Source: Chloroflexota bacterium (lineage in GTDB: Bacteria; Chloroflexota; Anaerolineae; Aggregatilineales; J027). From it: DNA of 64,000 nucleotides. The notes below the pieces were generated by a model that saw nothing but the letters and a program-made list of their open reading frames with translations, was not told where the DNA came from and made no database searches. The stretch spans positions 37,227 through 101,226 of the forward strand of contig JACRBG010000011.1 in the NCBI GenBank assembly GCA_016234595.1, read 5' to 3'. This document shows positions 1 to 64,000 of this stretch, one piece after another. The number at the start of each line of letters is the position of its first letter. Position 1 is the stretch's first letter. The position numbers were made by a program, and so were the translations under genes.

Positions 1-617
1 CCACCACCAGCACCCGGCCCGGTTGTGTTATTGCTAACCCGTAGGCCACCAACCAACACATTCGTGATTTGTCGCCCACCAGTCAGATAGACATGCAGGC
101 GAATTTGATAGAGGCCGTCCGGGATGGAGGCTGTATTCCACACTCCTAGCACATTATTAATGACGGGCTGGGTAATGGCTTGAGGGGTAATCGGATAGTA
201 GAGACCCCCAGTGTTCGGATCAGGGCCGAACTCTAGGGCATATTGCACAAAATCGGGGTGGCTGGCACTGCCAAAAACGCTGACATTGCCCCGAATGGCT
301 GTCCCCACAACGGGCGAGACAATTTGCATATTCTCCGGCCAACGTGAGGGTAGAGTTGGCGCTACACCCCCATTACTACTTGGGAATCCTCCAAAAGCAG
401 TTGGAACTGGCGGGTTGCCCGCTACCACTAATGGGGTGGGCGATACGACCCCCGGCAGCGGTGTGTTGATTGGCGTGACGGTTGGCAGGAAGCGCACCGT
501 TGGACGGCTACCCTCCTGATTATCCTTTTTGTTGGAACGACACGCCACAAAAACGAGCGATAGCACAAGGAGCAGCACGATCGCTGCTGTCATTCTTCGA
601 GATTTGTAAGGCGGCAT
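1..617 (-). CDS. Putative lipoprotein with Pro/Thr-rich linker and Ig-like domain (3' end runs off the window; absent from the ORF track)
   Basis: Own translation from ATG at 617: MPPYKSRRMTAAIVLLLVLSLVFVAC (lipobox-like) ...MQIVSPVVGTAIRGNVSVFGSASHPDFVQYALEFGPDP...; open to position 1. Confidence 0.75.
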   Translation of the reverse strand, partial: MPPYKSRRMTAAIVLLLVLSLVFVACRSNKKDNQEGSRPTVRFLPTVTPINTPLPGVVSPTPLVVAGNPPVPTAFGGFPSSNGGVAPTLPSRWPENMQIVSPVVGTAIRGNVSVFGSASHPDFVQYALEFGPDPNTGGLYYPITPQAITQPVINNVLGVWNTASIPDGLYQIRLHVYLTGGRQITNVLVGGLRVSNNTTGPGAGG

Positions 618-845
618 CACAGCCCCTCCACAATAAGATAGATATATTTACCTGACGACGATAAGACATCTCAAAAGAAATGCCCTACTATGAGGTTAGT
701 GAAAAGCGTAAAGTCGTGCAACCCACAATTGACCACTGATTTTCCGTTTGTGCAAGCAGGGTATTCGGCAAACATAAAACACGGTAAAATACCCAAAACG
801 CCTATCCGCAAAAACGATAGGGTCATTGTTGTATAGAGGTGCTTC

Positions 846-1427
846 ATGGCAGTACGAGAAATTATTACGCCACAAAACGCAATCTTGCGGAAAAAGGCCA
901 ACAAGGTCACTAATTTTGCCGACCCCAAACTGCAAACGCTCATCGAAGATATGGTCGAGACGATGCACGACGCGGGGGGGGTTGGTCTGGCTGCACCCCA
1001 AGTGGCTATTACTCAGCGGGTCATCGTAATTGAGCTACCCGACGATGAAGAATCGAAAGAGGAATATGGCGAAAACGCCGGGGTGTTGTTTGTGGTCATC
1101 AACCCCGAAATTGTCAAAGCGTCGGAAGAAATGGTTGAAGGGGTCGAGGCGTGCCTTTCTATTCCCGGTTATTTTGGTAAGGTGGATCGGCATGTGGCGG
1201 TGACAGTGCAAGGTCAAGACCGCAACGGCAAAGAAATCCGCATTAAATCGAGGGATTGGCTGGCGCGGGTGTTTCAACATGAAATTGACCATCTAAATGG
1301 GGTTTTGTATATTGACCATGCCAAAGAAGTTTGGAAGGCCTCGGAGATGGAACAAGGCGAAACTGACGAAGTTGCTGACGAAAATACAGTTTCCGAAACC
1401 ACCGATGGAAATACCCCGTCCAGCTAA
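846..1427 (+). CDS. def: Peptide deformylase
   Basis: Motifs GVGLAAPQ, EACLS, QHEIDHLNG. Confidence 0.97.
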   Translation: MAVREIITPQNAILRKKANKVTNFADPKLQTLIEDMVETMHDAGGVGLAAPQVAITQRVIVIELPDDEESKEEYGENAGVLFVVINPEIVKASEEMVEGVEACLSIPGYFGKVDRHVAVTVQGQDRNGKEIRIKSRDWLARVFQHEIDHLNGVLYIDHAKEVWKASEMEQGETDEVADENTVSETTDGNTPSS

Positions 1428-1503
1428 ATTGGGGTATTCAATGCTATAGTCGTAATCATTTAATAGAACCAGTCCGCGAACTCTTGGTCAAAGGGGGACG
1501 CTT

Positions 1504-2409
1504 ATGCAGCGCCTGCGTGAACTTTGGATAGCTTTTCGTAATTTTGCGATTGTGTTTTCGTTTATTATGAACTTTATTTTGCTGTTGGTTTTAATCAATG
1601 TGGTATTGCTGATTTTTCAAATTAAAAATGGCATTGCCGAGCCACTTTTACAGGGACTACACAGCAATTTTGTGGGCTTGGACGAAGCGCGTATCCAGAC
1701 GGAAATTCAAGTTAATGACGAAATTCCGATTAACTTTACCTTGCCTGTCTCGGACGAAATTCCAATCAACTTTACCTTGCCTGTCTCCGACAACACGGAT
1801 GTTTATCTAACCGAAGATGTGGTGATTGATAACGTCCCAGCCTATTTTGCTATTGAGGGCGGCGCGGGCAATATTTCGGGAACAGTAGATATTCGACTGC
1901 CTGCTGAGACCCGCCTACCCATTCGATTGTCATTGAGTGTGCCAGTTGAACAAACTGTGCCGATCAATATTAATGTGCCTGTCCAGCAAACCATACCAGT
2001 GAGTTTGACTGTGCCAGTGGATATTCCTTTGAATGAAACGCAACTGCATGAGCCATTTAACAATCTCAGAAATTTGTTTGAACCCTATGTCCGGGCGTTA
2101 GGCAACTTGCCGAGCAATTGGGGCGATGTCCCGGCGTTTGTGGGCGATGTGTTAAGCGGGAATGTCAATCTGATGAACCCGACGAACTATACCCGCGATC
2201 CATGGAAGGGATTTGAAGGCGAACAGACCCCCGAATCACCTGCGCCGGATGGTACACCCGTTGAAGGGGCAACCGTCACACCCGATGGGACAACGCCTAG
2301 TGCACCCGTCGAGGGTGGTACACCTATTACCGAAACGCCACCGCCGCCGCCCATCCAGCAGATGACCCCCACCTTCACACCATTTGGGGCAACGCCAGTT
2401 GGGGGCTGA
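1504..2409 (+). CDS. Hypothetical membrane-anchored protein with beta-rich repeats and Pro/Thr-rich tail
   Basis: 301-aa ORF, N-terminal hydrophobic helix, repeated IPINFTLPVS / VPININVPV motifs. Confidence 0.8.
   Translation: MQRLRELWIAFRNFAIVFSFIMNFILLLVLINVVLLIFQIKNGIAEPLLQGLHSNFVGLDEARIQTEIQVNDEIPINFTLPVSDEIPINFTLPVSDNTDVYLTEDVVIDNVPAYFAIEGGAGNISGTVDIRLPAETRLPIRLSLSVPVEQTVPININVPVQQTIPVSLTVPVDIPLNETQLHEPFNNLRNLFEPYVRALGNLPSNWGDVPAFVGDVLSGNVNLMNPTNYTRDPWKGFEGEQTPESPAPDGTPVEGATVTPDGTTPSAPVEGGTPITETPPPPPIQQMTPTFTPFGATPVGG
1717..1788 (+). repeat. 36-bp in-frame tandem duplication (DEIPINFTLPVS x2)
   Basis: gacgaaattccgattaactttaccttgcctgtctcg followed by gacgaaattccaatcaactttaccttgcctgtctcc; only synonymous differences. 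Confidence 0.9.
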
Positions 2410-2433
2410 TCTTTTACTAGAATAGGATTTTGC

Positions 2434-3342
2434 ATGAGCATTTCTCAGTCACATACCCCGGAAGTCATGAATTATGAGGGGTCGGGTTATAAGAAGGATT
2501 TTTGGGAAGGCAAGGGCCGCGATTATGAGGATCGCGTGGAGCGAATTGCCATTCAACGCCTGATTCCACCAACAGGTAAACGCCTGTTGGAACTGGGGGC
2601 AGGCTTTGGACGGTTGACCGATTTATATGATGGGTATGAGCAAGTGATCTTGTTGGATTATTCCCACTCCCTGCTGCAAGATGCTCAAGCCAGATTAGGC
2701 AAGGGCGAACGCTATATTTATGTGGCGGCCAATCTCTATCAACTGCCCATTGCGGATGGAGTGTGTGACGCGGCCACACTGATTCGGGTGATTCACCATA
2801 TTTCCGATGTGCCTGCTGTGTTAAAACAGATACGTTCTGCCCTGACACCCAATGCCGTGTTTGTGCTGGAATTTGCCAATAAACGGAATTTTAAGGCGAT
2901 TTTGCGCTATTTGCTGCGCCGCCAAAGCTGGAATCCATTTAGCTCGGAGCCTATCGAGTTTGTCAAACTGAATTTTGACTTCCATCCCCATTTTATGGCG
3001 GATGCACTGGGCGGGGCAGGTTTTGCAACGAAGCGACGCTTGGCCGTGTCGTATTTTCGGCTGGGCATATTAAAACGCTTTGTCCCCACGTCGGTGCTGG
3101 TAGCACTGGATAAGTGGCTGCAACCGACAGGCGGTGTTATGGCTTACTCGCCGAGTGTTTTCACTAAAAATGTCGCGGTGGGGTCGTCACCAGTCAGAAA
3201 TTTTGATGGGCCGCTTTTTAAATGTCCAGCCTGTGGTTCGACAGCGTTGATGAAACAAGAAGATCGGCTGACGTGTGGCGGTTGTGGGGCACAATGGGCT
3301 GTCCGCGATGGCATCTATGATTTTCGCGAACCTCTTAAATAA
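2434..3342 (+). CDS. Class I SAM-dependent methyltransferase with C-terminal Zn-ribbon (Trm112-like) tail
   Basis: LELGAGFG SAM motif; C-terminal CPACG...CGGCG...GIYDF. Confidence 0.85.
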   Translation: MSISQSHTPEVMNYEGSGYKKDFWEGKGRDYEDRVERIAIQRLIPPTGKRLLELGAGFGRLTDLYDGYEQVILLDYSHSLLQDAQARLGKGERYIYVAANLYQLPIADGVCDAATLIRVIHHISDVPAVLKQIRSALTPNAVFVLEFANKRNFKAILRYLLRRQSWNPFSSEPIEFVKLNFDFHPHFMADALGGAGFATKRRLAVSYFRLGILKRFVPTSVLVALDKWLQPTGGVMAYSPSVFTKNVAVGSSPVRNFDGPLFKCPACGSTALMKQEDRLTCGGCGAQWAVRDGIYDFREPLK

Positions 3343-3355
3343 ATAGACCAAAAAT

Positions 3356-3380
3356 GGGGCGAATCAAATGGGTTCGCCCC
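3356..3380. terminator. Hairpin between convergent genes, likely bidirectional terminator
   Basis: ggggcgaa-N9-ttcgcccc, A-run on the left side. Confidence 0.6.
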
Positions 3381-3391
3381 TAATCAATCGG

Positions 3392-3829
3392 TTATTTCTG
3401 CATTTTTTCCAGTGTGGCGTTCAATTTATTGAGTGATTCGATGAGCTTTTCTTCGGTGGTAGGGCCAGCCGGAGCCGCTGCTGCTTCTTGTTTCTTCATA
3501 CGATCCATCATGGCGTTGAAGGCTTTGACGACCATAAACAAGGCAAAGGCGACAATCAAAAAGTTGATGATATAGTTGATGAAAATGCCGTAATTGATGG
3601 TGGCCGCGCCTGCGTCCTTGGCTTGTTGGAGCGAGTCATATTTGCCATCGGATAGGGTGATAAACAGGTTGGTAAAATCCACATCACCCAAAATATAGCC
3701 GATGGGAGGCATGATGATGTCGTTGACCAATGAATTGACGATACTCCCAAAGGCCAAGCCCATGATAATCCCGACGGCTAAATCAAGGACGTTGCCACGT
3801 AAGATGAACTTCTTAAATTCGTTAAACAT
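3392..3829 (-). CDS. mscL: Large-conductance mechanosensitive channel
   Basis: FKKFILRGNVLDLAVGIIMG; ATG at 3829 with AGGAG upstream. Confidence 0.97.
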   Translation of the reverse strand: MFNEFKKFILRGNVLDLAVGIIMGLAFGSIVNSLVNDIIMPPIGYILGDVDFTNLFITLSDGKYDSLQQAKDAGAATINYGIFINYIINFLIVAFALFMVVKAFNAMMDRMKKQEAAAAPAGPTTEEKLIESLNKLNATLEKMQK

Positions 3830-3998
3830 TATATTTTTCTCCTGATGCCAAAAGTTCACACTAAGAGATGATACTATAACCTTTGCTCCAAAGATGCGAG
3901 TTGGTATTTGGTTAAGATAATAATTTTACGGGAGCAAAAACTTTCGGTGCGATGCGAAGTAAAATTGGCAACACATTTATTGAAGGAGGATTTTGGGC

Positions 3999-4931
3999 AT
4001 GACACAAATTGGCATCATGATTGAAGGGCAGCACGATTTAAATTGGGCACGCTGGAAAAGATTGTTACAGGCCGCCGAGGATTTTGGCTATCAATGTGTG
4101 TTTCGGTCAGACCATTTTACCAACGCGAACCCGCCCGATTATGATTCGTTGGAACTATGGGTGTCGCTGACCTATGCGGCCTCGCACACCAAAAGGATCG
4201 AGTTTGGGCCGCTGGTTACACCTGTAACGTTTCGTCATCCTGCGACGACCGTGCGGATGGCAGCGCAAGTGGATGATTTAAGCGAGGGACGTTTGGTTTT
4301 AGGGATGGGGGCAGGTTGGCAAGAACGCGAACATCGGCTGTTTGGCATCCCATTTTACGACGTGCCGACGCGGTTTGGGATGCTCACCGATGCGCTTGAA
4401 ATGACCCGACAACTCTTGTACAGCGACACACCTGTGACGTTTAAAGGCCAATATTTTTCATTGGACGAGGCCATTTTGCTGCCGCGCCCACAACGCAAGG
4501 GCGGCCCACCCATTTTGATTGGGGGGCGGGGGCCAAAACGTACCCTACCGCTGGCGGCTAAATATGCGGATGAGTGGAATGGGGTGTTTATCCCGCTGGA
4601 GCAATTTAAGGAACGCAATGCCCTCTTAAATCAGTTGTTAGATGAGGGCGGACGCTCTCGCCAAGAAGTCAAACGATCATTGATGACACAAGTAATCTAT
4701 GAACCCACTGAGGCTGAACTTGACGCCCGCCTCGCTGGAAAACCCAATGCAACCGAGTTGATTGCAAATAATGGCCTCATTGTGGGGACGGGGTCGGCGG
4801 TGGTTGACCAAATTGGGGCATGGGTCGAGGCTGGGGTCGAACGGTTTATGCTGCAATGGGTGGACTACGATAATATTGATGATTTGGAAAAAATGGCGCG
4901 GGACGTGTTGCCCCATTTTCATAAAAATTAA
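3999..4931 (+). CDS. LLM-class (luciferase-like, probably F420-dependent) oxidoreductase
   Basis: RSDHF, EFGPLVTP, GMGAGW, PILIGG motifs; RBS GAAGGAGG before ATG 3999. Confidence 0.85.
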   Translation: MTQIGIMIEGQHDLNWARWKRLLQAAEDFGYQCVFRSDHFTNANPPDYDSLELWVSLTYAASHTKRIEFGPLVTPVTFRHPATTVRMAAQVDDLSEGRLVLGMGAGWQEREHRLFGIPFYDVPTRFGMLTDALEMTRQLLYSDTPVTFKGQYFSLDEAILLPRPQRKGGPPILIGGRGPKRTLPLAAKYADEWNGVFIPLEQFKERNALLNQLLDEGGRSRQEVKRSLMTQVIYEPTEAELDARLAGKPNATELIANNGLIVGTGSAVVDQIGAWVEAGVERFMLQWVDYDNIDDLEKMARDVLPHFHKN

Positions 4932-4942
4932 CTTGTCAAAAT

Positions 4943-4978
4943 TAAGGGATGGGCCAAACCCCCATCCTTTTTATTTTT
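4943..4978 (+). terminator. Intrinsic terminator
   Basis: aagggatggg / cccatccttt stem followed by T-rich tract. Confidence 0.7.
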
Positions 4979-5516
4979 GATGGACTTCCCAATCACGACG
5001 CAGCAGGCCATAGTAGACCATATCAAGGCGCTGCCCATCCCGATAAACGGCTTCTTTTTGCGCACCCTCGTACCTAAAACCGGCTTTTTCATAGGTGCGG
5101 ATGGCGCGAGTGTTATTACTAATGACATTCAGGCCAATGCGGTGTAGGCCGAGTTCATTGAAGCCATAACGCAGTAGCAATTGCAAACCATCACTGCCAT
5201 AGCCTTTGCCCCAATAATCTGTGTCACCAATACCAATGGCTAGGAAGGCCGATTGGTTGGGCCACATGACTTCTAAATCGCCAAAGCCAATGAGGGTATC
5301 ATCCGCTAGTGTTCGAAATCTAAATAGAAAAAAATTTTGACTGGGGCTGGTTTCCCAATTATCTACTCCCTGCGCCGAAAGTGGACGGGCTGCTGCCGTA
5401 TCGAGCAAGCGAATAAACTCATCATTCTCCCACCACTTTGCCATAATTGTGTAATCGTCCGGCGTGGGGGCGGCAAGGCGAACAAGTTGGCCTTTAAAGA
5501 GGGGCTGGAAAAACAT
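4971..5516 (-). CDS. GNAT family (RimJ/RimL-like) N-acetyltransferase
   Basis: YWGKGYGSDGL acetyl-CoA motif, LHRIGLNV, YEKAGF; start moved to ATG 5516 (MFFQPLFKG). Confidence 0.88.
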   Translation of the reverse strand: MFFQPLFKGQLVRLAAPTPDDYTIMAKWWENDEFIRLLDTAAARPLSAQGVDNWETSPSQNFFLFRFRTLADDTLIGFGDLEVMWPNQSAFLAIGIGDTDYWGKGYGSDGLQLLLRYGFNELGLHRIGLNVISNNTRAIRTYEKAGFRYEGAQKEAVYRDGQRLDMVYYGLLRRDWEVHQK

Positions 5517-5527
5517 TATGGCAATCC

Positions 5528-7144
5528 TTATGCGATGAGCAAGGCGGCATGAGTAAACCATTCCATAGTCAATTCAAGCTGGTTTTCTAAAATTTCCTTG
5601 ACCTTATCGGGGTCAGTCACGGGTTCGTTGTTAATATGGAAACCAAAGGAGCCTTTGGCAAATAAATCCAGCAGGGCGTTCATCAAATCGGTGCGATTGT
5701 TGGTTCCATCGAGTTTTAGGAGCAAAAAGTGACTAATGGCGTCTAATTCAACCCGCTCATGGCGCATATTGGGGACAAGGAGCGATGATCTCGCCATATA
5801 ACGGGCAATCGGACTGATGGTGGGATATTCACTTAATTCGGTGAGGTAACGTGGGGCGACCAGTGAGAAGGCAATGAGATTGGTGCTGTAACTGTAGGCT
5901 TGCAACAAATTGGCGGCCAAAATTTGGGCTTCGCGGTTGATGCTGGCGGCATCGTCGGGTTGTGGCTCAAATTCGGCTAGGATGTTGCGGGCGGCGATGA
6001 ACAGCGACCTAAATGGAATTGATTGGGGCGAGACCTCACTCAGATAGAAAAAGGCTGCCTTAGAGAGTGGGTGGTCAGTAGTGAAGTTGGCTTTATCCGA
6101 CGCGGCAAATTTTTCGGGGGAGACGGTGGCAATATCGAGTTCTTGATTGACCGGATGGGCCATTGAACTAACCCGAAAGGTGGTGACCCGTTCTAATTTA
6201 ATGGTGCGTTCCAGTTCGATCTCGGCATGGCAGAGCAGGGTTTTCCGAAAATTGCGGTTGCGTAGGAAATCCAAATATTGTTCGGTTTCGATGATGTCCC
6301 CGGCAAACCCTTTGAGGTTTTCGATTACGGGGTCTTTAAGATTGTTCACCATAACAGTCGGAAACTCGGCCTCGACCAGATATTGTAAGCCGTGTTGGGC
6401 GGCGTGGCTGGCAAACTCATGAAAATAGAGGGCGTCGTTGATTTCGGCCAATTCATCATGCAGGATGACGGAATTGCTGCGCGAAGTGGCATGTTCGAGG
6501 CGCTGTTGCAGCATATCAGAATAGGTGTTGAGAAAGGCCGCAAAGCCACTGTCGGGGATGGTGTTGTTTTCCCGCAAAAACGCCATAAAGTCACGGGCGC
6601 TTTCGGCTTGTTCAAAGGGTGTTGTAGTGTTACGAGTGTGATAGAGCATCATCTCGCGCACCATACGGGTCATGTAGCTACCTGGATAGGTGTTGTAGCT
6701 GATATAGGCCACACCGTTGAGTGCTAGATTTTGTTTGCAGACGCGCATCACAGCATCCCGAACTTCAGGGGGAACCCATGAATAGACGCCATGCGCGATA
6801 ATGTAATCAAATTCACCAAACTCAGGCGTAATGTCTAGGATGTCGCGAGCTTCGAGACGAACATTTTTTAGACCGAGGGCCTCAATGCCCGCTAGGCCTT
6901 CTTGGATTTGGATAGGTGAGATGTCAATGCCAACAAATTGCGATTCGGGAAAGGCGTAGGCAAAGGGAATGATATTCCAGCCGCTGGCTGTGCCGAGCTC
7001 GAGGACACGGCATTTTTCGGGCGAGGCAGGATTGAGACCAAGCAAAGTGGCAAGAGTGGCTAGATGGTCGGGATGGGTATGACTGTAGCCTAAATTGGGA
7101 TAGGGTATGGCGTCGTAACTGGCAGCGATTGTTGATTGAGTCAT
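5528..7144 (-). CDS. Class I methyltransferase with regulatory domain and C-terminal winged helix (PKMT-like)
   Basis: VLELGTASG, FDYIIAHGVYSWV, YISYNTYPG, RNFRKTLLC motifs typical of MethyTransf_Reg-containing proteins. Confidence 0.82.
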   Translation of the reverse strand: MTQSTIAASYDAIPYPNLGYSHTHPDHLATLATLLGLNPASPEKCRVLELGTASGWNIIPFAYAFPESQFVGIDISPIQIQEGLAGIEALGLKNVRLEARDILDITPEFGEFDYIIAHGVYSWVPPEVRDAVMRVCKQNLALNGVAYISYNTYPGSYMTRMVREMMLYHTRNTTTPFEQAESARDFMAFLRENNTIPDSGFAAFLNTYSDMLQQRLEHATSRSNSVILHDELAEINDALYFHEFASHAAQHGLQYLVEAEFPTVMVNNLKDPVIENLKGFAGDIIETEQYLDFLRNRNFRKTLLCHAEIELERTIKLERVTTFRVSSMAHPVNQELDIATVSPEKFAASDKANFTTDHPLSKAAFFYLSEVSPQSIPFRSLFIAARNILAEFEPQPDDAASINREAQILAANLLQAYSYSTNLIAFSLVAPRYLTELSEYPTISPIARYMARSSLLVPNMRHERVELDAISHFLLLKLDGTNNRTDLMNALLDLFAKGSFGFHINNEPVTDPDKVKEILENQLELTMEWFTHAALLIA

Positions 7145-7409
7145 GAAAGGTCTCTTGGGGGACTAAAAATAAAAAATTTAGGGTAAGGCAATTTCTGGCC
7201 CCGCCTCACGGTAAGTAGTCTAGCGTTTCCCTCTGCTGTTGGCAATTGAGGGGTTTGGTCGGTCATATCCCTATAGAATGTACGTTCTATTATTGATATT
7301 TATATGCGCCGGAGTTGAATTCGTAACTGTAGTTACGGATTTATGGATACTGGTTATATTTAGAAAGCAGGAAATGGCCGTTATTTATGGTATTGATTGG
7401 AGTGTGGCC

Positions 7410-8033
7410 GTGAAACTGAGAAATCTTTTGGGGTTGAGTGCGGTTCTGGTGTTTGTGGGGTTGGCCCAAATAATCTGGCGTAACCATGAGCCATTTTGGG
7501 ATAGAAGCCTGATGCTGGAGATACATCAACATCAGGCGGCGTGGCTGGACACGGTTATGAAAGGCATTACGCTGACGGGCAGTGGCTATTGTGTTGATCT
7601 TGTGGCTTTTGGAGTAGCGATGTGGTTGTGGTGGAAGGGGCAAGGGCACAAATTACAAGCGTTTATTTTACTTATCACGGTAGTGGGGCTAAGGATAGGT
7701 AATGGCTGGTTAAAGCAACTATTTGAGCGACCACGTCCTGAAGTTTTTCCACCCTTAACGACTGCCGGAGGATATAGTTTCCCAAGTGGACATACGATGA
7801 ACGCGATGGCATTTTATGGTCTTGTGGCGGTATGGTTATGGCGAACCCATTACCGAGGCTGGGCGATTGTCGCAGGAGCATGGGTGGTGATGGTGGCGAT
7901 CAGTCGGGTTTATTTAGGGGTGCATTATCCGAGTGATGTTATTGGGGCAATCGCGTTTGGGGCGATTTGGATTGTGGTTGTGACGACTGGGCAGGATATG
8001 TGGCAAAAACGGAATAATGAGGGTAAAGATTAA
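7410..8033 (+). CDS. PAP2 family phosphatase (membrane)
   Basis: KQLFERPRP, SFPSGH, SRVYLGVHYPSD; start uncertain (GTG 7410 with GGAG upstream). Confidence 0.9.
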   Translation: MKLRNLLGLSAVLVFVGLAQIIWRNHEPFWDRSLMLEIHQHQAAWLDTVMKGITLTGSGYCVDLVAFGVAMWLWWKGQGHKLQAFILLITVVGLRIGNGWLKQLFERPRPEVFPPLTTAGGYSFPSGHTMNAMAFYGLVAVWLWRTHYRGWAIVAGAWVVMVAISRVYLGVHYPSDVIGAIAFGAIWIVVVTTGQDMWQKRNNEGKD

Positions 8034-8060
8034 ACCCGGTATCGTTGAGCAATACCGGGT
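8034..8060. terminator. Hairpin between convergent genes
   Basis: acccggtat-N9-ataccgggt. Confidence 0.5.
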
Positions 8061-8073
8061 GTGATTGGCTGGT

Positions 8074-9222
8074 TTAGGCAACGGCGACCCGCTGCAAATT
8101 TTTGACGGCGATGGCAAGGGTCCGGATGGTTTCTTCAATATCGCGCTGAGTGGTGTGTGTGCCGACCGTCAAACGCAAACTGGCGGAGGCTAATTCGGGA
8201 GAATAACCCAGTGCCAATAGAACACTGGATGGGGCCTGACTGCCTGCTTTGCACGCCGATGCACCACTGGCTGCGATGCCCTTTTCATCGAGATAACTAA
8301 TCAAGAACGAACCATGAATTTCTTCAATCACGAAACTGGCATGGGAGGGCAAGCGATCATGGGGATGCCCGGTCAGAACCGCCCCCGGAATGGTATTGAG
8401 GACACCTTTAATTAGAGCATCACGCAAGGTTTGGAAATGGGCATTGCGGGTTTCCAATTCTTGATAGGCCAGTTCTAGTGCTTTTGCAAAACCAACAATA
8501 AGCGGGGTTGCGTGAGTGCCAGCGCGTAGACCGCGTTCGTGTCCGCCGCCTGTTTGGGCAGGGGCAATTTCGATGCCATCGCGGATATAGAGTGCGCCAA
8601 TGCCCTTTGGTCCATAGAATTTGTGGGCGGAGAGGCTCATTAAATCCACCCCCAGTTTTTGGACATCTAAAGAAAGCTGCCCAGCAGCTTGCACGGCATC
8701 AGTATGAAAAATGACACCGCGTTCGTGGGCAAGGTCGGCTAGTTGCGGGATGGGTTGAATCGTGCCGATTTCATTGTTGGCATACATCACACTCAACAAA
8801 GTGGTGTCGAGGCGTAAGGCATTGGAGACTTCATGGAGGGAAACTTTGCCGGTACTATCAATGGGGAGGATGCTGCATTCAAACCCCTGTGTATCGGCTA
8901 ATTGGGTAATGGTTTTGCCGACCGCACCATGTTCAATCGCGGTAGTTACGAGATGTTTGCCGCGTTTGCGCTGTGTCCACGCTACGCCACGTACCGCCAA
9001 ATTATCACTTTCCGAGCCACCACTGGTAAAAATGATTTCGTGGGGTTGGCAATTGAGCACCCCGGCGATGGTTTCACGCGCTTGTTCAATGGCGGATTGG
9101 GCTTGATGACCGATGCGGTGAGCCGAAGACGCATTGCCAAAAACAGTCGTGAAATAGGGCAGCATTGTTTCGACAACGCGCGGGTCGGTGGGGGTAGTTG
9201 CGGAATGATCGAGGTATATCAT
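8074..9222 (-). CDS. iscS: Cysteine desulfurase (IscS/NifS family)
   Basis: YLDHSATT, FGNASS, HTDAVQ, SAHKFYGPKG (PLP Lys), SGASAC catalytic Cys loop. Confidence 0.92.
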   Translation of the reverse strand: MIYLDHSATTPTDPRVVETMLPYFTTVFGNASSAHRIGHQAQSAIEQARETIAGVLNCQPHEIIFTSGGSESDNLAVRGVAWTQRKRGKHLVTTAIEHGAVGKTITQLADTQGFECSILPIDSTGKVSLHEVSNALRLDTTLLSVMYANNEIGTIQPIPQLADLAHERGVIFHTDAVQAAGQLSLDVQKLGVDLMSLSAHKFYGPKGIGALYIRDGIEIAPAQTGGGHERGLRAGTHATPLIVGFAKALELAYQELETRNAHFQTLRDALIKGVLNTIPGAVLTGHPHDRLPSHASFVIEEIHGSFLISYLDEKGIAASGASACKAGSQAPSSVLLALGYSPELASASLRLTVGTHTTQRDIEETIRTLAIAVKNLQRVAVA

Positions 9223-9249
9223 TGGAATTGTTCTCCTAGGCTATAGAAA

Positions 9250-9283
9250 CAAAAAACCACTCACTAGGCATCAAGTGAGTGGT
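9250..9283 (-). terminator. Riboswitch-controlled intrinsic terminator upstream of the desulfurase
   Basis: Minus strand ACCACUCAC-loop-GUGAGUGGU followed by UUUUUGUUU. Confidence 0.85.
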
Positions 9284-9307
9284 AGAACAATCCACCATTG
9301 AGTTGTT

Positions 9308-9411
9308 GTTGCCACGCCAAATCGTGACCACATCTCCACAGGTGGTGGAAAGGCACCTTGGGCCGTTTAGACCGAGGTTGCCGGACTCCCTATCGGAGCC
9401 ACTCTTGATGC
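9308..9411 (-). ncRNA. SAM riboswitch, SAM-I/IV variant-like aptamer
   Basis: Minus strand GCAUCAAGAG-UGGCUCC/GGAGUC-CGGCAACC...AAGGUGCC-UCCAC/GUGGA-GAUGU, then P5 GUCACG/CGUGGC; SAM core conserved, P2 short with no kink-turn. Confidence 0.85.
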
Positions 9412-9547
9412 TTCACGATAAAATTAGCAGACCGATTGCGTTTTGTCAAAAAACTCCTTTGGGTCATTCGCACAATTACCTTACCCCCAACGTCCTCTCC
9501 AACGTGGCGAAAGGCGATAAATCAGCACGTATGACTTGAATGGCGTG

Positions 9548-10219
9548 TTAGATATGGTAGTCCATGACAGCCATTTCATGAGTGAGCAGCATGTCTAGGG
9601 ATGCTTGAGACTCGAGCTGTTCCAAGCGGGCTATGATCATTTCTATTCTTTCGGAAATCACGTCGGGCAAATTGCCATGTTGAAAATCTAAAGGTTCGGG
9701 CAGGATAGTGGATTCCATACGCACGATTGGTTTGCCGGGGATGCCAACCACCACTGAATGGGCTGGGGTATCTTTGATGACGACTGAATTAGCGCCGACC
9801 CGTGTGCCTTCGCCAATCGTAATCGCCCCTAGGATTTTGGCCCCAGCCCCAACGACCACGCGCGATTCTAAGGTAGGATGGCGTTTACCATGCGTCAGGC
9901 TGACCCCACCCAACGTAACCCCGTGATAGAGGGTGACATCCGCACCGATTTCAGCCGTTTCCCCAATCACCACCCCCATGCCATGATCAATGAACAGGCG
10001 CGGCCCGATTTTGGCGGCAGGGTGGATTTCGATGCCCGTTATAAAACGACTCATCGCAGCGATGGCTTCGGCCAAAAATCGCCGTCTTCTAAGCCATAGC
10101 CAATGGGATAAACGATGGGCCCAAACCGCATGGATGCCGGGATAAAACAACACGATTTGCAGCCAATGACGGGCGGCAGGGTCACGTTCTAGTACCGAGC
10201 GGATGTCTTCACGAAACAA
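9548..10219 (-). CDS. cysE: Serine O-acetyltransferase
   Basis: [36 protein letters not shown]; TTG start right after the cysK stop. Confidence 0.95.
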
Positions 10220-10222
10220 GAG

Positions 10223-11155
10223 CTAGTCCTCCAGATGGGCATACAACGCGGTTGATAGATAACGTTCGCCGAAGGAGGGGATGATGACGACCAGCAATTT
10301 ACCAGCATTTTCGGGGCGGGCAGCAACTTGTAACGCGGCCCAGACGGCTGCACCAGAAGATATGCCCACCAGCAGCCCTTCTTCGGTTGCCAGACGACGG
10401 GCGAGGGTGAAAGCATCATCCCCGGCGACAGTTACGATTTCATCATAAATATGGGTGTTCAAAATCCCCGGCACAAAACCCGCCCCAATGCCTTGAATGG
10501 GGTGTGGCCCTTTTTGTCCACCGGATAGGACGGGTGAGGCGGCTGGTTCGACGGCAATCAACTGGATGGAAGGTTTGCGGGCTTTGAGGACTTCACCTAC
10601 ACCCGTAATGGTTCCACCAGTGCCAATGCCGGAGACTAGAAAGTCAATTTGCCCGTCGGTATCGCGCCAGATTTCTTCGGCAGTGGTGGCCCGATGAATG
10701 GCGGGGTTGGCGGGGTTTTCGAACTGCTGGGGAATCCAGACATTGGGGTCGGCAGCGGCGAGTTCGTTGGCTTTGGCAATCGCGCCCGCCATGCCATTGG
10801 TTCCCGGCGTCAGGATGAGTTCAGCCCCATAGGCCCGTAGTAATTTGCGACGTTCCTTGCTCATGGTATCAGGCATGGTCAAAATGAGCCGATAGCCGCG
10901 TTGGGCACAGACCATTGCCAGCGCGATGCCCGTGTTGCCGCTGGTGGGTTCGACGATGATGGTATCGGGGTTGATTTTGCCTTCGCGTTCACCTGCCTCA
11001 ATCATAGCAACGCCGATGCGATCTTTGACGCTGTGGGCTGGATTAAAAAACTCCAATTTCGCTACCACCTGCGCGGATAGGCCGGATGTTACTTTGTTCA
11101 ACTTGACGAGGGGGGTATTGCCAATCAGTTCTGTGACATTATTTGCGATTTTCAT
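10223..11155 (-). CDS. cysK: Cysteine synthase A
   Basis: [36 protein letters not shown]. Confidence 0.97.
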
Positions 11156-11174
11156 GTGATCTCCCGAATGATGG

Positions 11175-11210
11175 AAAATAAAAACGAGCCACCCATATTT
11201 GAGTGGCTCG
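11175..11210 (-). terminator. Attenuator terminator upstream of cysK
   Basis: Minus strand CGAGCCAC-UCAAAUAUGG-GUGGCUCG followed by UUUUUAUUUU. Confidence 0.85.
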
Positions 11211-11242
11211 CTGTTTACCGATGGTTATCCAATCAGCAGTAT

Positions 11243-11323
11243 TCATCCCACCCAATGGGTGCGTCTGGTGTCACTTTCACAAGAACACATACAGAATAGT
11301 TGTTGATGAAACATGCTGCTCAT
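11243..11323 (-). CDS. Cys-rich leader peptide of the cysK-cysE operon (26 aa; 23 aa if started at ATG 11314)
   Basis: Own translation MSSMFHQQLFCMCSCESDTRRTHWVG*; three Cys codons in five positions; stop about 30 nt before the terminator. Confidence 0.75.
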   Translation of the reverse strand: MSSMFHQQLFCMCSCESDTRRTHWVG

Positions 11324-11434
11324 TGATTGATTTGATTGAAATTACTCAGGCAAGTATAGCTGAGAGATGCTAGGTCGCCAATTAGGATAATCATCCAAAT
11401 ATAGGGTTGTGGAAAAAAACGAGCCACCTGCGCT

Positions 11435-12316
11435 TTACACCACGCCTCGATCACGAGTTTGGCTCATGAGATGGATATAACCATCTTCCAAACTTGGTTC
11501 AGTGGGTATGGCATTTGGAAAAGCCGCCGCATCGCCAATAACACGATATTGGGTTCCTTGGGCTAATTGCAGCATGGAGACCACATTCAAACCATGATTG
11601 GGTCGCTGCCCGTCTGTTACAATATTCCAGACCTGCCCGCGCGTTTTTTGAATCAACTCGGTAGGCGCTCCACGAAACAGCACGGCTCCGTTATACATGA
11701 TGGCGAGATCATGGCAGCTTTGGCTGATGTCTTCAATGATATGGGTGGACAAAATCACGGTGGCGTTTTCGGCTAGTTCAGAAAATAAGTTGCGCAGTCG
11801 TACCCGTTCTTCGGGGTCAAGTCCGGCTGTTGGTTCGTCCACAATAATGAGTTGGGGGTTGCCAATAAGCGCTTGGGCGATGCCGATACGCCGTTTCATA
11901 CCCCCCGAATAGGTCTTGAGTCGCCGTTCAGCCACCTCGGTGAGATGAACTTTTTCCAGAACGGCTTGGACTTGGTGTTGGCGTTGCTGCCGATGGGTCA
12001 CACCTTTAAGAATGGCGACATAGTCTAAAAACTCGGCTCCAGTCAGATGAGGATAGAGGCCCAATTCTTGGGGGAGATAGCCTAACAGAGCTTTGGCGGC
12101 CTGTTTGCCTTTAAGGGTGTGAATATCGTACCCATTGACCTCGACTCGACCGGCTGTCCAATGCAGTAACCCAGCGATAATGCGCATTAGGGTGGTTTTG
12201 CCTGCGCCATTTGGGCCAACCAAGCCAAACATGCCCGTTCCGATTTCAAGGGAAACATCGTGTAAGGCTGTAATGTTGCCTTTATAAACTTTGGTGAGGT
12301 GTTCAATTTTGATCAT
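11435..12316 (-). CDS. ABC transporter ATP-binding protein (DrrA/CcmA-like exporter)
   Basis: GPNGAGKTT, YSGGMKRR, IVDEPT. Confidence 0.95.
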   Translation of the reverse strand: MIKIEHLTKVYKGNITALHDVSLEIGTGMFGLVGPNGAGKTTLMRIIAGLLHWTAGRVEVNGYDIHTLKGKQAAKALLGYLPQELGLYPHLTGAEFLDYVAILKGVTHRQQRQHQVQAVLEKVHLTEVAERRLKTYSGGMKRRIGIAQALIGNPQLIIVDEPTAGLDPEERVRLRNLFSELAENATVILSTHIIEDISQSCHDLAIMYNGAVLFRGAPTELIQKTRGQVWNIVTDGQRPNHGLNVVSMLQLAQGTQYRVIGDAAAFPNAIPTEPSLEDGYIHLMSQTRDRGVV

Positions 12317-13132
12317 TTAATGCTGCTCCTTCCAACGTAGCCAGCACCACATCACAATTCCAATCATGATGAGTTCTCCGATACCGACTACCGCTGTAAC
12401 AATGGCATCGGCGAGTGCGCCGGATTGGTTAACCCGCGTATAGTAGGCAAAAATCGGCCAACGCAGCGGACTCATAAAATCCCAAAGGCTATTGGTTGCG
12501 TTCGTATTGGCATCGAGGCCAAGAAAATTTGGCAGGATAAACATAACCCCGATTGTCAGCAGCACAGCCCTAAGACGATTGGGTTGGGTTGCCCCTAACA
12601 AAACACCTAACCCGCCATTGAGCACGGTCAGTGCACCAAGACCCAACACCCACATGCTGATATAGGGCAGAGGTTGGTAGCTCCCTAGGAAAAACCACCA
12701 CAACACCCCGGTGATGACCATGAGGACAAAATTACCCCACAACACAGCAGCCCATACCCCCATGACTTTGCCTAATACATAGGTGCCACGGGTCACGGGG
12801 AAACTATGGAACAATTCTGAGACCCCGCTTTGGCGATCAAGGGGAATGGTATCTGCGATGCCAATGGGCAAAATAAAGCCGAGGGTTGCCGCGCCAACAA
12901 ACCATGTCGAAAAGATGGTGAACCACGTGTTCAATTCGGCATCCGACAGACCGGTCTCGTCTTTGACTGGCTCATAAACGTTTTTCTCAAAGTCCTCCGT
13001 GTGTTGTAGCAGGCTGGTGATGACGATGAGGACAAAGAGAGCAAGCATCATGACTTTTAAGGCCCGCCGCCGCCAGTGCATTTTCAATTCATACCAAATC
13101 ATGCCACGTAGCTGATATAGTGTTGTGCTCAT
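12317..13132 (-). CDS. ABC-2 type permease
   Basis: About six hydrophobic segments, ELFHSFPVTRGTYVLGKV, adjacent to the ATPase. Confidence 0.8.
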   Translation of the reverse strand: MSTTLYQLRGMIWYELKMHWRRRALKVMMLALFVLIVITSLLQHTEDFEKNVYEPVKDETGLSDAELNTWFTIFSTWFVGAATLGFILPIGIADTIPLDRQSGVSELFHSFPVTRGTYVLGKVMGVWAAVLWGNFVLMVITGVLWWFFLGSYQPLPYISMWVLGLGALTVLNGGLGVLLGATQPNRLRAVLLTIGVMFILPNFLGLDANTNATNSLWDFMSPLRWPIFAYYTRVNQSGALADAIVTAVVGIGELIMIGIVMWCWLRWKEQH

Positions 13133-13944
13133 CGTCCCTCCGTTGCTTTTGAGCCTGTAGAGCTTTGTTTGGAAGTCGCCCCCAAAAGAACGGCTTCTTC
13201 ATCGCGTAGATAGGTCACGGCCCGACCGATTAAAAACCACCCGATCAGAGCTATCAGGGCGCGGTTAACCCAATAATCGTGCCAGCCTAAGTCATGTGGC
13301 TGTAAAAAGGGGTGGATTGCCCACAAATAGGGCTGAGGATAATGCAACAGTGAAATAACCCGCATACCGGGGAGCAGCAGCGGGCCAAACAATAGCCCGG
13401 TGAACCATACCACTGCCGTGATTGCCACACCAAAAGCGAGTACACGCGATTTGAGAGTTGTGTAGGCTCCTACACCCATGAGCAAAATGGTGGGAGGTAA
13501 CCAACGAACAAGGGCCAAACCTAGCATATGGTCATTGAAAAACAGAAAACCAATCAGGACGCCGAACAACACCGCTATTATCTGAAATAAGAAGGCAAGG
13601 CCTAACCGCTCGGCCAATATCCATGCGACGGGCCGGGGATAGGTCAATAGGATTTCGAGGGCATTTTCATCGGCTGGGGAAAACAAAACGGCGGCTTGAA
13701 TACCCATTATCAAGGGGATGACGGCCTCCACGATGCGACTTTTATCATGCCAAAGCCCAAATTCGCTATTGCTGGAAAAGAGCAAAGTCATGCTCCCCAT
13801 ACTGATCAACAACCCCCAGATACCCACCGTGCGGAACGCGGCTCGTACAGTAAGTTGGGTGCGGTATTGTTGGAAGGTCTGGAAAGCCAGCCCGCCGTTC
13901 CAGACGGCTAGGGTAGCCAACCCAATTAAGGCAAGATAAATCAT
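13129..13944 (-). CDS. ABC-2 type permease-like membrane protein
   Basis: True start at ATG 13944 (MIYLALIG), overlapping the upstream TGA; EILLTYPRP...ERL motif; multiple TM segments. Confidence 0.75.
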   Translation of the reverse strand: MIYLALIGLATLAVWNGGLAFQTFQQYRTQLTVRAAFRTVGIWGLLISMGSMTLLFSSNSEFGLWHDKSRIVEAVIPLIMGIQAAVLFSPADENALEILLTYPRPVAWILAERLGLAFLFQIIAVLFGVLIGFLFFNDHMLGLALVRWLPPTILLMGVGAYTTLKSRVLAFGVAITAVVWFTGLLFGPLLLPGMRVISLLHYPQPYLWAIHPFLQPHDLGWHDYWVNRALIALIGWFLIGRAVTYLRDEEAVLLGATSKQSSTGSKATEGR

Positions 13945-14774
13945 GCTAACTCCCGGTCGGATTTTTCGAGAAACAAAAACGTTGTCAAGAGGGCCAGCGC
14001 GGCTGCTACCAATAGGAATGGGCGGGTACTTGCTTCGCGCAGACCGGGCATCGAAAGGGCATAAATAATGGCTTGGGTAGGCTTCGCTTGGGTGAGCAGG
14101 ACATGGGCGCTCCATATGACCAATGATGTCGCTATGCTGAAGGGTGTGTTGCGCAGAACGACACTCATCAGAAAGGCGATGGATGATAAAAAGGTCATGG
14201 GCAGCAGCCAAGCCAAAATCAGGGGGCCAAGTGAGATTTCAGACCGCGTCAGGGCCAAGAGAATGCTGCCACCTAAGGTCATCACCAGATTGAAGCTAAA
14301 GATGAGCAGCAGACGAGCTAACAAGATTAAAAGGATACCCGCCGGGGTTGCATCTTCGATTTCAAGCTGGGTTTCGTATTCAGCGTCATAGAGCAAAGCC
14401 ACACCAATTGCCGCCATGACTGGAGCAAAAATAACCAGCGGAGCAAAAGTGTCGGTGTTGGGTTGATAGGATACGAAAGTGACCAAGGTGCCCAGTAAGA
14501 TAACCAAGGCTGAGGCGGCCCATAGTTCTTTGCGAATAATGCGCAACTGACTTTGCAATATGAGCCACACCCAACGTGAATTGAGTCGTTGGCCGGTGGT
14601 TGAAGCTAGGCTCTCGTTGGAGAGTTGATGGAGTAGTTTTTGAATTTCGGTATTAGAAGCTGGTGGATTAGGCCATTGTTGCAAGGCTTGCATAGCGCTG
14701 ATGAGGGCCTCTGCTGCTTCATCCGAGCCAGTATCTTCGATTAACATAGTGAGTAAATGATTGGGGGCGGTCAT
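13941..14774 (-). CDS. Membrane protein, putative anti-sigma factor / permease-like
   Basis: Coupled (ATGA) to the ECF sigma gene; soluble N-terminus then about six TM segments. Confidence 0.65.
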   Translation of the reverse strand: MTAPNHLLTMLIEDTGSDEAAEALISAMQALQQWPNPPASNTEIQKLLHQLSNESLASTTGQRLNSRWVWLILQSQLRIIRKELWAASALVILLGTLVTFVSYQPNTDTFAPLVIFAPVMAAIGVALLYDAEYETQLEIEDATPAGILLILLARLLLIFSFNLVMTLGGSILLALTRSEISLGPLILAWLLPMTFLSSIAFLMSVVLRNTPFSIATSLVIWSAHVLLTQAKPTQAIIYALSMPGLREASTRPFLLVAAALALLTTFLFLEKSDRELA

Positions 14775-15319
14775 GCTGATTCCTCCATCAACTCACGCAG
14801 GCGTCGCAGGCCAATGCTCAATCGTGATTTGACTGTGCCTTCGGGGATTTTGAGCACCTCCGCGATTTGGGCCAACGGCATCTCTTCGTAATAGCGCAAG
14901 ACGATTGCTTCGCGTTGATGCAGAGGCAGTTGGGCGAGGGCATGGGTGACTTGGCGGGTTGCTTCACTTATGACCAACTGCGCCTCCGGTAAGGGCGCGG
15001 CGTCGGTTAGGTTATGCCAATCCATTTCCGATGCGGTGATCGTATGACGGGTATCGGCTTGTTCAAAATGATGGCGCACAAGGTTGGTGGCAATCGCGTA
15101 GAGCCATGCTTTAAAAGGGCGTGGATATTGATATTGATGAATATTCCGCAGGGCACGCAAAAATGTTTCTTGGGCCATGTCTTCACTCAGCAGCAAATTT
15201 CCATTGGTCATGCGATAGAGATAGCCTTTTAACAGGCTGTAATGGCGTTCTACCAGCACCCCCAAATCCGGAGTACGCCCTTGTTGGATTCCTTGTGCCA
15301 GTGCTTCGTCGGTTTGCAA
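14771..15319 (-). CDS. ECF (sigma-70 group 4) RNA polymerase sigma factor
   Basis: EDMAQETFLRA, FKAWLYAIATN, LPLHQREAIVLRYYEEMPLAQIAEVLKIPEGTVKSRL; TTG 15319 with AGGAG RBS. Confidence 0.93.
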   Translation of the reverse strand: MQTDEALAQGIQQGRTPDLGVLVERHYSLLKGYLYRMTNGNLLLSEDMAQETFLRALRNIHQYQYPRPFKAWLYAIATNLVRHHFEQADTRHTITASEMDWHNLTDAAPLPEAQLVISEATRQVTHALAQLPLHQREAIVLRYYEEMPLAQIAEVLKIPEGTVKSRLSIGLRRLRELMEESA

Positions 15320-15393
15320 ACCCGATTTACTCCTATGGGCTATCAACACCCTATATCGGATGACCGCGAAAAAGTTCACATAAATATACAAAC

Positions 15394-15423
15394 AAAAAAT
15401 GGGAAGCGAGTGGTGCTTCCCAT
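15394..15423 (-). terminator. Terminator of the sugar ABC operon
   Basis: atgggaagc / gcttcccat stem, U-tract on the minus strand. Confidence 0.6.
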
Positions 15424-15453
15424 GGGGTATTTTTATTTAGGGACGGAATTTGT

Positions 15454-16401
15454 CTAACCCTTCACTGCTCCTGCGGTAATGCCTTTGATGATTTCACGTT
15501 GGGCAAGGAAATAAAAGGCCAATATGGGCAGGGTCGCCATCGTGAGGACACTAAACATGCGGTCAAAATGGGTAATGCCCAAGGCTGAAACCATTGATAA
15601 CGTGCCAAGCGGTAATGTGTAGGCGTCGTTATTGGCCCCAATGAACGTCAGAGCAAACAGATATTCGTTCCACGCACTCACTGCGCTTAAAATGACAACC
15701 GTGGCGATGGCTGGTCGGGCTAAGGGTAGCATGATTGACCAGAAAATACGGGCAGAGGAACAGCCATCTACCCGGGCGGCGTCTTCGAGTTCGCTAGGGA
15801 TTTTGGTGAAAAAGTCACGCAAGATGAAGATTGAGACGGGCAGGTTGAAACTGATAAATGGCACAATCAGGGCCGTCAGGGTATTTAACCAATGCAAATC
15901 GCGCAGCATGGTGTAGAGCGGAATAAGGGTGACATGCACGGGAATCATTGTGCCTGCGAGGAACATATAGAATAGCAGGTTACTACCCTTGAATTTTATC
16001 CGGGCAAAAACAAAAGCAGCCATAGCCGCAATTATCGTGAGCAAGGGCACGCTGACCAATACTACAATCAGGTTGTTTTGATAGTAGTTTAGGAAAGTAT
16101 CATTGTGAATCAATTCGCGATAGTTATCGAAAGACACCCCCGTCGGCAACGCCCACACATTTTTGACCAATTCGCGGGTGGGTTTAAAAGATGAGTAGAC
16201 CATCCAAACTAACGGATACCCAAAAATCACCGCAAAAAACATAGCAATTGGATACATCCACAGACTCATCAATGTATTTTTAAATAGCCGCCTGAAAAAG
16301 CGTTTCCAGTGCATGTGTCGCAATAATTCACCGAGGTTACTCAGCGGCAAGAGTAGCTTCTTGGTTAGAGTATTCGCACTTTGCTGTTTGGTTAACGACA
16401 T
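15454..16401 (-). CDS. Carbohydrate ABC transporter permease
   Basis: EAA loop ELEDAARVDG; CUT1-type TM pattern. Confidence 0.93.
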   Translation of the reverse strand: MSLTKQQSANTLTKKLLLPLSNLGELLRHMHWKRFFRRLFKNTLMSLWMYPIAMFFAVIFGYPLVWMVYSSFKPTRELVKNVWALPTGVSFDNYRELIHNDTFLNYYQNNLIVVLVSVPLLTIIAAMAAFVFARIKFKGSNLLFYMFLAGTMIPVHVTLIPLYTMLRDLHWLNTLTALIVPFISFNLPVSIFILRDFFTKIPSELEDAARVDGCSSARIFWSIMLPLARPAIATVVILSAVSAWNEYLFALTFIGANNDAYTLPLGTLSMVSALGITHFDRMFSVLTMATLPILAFYFLAQREIIKGITAGAVKG

Positions 16402-16414
16402 AGGTGGCTCCAGA

Positions 16415-17329
16415 CTAGGTGTCTTTTTTCTGACGGGTGAAAAAGATAAATGTGATGGCGATTACGAACGCAATCAAAAACAGAGCAAAGGCGACGGTGC
16501 TGCCATAGCCCCAGTTGTTGGAACTGAACGCCTCTTTAAACATATAGGTCGCCACTAGTTCGCTGGCGTGCGAAGGGCCACCTTGACTTAACACCCAGAC
16601 TAGATCAAATGATTTGAGCGCCCCTACGATGATGAGCACCGATGAGACGCGGATGGTCGGGATTAACTGGGGAATAGTGATATAGCGGTGACGCTGAAAG
16701 GCATTGGCCCCATCAATGCTGGCCGCTTCATAATATTCATCAGGGATGCCTTGGATAGCCGCGATAAAAATGACGATATAAAAACCGAGATAACGCCATG
16801 TTGCCACCACCAAAATACACATCAAGACTAGTTTTTCATCACCCAGCCAGCCTTGTTTGTCGAGCCCTAATTCAACAAGGGCCGCATTCGCCATACCAAA
16901 AAAGGGCTGGTAAATCCATCGCCAAATGACGCCCACAATCACCTCAGATAAGACCATTGGGGCAAAATAGAGGGTGCGAAAAAAGGATGACCCCTTAAGA
17001 CCGCGAGTGAGCAACAAAGCTAGACCAATACCCAGTGGAATTTGAGTGCCCAACGACCAAATTACAACGATGCCATTATTTTTAAGGGCCTTCCAGAAAA
17101 TTTTGTCGTGGAGCAGTTCCTGATAATTGCTGAGGCCGATGTAATCCGACAATGGCCCAACGCCGTTCCAATCATAGAGGCTGTAACGCACGGACTTGAC
17201 GATAGGCCAGAGGACAAAAATGCTAAAAATTAGTATGGCGGGCGCTAAAAACACGATAGCCGTCTTTTGCGGCTCACTTAATCGAATGGTGGGCTTTCGA
17301 TTCTTTAAGACTTGGCTGATGGTTGCCAT
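16415..17329 (-). CDS. Carbohydrate ABC transporter permease
   Basis: EAA loop EYYEAASIDGA; YIGLSNY, RTLYFAP. Confidence 0.93.
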   Translation of the reverse strand: MATISQVLKNRKPTIRLSEPQKTAIVFLAPAILIFSIFVLWPIVKSVRYSLYDWNGVGPLSDYIGLSNYQELLHDKIFWKALKNNGIVVIWSLGTQIPLGIGLALLLTRGLKGSSFFRTLYFAPMVLSEVIVGVIWRWIYQPFFGMANAALVELGLDKQGWLGDEKLVLMCILVVATWRYLGFYIVIFIAAIQGIPDEYYEAASIDGANAFQRHRYITIPQLIPTIRVSSVLIIVGALKSFDLVWVLSQGGPSHASELVATYMFKEAFSSNNWGYGSTVAFALFLIAFVIAITFIFFTRQKKDT

Positions 17330-17346
17330 GGATTGCCTATCCTCTC

Positions 17347-17378
17347 AAAAAAAGGTGGGGCGCATTGGGATACGCCCC
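17347..17378 (-). terminator. Internal hairpin between binding-protein and permease genes
   Basis: ggggcg / cgcccc stem followed by a U7 run on the minus strand. Confidence 0.45.
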
Positions 17379-17400
17379 TGTGTCAAAACTAACGCAGTTT

Positions 17401-18693
17401 TTATTCGGCTCCGAGGATTTCGGCAGCCGCTGCTTCAGTCGCATCAGCCGCTTCTTCGGGCGTTGTGCTGAGACCGAATAGTTGTTGCGTGGTATCGAGG
17501 TGTACTTGGGCAAGCTCCGGCGGCAGGAATTGGTCATAGGCGAGTTGGACAAATGAGGCCTGACCGAGTAAGGAGGCCATCTTTTGCACAATCGGAACTT
17601 CGATGTTTTGGTCGAAACCCTTCAGAGCTGGGATGAAGCCGTTTTCGGCGGCTGCCAGACCAAATTCATCACTCCCCAACAGTTCCAACAAGGCAACATT
17701 GGCTTCGGCAGGTGCATCAGCCGAGATAGCGAAGGCCTGACCCGTACCACCAACCAGTGCATTGGGGTCGCCCCATTCGCTGTCGAGCAGCGGGAAGGGT
17801 ACGACATCTACACTATTTTCGGCAATTTCAGCGTCAACGTTGAGCAAACCGGCATAGTTCCAATCCCCTTGGAGTTCCATCGCGGCGAGACCCGTGCCAA
17901 ACAGCAGTTGCTCGTCGGGATAGTCTACCCCATTGAAGCCTTCACCAAAGCAACCCGCTTCAACCGCTTCTTGAATCTTGGCGCCCGCTTCAATAAAGGC
18001 TGGATCGGTGAACGAAGCACCTTCAACACGGTTATAGGCGTTCATGAAGGGTTCCGAACCCCCCGCGCGCAGCACGAGATTCATAAACCAGAACGAGCCA
18101 GTCCAACGGTTCACATTGCCCAAGGCAATCGGGATGATGCCGTTGTCACTGAAGGTTTCGCATGAGGAAATGAGGTCGTCCCATGTGGCAGGAGCGGTAA
18201 GGTCGAATTGTTCAAATAGGTCTTTGTTGTAGTAGAGGAATACACCAGCCAAGTTCGCGGGAACGGCATAGTGCTTGCCATCAAAAGTGGATGGGGCGAA
18301 GCCGCCAGCGATGAAATTAGCACCCAAATCGGTGTCCAATTCGGGAATATCCCGCACTACGCCACCCTCAACATAACTTTGCAACAACCCACCACCCCAC
18401 GTCATAAAGATGTCAGGTTGTTCACCAGCGGCAATTGCCACCTGAATTTGGGTTTTGAAGGCATCATTTTGGATGGCTTGGGCTTCAATTTGAACGTCCG
18501 TATGGGTGGCATTAAAGCGTTCAATCGCTGGGGGCAGCACAGAATAGAATGAATCTGATTCAACCGCGATATGCCACATGGTAATGATGGTGGGCGATTG
18601 TCGTGCTTCCACATGCCCTGCCGAAAGGGTAAGGATCATGCTCAGCGCCAGCGTACAAAAGAGAATCATCTTACGAGTTTTTTTCATGGTCAT
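17401..18693 (-). CDS. Sugar ABC transporter extracellular solute-binding protein
   Basis: Signal peptide, PDIF..WGG, DGKHYAVP, LYYNKDLF; start ATG 18693 after AGGAG. Confidence 0.92.
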   Translation of the reverse strand: MTMKKTRKMILFCTLALSMILTLSAGHVEARQSPTIITMWHIAVESDSFYSVLPPAIERFNATHTDVQIEAQAIQNDAFKTQIQVAIAAGEQPDIFMTWGGGLLQSYVEGGVVRDIPELDTDLGANFIAGGFAPSTFDGKHYAVPANLAGVFLYYNKDLFEQFDLTAPATWDDLISSCETFSDNGIIPIALGNVNRWTGSFWFMNLVLRAGGSEPFMNAYNRVEGASFTDPAFIEAGAKIQEAVEAGCFGEGFNGVDYPDEQLLFGTGLAAMELQGDWNYAGLLNVDAEIAENSVDVVPFPLLDSEWGDPNALVGGTGQAFAISADAPAEANVALLELLGSDEFGLAAAENGFIPALKGFDQNIEVPIVQKMASLLGQASFVQLAYDQFLPPELAQVHLDTTQQLFGLSTTPEEAADATEAAAAEILGAE

Positions 18694-18922
18694 AGTCTCC
18701 TGACTCCTAGCCGGAAAAAATAAAGGGTTTAGGGAAGTTGGCTTCAACGGCAATTTGCGAATGGCTCACCTCCTCGCCTCATCCAAAATGGGATGGGGTA
18801 TAATTTGTTGACTACCCTCAAGGATAGTGGGTGGAGGCTGCAATTCGACTGCCATCGTTCTGCCATAGTTATGTCAGGGGCGGTGTCAGAAATTTGAGTT
18901 TAGGGGTCAATCGTAGCGTGTT

Positions 18923-20137
18923 ATGAAAACCGAAGAGCCGGGTGTCCCTGAGTCCTTTGAGCAAGAAGTACGCGAGTGCTTGGCGCATCTGTACGATTTT
19001 ACGGCCATGCAGAGTGACCCTTTGGTACACAAACTGGCCCCGCATCTCAGTGGCTTGGAACGAATTCAAACCGCCCGTAAAATCCTTGTCGAGACAATTG
19101 AACGGTTGAACGAAGCAGAACGGGCTAATTTACAATCCCGGCAATCACGGCTTTATAATATTTTGCTGCTGCGGTACATTGAAGAGCATTCTACCCCCAC
19201 CGTTTTACAACAATTGGCTCTCAGCGAACGCCAATACTATCGTGAATTGCAGCGGGCTATTTGGATTTTGAGCCAGTTGCTCTGGGAACGGATTGCCCAA
19301 ACGCCGAGTAGCCCCGAACCGGCTCATTTGGATTCTATTTCGGTGCAATCGGAAATTGAGCGGGCCTATCAATTGGCGAGCACTGTTGAGACCAACTTGG
19401 CGACGTTTATTGCTACGGTGATGCATTCAATTGGCCCCCTTGCCGAACAGCACCAAGTTGCCATTCAAAGTGATGTGGCTGACCCGGCTATCATCGTCAA
19501 TATCCCACAGGCCTCATTAAAGCAGGCGGTTTTGTATATCATCAATGAAATACTCAAAGTCATGCGGACGGGTGGAGAGATTATTTTAGGCGCGTCACGG
19601 ATTAAGGCCGAGACCCAAATTAGTTTGATGGTCGCCGCTAATGACTATGATCTCGCTGCTATTCAAACCAGTCTTGAGGCTGATAAAACGGTGGAATATT
19701 TGGTGGGGGCGGTGGGGGCCAAGCTATTATTTGAGCAGGCTGAACCGGATGGATTGATTGTCCATTTAAGACTGCCCCATTATCAGAAAAATATTTTGGT
19801 GATTGATGATAACCCTGACTTTATTGCTTTGGTGGAGCGGTATCTTACTAACTCTAGCTATACGGTTTTAGGTATACAAGATGGCTTTGAGGGCATTCAA
19901 CTTTCTCAAAAATTACAGCCCCTTGCCATTATTTTGGATGTGATGATGCCAGAATATGACGGTTGGGATGTTTTGCAGCATCTTAAAAATCACCCCGATA
20001 CCCAACATATCCCTATTTTAGTGTGTTCGGTGTTGGACATTCCCGAATTGGCCCTTTCGTTGGGGGCGGATAATTATCTTAAAAAACCACCGGGCCGAGT
20101 GGACTTGCTTACGATCTTGGCGCAGTTGGAATTATAA
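18923..20137 (+). CDS. Response regulator with N-terminal HTH-like region and C-terminal receiver domain
   Basis: C-terminal ILVIDDN...IILDVMMP...DGWDVL...YLKKP; N-terminal VLQQLALSERQYYRELQRA. Confidence 0.85.
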   Translation: MKTEEPGVPESFEQEVRECLAHLYDFTAMQSDPLVHKLAPHLSGLERIQTARKILVETIERLNEAERANLQSRQSRLYNILLLRYIEEHSTPTVLQQLALSERQYYRELQRAIWILSQLLWERIAQTPSSPEPAHLDSISVQSEIERAYQLASTVETNLATFIATVMHSIGPLAEQHQVAIQSDVADPAIIVNIPQASLKQAVLYIINEILKVMRTGGEIILGASRIKAETQISLMVAANDYDLAAIQTSLEADKTVEYLVGAVGAKLLFEQAEPDGLIVHLRLPHYQKNILVIDDNPDFIALVERYLTNSSYTVLGIQDGFEGIQLSQKLQPLAIILDVMMPEYDGWDVLQHLKNHPDTQHIPILVCSVLDIPELALSLGADNYLKKPPGRVDLLTILAQLEL

Positions 20138-22277
20138 GATTGCTGGCTAAGGCCTCGATACAACTGACCAGCTCGATTGGCTGGAAGCCAATTTCGCGTT
20201 GAATTGTAATTTTCCCCGCAACAGATTGAGTAATGGCTTCGGTTGCTCCTCGCGCTGATACTACAATAACCGGAATATCTTTTAGGAATGGGTCGGCTTT
20301 CATATGCTCGATTACGGTAAAACCGTCTACATCAGGCATCAGAATGTCCAATACCACCACATCGGGCGGGTCTTGGCGCATGACATCGAGGCCGGCCAGC
20401 CCACCAGAAGCAGTGTTGACAGTGTATTTTTGTTTGGCCGTTTGCAAAAAGCGCGTGAGCATTCGCAAAACATCCCAATCGTCATCCACAATCAAGACCT
20501 TTTCAAGATCGTTGCCTATATGGTCAAGGGCATCTGAGATGGCTTGGCGGGAAACGGGTTTGACCAAATAATCGGATAGGCCGATGGCTTGAACAGCGCG
20601 TCGTCCGCTTGGCATAGGGCACTTGATAAAGGCTGTTTCGGGGCTGACATGTTGAATCATGGCTTCAAGGTCTTCGGTTGGCATATGTGCCCCTGCGATG
20701 ACGGCAATTGGATGTAGTTCCACCACTGATTGAATGATACCAGCGGCATCGGTGCAGCCCTTGACATGATGTTCCTGTGAATAGCCTTTAAAAAGCTGAA
20801 GGATGGCGGGGTCATCATCCCATATCAGAATATTGTGGACAATAGTACTGGGTTGGGGGGTATGTTCGGGGTCGTGGAGGGGGTAATAGACGGTATCGGC
20901 TAGTGGTAAGGTAAAGGAACAGGTTGCACCCTTGCCCGGTATACCCTCACTTTCAATCCACATACGGCCACCATGCTGAATAATGAACTGTTTGCTAAGG
21001 GCCAACCCTAAACCTGTGCCGCCATTTTTGCGTGAAAAGTTGCCATCCACCTGATAAAACTCTTCAAATACACGGTTGAGCTCATTGGCCGGAATACCTT
21101 GTCCAGTATCTGACACACTTACGGTCATTACATGTTCATCAATGGTAGCGCTCAATGTAATAGTACCCTCCGTTGTAAATCGGACGGCATTGGCTAGTAG
21201 GTTTAAAATCACCTGCCGAATACGTGTACGATCTATCCGAATACGAGGCAAGCTAGGGGGCAGGTCAACACGAAAGTGAAGTTTTTTGCTTTCGATGAGG
21301 CTACGGGCGATGAGGGCAGCTTCCTCGATCACCTGCTTGGGTTGGCTTTCTTCTTTAATAATGGCTAACTTGGCGGCTTCGATTTGCGAAATATCCAAAA
21401 TGTCGTTGATTAGATTTTGTAGATGGGTGGCATTGCGATAGATGGTTTGAATATCGGGGCGATAGGCCGAGGGCAGTTGAGTCCCATAGGCTTCGGGGGC
21501 CATTGCAATCATTTCGCTAAAACCGACAATAAGATTAATAGGGGTGCGAAGCTCATGGCTGACATTGGCAGCAAATTGGGCCTTTAGCTTACGGGCTTCC
21601 TCTGCCGAATCACGCGCATAACGTAGTTGGGCATTCACATTGCGAAGGTTTTCCTGCGATGACAGTAAGGCTTGGGTCATTTTGGCGAGTTCGGCGCGTT
21701 GTTCACGGGCTTTCCTCATCTGGTCAATCGCATAGAGTTGATAGCGGTTGGAAATATCCAAGGCATGAATTAAGCCGCGCTGACTGAGAAAGCTCGTTGT
21801 CAGGCTAATCCAAATAAAGATAAAAGGGCCAAAGGTTTTTTCATCTAGGCCGTAAAACCGGGCAATGAAAAGCGTGGATAGCATAGCCACGGCTAATTGC
21901 ATGGGTAGGGCGGTCAAATTGCTAGAAAGAATAATGACCACCGCGAGGCCAAATAAAATCAGAGAGTCATGAATGAGTAGCGACCCCATGATCGTAAATA
22001 TCCATATGGTGGTAATCAATAGATAGGGTGTCCAATGGGGGATGGTGCCATTGAGCCACCAAATGACCCCACATAACATCATGAGCAAAATATCGAGCCA
22101 TAGCAGATCACGTGGGGCGTCGGGCAGGAAGGTGATTAGGACAATGGTGGTTAGCCATGTCGCAATATATAGTAGCAGCAGAATGTTTTTAAAAGATTCC
22201 TGCCGAATATCATCAAGGTCGTATAGGGTGTTTGCAAGCGGGACGGGAATATCAATTTTTTGAGGGGAAGCCGCCAT
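20109..22277 (-). CDS. Membrane-bound hybrid sensor histidine kinase (HisKA-HATPase plus two receiver-like domains)
   Basis: NVSHELRTP, NLLANAVRFT, DTGQGI, GGTGLGLA; C-terminal VLIVDDD...VLDILMP. Confidence 0.93.
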   Translation of the reverse strand: MAASPQKIDIPVPLANTLYDLDDIRQESFKNILLLLYIATWLTTIVLITFLPDAPRDLLWLDILLMMLCGVIWWLNGTIPHWTPYLLITTIWIFTIMGSLLIHDSLILFGLAVVIILSSNLTALPMQLAVAMLSTLFIARFYGLDEKTFGPFIFIWISLTTSFLSQRGLIHALDISNRYQLYAIDQMRKAREQRAELAKMTQALLSSQENLRNVNAQLRYARDSAEEARKLKAQFAANVSHELRTPINLIVGFSEMIAMAPEAYGTQLPSAYRPDIQTIYRNATHLQNLINDILDISQIEAAKLAIIKEESQPKQVIEEAALIARSLIESKKLHFRVDLPPSLPRIRIDRTRIRQVILNLLANAVRFTTEGTITLSATIDEHVMTVSVSDTGQGIPANELNRVFEEFYQVDGNFSRKNGGTGLGLALSKQFIIQHGGRMWIESEGIPGKGATCSFTLPLADTVYYPLHDPEHTPQPSTIVHNILIWDDDPAILQLFKGYSQEHHVKGCTDAAGIIQSVVELHPIAVIAGAHMPTEDLEAMIQHVSPETAFIKCPMPSGRRAVQAIGLSDYLVKPVSRQAISDALDHIGNDLEKVLIVDDDWDVLRMLTRFLQTAKQKYTVNTASGGLAGLDVMRQDPPDVVVLDILMPDVDGFTVIEHMKADPFLKDIPVIVVSARGATEAITQSVAGKITIQREIGFQPIELVSCIEALASNLIIPTAPRS

Positions 22278-23721
22278 TCACCAACTCCATGAGATTTTTT
22301 GAATGCCTCACTGCGAAATAGCTGAGACTTAACACAAGACTACCCAATAGCATTATTCCCAGCGACCCATCATGCTCGATGTCCACATTCCAGCGAACAA
22401 AAATGTCTTGGTTGGTGATACCGTAGATGCGATGAATCTCACTCCCATCGGGGCGAATTTGCCAATAAGTGCTGGGTTGAGCGCTGCTGGGTCGGCTTTG
22501 CACAACCAGCCATTCATCGCCATCCCAGTGCCGTAGCTGGATAGGCATATCAAAAGAGTGTAGGGTTTGAATGAGGCCATCACGCAAGCGCACCCGCCGC
22601 AGATTGGATTTGCCAGTTTGATTATCGGCACTGGTAAATAACAGCCACTGGTGATCCGGGGTATAACCCCATATTTGTTCTAAGAATGGGTCAGTCACAA
22701 GATCAGCAATAGCACTGCCATCTAAGGCTACCTGCACCAAGCGAGTTCCGCCATCACGCCGCGCAATGACAGCTTGTTGGTTAGGGGTGAAATCCACAAA
22801 AGCCGCATCTTCTAATATCCAGCGCGGGGTCGCACCATCCGTAGAAGCCAGCGCAAAAAGGCCTGTCATGCTATTGGCATTCTGAATGGTCGAGGCAACT
22901 AAAAGATCGCCGTTTTGTACCCAACCCGAAATATCACTATGGTTAGAAGGTTCAGCAGCACTGAGGGCGGTTAATTGCGAGCCATCGGTTTGCAGGCGAT
23001 ATAAGACGCCATTTCGCACCACCAACATCCATGCTTGGGTAGGCCAACCCCGCAGGACAAAATGCCCCTCGAAATTTTCGGTAAGGTTAGTAATGTCTGT
23101 CCCATCTAGGCGCACGCGATAAACCCCAATATTACTTGCCCCTTGGCGCCGCCCACTAAAGGCTACCCATGTGCCATCGGGTGAAAAAAACAACCCCGGC
23201 CCATTTTGTACCCCGATATAGCCATTAAAGCCGTCCGTTAGATTACGCTGGTCTGTACCATCGGCGCGAATGGCCCATAGACTGGGGCGAAAACCCGCCC
23301 GATTCCATAAAAATAGCAACCATTGGCGGTCGGGAGTCCAGACGATTGTCCCCACTTGAATGCGTTGATCCCCTAATTGTTGCATAGCAGTCCCATCGGG
23401 GTGAATACGATAGAGCCTACCTGTTGGCCTACCCGCAAAATCAAAACGGATTTGAGGGTCTTGTACTTGAAAATATAACCACTCCCCCGCTTTGTCCGAT
23501 GCTGCCCCAACGAAATAGACTAAATTGTGGTCATGGGTCAATCGCTGTGAAATACCGGTACTAGTGCCGACCAGATATAGCCGCCCTTCGCCCTCCCGTT
23601 GCGACAAAATCATGGCCGTATTAGACGGATTGGATAGGGCACGGATGAACATCATCCCGCCACTTGAGACGAGGAGAATCAAAGCAAAAACAGAGCAGAG
23701 TGTCCGCCCTAAAAAAGACAT
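22252..23721 (-). CDS. TolB/PD40-like beta-propeller protein, membrane anchored
   Basis: Repeated W/F-S/T-PDG..(W)L and (I/V)R.DG..(Q)LT motifs; N- and C-terminal hydrophobic segments. Confidence 0.75.
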   Translation of the reverse strand: MSFLGRTLCSVFALILLVSSGGMMFIRALSNPSNTAMILSQREGEGRLYLVGTSTGISQRLTHDHNLVYFVGAASDKAGEWLYFQVQDPQIRFDFAGRPTGRLYRIHPDGTAMQQLGDQRIQVGTIVWTPDRQWLLFLWNRAGFRPSLWAIRADGTDQRNLTDGFNGYIGVQNGPGLFFSPDGTWVAFSGRRQGASNIGVYRVRLDGTDITNLTENFEGHFVLRGWPTQAWMLVVRNGVLYRLQTDGSQLTALSAAEPSNHSDISGWVQNGDLLVASTIQNANSMTGLFALASTDGATPRWILEDAAFVDFTPNQQAVIARRDGGTRLVQVALDGSAIADLVTDPFLEQIWGYTPDHQWLLFTSADNQTGKSNLRRVRLRDGLIQTLHSFDMPIQLRHWDGDEWLVVQSRPSSAQPSTYWQIRPDGSEIHRIYGITNQDIFVRWNVDIEHDGSLGIMLLGSLVLSLSYFAVRHSKNLMELVNGGFPSKN

Positions 23722-24188
23722 CTTTATGACCTCCTAAAAACTGTAACCTTTAATTTTTTCTCTTTTATATCATGCAACAAATTTACTGTCTTAGGCCTGC
23801 CAAACTTGTGCCATGTTGGAAATCTCATCCATATAGACCTATTTGGGTGGGTGGCATAGCTTGTTTATTGAGGATGAGAAAAAAAGTAGACGAGTGCCCA
23901 CAGTGAAACAGACCCTGAACCGCTAACACGCGCTCCCCATCAGGGTCTTGCCCACTTGTTAGAGTCAATAGCCTATCCACAACGATCACAATTGGAGATT
24001 TCGATAACGACTGCCTAGAGAGGGGTTTGGCAGGGAGAGTTTTGAATTCCCCCTGCACCATCTGAAGTCAGCCATTACCAGTGACTTCAATCGGTAGTGT
24101 ACCACACCTTTTGGTACAGCCGATTTTTGAAGGAATCACTGAAGGCAAATCGCAAGTGTATTCGGGGTTTACCATCAGGAGGATAGCT

Positions 24189-25019
24189 ATGACCCCAGTT
24201 TTTGTACTCACCAATCATAAGGGCGGCGTGGGGAAATCTACGTCCGCGACAAATATCGCGTTTGGCATCGCACAGATGCTGGCGCAGTTCGGCGTTGCCA
24301 ATCATCGGGTGCTGTTGATTGACACCGACAGTCAAGGGCACGCCACCCTCGTCACTACCAGTCGGAATGATTTCGGACGTGAGGATAGTCTGTATACCGT
24401 ACTCAATGCTGATCGCAAAGATGCCGCCACTGTATTGAAGCAATGTATTGTGGCAAGCGAATGGGACGCCGATTTGCATGTCCTCCCCGCCTCCCCACTA
24501 CTCGAAGCCGCCGAACGGGAATTAATCGCCGTGCCCGGTGCGCCCTACCGATTATCAGAACCCCTCGCTCAGCTTGCCAGTCACTATGCAGCCATCGTAA
24601 TTGACACCCGCCCTTCCTTCTCCCTACTCACTGAAATGAGTCTAATCGCCGCGACGGATGCGCTTATCCCAATTGAGCCGCGTTATCTAGAAACAGTCGG
24701 TTTGGAATCAGTGGTCAATAAGATTGAGTCCATTCGGCAGGGCTGGCGTTGTCCGGATTTGAAGGTGAGTGGCATCGTCGTCACCAAACTCGACAAACGC
24801 ATGAAGGGCCATGTCGAGATGGTCGAAAGCCTCAAAGCCCATCCGGTACTGGGGCGGTTGCTGTGTGGGGTCATTCCGGCCAACGAAGCAGTGGCCTATG
24901 CCCATCATGCCCATAAAAGCGTGTATGCGTACAACCCCGAATGTCCCGCCAGCCAAGCCTATGCGGTGTTGGCAGCCCGTCTCATCAAAAAAACAATGGC
25001 GATTAGGGGAGGTGCGTGA
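24189..25019 (+). CDS. parA: ParA family partition ATPase
   Basis: Deviant Walker A KGGVGKST, LIDTDSQG, VIDTRPS; ATG 24189 after AGGAGG. Confidence 0.93.
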   Translation: MTPVFVLTNHKGGVGKSTSATNIAFGIAQMLAQFGVANHRVLLIDTDSQGHATLVTTSRNDFGREDSLYTVLNADRKDAATVLKQCIVASEWDADLHVLPASPLLEAAERELIAVPGAPYRLSEPLAQLASHYAAIVIDTRPSFSLLTEMSLIAATDALIPIEPRYLETVGLESVVNKIESIRQGWRCPDLKVSGIVVTKLDKRMKGHVEMVESLKAHPVLGRLLCGVIPANEAVAYAHHAHKSVYAYNPECPASQAYAVLAARLIKKTMAIRGGA

Positions 25020-26224
25020 TGGCAAAAAAAGCCGATACTCCCAATCGGATTAATGCCCTGCTGCAAGATGTGGGGCAGATGATGATTTTGAATGCTGATC
25101 CCGCTGAACGGTTGGATGATAGTCAACTCCGTGTTGAAAACCTGCCCATCCAACTGGTGCGGCCTGATCCGGCCCAACCCCGGCGAGTGTTGCCCGAAGG
25201 GATTTACCAAGCGTTTCACCAAGAACACCTCACGCCGTATCAAGCCCTGAAGGAACTTGTTCAATTGGTGCAAATCGCGGCGCGGCAAAAGGGGCGACCC
25301 TTTACCCATGTGCTCGATTTACTGCCGAATCCGAATGACGAAACTGAGGCGGAAGTCACGACGACACTCTTGCCAGAGGAAACTCTGCTGCGGGATTTGG
25401 TCAACTTGGCCGTGACGATTCGGGATGATGGTCAGGTCAATCCGCTGACCGTGGTGGATAAATCCGAAGGGGTGAGCCACATCTATCAAATTGAGACAGG
25501 CGAACGGCGCTACTGGGCGACATGGCTGATGATGGAATTCCTACCGGGGTATCAAGGCAATGGTTCTATCCCTTGCATCATTGTCCCCTCCAATCGAGCC
25601 TCGGTTTTTCGTCAGGCTAAAGAGAACACCTCGCGGGCTGGTCTGAACGCCATTGCGATGGCACGGCAGGCGGCACTGTTGTTGTTAGCTGTACATGGTA
25701 TTGTGCCACCCCTTGAAGGGCCAATCTCCAACGATTTCTATCGTCTGGCTCTCGAATTTACCCTGAGAGATAAGCGCGACTATGCCAACGATATTCTTGC
25801 CGCGATGGGTGGAATTACCCGTAGCTACTTCAGCTACTACAAATCCTTGTTGCGCCTTTCTGATGACGCGCTGGAATTGGCGGATCGTAACAGCATTGAT
25901 GAAAAGAAACTCCGCTATGTTGTTTCACTGCCGGTGGAAGCTCAGGTTGAAATGGTGCGCCAGATCATAGACTTTGGCTTGACTAGTGCGCAGGTGAAAG
26001 AACTCTGCTCAGATGAAGCAGGGCTGGATAAGTCAGTGGATGATCAATCTCCTAAAAAAGCAAAGCAATTAATCAAACTCATCCGCGCCACAATGGACAC
26101 CACCCCAGCCCAATTTGCACAGGCTTTAGTTGATCAAGAAAAAACCGTGCACATGGCAAAAGCTCGCCTCAATGAGCTTCGTGAGCTGTTTGACGAGGTA
26201 GAGGAATTTCTGAGCAGGCAATAA
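25019..26224 (+). CDS. parB: ParB family partition protein (CTPase N-domain)
   Basis: VRPDPAQPRR, GQVNPLTV, IETGERRYWA (GxxR motif); coupled to the parA stop. Confidence 0.85.
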   Translation: MAKKADTPNRINALLQDVGQMMILNADPAERLDDSQLRVENLPIQLVRPDPAQPRRVLPEGIYQAFHQEHLTPYQALKELVQLVQIAARQKGRPFTHVLDLLPNPNDETEAEVTTTLLPEETLLRDLVNLAVTIRDDGQVNPLTVVDKSEGVSHIYQIETGERRYWATWLMMEFLPGYQGNGSIPCIIVPSNRASVFRQAKENTSRAGLNAIAMARQAALLLLAVHGIVPPLEGPISNDFYRLALEFTLRDKRDYANDILAAMGGITRSYFSYYKSLLRLSDDALELADRNSIDEKKLRYVVSLPVEAQVEMVRQIIDFGLTSAQVKELCSDEAGLDKSVDDQSPKKAKQLIKLIRATMDTTPAQFAQALVDQEKTVHMAKARLNELRELFDEVEEFLSRQ

Positions 26225-26248
26225 ATTGTTGACCCGGGTCAACAATTT
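26223..26248. promoter_or_regulatory. Perfect 26-bp palindrome, candidate parS centromere
   Basis: aaattgttgacccgggtcaacaattt, no spacer, directly at the parB stop codon. Confidence 0.7.
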
Positions 26249-26261
26249 TGAGGAGCAACCC

Positions 26262-26366
26262 ATGACTAACCGATCACGTGACCCGCCGAAAAAAGAAAAA
26301 CCGCCTTACCAGTTAGGGCAGGCGGACAGGTCAGGTCAATCAATTAATCAAAATCAATTGCAATAA
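26262..26366 (+). CDS. 34-aa leader ORF upstream of the replication protein
   Basis: GAGGAG RBS at about 26250-26255; MTNRSRDPPKKEKPPYQLGQADRSGQSINQNQLQ*. Confidence 0.5.
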   Translation: MTNRSRDPPKKEKPPYQLGQADRSGQSINQNQLQ

Positions 26367-26375
26367 ACCGTAGCA
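26288..26375 (-). ncRNA. Predicted counter-transcribed antisense RNA (ctRNA-like, about 85 nt)
   Basis: Minus-strand promoter TTGCAG-N17-TACAAT and terminator CCGCCU-N13-AGGCGG-UUUUUCUUUUUU. Confidence 0.65.
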
Positions 26376-26381
26376 TGTTTC

Positions 26382-26410
26382 ATTGTAATTGGTTCGTGAC
26401 CTGTCTGCAA
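26382..26410 (-). promoter_or_regulatory. sigma70-type promoter of the antisense RNA
   Basis: -35 TTGCAG (26410-26405), 17-nt spacer, -10 TACAAT (26387-26382). Confidence 0.65.
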
Positions 26411-26465
26411 GCACCGTCAACCACTATTTGACATTTGAAAACTTAACCCGGACAGGAGCAACACT

Positions 26466-28814
26466 ATGGCTAGTGTGTCACAGGAATCGCTGATCGTTCA
26501 GGCCGCCCAATCCAGTAGCCTCTTGGATGCGGCATTGATGTATGCTCGTTTAGGGATGAGTGTTATCCCCCTGAAAGGGAAACGCCCTTCACTGTCTAGT
26601 TGGACGCAACTTCAACAAGTTCGCGCCGATGCCGTTGTAATTCATCGCTGGCAGCGGAATGGGCTGCTGCATAACGTGGGCATCGTCTGTGGAGCAGCCT
26701 CACAAAATCTGGTTGTTTTGGATACCGATGGTGCAGCCAGCTATCCAGCTTTTGCTGCTATGTTCCCTAAACTAGCGGAGACCTATACCGTTGCGACGGG
26801 CAGCGGCAAAGGCCACCACGTCTATTTCTATGTGGAAAAACTGCCTGAGAGTATCAAGGCTATGGGTCTGCCGATTGGCAATCTTGAATTGTGCGCGAAT
26901 GGGCGACAGGTGGTCGCTCCGCCAAGTTTGCATCCAATCACGGGTAACCCCTATCGGGTGCATAAGGCCTTGGATATTCTGCGGGTCGAAACGCTTAATG
27001 AATTGGCTGAGTGGATTAAGTCGTTCAAGGCCAAACCTGCGTTTGCACCAGTCCACTTTTTGCCAGTGTCACCACATGATTCTGCCAAATTGAATCCAAA
27101 GGTAATGGAGGAAATTGAACGACATTTTCTGCGACAGGGGTATCGAGAAGTCGGCGAATGGCTGCATGGGCCGTGTATTTATCCCCATCGGCATCAGCAT
27201 GGCGACCGCAACCCTTCCTTTGGATTCAATCGCTTCAGCGGATTTGGCTCGTGTTTTGTGTGTGGCACGATTCTGGCGAAAGACATCTGTGCAGCGGTTG
27301 GGATTGATGTCAGTGTGCTAGGCGGGTTGGTGGAAAAGTCTTTTAACACCAACCCCCATCACCAGCCCACAGCCGTTAGGCTGTCTTTACCACCTACGGA
27401 ACCTCCGATTCCAAGTGAAACCAAGCTATCTAGTATTGCATTGCCACCAAGCACCCCGCCACCTTCTGAACCGAGTCAGGGATTTGCGATGAATGATCTC
27501 AAACTCCCAGAGTGGCTCAAACTCTATGTGGAATGGGCCGGGGCGACGGGTAATCAGACACCGTTATCTTTCCATCTTGCGGCGGGATTGTGGCTGTTGT
27601 CGGTCGCGGTGGGGCGACGTTTGTATGGTGCTGCCCCTTGGGGAGTGAAGATTTTCCCCAATCTGTATTTGATGCTCATCGCGGCGACGACCTATTATCG
27701 CAAATCCACCGCTTATAAATTGGCGGAGGGCATCGCACATGAGGCCATTCCACATATGCTCATGCCAACACCGGGTTCACCCGAACGTTTTCAAGAGGCT
27801 CTGGCGGGCCAACTACCGGGTAATTTTGACAAGCTCAATCCAACCGAACAAGAACTTTTTCGCAAGGCACAGCCGTTTGCAGCCCAGCGCGGGTTGCTTA
27901 AGGATGAGGTCGCTGGATTATTTGGGGTCATCAACAAGCGGGATTATATGGTCGGCATGAAAGATTTGTTGATGGAACTCTATGACTGCCCTGATCGCTC
28001 TAGTAAAGAAACACAGGCGGGAGTCACGATTGTTGAGAAGGCGGCTTTATCCATCTTGGGCGTGACGACTCCGGCAGGTTTGGCGGCTGGGGTGAGTGAG
28101 GCGGATTGGGCGAATGGCTTGCTGGTACGCTTTGCCTTGATTACACCTGAAACAGATTATGCCGAGCGCCCCGCAGCCATCGCCTTTCAGTCACCACCAC
28201 CGAAGCTCATTGAGGGCTTACGTCGTTTACACGAGCGCCTGCCAAATCCTGTCCGGACAGAACGCGGATTGACCCCACCGAGTGCCCTGCAATTGGATGT
28301 CACCTGCTGGCGTGAATGTCAAAATTATGGCGATCATCTGCGCCGCCTGTGTGCACCGCAGCAAGACACTGAATTAGATGAGCGACTCAAGGGCGTCTAT
28401 GGGCGGCTGCATGTCCAAGCCTTCAAACTTGCTACCCTGATGGCTGCCTTAGATTGGCTAGATACCGACACCTCGGCGCCAACACTCACAGTTGACCATT
28501 GGGTGATGGGGGAGACTATGGCTGAAACATGGCGTATGAGCGCTCATCGTTTGCTTGAACAAATGGATCGGCGGGGTGAGGCTAGTCATGAACGTCGCCA
28601 GCAAGATACATTGTTACGGGCGATTCGACAGGCAGGGGCTGAAGGGGCGAGTCTACGGGTGTTATATCGTAATCTCCACCTGACTGCCCAACGTGCGCGA
28701 TTGTTGGCCCAAGAATTAGCGCGTGCAGGCTTGGTGGTGGAACGGCGTTTTAGTGGCATTGAGTGGTATGTTGCTAGTGAATATGCCACAGATGAGACTC
28801 CTGCCATCGGGTGA
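26466..28814 (+). CDS. Putative replication initiator: bifunctional primase-polymerase + Zn-binding domain + DUF3987/YfjI-like NTPase + winged helix
   Basis: N-term LGMSVIPLK, NVGIVCG, LVVLDTD, TGSGKGHHVYF, QVVAPPSLH; CIYPHRH...DRNPSF...CFVC; NLYLMLIA....RKST and GLLKDE. Confidence 0.82.
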   Translation: MASVSQESLIVQAAQSSSLLDAALMYARLGMSVIPLKGKRPSLSSWTQLQQVRADAVVIHRWQRNGLLHNVGIVCGAASQNLVVLDTDGAASYPAFAAMFPKLAETYTVATGSGKGHHVYFYVEKLPESIKAMGLPIGNLELCANGRQVVAPPSLHPITGNPYRVHKALDILRVETLNELAEWIKSFKAKPAFAPVHFLPVSPHDSAKLNPKVMEEIERHFLRQGYREVGEWLHGPCIYPHRHQHGDRNPSFGFNRFSGFGSCFVCGTILAKDICAAVGIDVSVLGGLVEKSFNTNPHHQPTAVRLSLPPTEPPIPSETKLSSIALPPSTPPPSEPSQGFAMNDLKLPEWLKLYVEWAGATGNQTPLSFHLAAGLWLLSVAVGRRLYGAAPWGVKIFPNLYLMLIAATTYYRKSTAYKLAEGIAHEAIPHMLMPTPGSPERFQEALAGQLPGNFDKLNPTEQELFRKAQPFAAQRGLLKDEVAGLFGVINKRDYMVGMKDLLMELYDCPDRSSKETQAGVTIVEKAALSILGVTTPAGLAAGVSEADWANGLLVRFALITPETDYAERPAAIAFQSPPPKLIEGLRRLHERLPNPVRTERGLTPPSALQLDVTCWRECQNYGDHLRRLCAPQQDTELDERLKGVYGRLHVQAFKLATLMAALDWLDTDTSAPTLTVDHWVMGETMAETWRMSAHRLLEQMDRRGEASHERRQQDTLLRAIRQAGAEGASLRVLYRNLHLTAQRARLLAQELARAGLVVERRFSGIEWYVASEYATDETPAIG

Positions 28815-28816
28815 AT

Positions 28817-29003
28817 GCGACAAATGCGACACACGCGACATGCGACAGTGCGACAGCGATAAAAAATATGGCTTTGGCTATTATCATGCTCACGGCGTTT
28901 TCCGGAATGACACTGAAGAAAATGCTATGAAGCACCATAAGTCTATATCGCTATGAGATATATTTGTCGCGCTGTCACGTGTCGCATCTGTCGCGTTTGT
29001 CGC
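28817..29003. repeat. Two inverted arrays of GCGACA hexamers, candidate replication origin
   Basis: GCGACA at 28817, 28826, 28835, 28842, 28850; TGTCGC at 28965, 28980, 28989, 28998 and TGTCAC at 28973; about 110-bp spacer. Confidence 0.75.
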
Positions 29004-29091
29004 ATAAATTTGAGGGCCACATGGAAAGGTTAGTAAGGACGAGTATAATCAGCAGGTCAGTTTGGCTGGCTCACGAAAAGGGGCATTTTTT

Positions 29092-30042
29092 ATGACAGTT
29101 TCATTGGTTACAGGCGGCGCTGGCTTCATCGGTTCGCATCTTGTTGAGGCCCTGCTTGCTGAAGGGCATGAAGTACGTGTGGTGGATAATTTTGCTACAG
29201 GCAAGCGCGAGAACTTATACCCATCCATAAACAAGATCAAGTTATACGAAATTAGCATTACCAATGCTGCTGCGCTTCAAGAAGCGATGGAAGGAGTCAA
29301 TTACGTTTTCCATCAAGCTGCTATCCCATCTGTGCCGCGTTCGGTGGCTGACCCAGTCACTTGCCATGAGGTCAATGTAACGGGGACATTCAATGTGTTG
29401 AATGCCGCACGATTGGCAGGTGTCAAGCGAGTAGTCTATGCCGCGTCGTCATCAGCGTATGGCGATATTGAGGGTGATTATAAACAGGAAGATATGGCCC
29501 CGCGACCATTATCCCCCTATGGTGCGGCAAAATTGGCGGGTGAATATTATCTGCAGGTGTTTTATCGGGTATATGGCTTAGAGACTGTCAGCCTGCGCTA
29601 TTTTAATGTTTTTGGCCCACGCCAAGATCCTAACTCTGAATATGCGGCGGTCATCCCTAAATTTGCAACTGCGATGCTAGAAGGCCAGTCTCCCACGATT
29701 CATGGTGACGGTACGCAATCTCGTGATTTCACCTATATTGAAAATACGGTAAAAGGCAATCTACTGGCTGCAAAGAGCCCACATGCTCCGGGGCAGGTCA
29801 TTAATTTGGCCTGTGGGCAGCGCTACACATTGTTGGATTTGGTGAACGCGATTAACGATTATCTTGGCACGAATATTAGGCCGACATTTGCTCCAGCCCG
29901 TACAGGTGATATTAAGCATTCGCTCGCGGATATTTCGAAGGCGGAAGAATTATTGGGTTACGCCCCTGCAACACTGTTTAAAGACGGCGTATCGAACACA
30001 GTGGACTGGTTTGCCGCGCAACCCAAGAAGGAACAGAGTTAA
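29092..30042 (+). CDS. NAD-dependent epimerase/dehydratase (extended SDR, WbpP/GalE-like)
   Basis: VTGGAGFIG, YGAAK, YFNVFGPRQ. Confidence 0.93.
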   Translation: MTVSLVTGGAGFIGSHLVEALLAEGHEVRVVDNFATGKRENLYPSINKIKLYEISITNAAALQEAMEGVNYVFHQAAIPSVPRSVADPVTCHEVNVTGTFNVLNAARLAGVKRVVYAASSSAYGDIEGDYKQEDMAPRPLSPYGAAKLAGEYYLQVFYRVYGLETVSLRYFNVFGPRQDPNSEYAAVIPKFATAMLEGQSPTIHGDGTQSRDFTYIENTVKGNLLAAKSPHAPGQVINLACGQRYTLLDLVNAINDYLGTNIRPTFAPARTGDIKHSLADISKAEELLGYAPATLFKDGVSNTVDWFAAQPKKEQS

Positions 30043-30050
30043 ATCACCGA

Positions 30051-31370
30051 TTACAAACTAACGATGTGCGAATATTGAGGGAAACGGCGGGTAGCATTGC
30101 GGGTATCCACAATCAGCGGGCTATGCTTCACAATGGTCTCCCAATCGTAGGCGGTATGATCGGTCACGATCACCAAACAGTCCAATGATTTAAGCCATTC
30201 AGCCGAAAATGGAGTGGACTGCGAAACCTCATTATTCTCTAATCGGATGCTTGGGACATGGGGATCATTCCACTCAACCTCGGCCCCTTTTTCAGTGAGT
30301 AAATGGATAATGTCCAGTGCTGGACTCTCACGCACATCATCAATATCACGTTTATAGGCGACGCCCAGCACCCCAATGCGTGAGGATCGAATCGGCTTAA
30401 CGACGTTGTTTAATGCCTCCGCTACTTTGTTTACCACATAGAAAGGCATATAGGTATTGATCTCGCTGGCAAGTTCAATGAATCGGGCATTATAGTTCAG
30501 AGCCTTAAGTTTCCAGCTTAGATAGTGAGGGTCAACCGGGATGCAATGCCCACCGAGGCCCGGCCCCGGATAAAATGGCATAAATCCAAAGGGTTTGCTC
30601 TTAGCTGCCTCAATAATTTCCCACACATCCAGATTTAGCTTATCGCACATCAGGGCCATTTCATTAACCAGTCCGATATTCACCGCTCGGAAGGTGTTTT
30701 CAAGTAACTTTACCATTTCGGCGGCGGTGGGGGACGAGACTTTAACGACTTTTTCCACGATAGTTTGGTAATAAGCTGTCACGATTTCGGTACAGGCTGG
30801 GGTTATACCACCCACGACCTTGGGCGTGTTGTAGACGGTGTATTTTTCATTGCCCGGATCAATGCGTTCCGGCGAAAATGAGACAAACACATCCTGCCCA
30901 ACCGTGAATCCGCGTCTTTCAATCTCTGGGGCAACAATTTCTTCGGTTGTTCCGGGGTAGGTGGTGCTTTCTAGAACGATGAGCATTCCGGCGTGGCAGA
31001 TTTGCGCCACATTGGTAGTGGCATCCAAGACGAAGGACATGTCAGGGTCTTTGGTTTTGCGAAGAGGTGTGGGTACACAGATGCTCACTGCGTCGGCGGT
31101 TTCAAGGGCGCGATAATCCGTAAAGGCTTGTAATTTGCCGTTTCTGACTAGCGGGGCTAATTGGCTGGTTGGAATGTCGGGAATATAGCTTTCACCCGAG
31201 TTGAGTTTATTGACCTTCCATTCTGAAAGATCAATGCCAATCACTCTAAACCCAGCCTCAGCAAATGCTACTGCCAATGGCAATCCTACGTAACCCAAGC
31301 CGACAATACCAACGATGGCTGTGCCTTCGTTAAATCGAGATAATAATTGCTGACGATAATCGGTACCCAT
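30051..31370 (-). CDS. UDP-sugar 6-dehydrogenase (WbpA/TviB-like, UDP-GlcNAc type)
   Basis: GLGYVG, ICVPTP, ESTTYPGTT, GGHCIPVDP, DVRESP. Confidence 0.93.
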   Translation of the reverse strand: MGTDYRQQLLSRFNEGTAIVGIVGLGYVGLPLAVAFAEAGFRVIGIDLSEWKVNKLNSGESYIPDIPTSQLAPLVRNGKLQAFTDYRALETADAVSICVPTPLRKTKDPDMSFVLDATTNVAQICHAGMLIVLESTTYPGTTEEIVAPEIERRGFTVGQDVFVSFSPERIDPGNEKYTVYNTPKVVGGITPACTEIVTAYYQTIVEKVVKVSSPTAAEMVKLLENTFRAVNIGLVNEMALMCDKLNLDVWEIIEAAKSKPFGFMPFYPGPGLGGHCIPVDPHYLSWKLKALNYNARFIELASEINTYMPFYVVNKVAEALNNVVKPIRSSRIGVLGVAYKRDIDDVRESPALDIIHLLTEKGAEVEWNDPHVPSIRLENNEVSQSTPFSAEWLKSLDCLVIVTDHTAYDWETIVKHSPLIVDTRNATRRFPQYSHIVSL

Positions 31371-31418
31371 CAAACCTATCTCCCATCTTTTGCAGATACT
31401 CTCATGAATAGTTGATCT

Positions 31419-32009
31419 CTATTTGAATAAGCTCAACAGTGTTTTCACGATGATTTTGATGTCTAGCCAAAGACTTTGATTTTCGACGTAGGACAGGTCA
31501 AGCGTGAGCTTATCTGGCATGACTTTTTCAACATATAATTTTTCCCAACCATTGCCCTGCAAAATCTTTTCTTCGTTCCGATACTCCACCGAGGCTAGAC
31601 TAGTAATTCCAGGGTGGACGGATAATACAACGCGCTGATTTTCGCTATAGAGGGCAACGTAACGGGGGTCTTCTGGGCGAGGGCCGACTAAGCTCATTTC
31701 ACCACGTAACACATTGATGAGCTGGGGCAATTCATCGAGTTTAGTACGACGTAGAATCCGACCCATTGGAGTAATTCGACTGTCTCCTGATGCCGTGATG
31801 CCGGGGCCTTGTTTGTCCGCGTTATTGACCATCGTCCGAAACTTATATAGACGAAATTCTTGTCCATCTTTACCCACACGTTTAGCCTTATGGAATATTG
31901 GCCCCGGTGAACCAAAACGTATTGCAATGGCAAAAATGATGAAAAATGGGGCGAGAACAACTAAACCCATTAGGCTCGCCGTTATGTCTAATATTCGCTT
32001 CAGAATCAC
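31419..32009 (-). CDS. Initiating sugar (phospho)transferase, Bac_transf family
   Basis: KRILD, YKFRTM, DELPQLINVLRGEMSLVGPRPE. Confidence 0.93.
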   Translation of the reverse strand: MILKRILDITASLMGLVVLAPFFIIFAIAIRFGSPGPIFHKAKRVGKDGQEFRLYKFRTMVNNADKQGPGITASGDSRITPMGRILRRTKLDELPQLINVLRGEMSLVGPRPEDPRYVALYSENQRVVLSVHPGITSLASVEYRNEEKILQGNGWEKLYVEKVMPDKLTLDLSYVENQSLWLDIKIIVKTLLSLFK

Positions 32010-33199
32010 AGGCGAAATGTCTCCACAATGTCTGTAACAGCCGCAATTACGCTTTCAATATCTTCATCCGAAAGAGTTGAATTGAGCGGCAAGGACACCA
32101 CTCGTTGAAACTCATGATAGGCGATAGGAAAATCTTCAGGTTGCCAACCATATTTATCAGAATAATAAGGATGCATGTGGACTGGAATAAAGTGGACGCT
32201 AGAGCCAATATTACGCTCTTTTAGTTCAGTGATAAATTGACCCCGATCAATACTTAGTCGGTCAAGATTTAGGCGCAGGACATATAAATGCCAAGCGTGT
32301 TCAACTTCAGGTTTTTCAATGGGGACTTGGAGTTCAGGCATGTTTCCAAAAGCGTCAGTGTATTGTGTTACCACATGTCGGCGATGAGCTTGCATCTCAT
32401 TAATCCGTTGGAGCTGGACAAGACCAAGAGCCGCTTGAATATCGGTCATGTTGTATTTGAAGCCCGGACTGACCACTTCATAGTACCAAGAACCATTGGC
32501 GCTATAGCGATTCCAAGCATCGCGGCTCATCCCATGTAATGAGAGCATACGAGCACGAGTCAGCAATTCAGGATCACCTGTCAGCATCCCGCCCTCAGCA
32601 GTCGTGAGATTCTTGGTGGCATAAAAGCTGAAGGCCGTTAGATTGTTTAATCCGCCAATCATCTTACCTTTGTATTTTGCGGGTAAAGCATGGGCCGCGT
32701 CTTCAATAATGGCAAGGCCATGTTCTTCGGCTAATTTTTGAAGGGCATCCATTTCACACGGATGGCCTGCATAATGAACGGGCAAAATGGCTTTCGTGCG
32801 AGGTGTAATCGCGACTGCCACTTGATCGGGGTCAATTGTCAGAGTGTCGGGCAAAACATCTACCAAAATAGGCGTTGCGCCAACATGCTCGATGACATTG
32901 ACCGATGAGCAAAAGGTCATGGGTGTCGTGATTACTTCATCACCGGGGCCGATATTTATGGTCGCTAACGCAAGATGAAGGCCCGCTGTACAAGAGTTTA
33001 GGGCAAGGCCACCGGGCGACTCTACATAGGCGGAGAACTTACCCTCAAAATCTTTTGTCTTAGGCCCTGTGGTGATCCAACTTGAGCGAAGGGTGTCTAC
33101 TACCGCTTCAATCTCTTGTTCCGAAATGTCAGGCGGCGAAAAAGGCAGAAAAGTATCGCGCTTATAATGACTGGCGGAGGGTTTTATTGGATGATTCAC
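32006..33199 (-). CDS. DegT/DnrJ/EryC1/StrS family sugar aminotransferase
   Basis: IEDAAHA, FSFYATKNLTTAEGG, GFKYNMTDIQAALG. Confidence 0.93.
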   Translation of the reverse strand: MNHPIKPSASHYKRDTFLPFSPPDISEQEIEAVVDTLRSSWITTGPKTKDFEGKFSAYVESPGGLALNSCTAGLHLALATINIGPGDEVITTPMTFCSSVNVIEHVGATPILVDVLPDTLTIDPDQVAVAITPRTKAILPVHYAGHPCEMDALQKLAEEHGLAIIEDAAHALPAKYKGKMIGGLNNLTAFSFYATKNLTTAEGGMLTGDPELLTRARMLSLHGMSRDAWNRYSANGSWYYEVVSPGFKYNMTDIQAALGLVQLQRINEMQAHRRHVVTQYTDAFGNMPELQVPIEKPEVEHAWHLYVLRLNLDRLSIDRGQFITELKERNIGSSVHFIPVHMHPYYSDKYGWQPEDFPIAYHEFQRVVSLPLNSTLSDEDIESVIAAVTDIVETFRL

Positions 33200-33314
33200 A
33201 GAGTACCTCTACTTACCATAGTTATTGTCGAAATACCTTCATGATTATGTTGCGATTAAATCAAAAATACAAAAATGGTTATGATAATCCACAATTGTTG
33301 TACTTTTTGTCATC

Positions 33315-34679
33315 TTATGACTCAACTGGCTCAAGATAATACAAATCGGGTTGCCCTTCGGCGACCCAGCCGGTTTGACCACTATCCAGTTTGACTTCCC
33401 ACCATAAGATGTCATCCCGGCAGACAGGTACACTAATGGTTTGAACGATAGCCCCCGCTGCTACCATATCCAAAATCGCTCCACTGAAACCGGGCATTTC
33501 TCTCAACCGAACACCCTCAGGATAGATGATTCGTGCCGATTGATTAATCTGCAAGCGAGTCTTCGGCGCTAAATCACACACGATTGTCTGCACATCAATT
33601 GTGGGCGTTAGGGTAGGCACAGGGGTAAATGTCAATGTTGGCGTATTGCTGGGTGGGAGTGTGTTGGTTGGAATCAGCGTTAGGGATGGCGTAAATGTTG
33701 GTGTCCGTGTCGGACTTGGTATTGGCGTGAACGTTCTTGTTCTAGTTGGCAAAGGAGTTGAGGTTGCTGTTGAGGTTCTACTAGGCCAAGGCGTATTAGT
33801 GGGACTAGAAGTGGCCGTTTGAGTTGGCGTGCGGCTTGTCGTTGCCCCATGGGTCATGGTAGGGCGGGGGTTTAATGTATTTGACGGGTGAGCAGTTGCC
33901 GACTGTGTTGAGGTACGAGTGAGAGTGGCAGTAAGTGTTGGCGTGAGACTCGGCGCAACGGTGTAGACCTTGGTTGATGATGGACTGCTCGTTATGCTTG
34001 GGGACGATGTCGGGCTAGGTGTGATAGTGTTGGTAGGTTCAGGCGTTTCCGTTGCAAGCGTTCGGCTAGATGTAGCAGTTACTGTTGGGGAGCTAGGACT
34101 GACGGCTAGTGCCACTTGCGTAGCGAAAACAGTCTGGGTAACCGTTTTTTCAACCAGCCGTTCCACATGGTCTGAATCATTACCGTTTTTTAGCAGAAAC
34201 CCTGCCCCCAAAGCCGCAAAACTAATCACAATAATCATGACCACAAAAATCGGGACCCGATTGGGAGGTCTAAGCTGGATTTCGGTCTGCTGTAGCCGTG
34301 ATAGCGCATCTAGCAAAGCTGGGCTGGTTTCTTTTGTAATTCCTCGGGTCATATCTATGGGGGCAAAACGTCCCGGCAATGCAAACAGATTTTTCGTGCT
34401 GCGAACCTGAATCGGTTGCATGGCTTTCCCAAGCCGAATAGCCTCTTGGACTTGAGCTTCCCATCGCCCTGAGCCTAAAGCCGGGGGGCTGATAAGATAG
34501 ATAAAAACCTCACAACGATCAATCTTGGCTAACAAGTCATCGGTGCTAAATTTCTGCTCACTGAGTTCGATGGTAGCATTTTTGAAAGCTTGCTTAAGTA
34601 AATCAGCAAGCTGCTGTGCAAAACCATCCTCTTGGGGCGAATAACAGATGTAAAAATATCGCATGGGCTGTTCAAACAA
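33315..34679 (-). CDS. TIR-like domain - TM helix - Thr/Ser/Pro linker - SH3-like domain protein
   Basis: N-term FYICYS..D.GFAQQL...IDRCEVFIYLISP; TM IFVVMIIVISFAALGAGFLL; C-term VRLREMPG...WWEVKLDSGQTGWVAEG. Confidence 0.75.
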   Translation of the reverse strand: MFEQPMRYFYICYSPQEDGFAQQLADLLKQAFKNATIELSEQKFSTDDLLAKIDRCEVFIYLISPPALGSGRWEAQVQEAIRLGKAMQPIQVRSTKNLFALPGRFAPIDMTRGITKETSPALLDALSRLQQTEIQLRPPNRVPIFVVMIIVISFAALGAGFLLKNGNDSDHVERLVEKTVTQTVFATQVALAVSPSSPTVTATSSRTLATETPEPTNTITPSPTSSPSITSSPSSTKVYTVAPSLTPTLTATLTRTSTQSATAHPSNTLNPRPTMTHGATTSRTPTQTATSSPTNTPWPSRTSTATSTPLPTRTRTFTPIPSPTRTPTFTPSLTLIPTNTLPPSNTPTLTFTPVPTLTPTIDVQTIVCDLAPKTRLQINQSARIIYPEGVRLREMPGFSGAILDMVAAGAIVQTISVPVCRDDILWWEVKLDSGQTGWVAEGQPDLYYLEPVES

Positions 34680-34869
34680 TTATTGCTGAATAGGAGACGA
34701 CAACTTCGACTGCTTTCCTCACCCTCAATGAACGGGGTCTTCGACGGGTCGCATTGTTATGTCTCACAACTGGCAGGTGAGGTTGGTTGAAACAAATTCT
34801 AGCTGCTTCAGAATAGCGGGGTCACAATTGGACCCCACTATCTTACTTTATCTAAGCCTAACTGCCCGT

Positions 34870-36165
34870 TTATGGGAGTAGACCTAAGTAACGGCATACA
34901 GCAGCTGGAATCTTACCTTCTTGGCACAAGCGCTGCGCAATAGCCAGCAAGGTTGGATCGTCAAATATGATCTGCTGGATGACACCGCCAATACCAGAAG
35001 CAATGATAATCACAGGAATACTAATGGGATGATTAGTGATATTGGTTGGCAAATTGCCTAGTGGAGTCAAAGCCAAAGCATCCGCCCGTGTCATTCGTAA
35101 TAACCTTGGACGCCCGCAACGTTGATCAAGACCTTTGTCGTCCTTGTCCCCTTCAACCCCGAGGTCTTCAGGGGCACGCAAGCACAATCTTGCTTTGTGA
35201 CCCGGCGGGATAATGAGTTCATTGGATGTGCCGGGGAATAAGGTCGTCAAACCACCCAATGTATAAACTTCCAAGACACGGCTTGAGGGAAGGCGGAAAA
35301 CTGAGGTGGCTTCCTCTAACCGCACATCGACTTCATTGACGCGCATGTCTACCTGTTCGAATTCGGATGGACTCTGGGCAACCATCAGCGGTGGTAGTGT
35401 TTGCAAACGGCATTGTTGGCTGAGAGCAGATGTTGTTAGATAATATTCCTGCATGGGGGTGCGGCTATCGGGGCCAATCTTGGGTAGGCTGCTAATATCA
35501 GGTGATCCCAAATCTTCGACTTTCACCCAGCCATTTTGTTTCTCAAATAGGACGCGCACGTAGTTACCATCTAAACTAGCTGCATCGGCAAATAAATTCT
35601 CACCAACGGCTAGAGTGCCTAAAGTTTCCGAAAAATCGAAACCTTTAAATACTTGGGTCTCAGCGCTCGTGCTCACAAAGCTTGGCTCAGCTGGAACATA
35701 TTCTGTTTCTGGCTCAACCTCAGATTCGATTTGACCATCCCCAATCAGTACAAGGGACGCGGCATCCACAGAGCTATGGATATTGGCCTGTGGCTTGACG
35801 ACGGTAATGCCATATTCGGAAATCGAGGTGTTGATGGCTGAAGTCACCAATGATTCAATCTTGGTTAATTCAGCTCGGTCACCGGGGTCACTGATGAGAG
35901 CATTATCTGCCAGATTTGTGAATGCTGGGGTGACCTTTTTAAAACCATAACAGGCGGAATTGCGGTCTAGATTGCCACAATTGGTGCCTGCTTGAGCAAA
36001 TGCATCTTGAACCAGCTTGGCACAGACATCAGTTTGTAGTGATGAAATAGGCAATAATGGAATTTCGGACTGTGCATGACTGGATTGAGGTATATTGACT
36101 AGAAATAATACAATTACAACAAATACAAGGGTTAAATGTCTTAATCTCATCTCTAACGTCCTCAA
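34870..36165 (-). CDS. Secreted hypothetical protein (paired Cys, SH3-like segment)
   Basis: 431-aa ORF with signal peptide ending in SHAQ; YVRVLF...GWVK segment. Confidence 0.7.
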   Translation of the reverse strand: MRTLEMRLRHLTLVFVVIVLFLVNIPQSSHAQSEIPLLPISSLQTDVCAKLVQDAFAQAGTNCGNLDRNSACYGFKKVTPAFTNLADNALISDPGDRAELTKIESLVTSAINTSISEYGITVVKPQANIHSSVDAASLVLIGDGQIESEVEPETEYVPAEPSFVSTSAETQVFKGFDFSETLGTLAVGENLFADAASLDGNYVRVLFEKQNGWVKVEDLGSPDISSLPKIGPDSRTPMQEYYLTTSALSQQCRLQTLPPLMVAQSPSEFEQVDMRVNEVDVRLEEATSVFRLPSSRVLEVYTLGGLTTLFPGTSNELIIPPGHKARLCLRAPEDLGVEGDKDDKGLDQRCGRPRLLRMTRADALALTPLGNLPTNITNHPISIPVIIIASGIGGVIQQIIFDDPTLLAIAQRLCQEGKIPAAVCRYLGLLP

Positions 36166-36346
36166 CCTCTCCTAAAATAATATGTACGGGTGAGTTTCAT
36201 TGAATTAGCACATAGAATAACATATCAATTGTGCCACAGATTTAATTTTAGTACAATTTTACACTAGGCAGTTTTCTCAAAAAAAGACCATAATGTCTTT
36301 AATAATAACTATAATTCATCGGCATCTTGGCTAGAAACTAAACTCT

Positions 36347-38065
36347 ATGGAGCTTACTCAATACATTCGTCTTTTCAGAAAGTGGTTATGGCTTATTCTT
36401 TTGGTAGCGTTTTTGGGTGGAAGTAGTAGCTTTATCTTCCGCAGCCGCCAAGAAAAAACCTATCAGGCACAAGCCACCATTTTTGTTGGTAGTTTCCGCG
36501 AAGACCCCAATCCGGGTAGTGGTGAAATTAACACAGGTACCCAACTGGCAACGACCTATGCAGCGTTAGCCACGACCTATAGCATTGCCCAAGCTGCGGT
36601 CGAGGCTGGAGGATTTCCAATTTCTCCTGATGGCCTGCGCGGCAGTATTACGACCAGCATTGTTCCTGATACCTCTCTTTTGGTTTTGAGTGTTACCTAT
36701 ACCGACCCTATCTTAGCTGCGGATATGGCGAATCAGGTTGCAGAACAGCTTATTCTGAATAGCCCAACAAATTTGACATCCGACCAGCAAAGCCAACTTG
36801 ATTTAGCCAACGCTGAAATATCACGGCTGACAGGTGAGCTTGAAAAAGCCCGTCAAGACTTGAATGTGATAGATGGTCAAATATCAACTGCAACTGATCC
36901 TGAGGAAATTCAAAGTTTAACTGATCGTCGGGACACGTTAGTAGCCCAAATTACCGATATTTCTTCAACCATTGCGCAATATTCTAGTACCGTCGAGAAT
37001 TTGCGTCGGCGGACCAATTCCCTCGAAATCATTGAGCGGGCACGTGTACCTAGTAGCCCCACTGGTACAGGAACACTTCAAGTTACTTTACTTGGTGCAA
37101 TGGTAGGAGCAGCTTTGGCTTTTGGGGCAGTTCTACTCATTGAATATTTGAATGACACCATTAAAGTGCCGGAGGAAGTAACCCAACTTATATCCGTGCC
37201 AGTTTTAGGGACAATTTTTCGGTTTGGGAAATCGAGCGAAGGCTATTCAAAACGCTTGATTACGTATTTACAGCCGAACTCACCTGTCTCAGAAAGTTAT
37301 CGTTCTCTCCGCACAAACCTCCTCTATACTGCACAAAATGGCTCAAAACAAGCCTATATTGTGACGAGCCCCGGCCCAGAGGAGGGCAAGTCTGTTACTG
37401 CTGCCAACCTAGCTGTGGTGATGGCAACTGCCGGACTACAAGTATTGTTGGTAGATGCAGATTTGCGCCGACCCAAAGTTCATGAAATCTTCGATTTGAA
37501 GAACGAAATTGGTTTAACGACGCTGTTGTTCGCCGATCCAACAAATCCCTCAAAACCTTCAGACGTAGATGCTGAAAAGAGTAACGCCGAATTCGCTACA
37601 CGGTTACGTCAATGTATTCAAAGCACATCTATCCCACGCCTGCGTGTCATCACTAGTGGTTTTATTCCCTCTAATCCCGCAGAAATTTTGGGATCGGCTT
37701 TGATGAAACGTTGGTTTGATCTCTTTCAATCTTCTACCAATATTGATGTTATAATATTCGATACACCACCTGTGTTGGTGGTAGCAGATAGTGCCGTTTT
37801 AGCTGCGACTATCAATGTTCCAATTTTGCTGGTTCTCCAAGCAGGGCGAACACGCCGGGGTGCAGCCTTACGCACTAAGGCACAACTGGATACGTTGGGA
37901 GCCGAGTTGGTGGGGGTTTCGTTGAATCAACTGAATCCTGCCGAACAAAATTATGGCTATGGCTATGGTGGTGGCTATTACTACTACTATGCCAACTCCG
38001 AAAACGGACAAGGTCAACTTTCGGCGTGGAGGCGTCTAGTCAATCGTTTTAAAAAGCCCAATTAG
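36347..38065 (+). CDS. Polysaccharide co-polymerase / tyrosine autokinase (Wzc/CapB-like)
   Basis: Wzz-like N-term, SPGPEEGKS, DADLRRP, IFDTPP, Tyr cluster YGYGYGGGYYYYY. Confidence 0.93.
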   Translation: MELTQYIRLFRKWLWLILLVAFLGGSSSFIFRSRQEKTYQAQATIFVGSFREDPNPGSGEINTGTQLATTYAALATTYSIAQAAVEAGGFPISPDGLRGSITTSIVPDTSLLVLSVTYTDPILAADMANQVAEQLILNSPTNLTSDQQSQLDLANAEISRLTGELEKARQDLNVIDGQISTATDPEEIQSLTDRRDTLVAQITDISSTIAQYSSTVENLRRRTNSLEIIERARVPSSPTGTGTLQVTLLGAMVGAALAFGAVLLIEYLNDTIKVPEEVTQLISVPVLGTIFRFGKSSEGYSKRLITYLQPNSPVSESYRSLRTNLLYTAQNGSKQAYIVTSPGPEEGKSVTAANLAVVMATAGLQVLLVDADLRRPKVHEIFDLKNEIGLTTLLFADPTNPSKPSDVDAEKSNAEFATRLRQCIQSTSIPRLRVITSGFIPSNPAEILGSALMKRWFDLFQSSTNIDVIIFDTPPVLVVADSAVLAATINVPILLVLQAGRTRRGAALRTKAQLDTLGAELVGVSLNQLNPAEQNYGYGYGGGYYYYYANSENGQGQLSAWRRLVNRFKKPN

Positions 38066-38215
38066 TGAGTATTTATGGAGAACAAAAATAGGATTCAAAT
38101 GATTCTGGGTTATTTATGAAATTGAAATTGCACTTTGATCATTTGGATTTGTTTTCATTTCTCCATTAGTGATTCACAACGTTTTGATAAAAGTGTTCAG
38201 GAGATAGATATCCTA

Positions 38216-40126
38216 ATGAAAGGGTTTTTCCGAGGACTTTTTTATGCCATTCGGATTAAGCGCTTTGCAGCTTGGGCCACTATCGACGCACTCATCATCT
38301 TATTTGCGTATCTCATTGCTTTTTCCGTTCGTGCTGTTACTACCCCTCTATCGCCGTTTATTGATAGTTTCCCCTTCATAGCTCTTTCGGGTTGCATCAT
38401 AATCTCTTCCCTGTATATTGCCCGTGTGTATCCTCGCGTCTGGAGCAAAACCGGGGTACATGGCCTGACGAACCTAATGGGGGGGGTCATTATTGCAACT
38501 GCGGTGATATTGTTTATTGATATCATCGCATTCCGACACGACCGCCCACTTCCTCTTAGCGTTGTGATGGTGGCAAATGCGCTGGCTTTTGTTGGTTTTA
38601 CCGCCATCCGCTATAGATCACGTCTAGTCACAGGTGTTCGTTGGCGCTGGAACGCCATTTGGAATCAAGAATTCCCAATTAAAGCGTCTGAGCGGGTACT
38701 TCTTGTCGGAGCAGGTGAGTCGGGACAAATCCTCGCTATTCGGTTTAGAAATCGAGAGGTGAATAGTCACGACTATAAGGTGGTCGGGTTTGTAGATGAT
38801 GATCCTGCTAAACAGGGCTTCATGATTGAGGGGTATCGAGTATTAGGTGCTTGTGAAGATATTCCGACGATTGTGCAGAACTACCAAATTGATCTGGTTG
38901 TGATTACCATCCATAACATTTCGAGCAGAGACCTCCACCGTATTCTCACCCTTTGCGAGAAAACAGATGCCGTAATTAAGCTTGCTCCTGATGTACTTGC
39001 CTCGATTAGTAAAAAAACACATACTCCTCTACTACGCGACATGGAGGTAGAGGACTTTATTGGCCGAAAGCCCATTGGTAAGAACGAAGCAGTGGATTTA
39101 TCCGCTGTCTCAAAGAAAGTCATTCTAATCACCGGTGCCGCTGGCTCTATTGGTTCTGAACTGAGTCGTCAAATTTTGGATTACGAACCGGCTTGTGTGA
39201 TTTTGCTTGATAACAACGAAAGCGGCCTGCATGACCTTGTGATTGAGCTAAAAACTCGGTCAGGTGACTTAAAGCTGATTGATATTTTGGCCGACATCAC
39301 TCATCGGTCATCTTTAGAGTGCTTATTTGGGCAATACAAACCCCAGGTGGTGTTTCACGCTGCTGCATATAAGCATGTACCTCTATTGGAGAAGTATCCT
39401 GATGAAGGGGTACGAGTCAATATCGGCGGCACCCACAATCTAGCGGGGCTGGCTCAAGAACACCATGTTGAGCGTTTTGTTTTGATTTCGACAGATAAGG
39501 CGGTCAACCCAGCTAGTGTGATGGGTGCCACCAAACGGATTTGCGAATTACTGATGTATGGCTTTTCCAAACGACATGAAAATCGTACACTGTTTACTTC
39601 CGTTCGGTTCGGCAATGTCCTAGGTAGTCGGGGAAGTGTGGTGCCGACCTTTAACAAGCAAATCGACAATGGTGGGCCTGTAACCGTCACACATCCTGAG
39701 ATGACACGCTATTTCATGGCGATTCCGGAAGCGGTCAATTTGGTTATTCACGCGGCCTGCCTGACACAAGGCAACGATCTCTTCATGCTTCATATGGGTG
39801 AGGTGGTTAAGATTGTGGAACTGGCTGAACGCATGATTCGGATGCGTGGCCTTCGACCCCATAAAGATATTGTGATTGAATTCAGTGGTATTCGACCCGG
39901 CGAGAAATTGCATGAAGAATTGCATGCAGGCGGGGAAGCCACCGAAGGGACTATTCATCCCAACATTGAAAAAGTGATGGGTGAAGAGGTGAATTTTGAT
40001 TGTAATTTGTTTTTTGAAAGAGTTCTGTTGCTACTTGAACAAGGTTTACTTCCTAAAGCTAATCCCTTATCACAACTTCAGGGAGTTGTAAGTTCTACTG
40101 ACTTAATGGACAATGCAGCAGACTAA
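38216..40126 (+). CDS. Membrane-bound UDP-sugar 4,6-dehydratase (CapD/PglF-like)
   Basis: GAGESG, GAAGSIGSEL, STDKAVNP, RFGNVLGSRGSV, GIRPGEKLHEEL. Confidence 0.93.
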   Translation: MKGFFRGLFYAIRIKRFAAWATIDALIILFAYLIAFSVRAVTTPLSPFIDSFPFIALSGCIIISSLYIARVYPRVWSKTGVHGLTNLMGGVIIATAVILFIDIIAFRHDRPLPLSVVMVANALAFVGFTAIRYRSRLVTGVRWRWNAIWNQEFPIKASERVLLVGAGESGQILAIRFRNREVNSHDYKVVGFVDDDPAKQGFMIEGYRVLGACEDIPTIVQNYQIDLVVITIHNISSRDLHRILTLCEKTDAVIKLAPDVLASISKKTHTPLLRDMEVEDFIGRKPIGKNEAVDLSAVSKKVILITGAAGSIGSELSRQILDYEPACVILLDNNESGLHDLVIELKTRSGDLKLIDILADITHRSSLECLFGQYKPQVVFHAAAYKHVPLLEKYPDEGVRVNIGGTHNLAGLAQEHHVERFVLISTDKAVNPASVMGATKRICELLMYGFSKRHENRTLFTSVRFGNVLGSRGSVVPTFNKQIDNGGPVTVTHPEMTRYFMAIPEAVNLVIHAACLTQGNDLFMLHMGEVVKIVELAERMIRMRGLRPHKDIVIEFSGIRPGEKLHEELHAGGEATEGTIHPNIEKVMGEEVNFDCNLFFERVLLLLEQGLLPKANPLSQLQGVVSSTDLMDNAAD

Positions 40127-40144
40127 AAGATTTTTGAGGAATTG

Positions 40145-42187
40145 ATGGCAACTACCGATATTGAAAAGAGCGTTTCCGCAGAAACGCTCCAACCCGAGAA
40201 ACTGCATAAGCGACGTAGACGACGCAGCAGCCAATTTAAGATTACTCGTCGAGTTCAAAAACGCCTCCGTAAATTTAGATGGCGAGTCATAGTGATTACA
40301 TTTGTAGTGGTTGTTCTGGTGGCAATTGCGGGAAGTGCGGTACTGGTTGTTGATTCCCTAAGCCGAGTACAAACATCGCAAACAAGCCTGAACCGATTAT
40401 TGGATTCGCTCAATACTAAACCTGCTAATGAATGGACATATACCGATTTTGAACGTCTGCAGGGGGCGATCACTGAACTGCTGAATTCATTGGAATCGGC
40501 AGAGCAAAGGGCTTTTTTGGCGCGCCCCTTCGCCAGATTCAATGATGATCTCGCTGGTGTTATGGACATGCTGGATGCTGCCCAAGAATTAGGCACCGCT
40601 ACCAACGCTATGCTAACGGGGTTGCAGCCAACCTTGTTTTATCTAACGGAAGGCCAACAAGATGATTCCCTTGCTGTGCAAGGCTCATCGGGAGAACGTG
40701 CCGTTGAATTGTTGACTCTTGGTCGTGGGAGTTTTGCAACCGCTAATCAGCATCTGACAAGTGCCGATAATATCCTCAATTCACTTAACTCAGGCGGGTT
40801 TTCTGCTGACCTTTTATTGGTGGAACAAGACCTGTTGGCGTATTATGACCAATTGCTGGAAATTAATCAGATTTTATTGGAATCACCAGAGCTTTTGTCA
40901 GTGGCGCTTGGCCTGAATGACACGCAAAGCTATTTGGTTCTGGCTCAAAACAGCGACGAAATCCGCCCATCCGGTGGTTACATCAGCACATACGGTTGGA
41001 TGACTGTCCGAAATGCTCGTGTCGTTAATTATGATTACAGCCCAACTACGGAAACTAGCCCTAATCCACCCCCTGCATCAATGGCAAGCGAATTAGATAT
41101 TCCTTCATGGTGGATTCAATATGGTCAACCGATTTATGAGGCATGGGATGCCAGTTGGTATGCCGACTTTCCAGCCACTGCAAAAATGGCAGCTTGGTAT
41201 TATGACAATGGCAACAATCCACAATCACCAGTAGATGGGGTAATTGCCATTGATATGGTCGGCTTTGAATATCTGGTGGAAGCGCTCGGAAGTGTGGTTG
41301 TCCCTGAATACAATGAGGTCGTGACCGCCGAGGATTTCCGGGATGTCATTTATCGTATCCGTGCCGAGGGAGAGGGATCACTTCCTCACAAGCAATTCTT
41401 GGTAGCCCTTTACAAGCAAATCATTAATGACTGGCAGAAGGCCCCAGCCGAGAAAAAAGATGATTTGCTAGGTGCCCAGCTTCGCGCCCTCCGCGAAAAA
41501 CACATCATGTTATATTTCGGCGATGAATCATTAAATAATGCAGTGGAAATCTTGAATTGGGCAGGGCAGGTTGATGCAGGGACTGAGAACGATTATTTAT
41601 TGGTGGCCGACGCCAATGTTGGGGCAAATAAGTCGGGACGATCAATTCATCGTCAAATCACCTATGATGTCGAGATTAAATCGGATGGAACACTCAATAG
41701 TCGCGTGACGATTGCCTATGATTATTCTGCGGCTGTTGCTGAACTCGATCCGGCGGTGCGACCAGAGCATTATCGGGATATTGATTATTACAACACCCTT
41801 CAAGTGATTACCCCTGCTGGAAGCACATTGGTAGATAGCTCAGATATGCTCAATATCGTTCACACCGTGAATCAGCTCGAAAATACAACATTTGTCACTT
41901 TGACCAAAATTCCCTACGATACCGCAGAACGGCTTCAGTTCTCTTATTCGACGCCTGCATTGGTTGAAATATTCGGCTCCTATCGACGTTATCGGTTGCA
42001 CATTCAAAAGCAGCCAGGTATTGTTAATGATCTAGTGAGCGTGCAGGTTCGCTTGCCAGTAGCTGCAAAAATTATTGATACGTCCATTGAACCCAGTGCC
42101 AGTTTTACGTTAGAGCAACCAATATTGGAATTTCGTACCGATTTGAGTCGGGATCAGTGGATTGAGATTATTTTCCAAGAGCATTGA
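40145..42187 (+). CDS. DUF4012-like membrane-anchored protein of EPS loci
   Basis: YLVLAQNSDEIRPSGGYIST, VDGVIAID, ANKS motifs; N-terminal TM. Confidence 0.75.
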   Translation: MATTDIEKSVSAETLQPEKLHKRRRRRSSQFKITRRVQKRLRKFRWRVIVITFVVVVLVAIAGSAVLVVDSLSRVQTSQTSLNRLLDSLNTKPANEWTYTDFERLQGAITELLNSLESAEQRAFLARPFARFNDDLAGVMDMLDAAQELGTATNAMLTGLQPTLFYLTEGQQDDSLAVQGSSGERAVELLTLGRGSFATANQHLTSADNILNSLNSGGFSADLLLVEQDLLAYYDQLLEINQILLESPELLSVALGLNDTQSYLVLAQNSDEIRPSGGYISTYGWMTVRNARVVNYDYSPTTETSPNPPPASMASELDIPSWWIQYGQPIYEAWDASWYADFPATAKMAAWYYDNGNNPQSPVDGVIAIDMVGFEYLVEALGSVVVPEYNEVVTAEDFRDVIYRIRAEGEGSLPHKQFLVALYKQIINDWQKAPAEKKDDLLGAQLRALREKHIMLYFGDESLNNAVEILNWAGQVDAGTENDYLLVADANVGANKSGRSIHRQITYDVEIKSDGTLNSRVTIAYDYSAAVAELDPAVRPEHYRDIDYYNTLQVITPAGSTLVDSSDMLNIVHTVNQLENTTFVTLTKIPYDTAERLQFSYSTPALVEIFGSYRRYRLHIQKQPGIVNDLVSVQVRLPVAAKIIDTSIEPSASFTLEQPILEFRTDLSRDQWIEIIFQEH

Positions 42188-42392
42188 AATTTAACCTAAT
42201 CACAGATCTCATAAAATTACAATATAGGTGTTATTGATATTTGCCTCCTTGTTCAATGGTAGTGAATAATTTCTATTGTTTTCCCTAATTGACATGGACC
42301 CTATGCATCTAAAATCGAGGTGTTTGCAAAAATCTAAGCCGGAACTTTTATTCTTTTGATTAATACTCAATAGGGATTGAGGAATCGTAATA

Positions 42393-44270
42393 ATGTGTGG
42401 CATCGTTGGAGAGTTTGTATTTCAATCCCATCTATTCGATCACAATTCTACTACCATAAAACATCTCAGTAACTTGATGGTACGGCGCGGGCCAGATGAC
42501 GAAGGATTTTGGACGGACGGGATTTGTTGTAATTTTGGATTTAGGCGATTATCAATCCTTGATCTGTCTCCAAATGGACACCAACCTATGCTCACACCTA
42601 ATGAGCGTTTTGCGTTAGTCTACAATGGCGAGCTTTATAACTATCAAACCATCAGAAACCGATTAGTTCAAAGAGGAGTGCGCTTTCGCTCGACTGGTGA
42701 TAGCGAAGTTATTCTCTATGCATTAGTAGAATGGGGGCCTTCTATACTAAATGATTTTAATGGTATGTTCGCTCTTGCATTTTATGATCGAGTGGATCAA
42801 AAGTTATTATTAGCCCGTGATCATGCGGGCATTAAGCCTCTTTATTATATGGCGACAGAGCAAGGTGTTGTCTTTGGCTCTCAATATAACCAGTTGCTGA
42901 CCCATCCACTTTCCCAAAAACTATCCGTCCGCCCCGAATGTCAAGCTTTATATTTACAATTAGGCTATCTCCCTGCGCCATACGCGCTGCTCGAAAATAC
43001 TCATATGGTTTCACCAGGAACATGGATTGAATTTAACCGAGAAGGGCAGCGAGAAGGTCGTTTTTTTTCTTTTCCATGCTATCAAGCGCCTGACTTACAT
43101 GGAGAAGAGGCTTTTGAAGCGGTTAATGCGACTATTACTGAAGCAGTCCGGCGCCAAATGATGAGCGATGTTCCGCTTGGAGCTTTTCTGTCTGGCGGCA
43201 TAGATTCTCCATTAGTGACAGCAAAGATGGTGGACGCATCTAATAAACGAGTTAAGGCATTTACTATCAGTAACTCTTTTGATGCACTGGATGAGACTGA
43301 GGATGCAAAGGCCTATGCACAGGAGCTTGGCGTAGAGCATATTTGGGAAGATATCACTCCCCAAAAAATCCTTGTACTACTCGAGCAAGTCACATCTGCT
43401 TGCGGAGAACCACTGGCAGACTATTCTATTTTCCCTACTCTTTTAGTTTCTCAATTGGCTCGACGGCATGTTACCGTTGTTTTATCTGGTGATGGAGGAG
43501 ATGAATTATTCTGGGGATATGTAACCCGATTTGGAAAAATTCTGTGTAATGCGGAAGCTTTTGCCCAACCACACTGGCTGCGCCTCGCGCGATGGGGCTT
43601 CCAAAAAGCGATAGATGGCGGAACAGCGGCTACCCACAATTTAAGATGGAAGACGATAGGACAGCGTTATCAAGCCTCGCATAGCACATTACCGTTAAGT
43701 AGGTATAGAAAAATTTTCCCAGATTTACCTGACCTGCCTGTTGATTTTTCGTTGTTTGATTATGCGGGTCACGATATAGGAGAAACAGCACAGTGGTTGC
43801 GCTGGAATGAGATGACAGGTCACCTAACCAGAATTTTGCTGAAGGTGGATCGAGCTAGTATGTATCATTCCCTCGAGGCGCGAGTACCCCTCCTTGATAA
43901 AGAGGTTGTTCAGGTGGCTGCTCGAGTAGATTGGGCCTCTTGTCTAGATTTGAGGACTTCTACTGGTAAGCTGCCATTGCGTCAAGCATTAGAACAGCAT
44001 GTGAAGTATCAGACCCATGTCAAACGGGGATTTTATATTCCTTTTGGAGAATGGCTACGAGATGACCTAAAGGCACTTTTTGAAGAGAAAGTCATTCAAA
44101 GAAATTATCTTTTGGGGCTACCTATTAATCATCTGGCTCTCCAGAACTTGTTTGATCAACACTGTGCCAACCGGGGTAATTATATTGTGTCGTTATGGAC
44201 ACTTTTGAGCCTTGCTTTATGGGAAGATTCGCATTATATCCAACGTGGTGCCCTATGCGCCTCACTCTAG
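42393..44270 (+). CDS. asnB: Asparagine synthase-like glutamine amidotransferase
   Basis: N-term MCGI, RRGPD, SGGIDS, SGDGGDELFWGY, LEARVPLLD. Confidence 0.93.
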   Translation: MCGIVGEFVFQSHLFDHNSTTIKHLSNLMVRRGPDDEGFWTDGICCNFGFRRLSILDLSPNGHQPMLTPNERFALVYNGELYNYQTIRNRLVQRGVRFRSTGDSEVILYALVEWGPSILNDFNGMFALAFYDRVDQKLLLARDHAGIKPLYYMATEQGVVFGSQYNQLLTHPLSQKLSVRPECQALYLQLGYLPAPYALLENTHMVSPGTWIEFNREGQREGRFFSFPCYQAPDLHGEEAFEAVNATITEAVRRQMMSDVPLGAFLSGGIDSPLVTAKMVDASNKRVKAFTISNSFDALDETEDAKAYAQELGVEHIWEDITPQKILVLLEQVTSACGEPLADYSIFPTLLVSQLARRHVTVVLSGDGGDELFWGYVTRFGKILCNAEAFAQPHWLRLARWGFQKAIDGGTAATHNLRWKTIGQRYQASHSTLPLSRYRKIFPDLPDLPVDFSLFDYAGHDIGETAQWLRWNEMTGHLTRILLKVDRASMYHSLEARVPLLDKEVVQVAARVDWASCLDLRTSTGKLPLRQALEQHVKYQTHVKRGFYIPFGEWLRDDLKALFEEKVIQRNYLLGLPINHLALQNLFDQHCANRGNYIVSLWTLLSLALWEDSHYIQRGALCASL

Positions 44271-45469
44271 TTGTTACAATGTTTCCAAGCGTTTCAGAGA
44301 CCTTCATTTTTCGTAAAGCAGTGGGATTAGCAGCACGTGGTCATGAAGTCCACCTGATTACCCACATACTCGGTGATTGGAAACCTTTTCAATCCGAATT
44401 ACCCTTGCCGCCAACCCTCTCGATAATCGTGCTTCCCCAGTGGAAACCGTACAATGTTAGGGCTTCCTTTATTACGACACGGCAAATTGTTCTGTTATTT
44501 TTAAGGCTAGGGTGCTATCCTGTATCAGCATGGAAATTATGGTTGCTCTGTTATCGGAAAGCGAGACCGAAGTCAGCACTCCGCCAATTTGTAAAATATC
44601 TACCTTTCCTTGGTCTACAACCGGATATAATCCACTTTGAATTTTTGGGGGTTGCAGCTAATTATCCATTAATGGGTGAATGGCTGAATGTTCCAATCGC
44701 ACTGAGTTGCCGAGGAGCTGATTTACATTTGTTGGAGCAGCGCCATCGCTTGATAATTGAAAAATATACTGCATGTCTCCGTCAAGCGAATGCTGTCCAT
44801 TGTGTATCGGATGAGATGGCTTTGGAGGTAACTCGCTTAAGTGGGCGCACCGAAGGTATTTGGGTCAATCGGCCAGCGGTCGCAGTAGAGCAAATCTCAA
44901 TGCGACCCATGGAAGTAAATGGGGTTCCGCCAAAAATAATTGCCGTAGGGCGGCTGGTCTGGAAAAAAGGATTTGATTATTTGTTGGCCGCATTGCTGAA
45001 AATAAAACAGCAACAAATTGATTTCATTGCCGAAATAGTTGGCGGCGGCCCTTTATATGAAGGGCTCAAGGCAACTGTCTCCTCACTTGGCCTCAGCGAG
45101 TGCGTCATATTAAGTGGGCCACTGCCCCCGGTTCAAGTAGTGCAACGGCTTCAACAATCTGATATTTTTGTTTTAAGTAGCCACGAAGAAGGAATTAGCA
45201 ACGCTTTCTTAGAAGCAATGGCAGTTGGCTTACCCGTTATTACCTTTGATGTCGGAGGGATGCGTGAGGCTATATTGGATGGCAGAGAGGGCTATATCGT
45301 ACCCGCACGAGATGTGGCACGTTTGGCTGAAAGAATAGCTGACCTACTGAAAGATAATGAGCAACGCAAGCAAATGGGTATGGCCGCCCGTCAACGAGTA
45401 GAGACGGAATTTGCGTTGCAACGACAGGTGGAAACTTTTGAACAGATGTACTTTATTTTGACCCAATAA
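44255..45469 (+). CDS. Glycosyltransferase family 4
   Basis: AVGRLVWKKG, EEGISNAFLEAMAVG; start ATG 44255. Confidence 0.92.
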   Translation: MRLTLVVTMFPSVSETFIFRKAVGLAARGHEVHLITHILGDWKPFQSELPLPPTLSIIVLPQWKPYNVRASFITTRQIVLLFLRLGCYPVSAWKLWLLCYRKARPKSALRQFVKYLPFLGLQPDIIHFEFLGVAANYPLMGEWLNVPIALSCRGADLHLLEQRHRLIIEKYTACLRQANAVHCVSDEMALEVTRLSGRTEGIWVNRPAVAVEQISMRPMEVNGVPPKIIAVGRLVWKKGFDYLLAALLKIKQQQIDFIAEIVGGGPLYEGLKATVSSLGLSECVILSGPLPPVQVVQRLQQSDIFVLSSHEEGISNAFLEAMAVGLPVITFDVGGMREAILDGREGYIVPARDVARLAERIADLLKDNEQRKQMGMAARQRVETEFALQRQVETFEQMYFILTQ

Positions 45470-46178
45470 AACACAATCGATTGGCTTCTAGCCCAAAACG
45501 ACGGAGGTGATTTGCTCCCACGATTTCAGCAGCACTGAACCTTCGGACTGTGAAACCAACGCTAGTAAGGCGATCTGGATAATCTTGGCCATAGCGTCGT
45601 ACATGATCTTCTTGTCCAAATAGCCGCAATCGCTCGTTAGGATCGGTTATAGATGGGTCTTCAGTCGTAATCTCAGCAGTAATTGGGACATCCAATGCAG
45701 CCCAACCGCCCGCCTTTAGTACACGCCAAATTTCTTGCATAGCTTTGTAATCATTATGTATATGCTCTAATACATGGCTGCAATATACCACATCGAATGT
45801 ATTGTCTGAGAAACTTATGGCTGTGATGTCCATGTTGACATCTACATGATTGCCAACTATATCTGACGTGATAGAGTCCAAATGCTCTAGTTTGCGAAAA
45901 CCCTTTTCCAAATAGCCCTCTGGTGCAATATGCAACATTTTTTTAGGTTGCCCGTCAAATAAACTCGTATGTTTTTCTAGTACCAACCACGCTAAACGAT
46001 GTCTTTCTAATGAACCACAAACTGGACACTTAGCATTTTGGCGGCGAATAATTCCAGCCTCTTGAAGCAAGCGAATATGACTTTTGCATATTGGGCAGTA
46101 ATATCTATTGCCTAAATAAAAGAGCTTCTTAAGGGGATAACGTAAACGAGTTTTGAGTGTGTCAACGAGATACATCAT
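45453..46178 (-). CDS. Methyltransferase type 11-like protein with N-terminal Cys pairs
   Basis: CPIC..CPVCGSLERHR, MDIT, FDVVYCSHVLEH. Confidence 0.85.
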   Translation of the reverse strand: MMYLVDTLKTRLRYPLKKLFYLGNRYYCPICKSHIRLLQEAGIIRRQNAKCPVCGSLERHRLAWLVLEKHTSLFDGQPKKMLHIAPEGYLEKGFRKLEHLDSITSDIVGNHVDVNMDITAISFSDNTFDVVYCSHVLEHIHNDYKAMQEIWRVLKAGGWAALDVPITAEITTEDPSITDPNERLRLFGQEDHVRRYGQDYPDRLTSVGFTVRRFSAAEIVGANHLRRFGLEANRLCFIGSK

Positions 46179-48334
46179 AGTTTCCTATTATAAGCAGATT
46201 GACCCAATTTGAAACGAAGTATTGGGCTACGGACAATCTCAATCAGCCGAGCAGCAATGGCTTCCGGGTCGTGACTTGGCACAACAACAACCCCCATTTT
46301 TCCTAGGAGTTTCTCTTGGGCTGTGGCAACCACAGTAATCCCGGCCATTTGTGCTTTCTCCAATATTTCAATTGAGTTACCGTCAAAGGGTAAATGCAAA
46401 TAGACGTCAGCCCTGTACCATAAGTCGCGTAGGATTTCTGGGGAAGAATCGGTAAAGAAACGAATATTGCCTTTTTGCAACAAGTGATGTTGGCGGGCAG
46501 CGTAAACAAGTGCTTCTTGGTACTCTCCTTTCCCAACAATTGAATAGATGACTGGTAGGCCAGCCCGACATACCGCCGCAATTGCATCAATGGCAAATTC
46601 GTAACCATTTTCTCGGGTAAGATCACCAATAGAGAGAATATGTAATGGGGTTTGGGTTGTGGCAAAACCCATTTCGCGCAATACTCCAGTCTCAAGTGAT
46701 GGGATTTGAGGAAAAGTTTCGAGCATCGCTAGGGCTTGTTGTCGTCGGTGGTACAATCGCCAAATACTATTAGGTAGTAGCACTAATCCTATTAATACTT
46801 TTGCTGCTTTCCTCAGTATATTGCCTCGCACACTAAAGGTTGTCAGTAGACTCAAAAGCATCATTTCATTGGCTTGGAGCACCCCAAAATAGCGGCGGGC
46901 AAGATACATTTCTGAGGCCGCTTGTAGGTTGCGATGAAATAGTTTTCGCCGACTCGAATTTCGTGTCACCTGTCTTGCATGGTGAGTCCGTAAACCACCA
47001 CGTGGAGCATGGTGATGTAAGATGGGAGTTGATTCATCACACACCATAACCGCGCCGCTGAGATAAACTCGCATTCCTAAATCACCGTCTGCTCGAGGAA
47101 GATGATCATAGGCCATATCAAAAAGACCACTTGCAAATAGGACTTCCCGACGAATCATTGTATTATTTGTTGGAAAAACATCACTGGCTCGAATACGGTC
47201 TGTTTGTATCGATTTAGCAGACAAGGGTGGTTCAAATACAACACCAGATGATACCTCCGCTCGAAACTCATGCAATCTTGTTAAATGATGCTCAATAAAG
47301 TTCGAGGTAATCTCAACATCATCGTCTATAAACAAAATATAATCGCCGCTAGAGTGCTGTAAACCTAAATTGCGTGAGCTGCACTGACCAGCCTGATTGA
47401 GATAGAATAATTTTATGGGTAAATCTGTGAAATCTTGAATTAAGGCCATGTCTCGTTGCCTAATTGGAGTTTGGTCTACGATGATAATTTCAAATGGCTG
47501 GATTGTTTGAGTACGTATCTGATCAAGTAGGACTCGCAGATAAGGATAACGCTCTACTGTAGGAATAAGAATGCTAACTCGTGCATCAGGTGGGGTATGC
47601 CCATTGACCTTATGTTGATATAACTTGACAGGCTCGATTAATATATTCTGCCGAGTTTGGATCCATGCACGAATAGCCTTTATGGGTGATACAGTTTGAT
47701 TTAATGATGCTCGTATTAATCCCCAAGTCATCCAATGTTGCCCTCTAAGTTGTGAGATAAATTGAGCTTCGTCCTCAAGCGGCAGTTGAACACCGGGCTG
47801 AATTTGCCCACTTTCAACTAACTCAGGGGTATTTCTAATAAATACTCCTGCTTGAATAAAACGAATTCCCATATCTAAGGCAGCTACTTCCAATGACCGA
47901 TAGACTCGCTTTATACCCCCAAGTTGATTTAGCACATCTGTCAATATCAGACACGCATTCAACGACAATCGCCATGAGGTTGCCTCTTGGTGAGGATTTG
48001 GGTCACAATTCATCATCCATATAGGGTTTACATAATTCAATAGATTGGGTAATCCCCCCATACCTAGCTTTAGTCCCGCGTGCCATACGTGCCCCGGTCC
48101 CTCTAGGATATGTTGAATTACTTCTGGTCGCGGGGTTCCTGCTGAATCTCCCCAGAACAACCATGCCTTGGCTCTTGTTTTGTGGAGATGCTCGTCAATG
48201 AAATTCTGCACTGCCATAGGAGATGGCGCCACTGCCCAAACTTGACCCAATGGCCATAGGGGAGCGGTGCCTTTCCCAAGCCAAATAAGCTCGACAGACT
48301 GTGCCAAGAGCATGATTTCCTTATCTTTTCTCAC
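46175..48334 (-). CDS. Fused glycosyltransferase: N-domain + GT2 + GT4-like C-terminal half
   Basis: SILIPT, IIVDQ, ILFIDDD (GT2); C-term SIGDLTRENG...ADVYL...EKAQMAG. Confidence 0.82.
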   Translation of the reverse strand: MRKDKEIMLLAQSVELIWLGKGTAPLWPLGQVWAVAPSPMAVQNFIDEHLHKTRAKAWLFWGDSAGTPRPEVIQHILEGPGHVWHAGLKLGMGGLPNLLNYVNPIWMMNCDPNPHQEATSWRLSLNACLILTDVLNQLGGIKRVYRSLEVAALDMGIRFIQAGVFIRNTPELVESGQIQPGVQLPLEDEAQFISQLRGQHWMTWGLIRASLNQTVSPIKAIRAWIQTRQNILIEPVKLYQHKVNGHTPPDARVSILIPTVERYPYLRVLLDQIRTQTIQPFEIIIVDQTPIRQRDMALIQDFTDLPIKLFYLNQAGQCSSRNLGLQHSSGDYILFIDDDVEITSNFIEHHLTRLHEFRAEVSSGVVFEPPLSAKSIQTDRIRASDVFPTNNTMIRREVLFASGLFDMAYDHLPRADGDLGMRVYLSGAVMVCDESTPILHHHAPRGGLRTHHARQVTRNSSRRKLFHRNLQAASEMYLARRYFGVLQANEMMLLSLLTTFSVRGNILRKAAKVLIGLVLLPNSIWRLYHRRQQALAMLETFPQIPSLETGVLREMGFATTQTPLHILSIGDLTRENGYEFAIDAIAAVCRAGLPVIYSIVGKGEYQEALVYAARQHHLLQKGNIRFFTDSSPEILRDLWYRADVYLHLPFDGNSIEILEKAQMAGITVVATAQEKLLGKMGVVVVPSHDPEAIAARLIEIVRSPILRFKLGQSAYNRKL

Positions 48335-49187
48335 TTTCTAGGGCAATAGCTATCTCAGCTTTTTCAGGGATACTCCTAAGCCATTCAGGGTATTCCCACT
48401 CCGCCGGTTGAAGTAGTAGGTGACAGCGCCCTCTATGTGCGATAGGTTCAGGATTCTCTAGTGGAAAGGCTTCTTTCATATACCATGCTCTATAACCAGC
48501 CTCACCGCACCAGCGGAGAATACGGGTCGTATTTTCTTCCATAGAGATTTCTGGATTAGCATGGACTTCGACCAAATACCGGGTTTTATTATGGCTAGCA
48601 CACTGCGAGCTCCCTTGAACCACCAACGCCTCCGCGCCCTCAACATCAATTTTGACTAAATTAGGGATGAGGCCATAACAAGTGCATAGATCATCAATAG
48701 TTGTTGTCGTTGCTTCTAAAGATTTGTTGAGAGTGGAAGCAGTGATTGCATGGCTTTTGTACATACTTCCTGCTGCTCCAACATCTACTGTCCAGAGACG
48801 TACGGTTTCATTGCTATGGTCGCTGACAAAGGCACACACAAAGTGAACATGAGCTGAAAGATGATTAGTTATGAAATTCTCGGCAGCTATACTTAATGCC
48901 ATCGGATTTGGATCGACAAGAACTAGGTTACGCACAGTTGATGAAAACGTTGTTAGTAGGGCTGTGAGCCCTAAGTTGGCACCAATATCAAATACGACCT
49001 CTGAGCGTAGAGCTAAGGCAACGAACCATGCATCATCGTAATCAATTCGATCGCTCAGTCCAACATTTCGTAATACAAATCCTCGGTCGTGTATTTTTCG
49101 CGCGACATGGGGGAAAAATGCTTGCCGTAAGTGGTATCGACACATAGAAAGTTGATAACGTAGTTGTTTTTGCCATCTCTTTGGCAT
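48321..49187 (-). CDS. FkbM family methyltransferase
   Basis: VFDIGANLG, VKIDVEGAE. Confidence 0.9.
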   Translation of the reverse strand: MPKRWQKQLRYQLSMCRYHLRQAFFPHVARKIHDRGFVLRNVGLSDRIDYDDAWFVALALRSEVVFDIGANLGLTALLTTFSSTVRNLVLVDPNPMALSIAAENFITNHLSAHVHFVCAFVSDHSNETVRLWTVDVGAAGSMYKSHAITASTLNKSLEATTTTIDDLCTCYGLIPNLVKIDVEGAEALVVQGSSQCASHNKTRYLVEVHANPEISMEENTTRILRWCGEAGYRAWYMKEAFPLENPEPIAHRGRCHLLLQPAEWEYPEWLRSIPEKAEIAIALESEKR

Positions 49188-49196
49188 TTGTGCACC

Positions 49197-50606
49197 TTAA
49201 TCCGTTTTTGCCAGAATGACTTTACAAACGACCAGTCGAAATTTGCCATTGGATTCACGTGGCACTTTATCCACCTCTTCAAATTGCACATTAACTTTCC
49301 CCATACGATCATACAACCGTTTGAGAATAAGATTTTTGTGGTTTTCGTGGAAGTCTCTCGCAGGAACATATAAAATTCGTACTTCGTTAATTTGTTCTTG
49401 GACTACCTGTGCCTCAACGATAGGGAGACCAGAAAACAAGGGGTTAAAATACCAAACTCGATGACCTTCAGGCGAAATCAACATATCAGTCTGCCGCCCT
49501 TCAATGCGGCTAATTTGTGGGTAGGCAAATTCGGAAGTATTTGAAGATACAGCTTTAACGGAGCCTCGATCGCCTACTTCGTAACGAATAAGAGGCATAT
49601 CTGGATTTAGCAATCCAGTACAAATAAAGCGCCCGACTTCGCCTGATTTTGCGGGAACATCAATTTCGTCTTGGAAAACTTCTATAATGCCCATTTCGGG
49701 CCAAATATGCAATAAATCAGCCCCGGTATTCGGATGCTCACTAGCGCAAGCCACTAATTCCACCATACCATACGTTTGGCAGGTCCGACAATTTAACCCC
49801 CATTCGATAATTTGACGTTGCCACGAGTTCAATCCCTCTGCGTTGGTGACCACTAATTTCAATGTTGGCGGTGATAATAGGCCTAGTTCATGAATTTGCT
49901 GAGCCAGATAAGTGATTGAGGCAGTGTAGGCGACTATGTTGGTAATCTTATGTTGATTAATGGTATTCAAATAGACTGGAGCCGTATGGCGACTAATATG
50001 GTTGGTTGAAAAATAAGTTTGGTGAAGTGCATAGTTTTTTACCCAGTACGGGGGGTGACTTGCCTGAGCCTTAATTACTAATTGCCCTCCCATTGTGGCC
50101 CACGGCTCGTAACGACTTACCCCATGCCAGCGTCGTGTACGGGCCTCAAATATGGCATAACTCATGATGTTGGTCTCACGACTCAGCCACACTTTGAGAG
50201 GGGTGCCTGTAGTGCCACCTGTGCGATCTGCAAGTAATGCTTTGACAGATTGGTCATCTGCAATAAAAGCTTCTGGATTGGCGCGGATATCCTCTTTTTT
50301 TAAAATCGGCCAGTTTTCAAGAATTTCCCAAGAAGCTTTGTCTCCCAATCGACGACGGTCTGACCATTGGCGCTTGTAATAGGGTACCTGTGTTGCTGCA
50401 CGATGTAAGATAGATGCCATTCGGTCTTCTTGGTAACATTTCCACTGTATTGCTGACCATTTATCCCGATCAAGGATTTCTGTTACTAGGGCTTCTGCTC
50501 GCGAGCTATATCGCTGGTGAGCTAATGCTACTCCGCGTCCAGTGGCTATTAAATCGCGCATAAACGAGGGTGAACGATGATATAGTGGCAACAAGCGGTT
50601 TATCAT
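49197..50606 (-). CDS. CapK / phenylacetate-CoA ligase-like adenylating enzyme
   Basis: TGGTTGTP, YGMVE, PLIRYEVGD, IEGR. Confidence 0.9.
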   Translation of the reverse strand: MINRLLPLYHRSPSFMRDLIATGRGVALAHQRYSSRAEALVTEILDRDKWSAIQWKCYQEDRMASILHRAATQVPYYKRQWSDRRRLGDKASWEILENWPILKKEDIRANPEAFIADDQSVKALLADRTGGTTGTPLKVWLSRETNIMSYAIFEARTRRWHGVSRYEPWATMGGQLVIKAQASHPPYWVKNYALHQTYFSTNHISRHTAPVYLNTINQHKITNIVAYTASITYLAQQIHELGLLSPPTLKLVVTNAEGLNSWQRQIIEWGLNCRTCQTYGMVELVACASEHPNTGADLLHIWPEMGIIEVFQDEIDVPAKSGEVGRFICTGLLNPDMPLIRYEVGDRGSVKAVSSNTSEFAYPQISRIEGRQTDMLISPEGHRVWYFNPLFSGLPIVEAQVVQEQINEVRILYVPARDFHENHKNLILKRLYDRMGKVNVQFEEVDKVPRESNGKFRLVVCKVILAKTD

Positions 50607-51667
50607 TTTGTTATTACCTCTTCAAGGAGATTTTCCCATTGAGGCAAGACCACCGACCAATCAAATTGCTCCGCTTTTTTTCGACCAGCATCAGAAAGTT
50701 TCTCTGCTAGGTTTGGCTCATCCAAAATCCGCTTGACCGCCTTTACCATCTGATTTGAATCGTCAGCCGGTGTGAGGAGTGCGTCTATTTCATCGGTGAG
50801 AAGGTAGGGAATCCCTCCCACAGCTGTACTGATGACGCATAAACCGCAGGCCATTGCCTCGATTACGCTAATGGGAGTGTTATCTATACGAGTTGTATTT
50901 AGAAAAATATCACCTTGTGCGAGCAACTTTGGGACCTCATGTCGGGGCACGCCTCCTACCAACTCAAGGTGTTCATATATACCCAAATCCTTTGCCATTT
51001 GCTCAACTGCTTCTCGTGAATTATCTCCCTTGTCAGGGCCTATCATTGTTAATGTCACATTGGGTATATCTTGAGCCAATTTTTCTAGGACTTTCAAAGC
51101 TAGCATTGGATTGTACATTTGATGAAAAGCCCTTAGCCAGATGAGGGTGGGTTTTGGTTTAACTCTTTGGCGATATGCATAAAAACTAATCTCTAAAGGG
51201 TTAGGCAATACACGGAGTTCCCCATGATAATATGGTTGCATCTTTTCCTTTAAATAGACAGATGGTGTAGTGACTACCTTGGCATGCTTTAACAAGTTTC
51301 CAACACGTTTAGGATGGGATACCGCGAAATCTGGTAACCCACCGCCATGCAAGGTCAAGACATAGGGTTTTGACAGTCGACGGAGTAACCATATGACTGC
51401 CTCGGCCCATCGGAAGGCCATCCCACTAAAGATATCTACTTGCGCGACCTGATAATTATGACGTTGTATCCAAACCGTCATAACCATATCTAACAACCGA
51501 CCAAGGCGATTGACACGATGGGAGGTCGTAGATACTTGCCAACCTGCAGCACACAGTTGTTCAGCTAAATCTTCTGTTACAGCGCGGTTAAAGCCCGATT
51601 CCGACAGGAAATTGCCGACTAAGAGTACAGCTTTCTTATAAGTTTGGTGGTTAGGGGTTTGATTCAA
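50603..51667 (-). CDS. Glycosyltransferase family 4
   Basis: DNTPISVIEAMACG; start uncertain (TTG 51667 limits the overlap with the upstream gene; track ORF reaches 51751). Confidence 0.9.
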   Translation of the reverse strand: MNQTPNHQTYKKAVLLVGNFLSESGFNRAVTEDLAEQLCAAGWQVSTTSHRVNRLGRLLDMVMTVWIQRHNYQVAQVDIFSGMAFRWAEAVIWLLRRLSKPYVLTLHGGGLPDFAVSHPKRVGNLLKHAKVVTTPSVYLKEKMQPYYHGELRVLPNPLEISFYAYRQRVKPKPTLIWLRAFHQMYNPMLALKVLEKLAQDIPNVTLTMIGPDKGDNSREAVEQMAKDLGIYEHLELVGGVPRHEVPKLLAQGDIFLNTTRIDNTPISVIEAMACGLCVISTAVGGIPYLLTDEIDALLTPADDSNQMVKAVKRILDEPNLAEKLSDAGRKKAEQFDWSVVLPQWENLLEEVITK

Positions 51668-53030
51668 TGCTATGTTTCTCTGGTTTGATAAGCTTAAACT
51701 GAGCAAACGCCACGCCAAAAATAAAAGGAATGGCGACAATTCGGGTTGCATTGATATACATATTAATAAGAGACCATAAACTGAAGCCCATAATTAAAGC
51801 TCTTTCTTGAAAACCCTGCGCCCTGAATATTGCCTCAATCCATTTTGAGCCGATCAATAGCATCGCAATAAGCCCTAAAACCCCATGCTCGGCCAATAAG
51901 CGGCTATATTCATTATGGGCGGCAGTTTCAAAACCAACGATGTTAGTAATTTTGGACTTTGAAAGCCCCACTCCCACTCCGAATGGATTCCTTTTGAACA
52001 ACTGTAATTCAGCATTCATGATAATTCCTCTACGGCTGTCGGCTGGGTCTTGGAAGCGCTCTCTCAGTTGATTATCGGTGTAGTTATCCAGAATCGGAAA
52101 TAAATACTGGTACGCTAATAATAATATAAATAATAAGATCAATATAACAAGTAAATGACGTCTAAGTAAGTGCGCTGCAATGACGAAAATAACTACCGTA
52201 GCTGAAAATATCCCGCCGCGAGAAAAGGTAAGAAGAGTTTGACCTGTAATCCAAATTACTAGAAATATCCATAACAATTTCATTTTTTTGTTTTCAAACA
52301 ATAATACTATTAAAATAAATATAGCAGTAATTGCCAGACTGAATGATGCTGACACCTGATTTGGCCCAAAACCGCCACTTGCCTGCCAGTTTGACTCTGT
52401 TGTCCATGTAAGGTTTTCATTGGTTAATAGCCCATAAAGTGCATAAACGCCCATGGAAATTGCTGGTGCTATAAGACATATTAGAAATAATTTGAGGTTT
52501 TTTGAGTTAATCGTAACTTCAGAAAAAAACCAAATGCTCATTGCAAGCACAATAGGCCCAGAAAGATTTGCAGCCAATAATTCCCGTACGTCAAAAAAGT
52601 CACCGCTTGAGAGCGTTAGGAATGCGGCGGGCATAAGCATCATTAGATACCCAAATACAAATATAGGCATTTTGATAGACCTGTACCGGAAAATTTCGAT
52701 GATCAGAGTGAGTAGAACGAGGTATTTGCCAGACTCCCAAAAGATAATACTATGAGTAGCTCTCCAGAAAACCTCAGACCCTGCGACATAAAACAAAAAA
52801 GCTGTTACATAGGTTTTATTTGGATACAGCAATACCCGTGTTAACCCTACGGCAAAAATCGTGATATAGATGGGGCGTGCGAAAGAGGGAGCAACAGACA
52901 CTAATATACCTAGCCCAAAATGGGCTATTAGCACAGCAATTACGACCAAATCGGAGTCAAGACGATTCAAGGAAGGGATTTGAGTTTTGGCGTCAATTTG
53001 GGCATGTGGGCTTAACGTGCGTTCGGCCAT
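51651..53030 (-). CDS. O-antigen ligase / Wzy polymerase-like membrane protein
   Basis: More than ten TM segments, TFSRGG, FGVGVG, AHNEY...LAEHGVLG. Confidence 0.85.
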   Translation of the reverse strand: MAERTLSPHAQIDAKTQIPSLNRLDSDLVVIAVLIAHFGLGILVSVAPSFARPIYITIFAVGLTRVLLYPNKTYVTAFLFYVAGSEVFWRATHSIIFWESGKYLVLLTLIIEIFRYRSIKMPIFVFGYLMMLMPAAFLTLSSGDFFDVRELLAANLSGPIVLAMSIWFFSEVTINSKNLKLFLICLIAPAISMGVYALYGLLTNENLTWTTESNWQASGGFGPNQVSASFSLAITAIFILIVLLFENKKMKLLWIFLVIWITGQTLLTFSRGGIFSATVVIFVIAAHLLRRHLLVILILLFILLLAYQYLFPILDNYTDNQLRERFQDPADSRRGIIMNAELQLFKRNPFGVGVGLSKSKITNIVGFETAAHNEYSRLLAEHGVLGLIAMLLIGSKWIEAIFRAQGFQERALIMGFSLWSLINMYINATRIVAIPFIFGVAFAQFKLIKPEKHSIESNP

Positions 53031-53031
53031 A

Positions 53032-54162
53032 TCAGATCTCCAATAATTTCCTTACTGCTTGCAAGTAAGATGTGTAGCTAAATTCACTAGCAAAGCTCAT
53101 GGCTCGGCCAGACTCCTCTTTCCAAACAGCGGGATACCGCAGATAATACTGAATTGCTTTTACAAAGCTCTCAATTTCAGTTGGTGTAAAAAACCGCCCT
53201 GCCTGTATCTTATTCAAATAATGTCCAATACTACCAACATTACCCGCCAAGGGTACTACTCCGTATGCCATTGCCTCGCTCAAAACTTTAGGCCAACCTT
53301 CTGTATCACTTAACAAAAGAATAAAGTGACCTTTCCCATAAAACTCGCCAAGCAGAGGACGTGGCAATCCCCCATGGAACTTTACCCAATTCTCTATGCC
53401 TAGTTCTTGCGCTGATCGCTGAAACTCCAGTTGGTTTTTGCCCTCACCTATCAGGTCTAATTGGAAGTTTACCCCAGCATCACGTAGGAAAATTGCTACT
53501 TGAAGGACTCGGTCGATCCCTTTGGGCTTTATCATATTTCCAACGAATAGCAATCGTAGAGGGGTTGCCAATTGTTTTAAATCCCCTAGTTTTTCGCCCT
53601 CAATCAGTTCTTCATCTGTTAAACACGGATTATGGAAAGAATAAACATGCTGGCTTTGATTAGGCCACTCACCGTTTACGGTGACTTTTGAACGTGGCAG
53701 ATTTAAATTAAGCCATATGCGTTGAAAGGTATAGGACAAGGCTTCACGTTTTCTAGGTTCCCAAGTTCCGGCATATTTTACCCATCGTTTTGTAGGATGA
53801 TGTACTACTGTGAGCAGTATAATGGCTATCAAGGGAATATTTGCCGGACATCGCACATGAATTACATCTGCTTTCTGGATTTCTCTCAAAATGGTACTAA
53901 CATAAAGTGGAGTCGTCCGCAAAATATTGAGTTTTTCACGTAGAGTCGTTCCGCCCGTAGGTGGTAGAGGAACAAGTTGAATATTGGGGGCGTTATACGG
54001 AAGCTCACTGGAAGGGGCGGGTTCATCATGCAAACATCCGATATGCCTAACTTCATCGAATAGTGTCGCTAAGATGCTCAACTCTCGTGCAGTTGCACCG
54101 TGCCCGACTATCATTCCGTTGTTCCGGTGGTGCGACATATTGGAGATAATTAGCAGTTTCAT
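53032..54162 (-). CDS. Glycosyltransferase family 4
   Basis: LFVGNMIKPKG, TEGWPKVLSEAMAYG. Confidence 0.92.
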   Translation of the reverse strand: MKLLIISNMSHHRNNGMIVGHGATARELSILATLFDEVRHIGCLHDEPAPSSELPYNAPNIQLVPLPPTGGTTLREKLNILRTTPLYVSTILREIQKADVIHVRCPANIPLIAIILLTVVHHPTKRWVKYAGTWEPRKREALSYTFQRIWLNLNLPRSKVTVNGEWPNQSQHVYSFHNPCLTDEELIEGEKLGDLKQLATPLRLLFVGNMIKPKGIDRVLQVAIFLRDAGVNFQLDLIGEGKNQLEFQRSAQELGIENWVKFHGGLPRPLLGEFYGKGHFILLLSDTEGWPKVLSEAMAYGVVPLAGNVGSIGHYLNKIQAGRFFTPTEIESFVKAIQYYLRYPAVWKEESGRAMSFASEFSYTSYLQAVRKLLEI

Positions 54163-55280
54163 ATGCTCTCATCTTTGCCCAAGCATTGGGCATAAACTGC
54201 ATACCATTGAGGCATGACATGTTGAATATCGAAATATTGTGCAACGATTGCTTGGCCGTGCTCACCACGCTTTTTTCGTTGTTCTGGCGAAATACTTAAT
54301 AATTCGTTGAGAGCTGTCACAAATTCATTGTCGCTTCCAACAGAAACGAATTTTTCTACTCCCAATTCATCTAGCCTTTTTGAGATGCCCCCCACGAGAG
54401 TGCTGACTATTGGCAACCCTGCACTTAGATATTCAATTAGCACTAGTGGTCCAGATTCAGAACGCGAGGACATCAGCGCAAAATCACATCCTTTGATTAA
54501 TGCCGGAACGTCCGTACGCGCGCCAGTGAAAGTTATTTTATCCGTGAGTCCCAACTCGCCTATTTGGGTACGACAATATTGGGCATAGATTGGGTCAGAA
54601 TCAGCCCCTATTAGTAGTAAATGGAAGGGATACTCTACTTTGACTAAAATAGGCAATAGGAAATCAACAGCTTTTTCAAAACGTATGCCACCCACCAATA
54701 CTCCAATGGGAACTTCCGCGGGTAGATTAAAGAGAGATCGTACATTTGAGGGTGTCGAATCAAAAATGCGCCGCAATTGCAGTGCATTATCAATAACAGT
54801 GGTCTTGTGCGAGGGAATACCAGCCTTCTTCGCCCAAGATATTTGCCGGGAATAAACAGCAACATAGCATGATAAAGAATATTTTCCCCATAGGCGAAAC
54901 CAAAGAGGGATAGATGGGTCATTTTCAATTCCAAAGTGATCGTGCAATATATATGGTAGATTTCTTCTTATTAATTGGAAGGTTTTCAAAAACGTTACAA
55001 ACGAAAGGCTTGATCGCCCGTGAACATGGAGGATATCTACTAAATTTGCAAGTTGGGCAAAACGCCTCATAGGTTGTATATCGAATCGATAGCGCCGTTG
55101 AAGGATATATAGGTGGATTTCCGAGTCTAACTGGCTTGCTAAGTCAGTGCGATTTCGTGTCACACAAACAGATACCTGATAGCCATCTTGAAGCGTGGCA
55201 TTAGCAATTTCGACTAACATACGCTCTGCGCCGCCAGGAGCAAGACTATCAATGACATGCATTATATGAATTGGCGACAT
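54159..55280 (-). CDS. Glycosyltransferase family 4
   Basis: GGAERML, SESGPLVLIEYLSAG. Confidence 0.92.
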   Translation of the reverse strand: MSPIHIMHVIDSLAPGGAERMLVEIANATLQDGYQVSVCVTRNRTDLASQLDSEIHLYILQRRYRFDIQPMRRFAQLANLVDILHVHGRSSLSFVTFLKTFQLIRRNLPYILHDHFGIENDPSIPLWFRLWGKYSLSCYVAVYSRQISWAKKAGIPSHKTTVIDNALQLRRIFDSTPSNVRSLFNLPAEVPIGVLVGGIRFEKAVDFLLPILVKVEYPFHLLLIGADSDPIYAQYCRTQIGELGLTDKITFTGARTDVPALIKGCDFALMSSRSESGPLVLIEYLSAGLPIVSTLVGGISKRLDELGVEKFVSVGSDNEFVTALNELLSISPEQRKKRGEHGQAIVAQYFDIQHVMPQWYAVYAQCLGKDESI

Positions 55281-55404
55281 GAAAATATCACCCCGGTCTG
55301 TATATTAAGAAACCATCAGATCTTATTTCGCTTTTCCTAAATGTTTTTATTATAATTTGAGATGGAATATTAAAGAAACAATCAAACTGTCATTGAAAGT
55401 ACAA

Positions 55405-56064
55405 ATGGATCAGTCTATTGTTCAACGAGAAATTGTTGTTCAAGATCTCACTCAAATTGCTATTGTACACCAAGCGGCATTCCCAGATAGTGCCCTAACC
55501 GGATTAGGTCGCCAAACGATTCAACGTTACTACTATTGGCTGTTGTCAGGCTCACACCCCCTAATAATTGCACGTGGAGTTGAGGTGGATGGTAAAATAG
55601 CGGGTTTTATTTTTGCAGGCAAATTTCAGGGGGCGACCACAGGATTTGTTTTGCGAAACAAGTTTTTTCTTGCTTTTTCTGTTTTTTTCCACATTGGCTT
55701 GCTTCGTAAACCGATTTTCCGCCGACGGCTGCGGACGGGATTAAGGCTGTTGCGCTATCGGTTACTAAAAAAACCCTTGCCTCGAGCAGAAATATCAGGT
55801 CATCCTGAATCATTAAAATTTATGCACATTCCATATTGCAGTGTCCTAGCCATCGCTGTTGACCCAAATCAACAACGTGAAGGATTGGGATGGTCTTTGA
55901 TGAAGTACGTAGAGAGAATAGCTCACGAAAAGCATTATTTACAAATGCGTTTAACTGTTTTTGAGCACAACAAATCGGCAATCCAGTTTTATCAGAAGCA
56001 TGGGTATCAAGTATTTTATCAAGATGGAGAATATCTTGTTTTAGGTAAAAACTTGGTACACTAA
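55405..56064 (+). CDS. GNAT family N-acetyltransferase
   Basis: LAIAVDPNQQREGLG, FYQKHGY. Confidence 0.85.
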   Translation: MDQSIVQREIVVQDLTQIAIVHQAAFPDSALTGLGRQTIQRYYYWLLSGSHPLIIARGVEVDGKIAGFIFAGKFQGATTGFVLRNKFFLAFSVFFHIGLLRKPIFRRRLRTGLRLLRYRLLKKPLPRAEISGHPESLKFMHIPYCSVLAIAVDPNQQREGLGWSLMKYVERIAHEKHYLQMRLTVFEHNKSAIQFYQKHGYQVFYQDGEYLVLGKNLVH

Positions 56065-56076
56065 GCATGGTTATAT

Positions 56077-56634
56077 TTATTCGGAAGGAGGCCTATTGAC
56101 TAATTTTGCAGGGACTCCTACCAGTACACCATCACTCTCGGCATTATTTACTACTACTGCCCCAGCTCCAATCCGTACATTATTTCCAATCTGAACTGGC
56201 CCAATGATTATGGCATTAGCGCCCAAGTCAACATTATCCCCGATTTTAATATCTCCTAAATTTAGTCGTTTGCTTGCCCCAATACAGTTGCCCCCAGTTA
56301 GAATCAAGTTATGGCCTGCTATAGTATATTTGGAGACTACAACACCCAGTGTGGGATGCAGCACGACCAATCCCGGACCAATTTCAGCCTCATAGTGAAT
56401 TTCACAGTTTCCACGCCAAGGCCGTGTTAAGAATAAAAGTGGAGATATTGCTAAACGAATTATTTTCCATTTGTTGCCAAATATAAGGTAACAAAAGCGG
56501 TCAACGCGATAACTGCAGACCACCCAAAAAGCACTAGTGAACCAGATCGTAAACCATCGCCACCAATGATGATTTATTATGAAGCCTACCTCATAACCAA
56601 GGTGGCTCAATTGCTCAAAAGGGCGCGGTTTCAT
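56077..56634 (-). CDS. Hexapeptide-repeat (LbH) O-acetyltransferase, CysE-like
   Basis: IGDNVDLGANAIIIGPVQIGNNVRIGAGAVV, GVPAK. Confidence 0.88.
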   Translation of the reverse strand: MKPRPFEQLSHLGYEVGFIINHHWWRWFTIWFTSAFWVVCSYRVDRFCYLIFGNKWKIIRLAISPLLFLTRPWRGNCEIHYEAEIGPGLVVLHPTLGVVVSKYTIAGHNLILTGGNCIGASKRLNLGDIKIGDNVDLGANAIIIGPVQIGNNVRIGAGAVVVNNAESDGVLVGVPAKLVNRPPSE

Positions 56635-58606
56635 GGGGCAATTCTCTTTTAGCAATATCCTCTGCCAACAGATTGCCACTCAAGCGATGGTAATCTAGGG
56701 CTTGAGCGGGTGTGCCACAGGCGGGGAGTCCTTCTATAGCGAATTTATGAAACGATTTTCTTTCTAGAAGATTTAAGCGTACAAGAGCATTTAGAAGAAA
56801 ATCTCCCAATCCCCCAATAGGAGCATGGTCATCCAGAACGTAAATCGCTGGACATTCTGCCACCGTAACCATTAACCATTCATCGTCCACTCGGTTCAAC
56901 CACGCCATATTTACCACTTTGAGGCGAATGCCTCGTATTGCTAAAATATCGCTTGACAAAAGTGCCTCGTGCAGCATTACTGGGCCGTAGGCAAATAAGA
57001 CAGCATCCGCCCCATCGCGTAGAATTGCACCACGGCCCACTTGGCATTGATAATCTATTGGTAGGGCAATTAAGCGGGGTGACGGCCCAATTGCCAAACG
57101 AATCATAACGCTTTCAGATGTTTGGTTGATAGCATAATCGACCATGAGGCGAGTTTCAGTGGCATTTCCCGGTTGAACAATTACCATGTTGGGCAGTGCT
57201 CCAAATAAGGAAATATCTCGGATGCTCTGATGGGATCTTCCTGGCCCCGCTGGAATTAATCCTGCAAAATTGCAACCATAAATGATTTTGCGTTTTTCAG
57301 TAGTGGCATTATAGATTTGCTCGTTAGCACGTGCGGCAAGAAAGCTGGCAAACGAATTGACTACTGGCAACAAGCCTTGTGAGGCGATACCCGCTGCCAT
57401 CGAAACCATGTCTTGTTCCGCGATACCATTTTCAACAAATCGCGCTGGGTAGGCTGCCTCAAACTCCCGAATTTTGCAGTCAATCGCAAGGTCAGCATCC
57501 AAAACAACCAAATCTTTTCGTTTGGCCCCAATTTCTACCAGTGCCTCGCCGTAGGCTTTGGTGACATATTCATCGGATACCGTGCTAGTTGTTTTAGGTT
57601 CGGGGGATACGCTTTCTAAGGTGACAGGCTCTAACCCCGCCTCTTGCAGGCGTTCATTAATTCTCAATAGCACTTCTCGATAGGCGGCAGTAAAGGCCTC
57701 ATCATCTGGTGCACCTGCGTGCCAAGGATATAACCCTCCGTTGTTGGCTAGGGCAAACGGGTGTTCCATAAACGACACCCCGCGCCCCTTGATGGTATCG
57801 GCAATCAGGATTTTGGGGCGGTCATGAATGTTCGCAAAATCTTCAAAAACTTGGGCGAGGGCTGCGAAATCATGCCCGTCACACCGCGCTACCTGCCAGC
57901 CAAATGCTGCAAATTTGGCCTCAAGGTCGCCAATGTTGATAATCTCGCTCACTAATTTATCGGACTGGACTTTATTGTTATCCACAATCACGGTGAGGTT
58001 GCCGATGTGTTGATGGGCCGCTGTCTGAAGCGCCTCATAATTTTGGCCCTCTTGCCATTCTCCATCCCCTGTCAAAACAAAAACCCTGCTCGGAAGGCCC
58101 TTCAATCGTTTGGCCCATGCCATACCCTTGCCTTTGGAAATTCCCATGCCTAGAGAACCAGAATTGGCTTCTATACCGGGTATACCGACATCAGGGTGCC
58201 CATCTAAGCCACCCAAGCGGCGCAGTTTCAAAAATTTGTCAGTGGGAATGATGCCAAGTGAAAACAAAACGGCATATAAACCGGGGACATCATGGCCCTT
58301 AGAAGAAAAATAAATATCACGGTCAGGGTCGGTGAGACCAATTTGTACTGTATTCATGACATGATAATAAAGCCATACGACAATATCCATCGCGCTGAGG
58401 CTTGACCCCAAATGGCCTGAACCAGCCCGTTTGACCCCTGCCAAGGTGTTTGCCCGGCACATATCTGCAATCAGGTTTAGCTGTTCAAAAAGGTCAATTT
58501 TTGAGGCCCATATACGGTCAAATTCCGTTTTGGGAATCAGGCTAATTTCAATGGTTTGGGGGATGATGTGAATATCTTCTGCACCGATGGTCGGTAGATT
58601 GCTCAT
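56615..58606 (-). CDS. Transketolase-like TPP enzyme, N- and C-terminal modules fused
   Basis: SGHLG, SKGH, GSLG, GDGE...DNN (TPP motif), ENGIAEQ; start ATG 58606. Confidence 0.9.
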   Translation of the reverse strand: MSNLPTIGAEDIHIIPQTIEISLIPKTEFDRIWASKIDLFEQLNLIADMCRANTLAGVKRAGSGHLGSSLSAMDIVVWLYYHVMNTVQIGLTDPDRDIYFSSKGHDVPGLYAVLFSLGIIPTDKFLKLRRLGGLDGHPDVGIPGIEANSGSLGMGISKGKGMAWAKRLKGLPSRVFVLTGDGEWQEGQNYEALQTAAHQHIGNLTVIVDNNKVQSDKLVSEIINIGDLEAKFAAFGWQVARCDGHDFAALAQVFEDFANIHDRPKILIADTIKGRGVSFMEHPFALANNGGLYPWHAGAPDDEAFTAAYREVLLRINERLQEAGLEPVTLESVSPEPKTTSTVSDEYVTKAYGEALVEIGAKRKDLVVLDADLAIDCKIREFEAAYPARFVENGIAEQDMVSMAAGIASQGLLPVVNSFASFLAARANEQIYNATTEKRKIIYGCNFAGLIPAGPGRSHQSIRDISLFGALPNMVIVQPGNATETRLMVDYAINQTSESVMIRLAIGPSPRLIALPIDYQCQVGRGAILRDGADAVLFAYGPVMLHEALLSSDILAIRGIRLKVVNMAWLNRVDDEWLMVTVAECPAIYVLDDHAPIGGLGDFLLNALVRLNLLERKSFHKFAIEGLPACGTPAQALDYHRLSGNLLAEDIAKRELPHETAPF

Positions 58607-59373
58607 GAGGAAGTCTCCGCTTGGTAAGGGGAATGCGCGAGGGCAGGCAGGGTTGCATCCCCTCGCCGTATTAACTCTTCTGCGTATCCCCAATCATACT
58701 CATCATTAATGTCAAAACCTTCGGTGTCGCTGGTCAAAAAAGGCGTGAGGATTTCCCCGGCAATCGAATCTTGCTCAAAAACGACCCGTGACCATGCGAT
58801 TTCAAGACTGGCGTTCTGAATATAGACTTTGGGCAATGCTTGATATGGCGTGCTGTGCCACGGCACCCCGATGGGATTCAATAAAAGCGGTGTCATACGG
58901 TTGCCCCGTATCACCCACATTTTACCGGGGTGTTGTTTGCATTTTTCAACTGCTCGCAATGAATCCACGCCCTCTGCTGCCAAAAACTGTGCCCATGCCC
59001 GTTGAATAGTCTCGGCTTGGCGAAAAGGGCTGGTGGGGCGCAAGATACTAAACGCATCAAACGAGCGCCCCTCGTCTTTAAGGCGATGTAAGGCATAGCG
59101 TAGCCATTCAATATCAGGTGATTTGTCGCCAGCATACTCGGATGGGCGTAAAAATGGCACTTCTGCCCTATAATGACGGGCGATATTTGCGATTTCAGGC
59201 CCATCGGTCGAGAGAATAATCGCTGAAAAAATGCCACTGTGTTGCGCCGCCGCGATGGTATAAGCCAATAAAGGGTGGCCTGCAAGCGGGCGGCTGTTTT
59301 TGCCTTGTACCCGCTTAGAGCCAGCACGGGCAGGAATAAGTGCGACAATGGTTGGGGTCGTTAGCGTGGTCAT
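58603..59373 (-). CDS. neuA: Acylneuraminate cytidylyltransferase family (CMP-nonulosonate synthetase)
   Basis: IPARAGSKRV.GKN, LRPTSPFR, DIN...D. Confidence 0.9.
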   Translation of the reverse strand: MTTLTTPTIVALIPARAGSKRVQGKNSRPLAGHPLLAYTIAAAQHSGIFSAIILSTDGPEIANIARHYRAEVPFLRPSEYAGDKSPDIEWLRYALHRLKDEGRSFDAFSILRPTSPFRQAETIQRAWAQFLAAEGVDSLRAVEKCKQHPGKMWVIRGNRMTPLLLNPIGVPWHSTPYQALPKVYIQNASLEIAWSRVVFEQDSIAGEILTPFLTSDTEGFDINDEYDWGYAEELIRRGDATLPALAHSPYQAETSS

Positions 59374-60839
59374 AATTGGGCCGGGTCAATGTTAAGATAG
59401 ACATCTTTGAGGTTGGAGTAGATGTCGAGCGCCTCAGTGCCAGGTTCGCGGGTGCCATTCCCCGATTGCTTAACCCCACCAAATGGCATATGCGGTTCGC
59501 TGCCATACGTCCCCGCATTGACCACCACCACCCCCGTCTGCACTTTGTCACAAAATCGTATGGCACGGTGCAGGTTGCATGTGTGAATGCAGGCAGTTAG
59601 CCCATAGGGGGAATCGTTTGCCAGCGCCAACGCCTCTTCAAAATTCTGTACTCGATACAAAATAGCAATCGGCCCAAACAATTCGGTGCAAGAAATTTCG
59701 GCGGTAGGACTGACATTCTCAATCAACGTCGGGGAGAGGTAAAAGCCGGCGCGGTGAATTGAATCCATTAGGCGTTCTCCTCCATGCAAAATAACTGCCC
59801 CTTGCGTTTTGGCACGCTTAATCGCCTTTAGCATGTTATTTAATTGACCCTCATTAATCACCGGGCCGAAATCGTCTTCATCCGTTGCACCAATTTTCAG
59901 ACGGCGGATTCGCTCAATGAGCATTTCACGGAATTGGTCGTAGACGGAATCAAAAATCAAAATGCGGCTGCCCGATGCACAGCGTTGTCCCGCATTACTA
60001 AAGGCGGAAAGTGTCACCCATTTGCTGGCATTTTCCAAATCAGCATCGTCGCAAACCACCAATGGATTTTTACCGCCTAGCTCCAATGAGATTTTGGTAA
60101 GGCGCTCCCCCGCAAGCCGTTGAATAATTCGCCCAACCTCGGTTGACCCGGTGAAGCTAAGGATGCCTACATCGGCATGTTCAACTAAGGGCTGTCCGGC
60201 TTCCGGGCCAAAACCTTGCACAATATTCAGCACTCCTGACGGCAACCCAGCTACCTGTGCGATTTCCCCGAAAATCCATGCAGTGGCAGGCGTATCCTCA
60301 GCCGCTTTCAAAATCGCCGCATTGCCACAAATGAGCGCCGGAAAAACCTTCCATGCAACATTGGCAATTGGCGTGTTGGCGGCAATAATTAGCCCCGCGA
60401 TGCCGACGGGTTGGCGCACCGTCATCGCGTATTTGTGGGCCGTGCCACTGGTGGTGGTTTTTCCGTATAATCGCTGCCCCTCACTGGCATAAAACAAGCC
60501 ACATTGGATTGCCCCACCCGTTTCGCCAAACGCATCTTTATGGGATTTGCCCGTTTCGGCGGCGACAATTTGGGCGATTTCGGCTTGGTGGGCCATCATG
60601 CCCATCACTATTTTATGTAATAACAAGCCGCGCTGCACGGGTGGGGTATCTGCCCATTGAGGTTGAGCGCGTTTAGCTGCCAGCACTGCATTTTCAATAT
60701 CGGCCTTGCCAGAACGGGCCGATTGACATAACACTGAGCCATTGGCAGGATTTATTTTGTCAAACCATGCGCCTGTTTGGGCAGGCTGTTGTTTGCCATC
60801 AATCCAATTGGGGATTCTTTCAGGGATATTGATTACCAT
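59370..60839 (-). CDS. Aldehyde dehydrogenase
   Basis: KAAEDTP, FTGST, ELGGKNP, GQRC, ELFGP. Confidence 0.93.
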   Translation of the reverse strand: MVINIPERIPNWIDGKQQPAQTGAWFDKINPANGSVLCQSARSGKADIENAVLAAKRAQPQWADTPPVQRGLLLHKIVMGMMAHQAEIAQIVAAETGKSHKDAFGETGGAIQCGLFYASEGQRLYGKTTTSGTAHKYAMTVRQPVGIAGLIIAANTPIANVAWKVFPALICGNAAILKAAEDTPATAWIFGEIAQVAGLPSGVLNIVQGFGPEAGQPLVEHADVGILSFTGSTEVGRIIQRLAGERLTKISLELGGKNPLVVCDDADLENASKWVTLSAFSNAGQRCASGSRILIFDSVYDQFREMLIERIRRLKIGATDEDDFGPVINEGQLNNMLKAIKRAKTQGAVILHGGERLMDSIHRAGFYLSPTLIENVSPTAEISCTELFGPIAILYRVQNFEEALALANDSPYGLTACIHTCNLHRAIRFCDKVQTGVVVVNAGTYGSEPHMPFGGVKQSGNGTREPGTEALDIYSNLKDVYLNIDPAQL

Positions 60840-61648
60840 GCCGTCCATCCGCCATCTACCACCAAATTTGAGCCTGTCATGTATGAGGAGGCACCCGAAG
60901 CCAAGAAAATAATTGCCCCATTGTATTCGTCTTCATTCGCCATTCGCCCTATTGGCATGTGAGCACAATAATTGGCGAGAAATTGGGCATCCTGATGATT
61001 GAAAACCCCAGCCAATGAGAGCGTGTTGACACGCACGCCTTGTCTGGCCCAATAGGTTGCTAGATAACGAGTCAGATTGAGCAGGGCCGACTTTGAAATA
61101 GAGTAGCTCACTGGTTTAAAAAATGGCTCGCCGTTTTTGGCCCGATACTCATAAATCTCTTGGCGCGGGGATACCAGCCCGTAAATTGAGCCGATATTGA
61201 TGATTGACCCTCGCCCTGCCGCTGCCATTTGTTCGCCAATGATTTGGCAGCAGAGCATCGGGCCTTTAACGTTGACCTCCATTACCTGGTCAAATGAGGC
61301 TTCGGGATAACTTTCAAATGGGCCATTTTCTTCAATCGGGGCATTCGGTGGGGAATCGAGAGCGGCATTGTTGATGAGGACATGCGGAGTGCCCCATTTT
61401 TGATTTACTTGCCGAAGGGCATTCACAATGGAGTCGTGCTGTGTGACATCTACTGCATGAAATGACAAAACGTCTTCATTTGGGGTATCGGGAAATCGTT
61501 GCGCAATCCATTCAACATCTACTCGCCTATCAAAGATTGCGACCTTCGCGCCTTGCTCAATGAGGGTTAAGGTATATTGTCGCCCCAATTGACCCATCCC
61601 GCCTGTAATGATGACAATTTTATCTTGCACACTAAACAGGTTTTTCAT
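60833..61648 (-). CDS. Short-chain dehydrogenase/reductase
   Basis: TGGMGQLG, NNAA, YSISK, VVDGGWTAW. Confidence 0.92.
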   Translation of the reverse strand: MKNLFSVQDKIVIITGGMGQLGRQYTLTLIEQGAKVAIFDRRVDVEWIAQRFPDTPNEDVLSFHAVDVTQHDSIVNALRQVNQKWGTPHVLINNAALDSPPNAPIEENGPFESYPEASFDQVMEVNVKGPMLCCQIIGEQMAAAGRGSIINIGSIYGLVSPRQEIYEYRAKNGEPFFKPVSYSISKSALLNLTRYLATYWARQGVRVNTLSLAGVFNHQDAQFLANYCAHMPIGRMANEDEYNGAIIFLASGASSYMTGSNLVVDGGWTAW

Positions 61649-62154
61649 GATGCCGTTGCTCGCTTGATGATCCGTTCAAATAAATCGCACACTTCGCGCA
61701 CTGCCCCAAAACCTCCGGGTTTCTCCGTGCGATAAAGCGCATAGGGCAGCACGTCTTCATGGGCATCTTGCACCACCATCGGTAATCCGACCACTTGGAG
61801 ACAAGGCAGGTCATTGATGTCATTACCCAAAAAAGCCGTTTGCGAAAAGGATGTATCAAATTCATTGATGATGGTAGCTAAGGCAATATGTTTATCTTCA
61901 ATGCCTTGTATACATCGGATATTAAGTTTGCGGCTGCGGACAGTTACCACCGGATTGACTTCACTCGAAATAATCACTGACATCACCCCTAACGAATCCA
62001 ATTTACGTAGACCTAGTCCATCGCCCCGCCAACAGCGCACACTTTCCGTGCCATCCTCTGCGACATAAACTGTATTATCGGTAAATACCCCGTCAAAATC
62101 AAAGGCGATTAACCGAATATTGGGAACAAGGGCCTTTATCTCGTTATGCGCCAT
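61645..62154 (-). CDS. KdsC/KDN-9-P phosphatase-like HAD hydrolase
   Basis: FDFDGVFTD, DGLG, GNDINDL, GGFGAVRE. Confidence 0.92.
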   Translation of the reverse strand: MAHNEIKALVPNIRLIAFDFDGVFTDNTVYVAEDGTESVRCWRGDGLGLRKLDSLGVMSVIISSEVNPVVTVRSRKLNIRCIQGIEDKHIALATIINEFDTSFSQTAFLGNDINDLPCLQVVGLPMVVQDAHEDVLPYALYRTEKPGGFGAVREVCDLFERIIKRATAS

Positions 62155-63211
62155 TTAGAATCTCAAAGGTGATGTTGTCGTCTTCATCCAAGTCTTGTAG
62201 TAGGGTGCGCCCAATGATTTTATCCATTTCATAAGGAGGCAGGCCATCGCCGGGGGACTTGATGGCAATATCTTCAGGGCGCAGCATTGTTCCAGCCAGC
62301 AATGGGCGGGCTGCCACTAATTTTTTGCGCATTTTGGTCAGCGGGTCGATTTCGCTCGGATAAGTACGTTTCACGCCATCGCCAAACGCGACATGCGTGC
62401 GTCGCAAATCTCGTACCATCTTACGCAAGCCGATCGGCTCCAATGAAAAAGCCTGATCTGTGCCCTTCCATGTATGATTCAACGTAAAATGTTTTTCTAT
62501 AATACGTGCCCCCAAAACATAGGCCGCGACTGCCATCGCAATGCCATTGTCATGAGCCGAAAAACCAATGACCGCATTCGGAAAACGATCTCGAAATGTG
62601 CGAATGACCTGCAAGTTCAATTCTTCAAATTCCGCAGGATAGCCAGAAGTGCATTGTAAAATCGCCACCTGCGGATTAATGGGCATAATAGCATCATAGG
62701 CACGTTGCACATCCAGCATTGTCGCGCCACCGGTGCTGATAATAAGGGGTTTTTGAAAATAGGCGACATGTTTTAGCAAGGGGATGTTGATAATGTCACC
62801 AGAGGCGATCTTGAAAATTGGCATATCCAATTCTGCCAAAAAATCAGCACTAGCAAAATCAAAGGCCGTTGCAAAAAAGGTGATGCCAATTTCTTGGGCA
62901 TACCGTTTTAGCTCGGTATATTCCCTGATCCCAAATTCCAAGAACTCTCGATGTTCACCATACGTTTTGCCATAACTATTGCGGTGCTCGTAGGGTTTGT
63001 TATACATCGCGCGGGTATATAGAGTATGGTTTTCTCGTTTTTGGATCTTAACAGCGTCTGCCCCGCACTCTTTAGCGACCTGAAACATTTCTTTGCATTT
63101 TTCTAGGTCACCTTGATGATTGTGCCCAATTTCGGCGATAACATAACAAAAACTTGTATCATCAATGTAGGTTGACCCTAGGTGGATACTGCGCTGCATT
63201 GATTTCACCAT
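62144..63211 (-). CDS. neuB: N-acetylneuraminate synthase family (NeuB) with C-terminal SAF domain
   Basis: IAEIGHNHQG, KIASGD, ISTGG, GFSAH, IEKHFT, IKSPGDG; start uncertain (63211 or 63199). Confidence 0.92.
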   Translation of the reverse strand: MVKSMQRSIHLGSTYIDDTSFCYVIAEIGHNHQGDLEKCKEMFQVAKECGADAVKIQKRENHTLYTRAMYNKPYEHRNSYGKTYGEHREFLEFGIREYTELKRYAQEIGITFFATAFDFASADFLAELDMPIFKIASGDIINIPLLKHVAYFQKPLIISTGGATMLDVQRAYDAIMPINPQVAILQCTSGYPAEFEELNLQVIRTFRDRFPNAVIGFSAHDNGIAMAVAAYVLGARIIEKHFTLNHTWKGTDQAFSLEPIGLRKMVRDLRRTHVAFGDGVKRTYPSEIDPLTKMRKKLVAARPLLAGTMLRPEDIAIKSPGDGLPPYEMDKIIGRTLLQDLDEDDNITFEILNGA

Positions 63212-63347
63212 TCCTAAGAAGTAGACGCCTAAAGGCAATTTTCTGAGTTGATTTTATCAATTTTTGTAAATAATAAAATCCTCAAATAGTATAATATAGC
63301 TTATAATGATCCTGAAAATCTTAAAGATTCGTTGAGGAAATTAACAT

Positions 63348-64000
63348 ATGTTTATTCGGCAGGGTGGGAATCGCGAGGAATTTGTGGTAGATAGCCGATT
63401 TATTTCCCGTACCTCAATTTTCTCAACCCATTGGCTTCTGCGTAATATGCTTATGACACGCCATTATGCAAACGGATCTTTACTCGACGTGGGGTGTGCA
63501 ACTAAGCCATATCAGGCTATATTTCCTGATGTGACATATTATGTCGGCGCAGATTGGCCGAAAACATTGCATGATAATAATAAGATAGATGTATTTGCTG
63601 ATATTAACTCTCTGCCTTTTCCTAGCGAAACATTTGATGCTGTTCTTTGCACTGAAGTTCTAGAACACATAAATAACCCTAAGATGGCGCTAGCAGAAAT
63701 ATCCAGAGTTCTGAAGTATAATGGTTTTTTAATACTTTCTGTGCCATTTCTCTACCGTATTCATGAAGAACCCCATGATTATTATCGTTATACCCCATTT
63801 GCCTTAGAAGATTTATTTTCGCATCAGTCTTTAGAACTTTGTCATTTATGGCCGCGCGGAGGTATCTTGAGCGTTTGTCTAGACATAAATTTGCGTTTTG
63901 TAGGGGGACTTGCCAAACAAGGTATTGATAAGCTTAAAGTTCTTCCACATTGGATTCGTGAGCCCCTTCTATGGATATTTGTTAATTTGCCCCAATATTT
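63348..64000 (+). CDS. Class I SAM-dependent methyltransferase (3' end runs off the window; absent from the ORF track)
   Basis: Own translation from ATG 63348: ...LLDVGCATKPY...LPFPSETFDAVLCTEVLEH...HEEPHDYYRYT. Confidence 0.85.
   Translation, partial: MFIRQGGNREEFVVDSRFISRTSIFSTHWLLRNMLMTRHYANGSLLDVGCATKPYQAIFPDVTYYVGADWPKTLHDNNKIDVFADINSLPFPSETFDAVLCTEVLEHINNPKMALAEISRVLKYNGFLILSVPFLYRIHEEPHDYYRYTPFALEDLFSHQSLELCHLWPRGGILSVCLDINLRFVGGLAKQGIDKLKVLPHWIREPLLWIFVNLPQY

Follow-up and report, generated by a model that had tools for sequence, protein, structure and literature searches.

The minus strand of the DNA analysed here, a stretch of 64,000 nucleotides from a Chloroflexota bacterium of the class Anaerolineae (hereafter the window), raises the question of why a short reading frame with three cysteine (Cys) codons, followed by a strong hairpin, is placed immediately before cysK-cysE. 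A preliminary description of the same DNA had proposed a classical attenuator, in which a ribosome stalled at the Cys codons allows read-through while a ribosome at the leader stop codon covers the antiterminator. This model is supported by our data, as sequence comparisons back each of its elements (i.e., the Cys codons, the terminator, the antiterminator and the geometry), and we consider it very probable that the element is a ribosome-mediated transcription attenuator which reads the supply of charged tRNA-Cys. Translation of the leader, the choice of fold by the position of the ribosome and the role of cysteine as the signal are our inferences; the transcription start site and termination at the U tract are likewise predicted.

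Leader frame, terminator and downstream genes

The leader frame (Table 1) had been described correctly with respect to its three Cys codons, its coordinates and its translation, and its codons for the pathway's own amino acid are clustered, with three Cys codons within five codons. The first ATG of the frame is not conserved and only the second is kept in four genus relatives, so that the translated leader may comprise 23 amino acids; judging from these sequences, the second ATG is probably the start codon. As no Shine-Dalgarno sequence precedes either leader ATG in the window's genus, translation of the leader is deduced from its relatives and from the conserved frame. A promoter-like site was found upstream by consensus scan, and its arrangement is kept in the four genus relatives L002 to L005 (TTGGCG or TTGGTG, a 17-nt spacer and TATACA); the transcription start predicted from it gives an A/C-rich 5' UTR of approx. 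22 to 31 nt. The 5' neighbour, a gene for an ABC-transporter ATPase, ends at position 11435, and the leader thus has its own intergenic region. Overall, the 195-nt leader folds with z = -3.6 and is more stable than all of 200 shuffled sequences.

Two structures around the leader were recorded as side observations. In the lowest-energy fold of the full-length RNA, the leader start region (CAAU.GAGCAGC...UUCAUC, 11300-11325, minus strand) pairs with the surroundings of the stop codon (GAUGAA..CUGCU.AUUG, 11228-11248, minus strand) and encloses the whole leader frame, and a C-to-U change in L002 retains one of these pairs as G-U; going by this modelled fold, the pairing might limit re-initiation on the leader. 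At the end of the upstream ABC-ATPase gene lies a branched hairpin (11405-11470, minus strand), the 3' arm and U tract of which (GGUGGCUCGUUUUUUU) are a near-repeat of the attenuator 3' arm (GGGUGGCUCGUUUUUAUUUU). If transcription of the ABC operon read through, the 3' arm of this hairpin could pair with the attenuator 5' arm.

The strong terminator that had been reported 3' of the leader was confirmed. Its stem consists of 13 pairs, 7 of them G-C, with a 4-nt loop (-21.0 kcal/mol), and is followed by a U tract of the form U5AU4; the stem is conserved in an RNAalifold consensus of 8 relatives, and every leader of the window's type has a terminator 3' of it. The leader stop codon and the terminator are separated by a 31-nt spacer able to fold as a small hairpin, for which no supporting covariation was found at positions 11218 to 11236. 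Protein family searches confirmed the preliminary assignment of the downstream genes as cysK and cysE (Table 1), with cysE starting 4 nt past cysK, and the cysK Shine-Dalgarno sequence lies outside the terminator. Further along the same strand, a SAM-I/IV riboswitch (9295-9416; RF01725, 45.5 bits against a gathering score of 41.1) sits between cysE and a gene for a NifS/IscS-like cysteine desulfurase (9222..8074). A single row of genes would therefore be headed by a cysteine attenuator and have a SAM riboswitch in front of the third gene.

Table 1. Positions of the leader, its predicted regulatory segments and the adjoining genes in the window, and of two further Cys leaders on other contigs of the same genome
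Feature	Position	Strand	Remarks
Promoter-like site, sigma-70-like	11353..11381	-	-35 TTGGCG (11381..11376), 17-nt spacer, -10 TATACT (11358..11353); consensus scan
Leader ORF	11243..11323	-	26 codons and UGA; translation MSSMFHQQLFCMCSCESDTRRTHWVG, then stop
Second in-frame ATG	11314	-	23-aa peptide MFHQQLFCMCSCESDTRRTHWVG
Cys codons of leader	11293-11291, 11287-11285, 11281-11279	-	Codons 11, 13 and 15
Putative regulatory codon cluster UGU-AUG-UGU-UCU-UGU	11279..11293	-	Cys-Met-Cys-Ser-Cys; conserved C-x-C(-x-C)
Predicted antiterminator strand (X), GCACCCAUUGGGUGG	11248..11262	-	Ends 2 nt before stop codon
Spacer hairpin CUGAUUGG-AUAA-CCAUCGG	11218..11236	-	Predicted in folds; tip of antiterminator structure
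Predicted intrinsic terminator	11175..11212	-	13-bp stem 11212..11183, loop AAUA, then UUUUUAUUUU to 11175
Terminator segment predicted to be bound by X, CCACUCA-AAU-AUGGGUG	11190..11206	-	Top of 5' arm, loop and first 6 nt of 3' arm
Shine-Dalgarno sequence GGGAGA	11165..11160	-	Before cysK
cysK, O-acetylserine sulfhydrylase	11155..10223	-	TIGR01139, 482 bits against cut-off 351
cysE, serine O-acetyltransferase	10219..9548	-	TIGR01172, 246 bits against cut-off 211
Second Cys leader, MNTMRQNCMCCMCEKRGR, then stop	Contig C34, approx. 73340-73720	+	Before cysK paralog (44% identical)
Third Cys leader, MVNLSVATTAQMMPCMCCTCSIFALSGV, then stop	Contig C25, upstream of gene C25:49706-50551	-	Before tandem-rhodanese sulfurtransferase

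Pairing between leader and terminator

The antiterminator had been proposed to consist of UUGGGUGG (11255..11248), just before the leader stop codon, paired with CCACUCAA (11206..11199) in the terminator 5' arm. These two segments are indeed complementary, with one G-U pair, but their 8 bp make up only half of a duplex of approx. 14 bp, which is formed by the segment X with the top of the terminator and has a free energy of -20.7 kcal/mol (z = -4.1; equalled by 1 of 300 shuffles). As the sole antiterminator, the 8-bp pairing was rejected, because it loses the fold when the RNA is truncated just after the terminator 5' arm; the antiterminator is the lowest-energy fold only once the loop and the first 3 to 6 nt of the 3' arm are included. 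X starts approx. 19 nt after the last Cys codon and spans the positions from -17 to -3 nt relative to the stop codon, in agreement with the classical geometry that had been claimed (i.e., free when the ribosome is stalled, covered when it is at the stop codon). X can also fold on itself (CACCC-AUU-GGGUG, 5 bp, -6.9 kcal/mol).

Duplexes of the same kind were found in all 14 leaders of the window's type (the "long" type), with free energies from -16 to -32 kcal/mol and z from -1.6 to -4.7. In all of these leaders X ends within the range from -9 to +8 nt relative to the stop codon, and in those whose only Cys codons are the ones of the cluster, X starts 18 to 22 nt past the last of them. The duplex sequences themselves differ among the 14 leaders, e.g., CUCUUGUGGGGUG with CACUCCACAAGAG in L008, CGCGCCUGUG with CACAGGCGCG in L009, and GUAGUGG with CCACUAC plus UUCG with CGAA in L006. 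Terminator loops normally vary freely; those of the long-type leaders match their own leader. The pairing of a leader with its own terminator top averages -20.0 kcal/mol, as compared to -14.3 kcal/mol for mismatched pairs, and for the four most distinct lineages the own leader is the top-ranked partner. Moreover, 80% of the cells that represent pairs between X and the terminator are paired in an alignment of 8 sequences, as compared to approx. 40% when the partner is slid. Four of these pairs change on both sides in this alignment; column pair 48:112, a loop-to-loop position, is A-U, G-U or G-C within the genus alone, and the G-C of pair 51:106 becomes U-A in L006. The alignment-wide covariation score is modest (reached by 17 of 500 shuffles) because there are few independent sequences, the covariation within the genus representing 5 close sequences.

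These comparisons bear on the possibility that the leader and a constitutive terminator form a stand-alone small RNA or the gene of a small Cys-rich peptide, with cysK being transcribed from a promoter of its own or by unregulated leak-through. The strength of the terminator (-21 kcal/mol), which is stabler than the antiterminator, would fit such an arrangement, as would the fact that attenuator leaders can persist as short RNAs. However, a plain terminator needs no segment complementary to its loop, whereas here such a segment is present and co-varies with the loop. In addition, a consensus scan found no promoter in the 27 nt between the U tract and the cysK ATG, the peptide is unconserved outside the Cys cluster, and the identical arrangement precedes three sulfur-related operons (see below). 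We regard this possibility as exceedingly improbable.

To return to the attenuator reading, the effect of ribosome position was modelled by masking a ribosome footprint on each of the three Cys codons and folding the nascent RNA up to AUAUGGGUGG (...GGGUGG), which approximates the RNA that has emerged by the time the polymerase arrives at the U tract. With the ribosome on any of the Cys codons, the nascent RNA is most stable as the antiterminator (-30.1 kcal/mol). Placing the ribosome at the UGA codon hides X, and the terminator alone forms; the complete RNA favours the terminator (-39 kcal/mol). Folds of this kind probe the geometry of the switch and not its kinetics. The terminator exceeds the antiterminator in stability by approx. 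7 kcal/mol, which requires the switch to be kinetic, and as the folds change with ribosome placement, the choice between them would be set by the position of the ribosome, as in classical attenuation.

In the mechanism that we propose, transcription would start approx. 25 to 30 nt upstream of a leader frame of 23 to 26 codons, and the outcome would be set by where the first ribosome is located while RNA polymerase transcribes the terminator. When cysteine is plentiful, the ribosome would reach the UGA codon and hide X under its footprint (approx. -15 to +12 nt), so that the 13-bp terminator would form and the transcript would end at the U tract, before cysK. When cysteine is scarce, the ribosome would halt on the Cys-Met-Cys-Ser-Cys codons. 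Since 19 nt separate X from the last Cys codon, X would then be free and could pair with the terminator from the upper 5' arm across the loop to the sixth base of the 3' arm; nucleation of the terminator would be blocked, and the polymerase would continue into cysK-cysE.

This design is not strictly that of a trp-type attenuator (1:2 / 2:3 / 3:4 pairing), because X is capable of self-pairing and a ribosome stalled on the Cys codons leaves the 5' half of X uncovered. A search for a classical segment 1 right after the window's Cys codons did not find a convincing pairing partner. The window's type looks like a simplified, three-segment version of an attenuator, and a leader of this type that is not translated might read through.

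Cysteine leaders among Chloroflexota and within the genome

The distribution of the leader was assessed by a census made via cysK and its neighbours. Among 17 genomes of the same order, in which the cysK orthologs are at least 74% identical, 16 carry a short frame that contains a C-x-C or C-x-C-x-C cluster and has a hairpin with a U run on its 3' side, in line with the conservation of Cys codons and hairpins upstream of cysK that the preliminary model called for. A scan of species representatives included approx. 30 named cysK loci from metagenome-assembled genomes (MAGs) of Chloroflexota/Anaerolineae; most of these have a leader, which is canonical in at least 22. A leader with the translation MLTCMCLGRDL also precedes cysK in Levilinea saccharolytica KIBI-1, which is in culture. 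C-x-C leaders were absent from all of 20 cysK loci (58 to 75% identical) from other classes of Chloroflexota and from all of the approx. 40 betaproteobacterial and actinomycetotal cysK loci in the species-representative scan. The presence of the leader in Anaerolineae and its absence from the control lineages indicate a family specific to the class lineage of the window.

Metatranscriptome and metagenome contigs in Logan that cross these leaders are of low depth and carry no informative ends; one contig of 151 nt spans 11133-11281 of the window, and a few contigs of 150 to 220 nt cross the Levilinea leader.

Several individual loci deviate from the common arrangement. One genus member (G002) is missing the cysK ortholog. 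In a genome of the same family (G010, locus L011), a Cys leader is absent upstream of cysK; palindromes of the type CCCCCCGAATTCGGGGGG recur in this region and may represent an insertion by which the leader was replaced. A third leader variant precedes cysK in L033 and L034 (a Thermoflexales and a Ca. Roseilinea MAG), with peptides ending in QCLCS and TCLCS, respectively, and the sequence UGUCUCUGUAGUUAG; the stop codon of this variant is placed one codon past the last Cys codon.

The C-x-C motif is kept in approx. 75 related leaders, with variation at synonymous positions and in the middle codon. Among 50 related leaders, the first Cys codon is TGC in 39 and TGT in 11, the second is TGT in 49, and the codon between them takes 12 forms (ATG in 25, TTG in 11, as well as GCT, ATT, ACA, GCG and others). 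An in-frame ATG and an open frame are present in every related leader, and most leaders beyond the window's genus have GGAG 6 to 9 nt 5' of the ATG, including most leaders of the short class described below. The peptide is otherwise unconserved, except over the RNA pairing segments. Essentially invariant Cys codons, a varying middle codon and a conserved frame together represent the signature of regulatory codons in a translated leader.

These patterns can be set against an explanation in which the short frame is not translated, and UGY-NNN-UGU and the G-rich segments are an RNA motif that is read by a protein, a small molecule or a tRNA, in the manner of a riboswitch or a T-box, and that acts on the same terminator. 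The near-constant UGU of the second Cys codon points to some conservation at the nucleotide level and would agree with this explanation, as would the conserved RNA structure and the genus of the window being devoid of a Shine-Dalgarno sequence. On the other hand, most members of the family have a clear GGAG-ATG arrangement, and approx. 75 leaders keep the in-frame ATG, the open frame and a stop codon at X while the middle codon and the rest of the peptide vary. A search of Rfam with the region 10900-11700 did not yield a relevant family at E-values up to 10, the sole match being a chance snoRNA (E = 4.1), nor did searches with eight related loci. A T-box (RF00230), a known riboswitch and a known leader family were thus ruled out for this element, and we consider a recognition of untranslated RNA very unlikely. 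A translated leader is the reading that we retain in what follows.

The long type represented by the window is less common than a short type, in which the leaders end in CxCxRRG and follow the classical four-segment layout of trp. In the short type, a G-rich segment (GGCGGGG) directly after the Cys codons pairs with a CCGCC segment just past the stop codon, and this second segment is the best partner of the terminator 5' arm in 25 of 37 cases; in a MAFFT alignment of the 5' module of the short class, segment 2 is out of register. Many short-type members have two nested stems with a U run after each.

To find further leaders in the genome from which the window was taken (5.2 Mb in 59 contigs), short frames with Cys clusters were collected from the approx. 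397 kb outside long reading frames. Among the 22 frames with a CxCxC-like cluster, three combine an ATG, a terminator and a downstream gene; they precede cysK, a cysK paralog and a sulfurtransferase gene (Table 1). Most of the other frames from this loose scan were dismissed, as they had no supporting context. A 79-amino-acid Cys-rich peptide (GGTVDVSAVLSCALGGCPTIFRGTCGVFTVGCC) on contig C7 (reverse strand, approx. 151082-151322), 128 nt upstream of a long reading frame, was likewise dismissed as an attenuator leader; it looks like an unrelated lanthipeptide precursor.

The second leader, approx. 230 nt upstream of the cysK paralog, has a promoter-like sequence (TTGACA, 17 nt, TAAACT) and a GGAGA ribosome-binding site, and it is followed by a long structured region in which two stems are nested, both of them with a U run at the end. 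Leaders of the cysK paralog were found in 19 of 20 relatives, with peptides ending in, e.g., ACLCxKQGR or CLCLRRGR. The terminator of the third leader has the form AAAGCCGAC-CGCCUGA-GUCGGCUUUUUUU, and the top and loop of this terminator (GA-C-CGCCUGA) find their complement in a segment just before the leader stop codon (UCAGGCGUC), i.e., the pairing layout is the same as that in the window. All 6 genus members and 3 other genomes have the rhodanese leader; in three further genomes, from other genera, the rhodanese gene is located downstream of the cysK paralog, apparently in one operon.

The identity of the downstream genes and of the middle codon is also relevant to the question of whether the signal is broader than cysteine, with the ribosome position responding to Cys and Met jointly or to a general slowdown or coupling of translation. 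Met codons are frequent between the Cys codons (AUG in 25 of 50 leaders, with the window reading Cys-Met-Cys-Ser-Cys), so that the signal may not be cysteine alone. However, 12 different codons were seen at the middle position (for Leu, Ala, Ile, Thr, Ser, Cys and others), in contrast to the near-invariance of the Cys codons on either side, and all three operons in the genome consist of genes for cysteine or sulfur transfer, not for methionine. A broader signal of this kind appears unlikely, and we continue to regard the supply of charged tRNA-Cys as the signal.

Taken further, these data lead us to lean, if only slightly, towards the view that Anaerolineae run a class-wide cysteine "ribulon", in which at least three independently attenuated operons per genome (cysK-cysE, the second cysK and the rhodanese sulfurtransferase) would sense Cys-tRNA via C-x-C leader peptides instead of a protein regulator. 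Such a ribulon would employ two architectures, i.e., the classical four-segment one (in many cases with two nested terminators) and the three-segment one of the window, whose antiterminator strand would imitate the terminator top, bind both arms and the loop, and be hidden only by a terminating ribosome.

Relation to known attenuators

In the enterobacterial attenuators (trpL, hisL, pheL, leuL and thrL), a translated leader with codons for the end product precedes an intrinsic terminator that has an alternative pairing, and the position of the ribosome decides between the two. The element in the window is like the trpL/hisL type in having a short leader with codons of the pathway, a terminator before the first structural gene and an alternative pairing that excludes it, and the short leaders of other Anaerolineae reproduce the 1:2 / 2:3 / 3:4 layout of four segments. 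It differs from this type in that the amino acid is cysteine, the Cys codons alternate (C-x-C-x-C) instead of forming a run, and the stalled ribosome does not cover any clear segment 1. Moreover, its predicted antiterminator strand copies the terminator top, pairs with both arms and the loop, and would be masked only by a ribosome at the stop codon. The phylum also differs, and the absence of a match to an Rfam leader family indicates no sequence homology to the enterobacterial leaders.

Cysteine leaders are best described in mycobacteria, where they were first predicted by Seliverstov et al. (2005, PMC1262725) and where polycysteine leaderless small ORFs form a "Cys ribulon" for which the stalling of ribosomes at the Cys codons has been proposed, and experimentally tested, as the sensor (Canestrari et al., bioRxiv 10.1101/834739). 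These ORFs have consecutive Cys codons on leaderless mRNAs and affect translation, in that they open a structure which occludes the ribosome-binding site further downstream; a conserved intrinsic terminator was not found in them (bioRxiv 10.1101/834739; PMC1262725). The element in the window shares with this system the placement of Cys-rich upstream ORFs on operons of cysteine metabolism, at several independent loci per genome. It differs in its alternating Cys codons and its canonical terminator/antiterminator pair, and neither a leaderless mRNA nor sequestration of a ribosome-binding site was found in the window, as the promoter-like site predicts a 5' UTR and the terminator excludes the cysK Shine-Dalgarno sequence.

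The uORFC-8-2 motif upstream of cysS in Rhodobacterales (Alphaproteobacteria) is a predicted attenuator that combines two stems, the first of which encloses tandem Cys codons (positions 14 and 15), with a U run at its end (Brewer et al. 2021, PMC8632094). Conserved Cys codons in an upstream ORF and a predicted ribosome-mediated attenuator are common to this motif and the window; the gene (cysK, not cysS), the alternation of the Cys codons and the lineage differ, and the sequences are unrelated.

The preliminary description knew of no characterised case in Chloroflexota, which agrees with our literature and Rfam searches; literature linking Cys-codon leaders to Chloroflexota, including Anaerolineae, was not found. 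Regulation of sulfur assimilation in this phylum, which is abundant in sludge, sediments and groundwater, is essentially unstudied, and a conserved family of cysteine attenuators that acts on three operons in each genome would offer a starting point for its study. The leaders of Anaerolineae are currently unannotated and would serve as a target for a covariance model in genome annotation, and the element in the window is small enough for a heterologous reporter. Compared to the few other cysteine examples, i.e., the translational one in mycobacteria and the one predicted for cysS in Rhodobacterales, the element in the window would add a canonical, terminator-based case. The mechanism is ordinary, and the textbook picture of attenuation is left unchanged by it; the lineage, the leader family and the regulon of three operons are new.

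Follow-up and report, generated by a model that had tools for sequence, protein, structure and literature searches.

Integrative elements that bring their own functions for replication and partition are known, among them the actinomycete AICEs pSAM2 and pMEA300. SXT/R391 ICEs occupy a specific chromosomal site and excise as a circle that is able to replicate, the SXT circle being copied by a relaxase-driven rolling circle and actively partitioned by a ParM-type system (PMC4489591), while SCCmec elements combine large serine recombinases with a primase and a helicase (Cch/CCPol; PMC7581432). The autonomous repABC replicons of Alphaproteobacteria carry on one strand a partition ATPase, a ParB, a counter-transcribed RNA and an initiator, together with a palindromic parS, and have their origin inside repC (PMC3155836, PMC7610768). 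The SaPI Pri-Rep initiators (SaPI1 Rep, SaPI5 PriRep5) are followed immediately downstream of rep by six to twelve penta- or hexanucleotide iterons, arranged as two oppositely facing sets with an AT-rich stretch between them (PMC9371898). AEP primases fused to or paired with DUF3987, a demonstrated helicase (PMC11724360), have been described as residing nearly always on integrated mobile elements (PMC5862659; PMC11724360).

Here we describe a locus in a 64,000-nucleotide stretch (the window) of a genome whose contig titles give Anaerolineae/Aggregatilineales, in line with the Chloroflexota-like host proposed in an earlier note. That note had described a compact unit of ∼4.8 kb as the replication and partition cassette of a plasmid or chromid, and each of its six parts could be located in the sequence: parA, parB, a palindrome, a leader ORF accompanied by a promoter and a terminator in antisense, a gene encoding PrimPol joined to DUF3987, and GCGACA arrays in mirror arrangement. 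It forms the terminal replication-and-partition module of a 59.8-kb mobile island in the chromosome and is unusual in its control region. We put at about three in four the probability that the cassette is the maintenance module of an integrative, probably mobilizable, element.

Related Anaerolineae genomes contain the complete six-part set again, at 14 distinct loci homologous to this one. This recurrence, together with the presence of hexamer arrays directly after the rep stop codon, in the same layout, in ∼60 of 65 distinct family loci, places the set beyond chance. All three genes are under purifying selection (dN/dS 0.02–0.17 at dS 0.4–2.1; flanking genes are similar), with values of 0.02–0.07 for parA, 0.07–0.17 for parB and 0.06–0.08 for rep. 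The description of the unit as a replication and partition cassette holds: it is coherent, is under selection and, in the gap from parB to the initiator gene, has a control region with a predicted antisense RNA. Only two of 301 Anaerolineae genomes contain a full-length homolog, showing that the family is lineage-restricted; PLSDB, INPHARED and IMG/VR contain no full-length homolog, and phage records give partial domain matches only. The earlier note had named, as findings that would speak against its reading, homologs lying mainly in integrase-flanked satellites or prophages devoid of parAB, or cis elements that are not conserved. Half of this applies, as the homologs sit in an integrase-bounded element and parAB is missing from ∼50 of 64 family loci. 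Conservation of the cis elements is nevertheless strong, and 14 loci retain parAB.

The island extends from position 23896 of the window to C57:118917, on the contig that carries the cassette, and continues through C53:1-2030, the end of C57 adjoining the start of C53. Homology to orthologous islands sets in sharply at 23896, core chromosomal blocks flank the island, and its GC content is 0.462 as opposed to 0.496 to its left (0.448 versus 0.505 in a second comparison). The empty site is preserved in G001, a genome of the same genus without the cassette, whose collinearity with G004 and G005 reaches precisely to the edge of the cassette and which then runs straight into tRNA-Arg(CCT), followed by sequence located 55.6 kb away in G005. 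This tRNA gene lies at G005:C21 75212-75286 and, in the present genome (G000), at C53 c[2031,2105]. Beside it is the gene for a large serine recombinase of 567–589 aa with Resolvase and Recombinase domains (96% identity between G000 and G005). The island is integrated at the 3' end of tRNA-Arg(CCT) by this recombinase, which is encoded at the end opposite to the cassette. Recombinase position, a specific attB with its empty site, a shared att core (∼TGCCC) and the attP joint of the G005 ortholog are all those of a serine-recombinase integrative element. A second island of ∼60 kb with the same layout is found at tRNA-Arg(CCG) in G002:C11, where the recombinase is 53% identical. The search for a tyrosine integrase gave none on C57 or C25; the recombinase is of the serine type and lies on another contig. 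One Logan contig crosses the two junctions of the cassette with even depth. To the left of the island, the chromosomal flank of G000 is unlike that in the other species.

The cargo occupies positions 29062–64000 of the window and runs on past it. It begins with genes for the biosynthesis and export of polysaccharides, after which come MarR, an ECF sigma factor, rel347, RHH, HTH, the large serine recombinase and tRNA-Arg(CCT). The rel347 product is a conserved candidate relaxase of 347 aa in which the stretch HRDNPHSHIILPG resembles a relaxase histidine triad (HRDNPHSH motif); it has no Pfam or NCBIfam match. Among the island ORFs screened, neither conjugation machinery, an excisionase or a confirmed relaxase nor capsid, terminase or packaging genes were identified.

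One contig of 151 nt from a single RNA run joins both island ends at the att core (…CACTGTGGGCA|AAACCATGTGG…), as seen from both sides. This metatranscriptome contig belongs to the orthologous island of another species (G005), not to the present genome, and by spanning the attP joint of that ortholog it shows that a circular (or tandem) form exists. The joint was not found in the DNA runs or in a second study, and DNA contigs show the integrated form only. In one strain variant, 56 nt of the flank are missing at the junction. The recombinase gene, attP, the 293-nt island end, parA, parB, the leader and rep are all co-directional in the circle, an arrangement in which transcription reading through attP could boost the expression of par-rep, and could do so only once the element has excised. 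Transcription of the recombinase gene would then continue across attP into the par-rep genes, a read-through logic that is newly proposed here.

The cassette-side end of the island (attR side) comprises a strongly conserved, structured stretch of 293 nt upstream of parA (23896–24188, + strand). Its nucleotide identity to three species is 99, 96 and 87%, despite a parA dS of 0.7–1.2; its MFE z-score is –3.1 on the + strand and –3.3 on the – strand, and it contains a terminator-like hairpin at 24098–24128. In metatranscriptomes, the orthologous 293-nt end, parA and the 3' end of parB are transcribed. The parA gene (24189–25019, +) encodes a Walker-type partition ATPase of 276 aa (Pfam AAA_31 1.3e-31, CbiA 3e-16), whose matches to NCBIfam ParA-like models are all under the equivalog cut-offs. 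ParB (25016–26224, +; 402 aa) matches ParB_N with 26.4 bits (cut-off 26.3) and HTH_ParB with 5.6e-6, and contains a GERRYWA motif, which we take to be of the GERRxRA (CTP-box) type. Its residues 257–366 match NCBIfam nucleoid_noc (4.9e-11), indicating a Noc/Spo0J-like HTH; in NCBIfam, only generic ParB and Noc models are found, with scores under their cut-offs. Overlapping the parB stop codon is a perfect 26-bp palindrome (13+13; AAATTGTTGACCC|GGGTCAACAATTT; 26223–26248), our candidate parS, which occurs once in the 5.2-Mb genome. It is present in 11 of the 12 parAB loci in which the parB-PrimPol gap was read, with substitutions that are symmetric on both arms, and takes the form of two tandem copies in L018 and L019. 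Walker ParA, a ParB with an N-terminal ParB/Srx domain plus HTH, and a nearby candidate palindromic centromere are the features of Type I ParABS systems, and judged by them the cassette appears to carry such a system with a candidate parS.

The rep gene (26466–28814, +) encodes the initiator, a protein of 782 aa that was analyzed with Pfam, alignments, an AF2 model and Foldseek. From the N-terminus, an AEP PrimPol domain is followed by a CHC2-like Zn ribbon, a Pro-rich linker, a DUF3987 ATPase and a C-terminal winged helix. Pfam identified Prim-Pol (PF09250; 1.7e-23, 84.3 bits with a gathering threshold of 22.8) and DUF3987 (PF13148; 3.4e-11, 43.4 bits with a threshold of 27), while NCBIfam gave no match. 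The Walker B motif is LLKDE. Walker A (TTYYRKST) is deviant, with R (R412) in place of the second G, and is conserved as YYRKST, R-K-x-T being invariant in 29 sequences. With the AF2 model as query, Foldseek matched pRN1 ORF904 (1rni; E 2e-6, target-normalised TM 0.61), NrS-1 primase-polymerase and then winged-helix domains; a sequence search of the PDB gave a marginal pRN1 match only. The modelled winged helix consists of helices H730–736 and H741–753 and a β-hairpin (757–770). The ATPase core is poorly modelled in AF2.

Directly behind rep lies the candidate origin (28815–29005), consisting of five GCGACA copies, a spacer and five inverted copies. The first array (28817–28855) begins 3 nt past the rep stop, with copies at 28817, 28826, 28835, 28842 and 28850; the spacer has 109 nt and is 62% AT, and the inverted array (28965–29003) contains four TGTCGC and one TGTCAC. 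Hexamers are clade-specific (GCGACA, GTGACA, CCGACA, GCGAAA, YTGACA) and covary with the winged helix, 'LH' going with G[T/C]GACA and 'LN' with [C/A][C/T]GACA. This covariation points to the C-terminal winged helix as the probable determinant of iteron specificity, for which binding is predicted.

As in SaPI Pri-Rep elements, short iterons lie directly 3' of rep in two opposed sets with an AT-rich centre, a primase-helicase that ends in a winged helix serves as initiator, and the initiator-iteron pair varies between related elements. In contrast to these, the primase is an AEP PrimPol and the ATPase is DUF3987 rather than an MCM-like AAA+ fold. The island also differs from SaPI/PICI elements in its size of 60 kb, the lack of a phage link (ORFs screened, IMG/VR), its ParABS and antisense/leader control, and its Chloroflexota host. 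With the AEP-DUF3987 systems (PMC5862659; AgaPP/AgaPH, PMC11724360) and pRN1 ORF904, Rep shares a PrimPol (structural match 1rni) joined to a DUF3987 helicase; unlike them, it is a single polypeptide that also contains a Zn ribbon and a winged helix, has a cognate candidate iteron origin and a deviant Walker A. Since PrimPol-DUF3987 replicases of integrated mobile elements have previously been described (PMC5862659, PMC11724360), the initiator type is not new. From SXT/R391, AICEs and SCCmec the island differs in its protein families, and none of these is reported to join parS-ParB-ParA to a PrimPol-DUF3987 Rep or to have an RxPP leader.

Between parB and rep, a leader mini-ORF (26262–26366, +; MTNRSRDPPKKEK...) begins at ATG 26262, which follows the SD sequence GAGGAG and is probably the true start, and stops at 26366. 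Its R-D-P-P codons (26277–26288, +) belong to a motif, [S/T/A]-R-[D/G/S]-P-P, that is invariant in all 14 parAB loci with third codon positions varying synonymously; in six loci the peptide terminates directly after PP. RDPP, RGPP and RSPP are arrest-permissive, RAPP-like motifs (PMC12992588). RAPP-like arrest peptides have R-[A/G/S/D/P]-P-P close to the C-terminus of a small uORF and stall the ribosome while Pro-tRNA occupies the A site. All 14 loci combine such a motif with a small-uORF context, and stalling is predicted. Like the RAPP arrest peptides ApdA, ApdP and SecM (PMC10951233, PMC12992588), the leader has R-x-P-P (x = G, S, D) at or near the C-terminus of a uORF co-directional with the gene it would regulate. 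It differs from them in its length of 9–35 residues with no signal sequence, in its arrest being a prediction, in the gene downstream, which encodes a replication initiator and not a Sec/YidC, TonB-related or copper-related function, and in the predicted antisense RNA terminator that abuts the motif. This resemblance of the leader R-[D/G/S]-P-P motif to RAPP-type ribosome-arrest motifs is newly noted here.

On the minus strand, we predict an antisense RNA gene (26289–26410) with an RNA of ∼85 nt and a conserved promoter and terminator. The –35 box TTGCAG (26410–26405) and the –10 box TACAAT (26387–26382) are separated by an N17 spacer, transcription is predicted to start near 26375, and the terminator hairpin CCGCCT/AGGCGG (26325–26301) precedes a 12-nt T-run (26300–26289), so that the predicted RNA end abuts the leader R-x-P-P motif. 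A simple consensus scan overlooked both signals, because the –35 box matches at only 3/6 positions and the hairpin loop has 13 nt. In 12 aligned intergenic regions with a mean column identity of 53%, both promoter hexamers are invariant except for the fifth base of the –35 box. All 14 parAB loci have ATTGTA at one fixed distance, at which it is absent from each of the ∼50 loci without parAB. The minus-strand promoter is conserved in 12 loci and the terminator is clear in 6. One locus without parAB has ATTGTA at a different distance, –27. Rfam, which includes ctRNA families, gave no family at E ≤ 5 over 23.5–29.3 kb, including the antisense RNA and the 293-nt end. Four metatranscriptomes contained no contig covering the antisense RNA region, a common RNA boundary falls at the Arg codon, and the runs available for this genome itself are DNA runs only, with none of RNA.

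The sense leader contains a long-range helix (26322–26408, +), in which GCGGACAGGTCA (26322–26333) pairs with TGACCTGTCTGC (26397–26408). Leader pairing was judged by duplex energies in place of RNAalifold. Because clades differ in their pairing register, the latter detected no more than the palindrome and a long-range helix of 5 bp. The duplex of the two arms has –20 to –27 kcal/mol, with z-scores of –2.4 to –5.4 in six loci, and two compensatory pair changes occur between clades; more distant clades are not significant. The rep SD region GGACAGGAG (26450–26458, +) is complementary to the 3' arm. As an SD-sequestration helix, this pairing was rejected, being weak and not significant (z –0.5 to –2.3).

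Taken together, the earlier comparison with repABC applies to the layout and goes no further. Partition ATPase, ParB, predicted antisense RNA and initiator follow each other on one strand, a palindromic candidate parS is present, and single genomes contain several mutually distinct cassettes of different specificity. However, the cassette has no RepC, its initiator matching Prim-Pol and DUF3987 only; its ParA reaches 55.8 bits against the cut-off of 348 of TIGR03453 partition_RepA; no NCBIfam RepB model matches its ParB; its iteron array lies downstream of the initiator stop and not within the initiator gene; its antisense RNA matches no Rfam family; and it is integrated, in Anaerolineae. The architecture of the candidate origin matches that of SaPI Pri-Rep origins.

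The plasmid or chromid reading of the earlier note, in which C57 would be part of a secondary replicon with an autonomous origin and partition system, has in its favour a complete par-rep-ori set under purifying selection, the slightly low GC content of C57 and its lack of dnaA, and the coexistence in one genome of several cassettes of different specificity, as compatible replicons would show. It is already largely refuted, and we regard it as extremely improbable: the cassette lies inside the chromosome, at the end of an island integrated by a serine recombinase beside tRNA-Arg, and the empty site of G001 and the tRNA-Arg/serine-recombinase boundary define a chromosomal insertion flanked by core blocks, into which DNA contigs run from the island at equal depth. 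The anticipated GC-skew inflection near 28.9 kb is absent. The skew does not switch at the cassette in C57 (119 kb), in G005:C21 (all 384 kb) or in G002:C11 (400 kb of a 946-kb contig), and it does switch at dnaA. C57 has no terminal overlap and is thus not circular; the 141 nt at its start recur at the end of C45, in the orientation of a fork and not of a join. None of 19 whole short contigs among relatives has terminal overlaps either. Relatives of the cassette lie within a closed 6.09-Mb chromosome and a 6.25-Mb contig, and PLSDB contains no homolog. The same uniform skew argues against a captured extra origin that fires in the chromosome as a secondary or conditional origin, or serves as the partition system of the host chromosome. 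Such a role would suit a cassette that four species appear to have inherited along with its flank and that is under purifying selection. In addition, four genomes of the genus yielded no canonical ParB (PF02195) or parS outside the cassette, and intact family copies lie among cellular genes on Mb-scale contigs. We nevertheless consider it unlikely: G001, of the same genus, has no cassette at all, so the host does not need one, copies are decaying in one closed chromosome, and the intact recombinase, att sites and attP joint indicate a mobile life.

The origin layout and the fused primase-helicase-winged-helix initiator, which match SaPI5 PriRep5, and the integration beside a tRNA gene would also be expected of a P4/PICI-type phage satellite replicating after helper-phage induction. 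With 60 kb of island, a polysaccharide cargo, screened ORFs devoid of capsid, terminase and packaging functions, a ParABS that suits stable low-copy maintenance, and no relative in IMG/VR (phage records give partial domain matches), this is very unlikely. We give equally little credence to an inert remnant of an integrated plasmid whose conserved features are inherited sequence only, as might be supposed from the lack of an integrase within 30 kb and from fragmented family copies elsewhere: dN/dS is 0.02–0.17 at saturating dS, non-coding control elements are invariant amid intergenic sequence of 53% mean column identity, the ortholog is transcribed and the attP joint exists. The case illustrates that a replication module with no visible integrase may be part of an island that encodes its recombinase at a distance of 55 kb.

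As the maintenance module of an integrative element, the cassette would act once the element has left the chromosome as a circle. Rep would there bind its own GCGACA iterons through the winged helix, melt the AT-richer spacer, load itself as a helicase and prime DNA synthesis, as in SaPI Pri-Rep. ParB would load at the single candidate parS beside its own gene, and ParA would then partition the circle. Rep output would be held down between parB and rep by the antisense RNA, the leader helix and the mini-ORF, with the ∼85-nt RNA opening the sense-leader helix and the R-D-P-P mini-ORF acting as a ribosome-arrest element immediately 5' of the antisense pairing stretch. Only tentatively do we suggest that Rep synthesis may be gated jointly by the RAPP-like mini-ORF of 9–35 residues (M-x4-7-R-[D/G/S]-P-P), the abutting ctRNA terminator and excision-dependent read-through across attP.

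To our knowledge, there is no plasmid or vector system for Anaerolineae, and the 5-kb cassette, in which iterons, candidate parS and control region are defined, offers a candidate minimal replicon on which genetic tools could be built. With one initiator scaffold, at least five hexamers and winged-helix covariation, the family forms a natural series in which to study incompatibility and the specificity of initiators for their origins. Should the R-x-P-P mini-ORF stall ribosomes, the reach of RAPP-type arrest peptides would widen from genes of protein localization to the control of replication. If the joint gating is true, a mobile element would have a ribosome-arrest peptide among its replication controls, and its replicon would be silent for as long as it is integrated. 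Our analysis provides a first anatomical description of a family of replicative, partitioned integrative elements in Anaerolineae, filamentous Chloroflexota of sludge and groundwater.

The window spans C57:37227–101226 of a 59-contig genome. Each of the six parts that the earlier note had listed between 24189 and 29003 was found in the sequence. The parA gene (24189–25019; Pfam matches AAA_31 and CbiA) is followed by parB (25016–26224), the product of which matches ParB_N and HTH_ParB and contains a GERRYWA motif. A perfect 13+13 palindrome (26223–26248), the parS candidate, overlaps the parB stop and occurs only once in the 5.2-Mb genome. A short leader ORF (ATG at 26262) with a good Shine-Dalgarno sequence in front is located between parB and the initiator gene, and the opposite strand of this gap carries TTGCAG-N17-TACAAT, a CCGCCT/AGGCGG hairpin and a 12-nt T-run. 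This predicted promoter and terminator were overlooked by a generic scan because the −35 has only 3/6 consensus matches and the loop comprises 13 nt. The initiator ORF (26466–28814, 782 aa; Prim-Pol, 1.7e-23; DUF3987, 3.4e-11) is followed directly 3' of its stop by five direct GCGACA iterons (28817–28855), a 109-nt spacer (62% AT) and five inverted copies (28965–29003).

The cassette belongs to an integrative element of the serine-recombinase type and makes up its replication-partition module. The proposal that it belongs to a plasmid or chromid is contradicted by an empty site, a boundary formed by tRNA-Arg and a serine recombinase, and an unchanged GC skew. The empty site was revealed by a genus-wide DNA comparison followed by targeted sequence fetches: G001, a genome of the same genus, is collinear with G004 and G005 as far as the exact left cassette edge (23896), past which it runs straight into tRNA-Arg(CCT) and sequence located 55.6 kb away in G005. 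This tRNA gene adjoins the gene of a large serine recombinase, in which Resolvase and Recombinase domains were recognized (G005:C21 75285–76985 and, 96% identical, C53 332–2032 in the window's genome G000). Since the end of the window's contig C57 abuts the start of C53, the G000 island measures 57,796 + 2,030 = 59,826 bp; its GC content is 0.462 vs 0.496 to the left. It runs from attR through the conserved 293-nt end, parA, parB, leader with predicted antisense RNA, rep and candidate ori to polysaccharide and other cargo, MarR, an ECF sigma factor, the 347-aa protein rel347, RHH and HTH proteins, the serine recombinase, attL and tRNA-Arg. Both cassette junctions are spanned by one independent Logan contig of even depth. 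No dnaA, the absence of which had been proposed as a check, and no tyrosine integrase were found on C57. GC skew is informative in this genome, its sign flipping at dnaA on C44, and no change was seen through the cassette in C57, G005:C21 (all 384 kb) or G002:C11 (400 kb of 946 kb); an inflection near 28.9 kb is thus absent, the skew in C57 being uniform.

To the left of the island, the G000 chromosome (23814–23896) carries a core block with a TolB-like protein and histidine kinases, which has another location in G001 and G003–G005. The flank that the other species would predict here (kinase-WD40, an FHA protein and the 560-aa secreted protein p560) was found at G000:C45:29383–33525. The island junction in G000 is at the same nucleotide despite this different flank, which suggests a rearrangement at the att site. 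At the G005 attR flank (L017 13879–13936), a strain variant in another study's runs lacks 56 nt of chromosomal sequence beside the island edge. A contig of run X1 matches the window up to 23767, ∼130 nt left of the island edge, and then diverges (ATAATTTTAACCAAATTGAT…); it probably represents a co-occurring relative with a different arrangement.

Initiator alignments (A1, A3) display a conserved PrimPol domain, a CHC2-like Zn ribbon, a Pro-rich linker and an ATPase with a deviant yet invariant Walker A (…YYRKST) and the Walker B LLKDE. In the AF2 model, the PrimPol domain and the C-terminal region are predicted with confidence and the ATPase core poorly, and Foldseek retrieved pRN1 ORF904 (E 2e-6), then the NrS-1 primase-polymerase, and then many winged-helix domains. 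5'-3' helicase activity has been demonstrated for DUF3987 (PMC11724360), and integrated mobile elements are known to carry AEP-DUF3987 fusions (PMC5862659). SaPI origins consist of 6–12 penta- or hexanucleotide iterons immediately 3' of rep, split by an AT-rich center into two equal sets of opposite orientation, which are read by the Rep winged helix (PMC9371898). The iteron arrays after the cassette's rep gene match this layout, and in its mode of action the candidate origin would come closest to SaPI Pri-Rep origins.

The initiator family is multicopy in the genus and family of the window (up to 10 matches per genome) and rare class-wide (2/301 Anaerolineae genomes). Gene order and cis elements, the conservation of which the earlier note had wanted to see examined, both recur: parA-parB-initiator order is kept in 14 distinct loci, with initiator identity as low as 59%, and the palindrome is found again 3' of parB in relatives, with symmetric substitutions in both arms and two tandem copies each in loci L018 and L019. 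Downstream arrays with at least three direct pentamer-core copies at 7–9-nt spacing are present in ∼60 of 65 distinct family loci, starting 0–20 nt past the initiator stop; most loci also have the inverted set. The hexamer depends on the clade (GCGACA, GTGACA, CCGACA, GCGAAA or YTGACA) and covaries with the C-terminal helix sequence, 'LH…' going with G[T/C]GACA and 'LN…' with [C/A][C/T]GACA. In the closed 6.09-Mb chromosome of G041, initiator copies at 612–622 kb and 963–966 kb are split or truncated; part of the family is thus in decay within chromosomes. A lone parA fragment at G000:C20:150416–150679 (L002 9369–9680; 83% identity over 88 aa to the cassette ParA), with no parB or initiator adjoining, is probably a remnant.

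The mean column identity of the parB-initiator intergenic alignment is 53%, and invariant despite this background are the minus-strand −35 and −10, the CCGCCTG arm and a GG.GG…CG.G block. This block encodes the peptide [S/T/A]-R-[D/G/S]-P-P, in which third positions of the Arg and Pro codons vary synonymously; the motif begins 5–8 codons past the ATG, and PP immediately precedes the ORF stop in six loci. Motif and antisense −10 lie at fixed distances in 14/14 parAB loci, an arrangement seen in none of ∼50 loci without parAB. RGPP, RSPP and RDPP are among the arrest-permissive, RAPP-like sequences. Proteomes strongly avoid such sequences, and small regulatory uORFs are enriched for them close to their C-termini; the paper describing this mentions no replication genes downstream of these uORFs (PMC12992588). 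The predicted antisense RNA (26375 to 26289, minus strand, ∼85 nt) ends directly beside the PP codons (26283–26288). A sense-strand helix pairing 26322–26333 with 26397–26408 has strong support in six loci (z −2.4 to −5.4), and two of its base pairs differ between clades by compensatory changes; its 3' arm pairs weakly with the rep Shine-Dalgarno sequence.

The three cassette genes have dN/dS values of 0.02–0.17, and their dS (0.4–2.1) resembles that of the flanking epimerase and UDP-glucose dehydrogenase genes. In four metatranscriptomes of the reactor study in which the G005 genome is also present, RNA contigs cover the G005-orthologous parA, the parB 3' end and the 293-nt end, with almost none for rep. 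At L017 11503–11505 (∼26277 in the window), the parB-side RNA contig stops within 2 nt of the RGPP Arg codon in all four, where DNA contigs are unbroken; a processing site, ribosome protection of the end or a coverage effect could account for this boundary. One 151-nt contig of run X13 joins the parA end of the orthologous G005 island to its recombinase end at the att core, and the joint, recovered from both sides, is the attP of a circular or tandem form. Among DNA contigs, only the integrated form was seen. In the circle, the recombinase gene, attP, 293-nt end, parA, parB, leader and rep are all co-directional, and read-through across attP is therefore possible. The same principle applies in Tn916, where transfer-gene expression requires circularization.

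The G000 and G005 islands share both ends but differ in their middle cargo, and a sister island of ∼60 kb is located at tRNA-Arg(CCG) in G002:C11 (recombinase identity 53%). The rel347 protein (C57:116320–117363) has a HRDNPHSHIILPG-type histidine motif, and its family has no Pfam or NCBIfam match; most family loci, among them nearly every locus lacking parAB, encode a homolog 1–1.6 kb upstream of the initiator gene, and we consider the family to be candidate relaxases or nickases. A second intact initiator paralog in G000 (C25:160500–180000, L001; ∼60% identical, GTGACA iterons) neighbors a topoisomerase IA, an actin-like (ParM-type) protein, an RHH protein with the C-terminus RKPPED, an HU-like protein, and STAND NTPase and TPR genes; this locus looks like the same replication core with a different partition module. 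The non-coding 293-nt end upstream of parA (23896–24188) is 99%, 96% and 87% identical across species whose synonymous sites approach saturation. Its predicted fold comprises five hairpins (z ∼−3 on either strand), and no Rfam family matches it; possible roles are the attP arm, an operator cluster or an ncRNA/leader. No canonical chromosomal ParB (Spo0J) was detected in a six-frame PF02195 search of the whole G000, G001, G002 and G005 genomes, nor a canonical parS at up to one mismatch in G000, and the genus may be without a chromosomal ParABS system.

The earlier designation as repABC-like stands in part: gene order and the antisense control predicted here resemble repABC, and the likeness is limited to these. 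The initiator, RepA/RepB equivalogs, origin position and taxon all show that the cassette is not a repABC-type plasmid or chromid. The new findings are the family as such, in Chloroflexota, with its iteron-specificity series, the co-directional recombinase-attP-par-rep layout and, as read from the sequence, an RxPP mini-ORF that appears to be coupled to a predicted antisense RNA.

Follow-up and report, generated by a model that had tools for sequence, protein, structure and literature searches.

A perfect 26-bp palindrome at a parB stop codon as a candidate parS site of a diversified ParB family in Anaerolineae

Introduction

ParB-parS is the main bacterial DNA-segregation system, and the diversification of ParB specificity has been studied mostly via a single engineered pair (ParB and Noc). 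A groundwater Anaerolineae (Chloroflexota) genome contains a divergent parB gene that ends in a perfect palindrome, located in the 64,000-nt stretch of DNA analyzed here (hereafter, the window; Table 1). The question raised by this locus is whether the palindrome is a DNA site for the protein encoded just upstream, an RNA element of the transcript, or a site for some other protein. Our comparison of homologous loci suggests that it is very probably the cognate double-stranded, parS-type DNA site of this ParB, and supports the view that the ParB/parS variant found here is new, with one extra base pair per half-site.

Table 1. Positions in the window of the palindrome and of the surrounding features.
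Feature	Positions	Strand	Basis
Candidate parS, perfect 26-bp palindrome AAATTGTTGACCCGGGTCAACAATTT	26223..26248	.	Sequence, genome scans, homologous loci
parB, divergent ParB-family protein, 401 aa	25019..26224	+	Pfam, profile, AF2/Foldseek, motifs
Recognition-helix codons T267-Y273	25817..25837	+	Mutual information with the site; alignment to Spo0J
Codon K296	25904..25906	+	Equivalent of Caulobacter ParB G201 and Noc R201
parA, deviant Walker-A ATPase (KGGVGKS), 276 aa from ATG	24189..25019	+	Pfam, NCBIfam, locus comparison
Shine-Dalgarno GAGGAG of the leader ORF, 2 nt 3' of the palindrome	26250..26255	+	Read from sequence
Leader mini-ORF MTNRSRDPPKKEKPP..., 34 codons, R-x-P-P motif	26262..26366	+	Locus comparison
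rep, primase-polymerase + DUF3987 helicase-type replication protein, 782 aa	26466..28814	+	Pfam
Mirror-image iteron arrays, candidate origin	28817..29003	.	Repeat comparison

Results

The palindrome is unique in its genome

As reported in the initial annotation, a perfect 26-bp palindrome with neither mismatch nor loop is present at the parB stop, with a TGTT-to-AACA span of 18 bp and a CCCGGG core. The dyad lies between positions 26235 and 26236; the first two bases are the final two bases of the parB TAA stop codon (26222-26224), and A/T flanks enclose a 20-bp core (26226-26245) that consists of TTGTTGACCC followed by GGGTCAACAA. Only three loopless perfect palindromes of at least 26 bp were found in the whole genome, the expectation under a uniform model being ~0.08 (5.2e6 x 4^-13).

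The palindrome occurs once in its own 5.2-Mb genome, and the search for more copies on the replicon, which had been proposed as a check, gave nothing beyond the palindrome itself: no further copies with up to three mismatches were found in the window (nor in 100 shuffles), and no other copies of the 20-mer core with fewer than four mismatches in the genome. The closest matches, at window positions 55856-55875 (four mismatches, within a 235-aa ORF) and C25:137116 (within an ORF, without the arms), were judged to be due to chance. Neither the canonical parS (TGTTTCACGTGAAACA) nor the Noc-binding site NBS (TATTTCCCGGGAAATA) was found in the genome with up to one mismatch.

The upstream gene encodes a divergent ParB

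Judged by its sequence, the protein is a member of a divergent ParB subfamily. It scores above the cut-off of Pfam HTH_ParB (26.9 bits; cut-off 22.6), passes that of Pfam ParB_N marginally (26.4 bits; cut-off 26.3), falls below that of NCBIfam parB_part (TIGR00180; 26.7 bits; cut-off 58.45), and is missed by a genome-wide search with PF02195 at E<=0.001. The top NCBIfam match of its DNA-binding region is the Noc model (4.9e-11). The profile matches Thermus Spo0J (1vz0), with the helix-turn-helix and the GHAR helix aligned without gaps; the helix-turn-helix is GGITRSYFSYYKSLLRL, and the following EKKLR aligns with GHAR. When the AF2 model (pLDDT 72.7) was compared with the PDB using Foldseek, the best 37 matches were all ParB, Noc or KorB. 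The model matches the CTP/CDP-bound ParB structures 7bnk and 6sdk; other fold matches include 6t1f, 4umk and 6y93, and KorB 8qa8 and 8qa9.

The motifs QPRR (box I), GERRYWA (arginine patch) and KENTSR (box III-like) are invariant in 25 homologs. Together with the ParB_N score, they agree with the N-terminal CTP-binding domain of ParABS systems (QPR, GERRxRA, ENxxR), and the retained QPRR, GERRYWA and ENxxR delineate a putative CTP pocket.

The palindrome belongs to an accessory replication-like module

The gene order is parA, parB, the palindrome, a short leader ORF, a primase-helicase gene and iterons. As in ParABS systems, a Walker-type ParA ATPase neighbors ParB: parA, whose ORF would begin at 24081 if read from an upstream GTG, has a TGA stop that shares 1 nt with the parB ATG, and lies directly 5' of parB in nearly all homologous loci with upstream sequence. 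Its product matches Pfam AAA_31 (1.8e-31) and CbiA (4.5e-16), and NCBIfam ParA_partition at 2.1e-19, which is under the model cut-off. On the other side, most loci have a GGAG-like motif 3' of the palindrome, and the leader ORF is present in 73 of 80 and 66 of 69 loci, its length elsewhere being typically 8-12 codons. The R-x-P-P motif of the leader, which resembles RAPP arrest peptides, is RAPP in 62 of these 139 ORFs, RSPP in 47, RGPP in 17, RDPP in nine and RPPP in four; 84 of the 139 stop immediately past it.

Rep matches Pfam Prim-Pol (1.7e-23) and DUF3987 (3.4e-11), and the gene or genes at this position are replication-like in seven of eight other sampled loci (Zn-ribbon, mostly with Toprim; DUF3987; or AAA_25). 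The iterons comprise five GCGACA copies, an AT-rich spacer of ~110 bp and five inverted copies (TGTCGC or TGTCAC). These arrays are kept in loci L005 and L002; L003 and L004 have CCGACA/TGTCGG mirror arrays instead.

The module was found in 21 of 41 relatives, genomes carrying zero to five copies, and is accessory, patchy and multi-copy. In near-complete genomes the modules are located in main chromosomes far from dnaA, and here dnaA is on another contig; an origin-proximal chromosomal partition system was rejected on these grounds, and the same setting counts against a parS-type role of the palindrome. Since ParB had no match in PLSDB by tblastn and a scan of IMG/VR gave no relative, the module is not known from these collections. 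An integrative element was also considered and rejected, as only 2-3 of 80 loci have a large serine recombinase gene 5' of parA; most sampled flanks are ordinary cellular genes, e.g. those for GlnRS, GlmS and a P-type ATPase. We also observed that canonical ParB is largely absent from the chromosomes of this Anaerolineae order.

This arrangement bears on the first alternative, that the ParB-bound palindrome is mainly an operator or roadblock that regulates or silences read-through into the leader and rep, with no centromere function. The model for such a role is KorB of RK2, a ParB-family CTPase doubling as a transcriptional regulator, which has KorA as a partner and whose 13-bp operator OB, TTTAGC(G/C)GCTAAA, is present in many copies and at multiple promoters. 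The palindrome sits directly between the end of parB and the ribosome-binding site of the leader, leaving no room for a promoter, it is the single site in each module, and the chromosomal location of the modules creates no obvious need to partition a separate replicon; moreover, KorB structures are among the fold matches, the likeness to KorB/OB being one of fold. However, the coupling of ParB to a ParA ATPase is the signature of a partition system. Furthermore, a centromere directly 3' of a parB-type gene is the classical plasmid arrangement, known from P1 parS and F sopC and matched by the location of the candidate site in the family, although these type Ia loci (P1 parABS, F sopABC) have composite or repeated centromeres and a large ParA with an N-terminal helix-turn-helix domain. 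We consider it unlikely that the palindrome is mainly an operator; the two roles are compatible, and because there is no promoter room between parB and the leader and rep, ParB bound to or sliding from a parS-type site may also damp read-through into rep.

The symmetry of the palindrome is that of duplex DNA

Of the loci with a ParB homolog, 78 of 80 in genomes and 75 of 77 in metagenomes have a palindrome of the same build at the parB stop, the dyad being 10-14 nt 3' of the stop in most palindrome-bearing loci. The position is conserved while the sequence differs in most loci, and 78 distinct 10-nt half-sites were observed. Counting from the dyad, T7 is invariant, and G8, C3 and the central CpG are nearly so; positions 2, 4, 5, 6, 9 and 10 are variable. 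The TGTT...AACA likeness to parS, which had been pointed out for this site, holds for the site itself, but family-wide it is reduced to G8/T7 and the C-N-C/G-N-G core.

There is only one site per module, which counts against a parS-type role, and a role in spreading or partition is assumed by analogy. Among the other loci only L004 has a second match to its own site within ~±5 kb. In 19 family genomes every match with up to two mismatches adjoins a parB homolog, and the variants are symmetric double changes. A second palindrome was seen nearby in L003.

Of 130 unique sites, 125 have Watson-Crick symmetry at position 2 (C in 59, G in 37 and A in 32) and 104 at position 1; these counts are slightly inflated, since each dyad was picked by maximizing symmetry, and the register is fixed independently by the invariant G8, T7 and C3. 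In RNA or a cruciform the position-2 pair would leave a 2-nt loop and cannot form, so symmetry extending to this position points to duplex DNA.

This observation argues against the second alternative, namely that the palindrome acts as an RNA hairpin that terminates, attenuates, stabilizes or processes the parAB transcript, with the symmetry of the DNA as a by-product. The RNA could form a stem of 11 bp closed by a CCGG loop, with UUUU after it, the element is located at a gene end, and the arm changes are compensatory across loci. On the other hand, positions 2 and 1 are both unpairable in a hairpin, G·T-type mismatches (G·U in RNA) at positions 3-10 are not enriched (3 of 22), and the surrounding 101-nt fold is no more stable than shuffles (z = 0.41). 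The U-tract comprises merely 3-4 residues: an intrinsic terminator, defined by a GC-rich stem, a 3-8-nt loop and a U-tract of at least 5/8, was rejected, as only four T follow, partly within the palindrome, and a scan for promoters and terminators called nothing at the palindrome. Transcription must also pass the site, because a conserved ribosome-binding site and mini-ORF follow within 9-16 nt. Finally, a hairpin cannot account for covariation with residues of the ParB helix-turn-helix (see below). It is very improbable that the palindrome is an RNA element only; given that the RNA is able to fold as an 11-bp hairpin, a secondary RNA-level role could exist. The initial annotation had favored a protein site over a terminator, and this preference is borne out by the palindromes of the same architecture in 153 of 157 loci, by the RNA-unpairable symmetry and by the covariation with ParB.

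Site bases covary with residues of the ParB helix-turn-helix

There is a nearly deterministic covariation between the bases of the site and ParB helix-turn-helix residues whose counterparts are known to contact bases; a comparison of this kind had been suggested in the initial annotation. Among all columns, T267, R268, S269 and Y273 have the top mutual information with site positions 5, 9, 6 and 4, respectively. The normalized mutual information is 0.98 for position 2 and K296, 0.96 for position 4 and Y273, 0.83 for position 6 and S269, and 0.69 for position 9 and R268; for comparison, values stay at or below 0.51 for the next-best ParB columns and 0.47 for ParA columns. By ungapped alignment to Spo0J and the numbering of PMC7383237, T267, R268, S269, Y273 and K296 correspond to S172, R173, S174, N178 and G201 of Caulobacter ParB.

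The pairings are as follows. At position 2 (155 loci), Lys, Arg or Ser in the K296 column goes with C (67 of 68), Gly with A (41/41), and Tyr or Phe with G (41/41). At position 4, Arg in the Y273 column goes with C; Gln, Tyr or His with A; and Glu, Ala or Leu with G. At position 9, Lys in the R268 column goes with G and Arg with T, and at position 6, Met in the S269 column goes with A and Arg or Lys with C. The Gly/A and Lys/Arg/C pairings at position 2 repeat the published rule, by which G201 goes with A6 of parS and R201 with C6 of NBS (PMC7383237).

On a ParB tree built without the helix-turn-helix columns, at least 18 changes of position 2 accompany changes of its residue. Phylogenetically independent pairs agree in 6/6, 8/8 and ~10/10 cases, as well as in 10/10 cases for C at position 4 with Arg and ~9/9 for G at position 9 with Lys. 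Rules derived from the first 80 loci were applied to new loci; these out-of-sample predictions were correct for 72 of 73 loci at position 2, 56 of 62 at position 4 and 69 of 72 at position 9, and for 39 of 40 at position 2 when the half-site was absent from training.

That another module protein, for example Rep, binds the palindrome as part of an origin, or that it is a recombination or nick site, is hardly credible: a rep gene is nearby and palindromes are known in origins, but the covariation is with ParB and not ParA columns, the site architecture is constant while the Rep type varies (PrimPol+DUF3987, Zn-ribbon+Toprim, AAA_25), and a separate iteron field past rep covaries between elements.

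Discussion

Comparison with known systems

The family shares with chromosomal ParB/Spo0J the ParB fold, an N-terminal domain resembling the CTP pocket, the helix-turn-helix and a ParA directly upstream, and with the 16-bp parS the loopless palindrome, the central CpG and the C-N-C/G-N-G core. The G201 equivalent pairs with the second base from the dyad, and Gly-bearing members have parS-like CACGTG cores. In contrast to parS, in which GT occupies positions 7-6 from the dyad, the family has GT at positions 8-7, so that the half-site is longer by 1 bp and departs from the canonical consensus. The proteins (~400 aa, under the NCBIfam ParB cut-off) have a ~60-aa insertion in the N-terminal domain, and the single site is at the parB stop, whereas chromosomal parS sites are clustered near oriC. 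With Noc/NBS (Jalal et al. 2020, PMC7383237) the site described here shares the CCCGGG core and a basic residue (K296 here, R201 in Noc), but the outer half-site and the spacing differ from those of NBS, and the family ParB has a ParA and a replication gene in a Chloroflexota host, while Noc has no ParA partner and is found in Bacillota.

A parallel in diversification is offered by the Bsr families of Burkholderiales secondary replicons, where coexisting ParABs have their own palindromic parS with a central CG (PMC5450999). In both cases related ParABs with diverged specificities are co-resident, presumably avoiding incompatibility. Bsr comprises a handful of families with 16-bp sites in several copies per replicon (PMC5450999), whereas in the family described here the core is 18-20 bp long, each module has one copy, half-site variants number at least 78 and a residue-to-base code can be read. 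Within genomes, sites differ in 49 of 50 pairs; their mean divergence of 3.94 differences per half-site is no greater than that of random pairs (4.07). The diversified sites may prevent cross-reaction of co-resident modules.

Proposed mechanism

A ParB dimer would place one helix-turn-helix on each 10-13-bp half-site. The recognition-helix residues T267, R268, S269 and Y273 would read positions 5, 9, 6 and 4, respectively, and K296, where the following helix begins, would read position 2. CTP-dependent clamp closure and sliding from the single site would be the likely sequel, and the adjacent ParA ATPase would move the ParB-DNA complex, leading to partition of the module-bearing DNA molecule. 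We observed the site itself, its conserved position, its duplex-type symmetry and the protein-DNA covariation; physical binding by ParB, its CTP dependence, ParA-driven partition and any regulatory effect are predicted.

Implications

The initial annotation had proposed a new ParB specificity class; a new specificity is supported by the comparison of loci, while the site turns out to be one member of a family. What we describe is probably a ParB-parS family that has diversified naturally into at least 78 half-site specificities, with half-sites longer by one base pair and a near-code at five ParB positions, carried on replicon cassettes. These cassettes (parAB, parS, RAPP-type leader, primase-helicase and iterons) appear self-contained and are scattered in chromosomes of the Anaerolineae order. 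The family may serve as a natural experiment on the evolution of ParB specificity, adding new residue-base pairings and a different half-site spacing. If the predicted binding is true, it would provide dozens of orthogonal ParB/parS pairs, with possible uses as DNA-locus labelling tools and in the design of synthetic plasmid compatibility. In addition, it draws attention to a widespread accessory replicon module of Anaerolineae that had not been described.

A perfect palindrome at the parB stop codon

The window corresponds to C57:37227-101226 of a 59-contig, 5.2-Mb assembly, whose reads come from groundwater metagenomes. The initial annotation had described a perfect loopless 26-bp palindrome at the end of parB, and this is what we found: AAATTGTTGACCCGGGTCAACAATTT is wholly self-complementary, its first two bases doubling as the final AA of the TAA stop codon.

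Features of the module in the window
Feature	Position	Remarks
7.5-kb unit	23895-31391	module, epimerase and UDP-sugar dehydrogenase
parA	24189-25019	deviant Walker A
ParB-like gene	25019-26224	401 codons; HTH_ParB and ParB_N, both barely above Pfam cut-offs
Insertion in ParB	25190-25390	residues about 60-125
Palindrome	26223-26248	26 bp; dyad between 26235 and 26236
Short ORF	26262-26366	34 codons; 3' of the site
RDPP motif	26277-26288	in the short ORF
rep	26466-28814	replication protein; Prim-Pol and DUF3987
Iteron arrays	28817-29003	mirror images; directly 3' of the rep stop

A scan for further copies, proposed at the same time, showed that the site is unique: no second copy of the 20-mer core with fewer than four mismatches exists in the whole genome (5.2 Mb). 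The two closest look-alikes, both within ORFs and lacking the arms, were rejected as chance matches. Loopless perfect palindromes of at least 26 bp number three in this genome, with about 0.08 expected. Other long ones are located at C26:21157-21186, C46:17838-17861 and C56:29910-29939; ATAAATCCGTTACCATGGTAACGGATTTAT (30 bp) and AATCCGTTACCATGGTAACGGATT (24 bp), on two contigs, have the same 24-bp core, and GGTAAGAGTGATTGATCAATCACTCTTACC is another 30-bp palindrome. Other DNA-binding proteins that act as dimers probably bind there.

The top NCBIfam match of the DNA-binding part of the ParB-like protein is the Noc model, and the top 37 structure matches of its predicted structure (pLDDT 72.7) are exclusively ParB, Noc and KorB. 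QPRR, GERRYWA and KENTSR are invariant among its homologs, which place the organism in Chloroflexota, class Anaerolineae, near Aggregatilineales. Compared with Spo0J/ParB, the family proteins are longer by about 60 residues between box I (QPRR) and the helix before the GERR strand; this insertion includes an acidic low-confidence loop.

Conservation of the site

Species-representative genomes supplied 80 homologous loci, and a second set of 80 (77 usable) was later taken from metagenomes. A palindrome is present at the parB stop in 78/80 and 75/77 of them, respectively, the dyad usually lying 10-14 nt beyond the stop; its sequence varies by locus and the architecture is common to all. Counting outward from the dyad, T7 is invariant, G8, C3 and C1 (the central CpG) are nearly so, positions 2, 4, 5, 6, 9 and 10 are variable, and positions 11-13 are A-rich. 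The family comprises 130 unique 28-mers with 78 distinct 10-nt half-sites. In 19 family genomes all 20-mer matches with at most two mismatches adjoin a parB homolog, and the differences among these matches are symmetric double substitutions.

The C-N-C core is shared with the canonical parS half-site (T8 G7 T6 T5 T4 C3 A2 C1), whereas the conserved GT of the family lies one bp further out and the half-site is longer; the 18-bp span noted initially, as opposed to 16 bp, thus holds family-wide.

Position 1 is symmetric in 104 of the 130 unique sites. Thirteen of the 26 asymmetric central pairs are T·G, that is, C-to-T on one strand of the central CpG, the pattern expected from deamination of methylated cytosine in cores of the CCGG/CCCGGG type. 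Two loci (L003, 6206-6290; L004, 4734-4810) have a second palindrome about 50 bp 3' of the first. The ParB residues of L003 fit only the stop-proximal site (His with A at position 4), while its second palindrome is similar to those that go with Arg-type ParBs and could be a remnant or of foreign origin.

The site is probably read as duplex DNA

Position 2 is Watson-Crick symmetric in 125 of the 130 unique sites, with varying identity (C 59, G 37, A 32). An RNA hairpin or a cruciform cannot contain this pair, because the loop closed by it would have only 2 nt, too few for steric reasons; judging from the sequences, selection for symmetry at this position must therefore be on duplex DNA that a symmetric dimer reads. 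The RNA of the site is able to form a hairpin, and a minor effect at the RNA level could exist, but such a structure does not account for position 2; moreover, only three or four T follow the site, and a terminator scan made no call there. G·T constitutes just 3 of 22 mismatches at positions 3-10, so wobble pairs are not preferentially tolerated. Finally, a GGAG ribosome-binding site and a conserved mini-ORF begin 9-16 nt 3' of the site, and transcripts must therefore read through it. All this favors the original view that a protein site is likelier than a terminator.

Covariation of ParB residues and site bases

The suggested comparison of helix-turn-helix residues with palindrome variants revealed strong covariation. 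We paired all columns of the ParB alignment with each variable position of the site and calculated their mutual information (MI). Sharp, single peaks were observed, with runner-up ParB columns at 0.51 or less and columns of ParA, which has the same phylogeny, at 0.47 or less. In contingency tables for 155 loci the pairing is nearly deterministic.

Covarying ParB residues (numbered as in the ParB encoded in the window) and site positions
Site position	ParB residue	Normalised MI	Residue and base (loci)
2	K296	0.98	Gly, A (41/41); Lys/Arg/Ser, C (67/68); Tyr/Phe, G (41/41)
4	Y273	0.96	Arg, C (55/58); His/Tyr/Gln, A (64/68); Glu/Ala/Leu/Thr, G (29/29)
5	S269 / T267	0.68 / 0.64	
6	S269	0.83	Met, A (39/40); Arg/Lys, C (10/10)
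9	R268	0.69	Lys, G (76/82); Arg, T (63/66)

The alignment of the ParB profile to Thermus Spo0J (GKARSTVANALRLL...AGHAR) is ungapped, and T267, R268, S269, Y273, K296 and R299 are the counterparts of Caulobacter ParB S172, R173, S174, N178, G201 and R204 (numbering of PMC7383237). The parS-contacting residues of the latter include S172, R173, N178, G201 and R204, and a switch has been established experimentally: G201 goes with A of parS, and R201 with C of NBS, the Noc binding site (Jalal et al. 2020, PMC7383237). At the sequence level, the position-2 rule of the family is the same as this switch, with an aromatic-with-G class added.

On a ParB tree built without the helix-turn-helix columns, position 2 changed at least 18 times. 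In phylogenetically independent pairs, joint changes were seen for A with Gly (6/6), G with Tyr/Phe (8/8) and C with Lys/Arg (9-10 of 10) at position 2, for C with Arg at position 4 (10/10) and for G with Lys at position 9 (8-9 of 9). Rules learnt on the first 80 loci and applied to the metagenome loci gave 72 right and 1 wrong predictions for position 2 (39/40 for half-sites absent from training), 56 and 6 for position 4, and 69 and 3 for position 9. Copy 2 on contig C4 of G002, a genome of the same genus, also fits (G for Phe, C for Arg, G for Lys); in copy 1, which lacks a clear palindrome, the helix-turn-helix is unusual in having Leu at the position of R173.

The module and its distribution

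ParA precedes ParB in nearly every locus with upstream DNA present, and the downstream genes are replication-like in 7 of 8 other loci sampled (Zn-ribbon, mostly with Toprim, DUF3987 or AAA_25). The mini-ORF, found in 139/149 loci (L002-L163), encodes M-x(2-6)-R-[A/S/G/D]-P-P, usually in 8-12 codons (RAPP 62, RSPP 47, RGPP 17, RDPP 9, RPPP 4), and ends right behind the motif in 84 of the 139. RAPP and RGPP are known ribosome-arrest motifs, described upstream of sec, yidC, TonB-receptor and copper genes; those papers describe them neither upstream of replication initiators nor as tiny ORFs without a signal peptide (PMC10951233, PMC12992588). The mini-ORF may be a translational-arrest leader controlling rep.

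In the iteron field, about 110 bp of AT-rich sequence separate five GCGACA repeats from five copies in inverted orientation (TGTCGC or TGTCAC). It is retained in close relatives (L005, 8802-8960; L002, 8805-8960), and two more distant modules have CCGACA/TGTCGG mirror arrays instead (L003, about 8860-8920; L004, about 7375-7435). The arrays are a candidate origin, in which the repeat varies together with Rep.

The module is distributed patchily, in 21 of 41 relatives with zero to five copies per genome, and the sites of co-resident copies differ in 49 of 50 pairs. In near-complete genomes it is far from dnaA, though on the same contig. No relative was found in PLSDB or IMG/VR, and a large serine recombinase adjoins the module in only 2-3 of 80 loci. 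The 7.5-kb unit is shared within the genus, its left flank occurring elsewhere. The module therefore appears to be a self-contained replicon cassette that resides in chromosomes.

Two modules of G002 (C4:88415-93031 and 109657-114258), 21 kb apart, flank a 3216-aa ORF and are 84-85% identical in DNA except for the 3' half of parB and the site, which are unalignable, as if the specificity region had been replaced as a cassette. Our genome also contains a parA fragment (C20:150416-150679; 88 aa, 83% identity) and another PrimPol/DUF3987 gene (C25:169497-171659, 59% identity) with no parAB next to it, which look like remnants or partial copies of more modules, and a serine recombinase (C25:120654-122336) 41% identical to the one adjoining parA in L057.

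Relation to known systems and possible mechanism

The family shares the fold, the core and the position-201 rule with chromosomal ParB/parS and Noc/NBS. In plasmids P1 and F the centromere lies directly 3' of parB, as does the site of the Anaerolineae module. Diverged 16-bp palindromes on co-resident replicons are known from the Bsr families of Burkholderiales (PMC5450999). Compared with these nearest known systems, the family has a longer half-site and a divergent protein, which scores under the NCBIfam ParB cut-off and carries the N-terminal-domain insertion; its module has one site, at the stop codon, a very large specificity repertoire, and a primase-helicase combined with a RAPP-type leader. 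Literature searches found no description of this module.

A canonical ParB (TIGR00180 above cut-off) is present in only 3 of 41 genomes of the order (our genome and 40 relatives), and neither canonical parS nor NBS occurs in our genome (97% complete). These Anaerolineae apparently segregate their chromosomes without standard ParABS.

Recognition of the site by ParB is the one mechanistic step supported by the sequence evidence; the others we infer. A ParB dimer would read the two half-sites with its recognition helix and the beginning of the next helix. The conserved pocket motifs and the analogy to CTP-switch ParBs suggest that it might then close as a clamp and slide from the single loading site, with ParA acting on the ParB-DNA complex. 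Since the site has parB on one side and the leader and rep on the other, with no room for a promoter, ParB may restrain read-through into rep in the way KorB-type proteins regulate transcription. Diversification of the sites would prevent cross-talk among co-resident cassettes.

Follow-up and report, generated by a model that had tools for sequence, protein, structure and literature searches.

Does the spacer between the parB-like gene and the rep gene of this replicon give rise to an antisense RNA that controls synthesis of the replication initiator? A preliminary description of the window, by which we mean the whole 64,000-nucleotide stretch of DNA analyzed here, placed an ~85-nt RNA on the minus strand of this spacer, and likened it both to the copy-number RNAs of repABC plasmids and to antisense RNAs of the pT181/pIP501 type. 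Here, we evaluate this proposal against the genes around the spacer, transcription signals calibrated on the host genome, related loci, RNA folding and public RNA runs.

Replicon context of the parB–rep spacer

The genes flanking the spacer are all encoded on the plus strand. Domain searches identified a parA-like ATPase gene (24081–25019) and a parB-like gene (25016–26224). Directly 3' of the parB stop codon lies a perfect 20-bp palindrome, TTGTTGACCCGGGTCAACAA (26226–26245), which is parS-like, occurs once within the window, and has half-sites that co-vary among relatives. The rep gene (26466–28814) encodes a protein of 782 aa with a Prim-Pol domain (PF09250, 1.7e-23) and a DUF3987 domain (PF13148, 3.4e-11); Prim-Pol/DUF3987 fusions are known from mobile elements, where DUF3987 is a predicted helicase (PMC5862659). 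The ribosome-binding region of rep, GGACAGGAGC with the ATG at 26466 (26450–26468, plus strand), contains an ACAGGAG that is invariant in all 12 of the closest relatives (the type-1 loci, below), preceded by G in 11 of them and by A in the locus L066. Directly 3' of the rep stop codon begins a candidate origin (28817–29003), in which an AT-rich core is surrounded by GCGACA repeats and TGTC(G/A)C inverted repeats, five of each; the iterons of relatives have the form nGACA. The joint presence of parA, parB, the palindrome, rep and the iterons identifies a compact partition-plus-replication module, and it is in the parB–rep spacer of this module that the predicted antisense RNA sits.

The host is a member of the Anaerolineae (Chloroflexota), and the Rep homologues come from metagenome-assembled genomes. 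The 119-kb contig that holds the window may be a plasmid, a chromid or chromosomal. A megablast search of a plasmid database gave no match, and the sole tblastn matches in the same database were distant Prim-Pol domains encoded by plasmids of Sulfolobus and Rhizobium. Some modules of the second leader type described below lie on megabase contigs, one contig of 1.8 Mb carrying two, which suggests that integrated elements probably house part of the Rep family. With a promoter matrix derived from host tRNA genes, the interval from parB to the leader yielded no plus-strand promoter scoring 7 bits or more. The idea of a separate leader–rep transcript with its own plus-strand promoter was dropped for this reason, and the leader is apparently read through from parAB.

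A candidate minus-strand promoter and terminator in the rep leader

A generic motif scan called neither a minus-strand promoter nor a terminator in the spacer, the terminator being missed because its hairpin carries a bulge that falls outside the rules of the scan. Both signals were therefore calibrated on the host genome. Host signals are canonical: 36 of 45 tRNA upstream regions contain a site with at least 9 of 12 matches to TTGACA-N16-18-TATAAT, and 30 of these 36 sites end 8–30 nt before the gene. For the promoter matrix, 30 host tRNA promoters served as the training set.

The promoter motif of the preliminary description, TTGCAG-N17-TACAAT at 26410–26382 on the minus strand, is present. 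It consists of a -35 element, TTGCAG (26405–26410), a 17-nt spacer, and a -10 element, TACAAT (26382–26387), which is followed by an invariant GAAA; the minus strand downstream of TACAAT reads GAAACAUG, with candidate start-site purines at 26376 and 26374. To call this putative sigma70 promoter "near-consensus" was an overstatement, as judged by a -35 element that matches TTGACA at only three of six positions and a score of 7.7 bits, below every tRNA promoter in the host matrix (11.1–19.9 bits). With this matrix, chance alone would yield about 0.39 sites of equal or better score in 250 nt when both strands are counted, and the candidate promoter ranks fourth among the six sites of at least 7 bits within 3.2 kb. 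Promoters of copy-control RNAs are usually strong. The motif by itself is within the chance range and proves nothing.

The predicted transcript ends in a hairpin, CCGCCU GCC CUAACU GGU A AGGCGG (26301–26325, minus strand; nine pairs and one bulge), followed by a U-tract, UUUUUCUUUUUU (26289–26300), which is T-rich in all relatives. A G+C-rich hairpin thereby precedes a U-tract on the transcribed strand, as in an intrinsic terminator, and the CCGCCU/AGGCGG terminator with its tail at 26325–26289 is confirmed. The energy of the hairpin is -12.9 to -13.6 kcal/mol; our own terminator scan gave -13.6 kcal/mol with the tail TTTTCTTTT, inside the range of sites 3' of host tRNA genes. A hairpin with a T-tract follows 25 of the 45 host tRNA genes, compared with 29 of 1500 random 120-mers (1.9%). 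The terminator is thus more than chance and typical of the host.

A transcript running between these two signals would be 82–88 nt long (26289–26376, minus strand) and comprise a variable, A+U-rich 5' body, the terminator hairpin and the U-tail; the lengths predicted in relatives are 72–74 nt. The predicted RNA folds at -23.4 kcal/mol (z = -2.6). As proposed earlier, it is complementary to the rep mRNA leader: positions 26376–26289 are antisense to codons 10–34 of a 34-codon leader ORF, and hence to most of that ORF, and also to a small leader hairpin and to the 5' half of a long one. A cmscan search of positions 25000–27500 at E up to 5 assigned the RNA to no Rfam family, the two hits being chance hits and neither of them a ctRNA.

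Conservation of the unit in two types of leader

We assembled a type-1 set of 12 loci with the parB–leader–rep layout, six of which were added through exact-protein look-ups; they represent at least five sequence lineages (alignment A3), and their Rep proteins are 70–86% identical to that of the window. All 12 loci share an identical TACAAT with its GAAA and an identical TTGC in the -35 element, with 17 or 18 nt separating the two hexamers. The -35 variants TTGCAG, TTGCGG and TTGCCG score 7.7, 9.3 and 11.7 bits, respectively. The hairpin core and the T-rich tail are likewise kept in 12/12 loci, and between the -10 box and the hairpin the RNA body carries indels of up to 14 nt. The least conserved stretch of the leader is 26412–26449. 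Since the pair of promoter and terminator is kept in every relative examined, the combined observation exceeds chance.

The reach of type 1 is narrow. A covariance model of the type-1 unit (R1) found matches only in the genus of the window, in five of six sampled genomes including the window's own; a genome holds at most two copies. Type-1 diversity is limited accordingly. A metagenome pattern scan with the hairpin core yielded three chance hits in G+C-rich coding DNA and no relatives. The five pairs of the terminator core never vary within type 1; column-wise covariation of this core is uninformative for that reason, and we used the asymmetry of G·U pairs between the strands instead (see below).

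To go beyond type 1, we scanned 38 loci with homologous rep genes for a promoter of at least 7 bits with a T-tract starting 35–110 nt past the end of the -10 element. A minus-strand promoter-plus-terminator unit was found in the leader of 33 of the 38 loci, and a plus-strand unit in none; all 45 loci of the study are mutually related, so these counts do not represent independent events. The distance from the end of the -10 element to the start of the T-tract is 61–76 nt in the 33 loci. The second type of leader, that of distant paralogues, has the promoter T[GA]GACA-17-TATCCT, scoring 10.6–12.4 bits, and the hairpin CCGCCAG...CUGGCGG, and the gene upstream encodes a CopG-family ribbon-helix-helix protein. 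One type-2 locus is the host genome's own paralogue, on another contig, with a Rep identity of 62%. Relative to a GACAG motif shared by both types, the -10 box of type 2 lies 3 nt farther away and the -35 box 3–4 nt farther downstream; the hexamers differ from those of type 1, and their spacing of 17–18 nt is maintained. What appears to be conserved across the types is a function-like layout, beyond mere sequence. A type-2 covariance model (R2) matched only the window's own genome in a class-wide search, probably because few candidates were scored per genome, and 6 of 19 genomes in a family-level search.

Strand asymmetry of the leader hairpins

The plus strand of the leader can form a long hairpin, SL-II (26322–26408), with compensatory base changes and with extensions that differ by clade. 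The antisense RNA would target the 5' half, and the DNA of the 3' half also holds the antisense promoter: positions 26322–26333 pair with 26397–26408, and in the apical part 26347–26356 pair with the stretch containing the -10 element. The basal helix is GACAGG/CCUGUC in some loci and GACAGA/UCUGUC in others, a compensatory change, and the extensions reach 15 pairs in the locus L007. The GACAGG of the 5' arm also occurs at the rep ribosome-binding site (RBS), to which the CCUGUC of the 3' arm is the complement. The plus-strand form of SL-II is more stable than its minus-strand form in 11 of 12 type-1 and 25 of 32 type-2 loci; L059 shows the reverse. The plus-strand form has G·U pairs that would become A·C mismatches on the minus strand, and we read SL-II as a structure of the rep mRNA leader on these grounds. 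Because the promoter DNA doubles as an arm of this conserved hairpin, part of its conservation is otherwise explained.

In the apical stem, which keeps its pairing, the 5' strand varies by clade (CAAUUGCAAUAA, CUAUUGCAAUGA, UUACGAGAAA, CUACAUGAAA), and its 3' strand, UUUCAUUGUA, is constant. A helix alone would let both strands drift, and the one-sided invariance argues for a second, sequence-specific constraint on the TTTCATTGTA/UUUCAUUGUA strand. This additional constraint on TTTCATTGTA points to what a -10 box would impose.

For the terminator hairpin, the preference is for the other strand. Among 34 distinct versions, 23 are more stable as minus-strand RNA, and the folds contain 27 G·U pairs on the minus strand versus 7 on the plus strand; the minus- and plus-strand energies are -18.9 versus -13.0 in L012 and -17.6 versus -11.1 in L014. 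Such an asymmetry is the pattern expected if the short hairpin acts in a minus-strand transcript and the long hairpin in the rep mRNA.

A leader ORF beneath the predicted RNA

The 34-codon leader ORF (26262–26366, plus strand) is preceded by an RBS, GAGGAG, at 26250–26255, with a spacing of 6 nt. This spacing is the same in all type-1 loci; the sequence of the spacer varies. The N-terminus of the peptide follows the pattern R-[DGA]-P-P-x-K-x-K across the type-1 loci, and changes in the ORF are mostly at third positions (CGT/CGC, and CCG/CCA at both proline codons). The ORF is 17–59 aa long, its frames diverging after the A-tract, and it ends at a variable distance of 30–190 nt from rep. From this pattern of changes, we take the leader ORF to be translated, with only the first dozen or so codons mattering. 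That two prolines followed by AAA lysine codons pause ribosomes is speculation on our part. The variable ends of the ORF make direct translational coupling of the R1 tap type unlikely. A programmed -1 frameshift at A-AAA-AAG before the hairpin was also considered and rejected, the heptamer being out of the leader-ORF frame and not conserved.

An apparently translated ORF and a long hairpin raise the question of whether the plus-strand leader might suffice. Conceivably there is no antisense RNA, and a cis-acting leader made up of the peptide and the small and long hairpins controls rep translation alone, the minus-strand promoter and terminator motifs being by-products. Such an arrangement would fit a long hairpin that is real and favored on the plus strand, an ORF that looks translated and a promoter score within the range of chance, and it would give the A-tract a second use as lysine codons. 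However, the T-tract is found on the minus-strand side in all lineages, and its length differs by one base among near-identical loci, which moves the plus-strand reading frame and would be unexpected were the tract kept for lysine codons. The excess of terminator G·U pairs on the minus strand, the invariance of the -10 strand in the face of a changing pairing partner, and the restriction of the unit to the minus strand in two leader types with different hexamers also speak against control by the leader alone, and we consider it unlikely.

Taken together, the conservation of hexamers and spacing, the polarity of the U-tract, the G·U asymmetry and the strand bias across the Rep family support the proposed minus-strand RNA of about 85 nt between parB and rep. 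Based on these sequence features, we infer that the RNA is transcribed, and that a real counter-transcribed RNA is probably made upstream of rep.

Public RNA runs and the extent of the predicted RNA

The RNA evidence consists of Logan contigs, which are unstranded, come from relatives and are one read long or slightly more. Contigs from runs labelled RNA-Seq or metatranscriptomic cover the leader in relatives, DNA carry-over being possible. Projected on the window, they span 26289–26432, 26294–26445 and 26451–26583, and similar spans were found on L006 and L016. The contigs reach past the predicted start site, to 26432–26445, their ends not marking the ends of RNAs. They reveal no discrete 85-nt species, and, being unstranded, neither show nor exclude a small RNA.

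The extent of these contigs bears on a second alternative, in which the antisense RNA is longer (~140–190 nt), starts nearer to or inside the 5' end of rep, and uses the same terminator. Such an RNA would take in the complement of the entire long hairpin, in which case TTGCAG-N17-TACAAT would belong to the transcript itself instead of being a promoter. The contigs spanning 26289–26432 and 26294–26445 are compatible with it, as is the ability of the minus strand to fold the long hairpin, which in L059 extends to a more stable minus-strand version. The same contigs, being unstranded and equal to one read length, fit a plus-strand mRNA equally well. Moreover, no conserved promoter-like site is present upstream, where the poorly conserved stretch 26412–26449 lies, and in most loci of both types the minus-strand version of the long hairpin is the less stable one. 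A longer transcript therefore seems quite improbable to us.

Very improbable, finally, is a role of the inverted GACAGG/CCTGTC repeats and hairpins as DNA, either as operators for Rep or ParB or as a single-strand initiation site for the Prim-Pol: the GACA core is common to both long-hairpin arms, the rep RBS and the iterons after rep (GCGACA/TGTCGC, and nGACA in relatives), but the iteron prefix differs between clades, where the leader core stays the same, the arms are lengthened by complementary sequence particular to each clade and accept G·U pairs in the manner of RNA helices, and the T-tract would be left unexplained.

Proposed mode of action

With the counter-transcribed RNA of about 85 nt as the preferred reading, the following sequence of events can be proposed. 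RNA polymerase with the housekeeping sigma factor would start at about 26376–26374 from the weak, conserved TTGCAG-N17-TACAAT, and transcription would stop at the intrinsic terminator formed by the hairpin at 26325–26301 and the U-tract reaching to about 26289. The product would be an untranslated RNA of about 85 nt, fully complementary to the rep mRNA leader. Pairing would probably begin at the complementary hairpin loops, and would both hinder translation of the leader ORF and open the long hairpin, with less Rep as the outcome. As the dose of the RNA tracks gene copy number, we propose that it acts as a negative-feedback controller of copy number and as an incompatibility determinant.

Repression of rep is our inference from this arrangement, and more than one route could lead to it. 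In one, the 3' arm of SL-II is freed by the antisense RNA, and its CCUGUC could pair with the rep RBS, GACAGGAG. When we folded the leader with the target blocked, the predicted accessibility of the RBS fell from 0.54 to 0.24 in the window, from 0.44 to 0.33 in L007 and from 0.45 to 0.42 in L027, and rose in L004, L005 and L006; in L066 the anti-RBS complementarity is lost. As judged by these folds, masking of the RBS by the freed 3' arm may be one possible route, with clear support in the window only. Cleavage of the duplex by a ribonuclease is an equally open route.

Attenuation of the pT181/pIP501 type, to which the RNA had also been likened, is not supported. Inspection by eye of the 12-locus alignment, together with constrained folds, revealed no conserved plus-strand hairpin with a T-tract before the rep RBS, nor do the 38 leaders of the family scan contain a plus-strand promoter-terminator unit. 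Some relatives have a T-run before rep, which lacks an adjacent hairpin and is absent from the window.

Comparison with known antisense systems

The closest parallel in gene order is the repABC ctRNA (inc-alpha; p42d and pTi; Rfam ctRNA_p42d). In repABC, the target leader forms one large stem-loop when the RNA is absent, and upon pairing with the RNA it refolds so that an intrinsic terminator forms ahead of the initiator gene (PMC3155836); a large target stem-loop is also present in the leader of the window. Shared, too, are the order of a parA-like gene, a parB-like gene, an RNA gene on the opposite strand and an initiator gene, the possession by the RNA gene of its own promoter and intrinsic terminator, both predicted in the window, and an expected role in negative control of initiator synthesis and in incompatibility. 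The comparison with repABC made in the preliminary description holds for position and polarity only (parB at 25016–26224, the RNA unit at 26410–26289 on the minus strand, rep at 26466–28814): the unit has no Rfam match at E up to 5, and the initiator is a Prim-Pol/DUF3987 protein, not RepC, in a host that belongs to the Anaerolineae rather than the alphaproteobacteria. The module of the window further differs in that an apparently translated leader ORF lies beneath the RNA, that no conserved RNA-inducible terminator is seen before rep, and that its candidate origin, an iteron array, follows rep instead of lying within it.

In its relation to a small ORF, the RNA recalls CopA/CopT with tap of plasmid R1 (IncFII) and Inc RNA with repY of ColIb-P9, in which an antisense RNA of about 70–90 nt acts against a rep leader with a short translated ORF. 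Here as there, the antisense promoter lies inside the leader and the stem-loops of the RNA mirror those of the target. Unlike these RNAs, the one predicted here leaves the RBS of the leader ORF uncovered, its end lying 27 nt within the coding sequence, and leader ORFs of the window's type end 30–190 nt before rep. There is no sequence similarity between the systems.

In pMV158/pLS1, CopG and RNA II control repB, and RNA II overlaps the translation start of repB. The likeness is to the type-2 modules, which consist of a CopG-family gene, a minus-strand promoter-terminator unit and rep. The module of the window differs in having parAB and a leader ORF instead of a ribbon-helix-helix gene, and in the position of its RNA ~90–175 nt upstream of the rep start.

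A further parallel is the Synechocystis plasmid pSYSA, in which asRNA1, an RNA of 153 nt, is antisense to ssr7036 upstream of CyRepA1; there, the sense RNA is proposed to serve as a replication primer, and RNase E has a central part (PMC9978351). In both systems the antisense RNA starts at or just past the stop codon of a small ORF, is complementary to its coding sequence, and the ORF lies directly upstream of a large rep gene of the primase-helicase type. CyRepA1, which consists of DUF3854 and a helicase domain, is unrelated to the Prim-Pol/DUF3987 Rep of the window. Identification of this Rep as a CyRepA1 was rejected on a pairwise BLASTP E value of 0.73 and the lack of any match in NCBIfam, including NF042913, against which Slr7037 scores 595.8 bits; the likeness to pSYSA is one of layout only.

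Implications for replication control in Chloroflexota

Control of initiator synthesis by antisense RNA is textbook knowledge for plasmids, and the RNA predicted here represents a new sequence family within a well-known class of regulators, the principle itself being old. What is new is the setting, in which the repABC gene order is combined with a primase-polymerase initiator in uncultured Anaerolineae, and an RNA family that is absent from Rfam and occurs as two sequence types over dozens of metagenome-assembled loci. To our knowledge, antisense copy-number control has been described neither for Chloroflexota, a phylum without characterized plasmid biology, nor for this Prim-Pol type of replicon.

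A more far-reaching reading would make this RNA the founding member of an undescribed ctRNA family that controls the Prim-Pol/DUF3987 replicons of Anaerolineae, and would join four parts to that claim: (i) that the antisense promoter forms part of the 3' arm of the same mRNA hairpin that pairing with the RNA would open, (ii) that the Pro/Lys-rich leader peptide pauses ribosomes at the landing site of the RNA, (iii) that Rep output integrates copy number and translation status, and (iv) that the one to three divergent modules per genome are the incompatibility groups of co-resident chromids, plasmids or excisable elements. As a joint proposition, this is rather unlikely.

If the antisense RNA proves true, its promoter would be an example of a control-RNA promoter embedded in the regulatory hairpin of its own target, and its sequence could serve as a marker that distinguishes co-resident replicons in assembled genomes. 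We know of no genetic tools for Chloroflexota; the minimal replicon of parAB, control RNA, rep and iterons could then seed vectors for this phylum.

Sequence elements flanking the rep gene

The leader upstream of rep contains a short ORF (26262–26366) preceded by a ribosome-binding site at 26250–26255. Across the 12 loci with leaders like that of the window, the N-terminal sequence R-[D/G/A]-P-P-x-K-x-K is kept, third-position changes within it are synonymous, and the distance from the ribosome-binding site to the start codon is a constant 6 nt. In the same loci the length of the ORF varies from 17 to 59 amino acids, and its frame differs among loci downstream of the A-tract. The product may be a leader peptide that pauses ribosomes. 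The 5′ arm region of the leader's long hairpin contains a tandem 5-nt duplication, AGGTC-AGGTC (26329–26338), which the contig of a close relative from the public RNA run X6 lacks.

Directly 3′ of the parB stop codon is a perfect 20-bp palindrome (26226–26245), found as a single copy within the window. Its half-sites co-vary among relatives (GAC/GTC, GCC/GGC and ACC/GGT), with CAC/GTG half-sites in the version on a contig from RNA run X11, and we regard it as a candidate parS-like site. A second palindrome of different sequence occurs further upstream in at least two homologous loci, L007 and L027, and partially in L059 and L066.

Immediately 3′ of rep (28817–29003), an AT-rich core of ~100 nt is bordered by repeats: GCGACA in five copies and, in inverted orientation, TGTC(G/A)C in another five. 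Relatives share this layout with different prefixes (CTGACA/CCGACA, GTGACA), and the GACA core also appears in the leader (GACAGG) and at the rep ribosome-binding site. The repeat region is a likely origin.

Multiple modules per genome

The genome of the window carries a second replication module (L002, L067; contig C25:169266–171662), with a Rep paralogue of 62% identity, a CopG-family ribbon-helix-helix gene, a CCGCCAG hairpin, and a minus-strand promoter-like site, TGGACA-18-TATCCT; the layout is similar to that of copG-RNAII-repB of pMV158. The RNA model for such distant, type-2 paralogues has matches in 6 of the 19 genomes of the family. As many as three modules of the Prim-Pol/DUF3987 type occur in a single genome, and their antisense-RNA bodies are divergent: L006, L007 and L028 come from one genome, and L008, L027 and L042 from another. 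Two near-identical type-2 modules (L015 and L035) share one 1.8-Mb contig, which makes it probable that not all of the modules are free replicons and that some are integrated elements.
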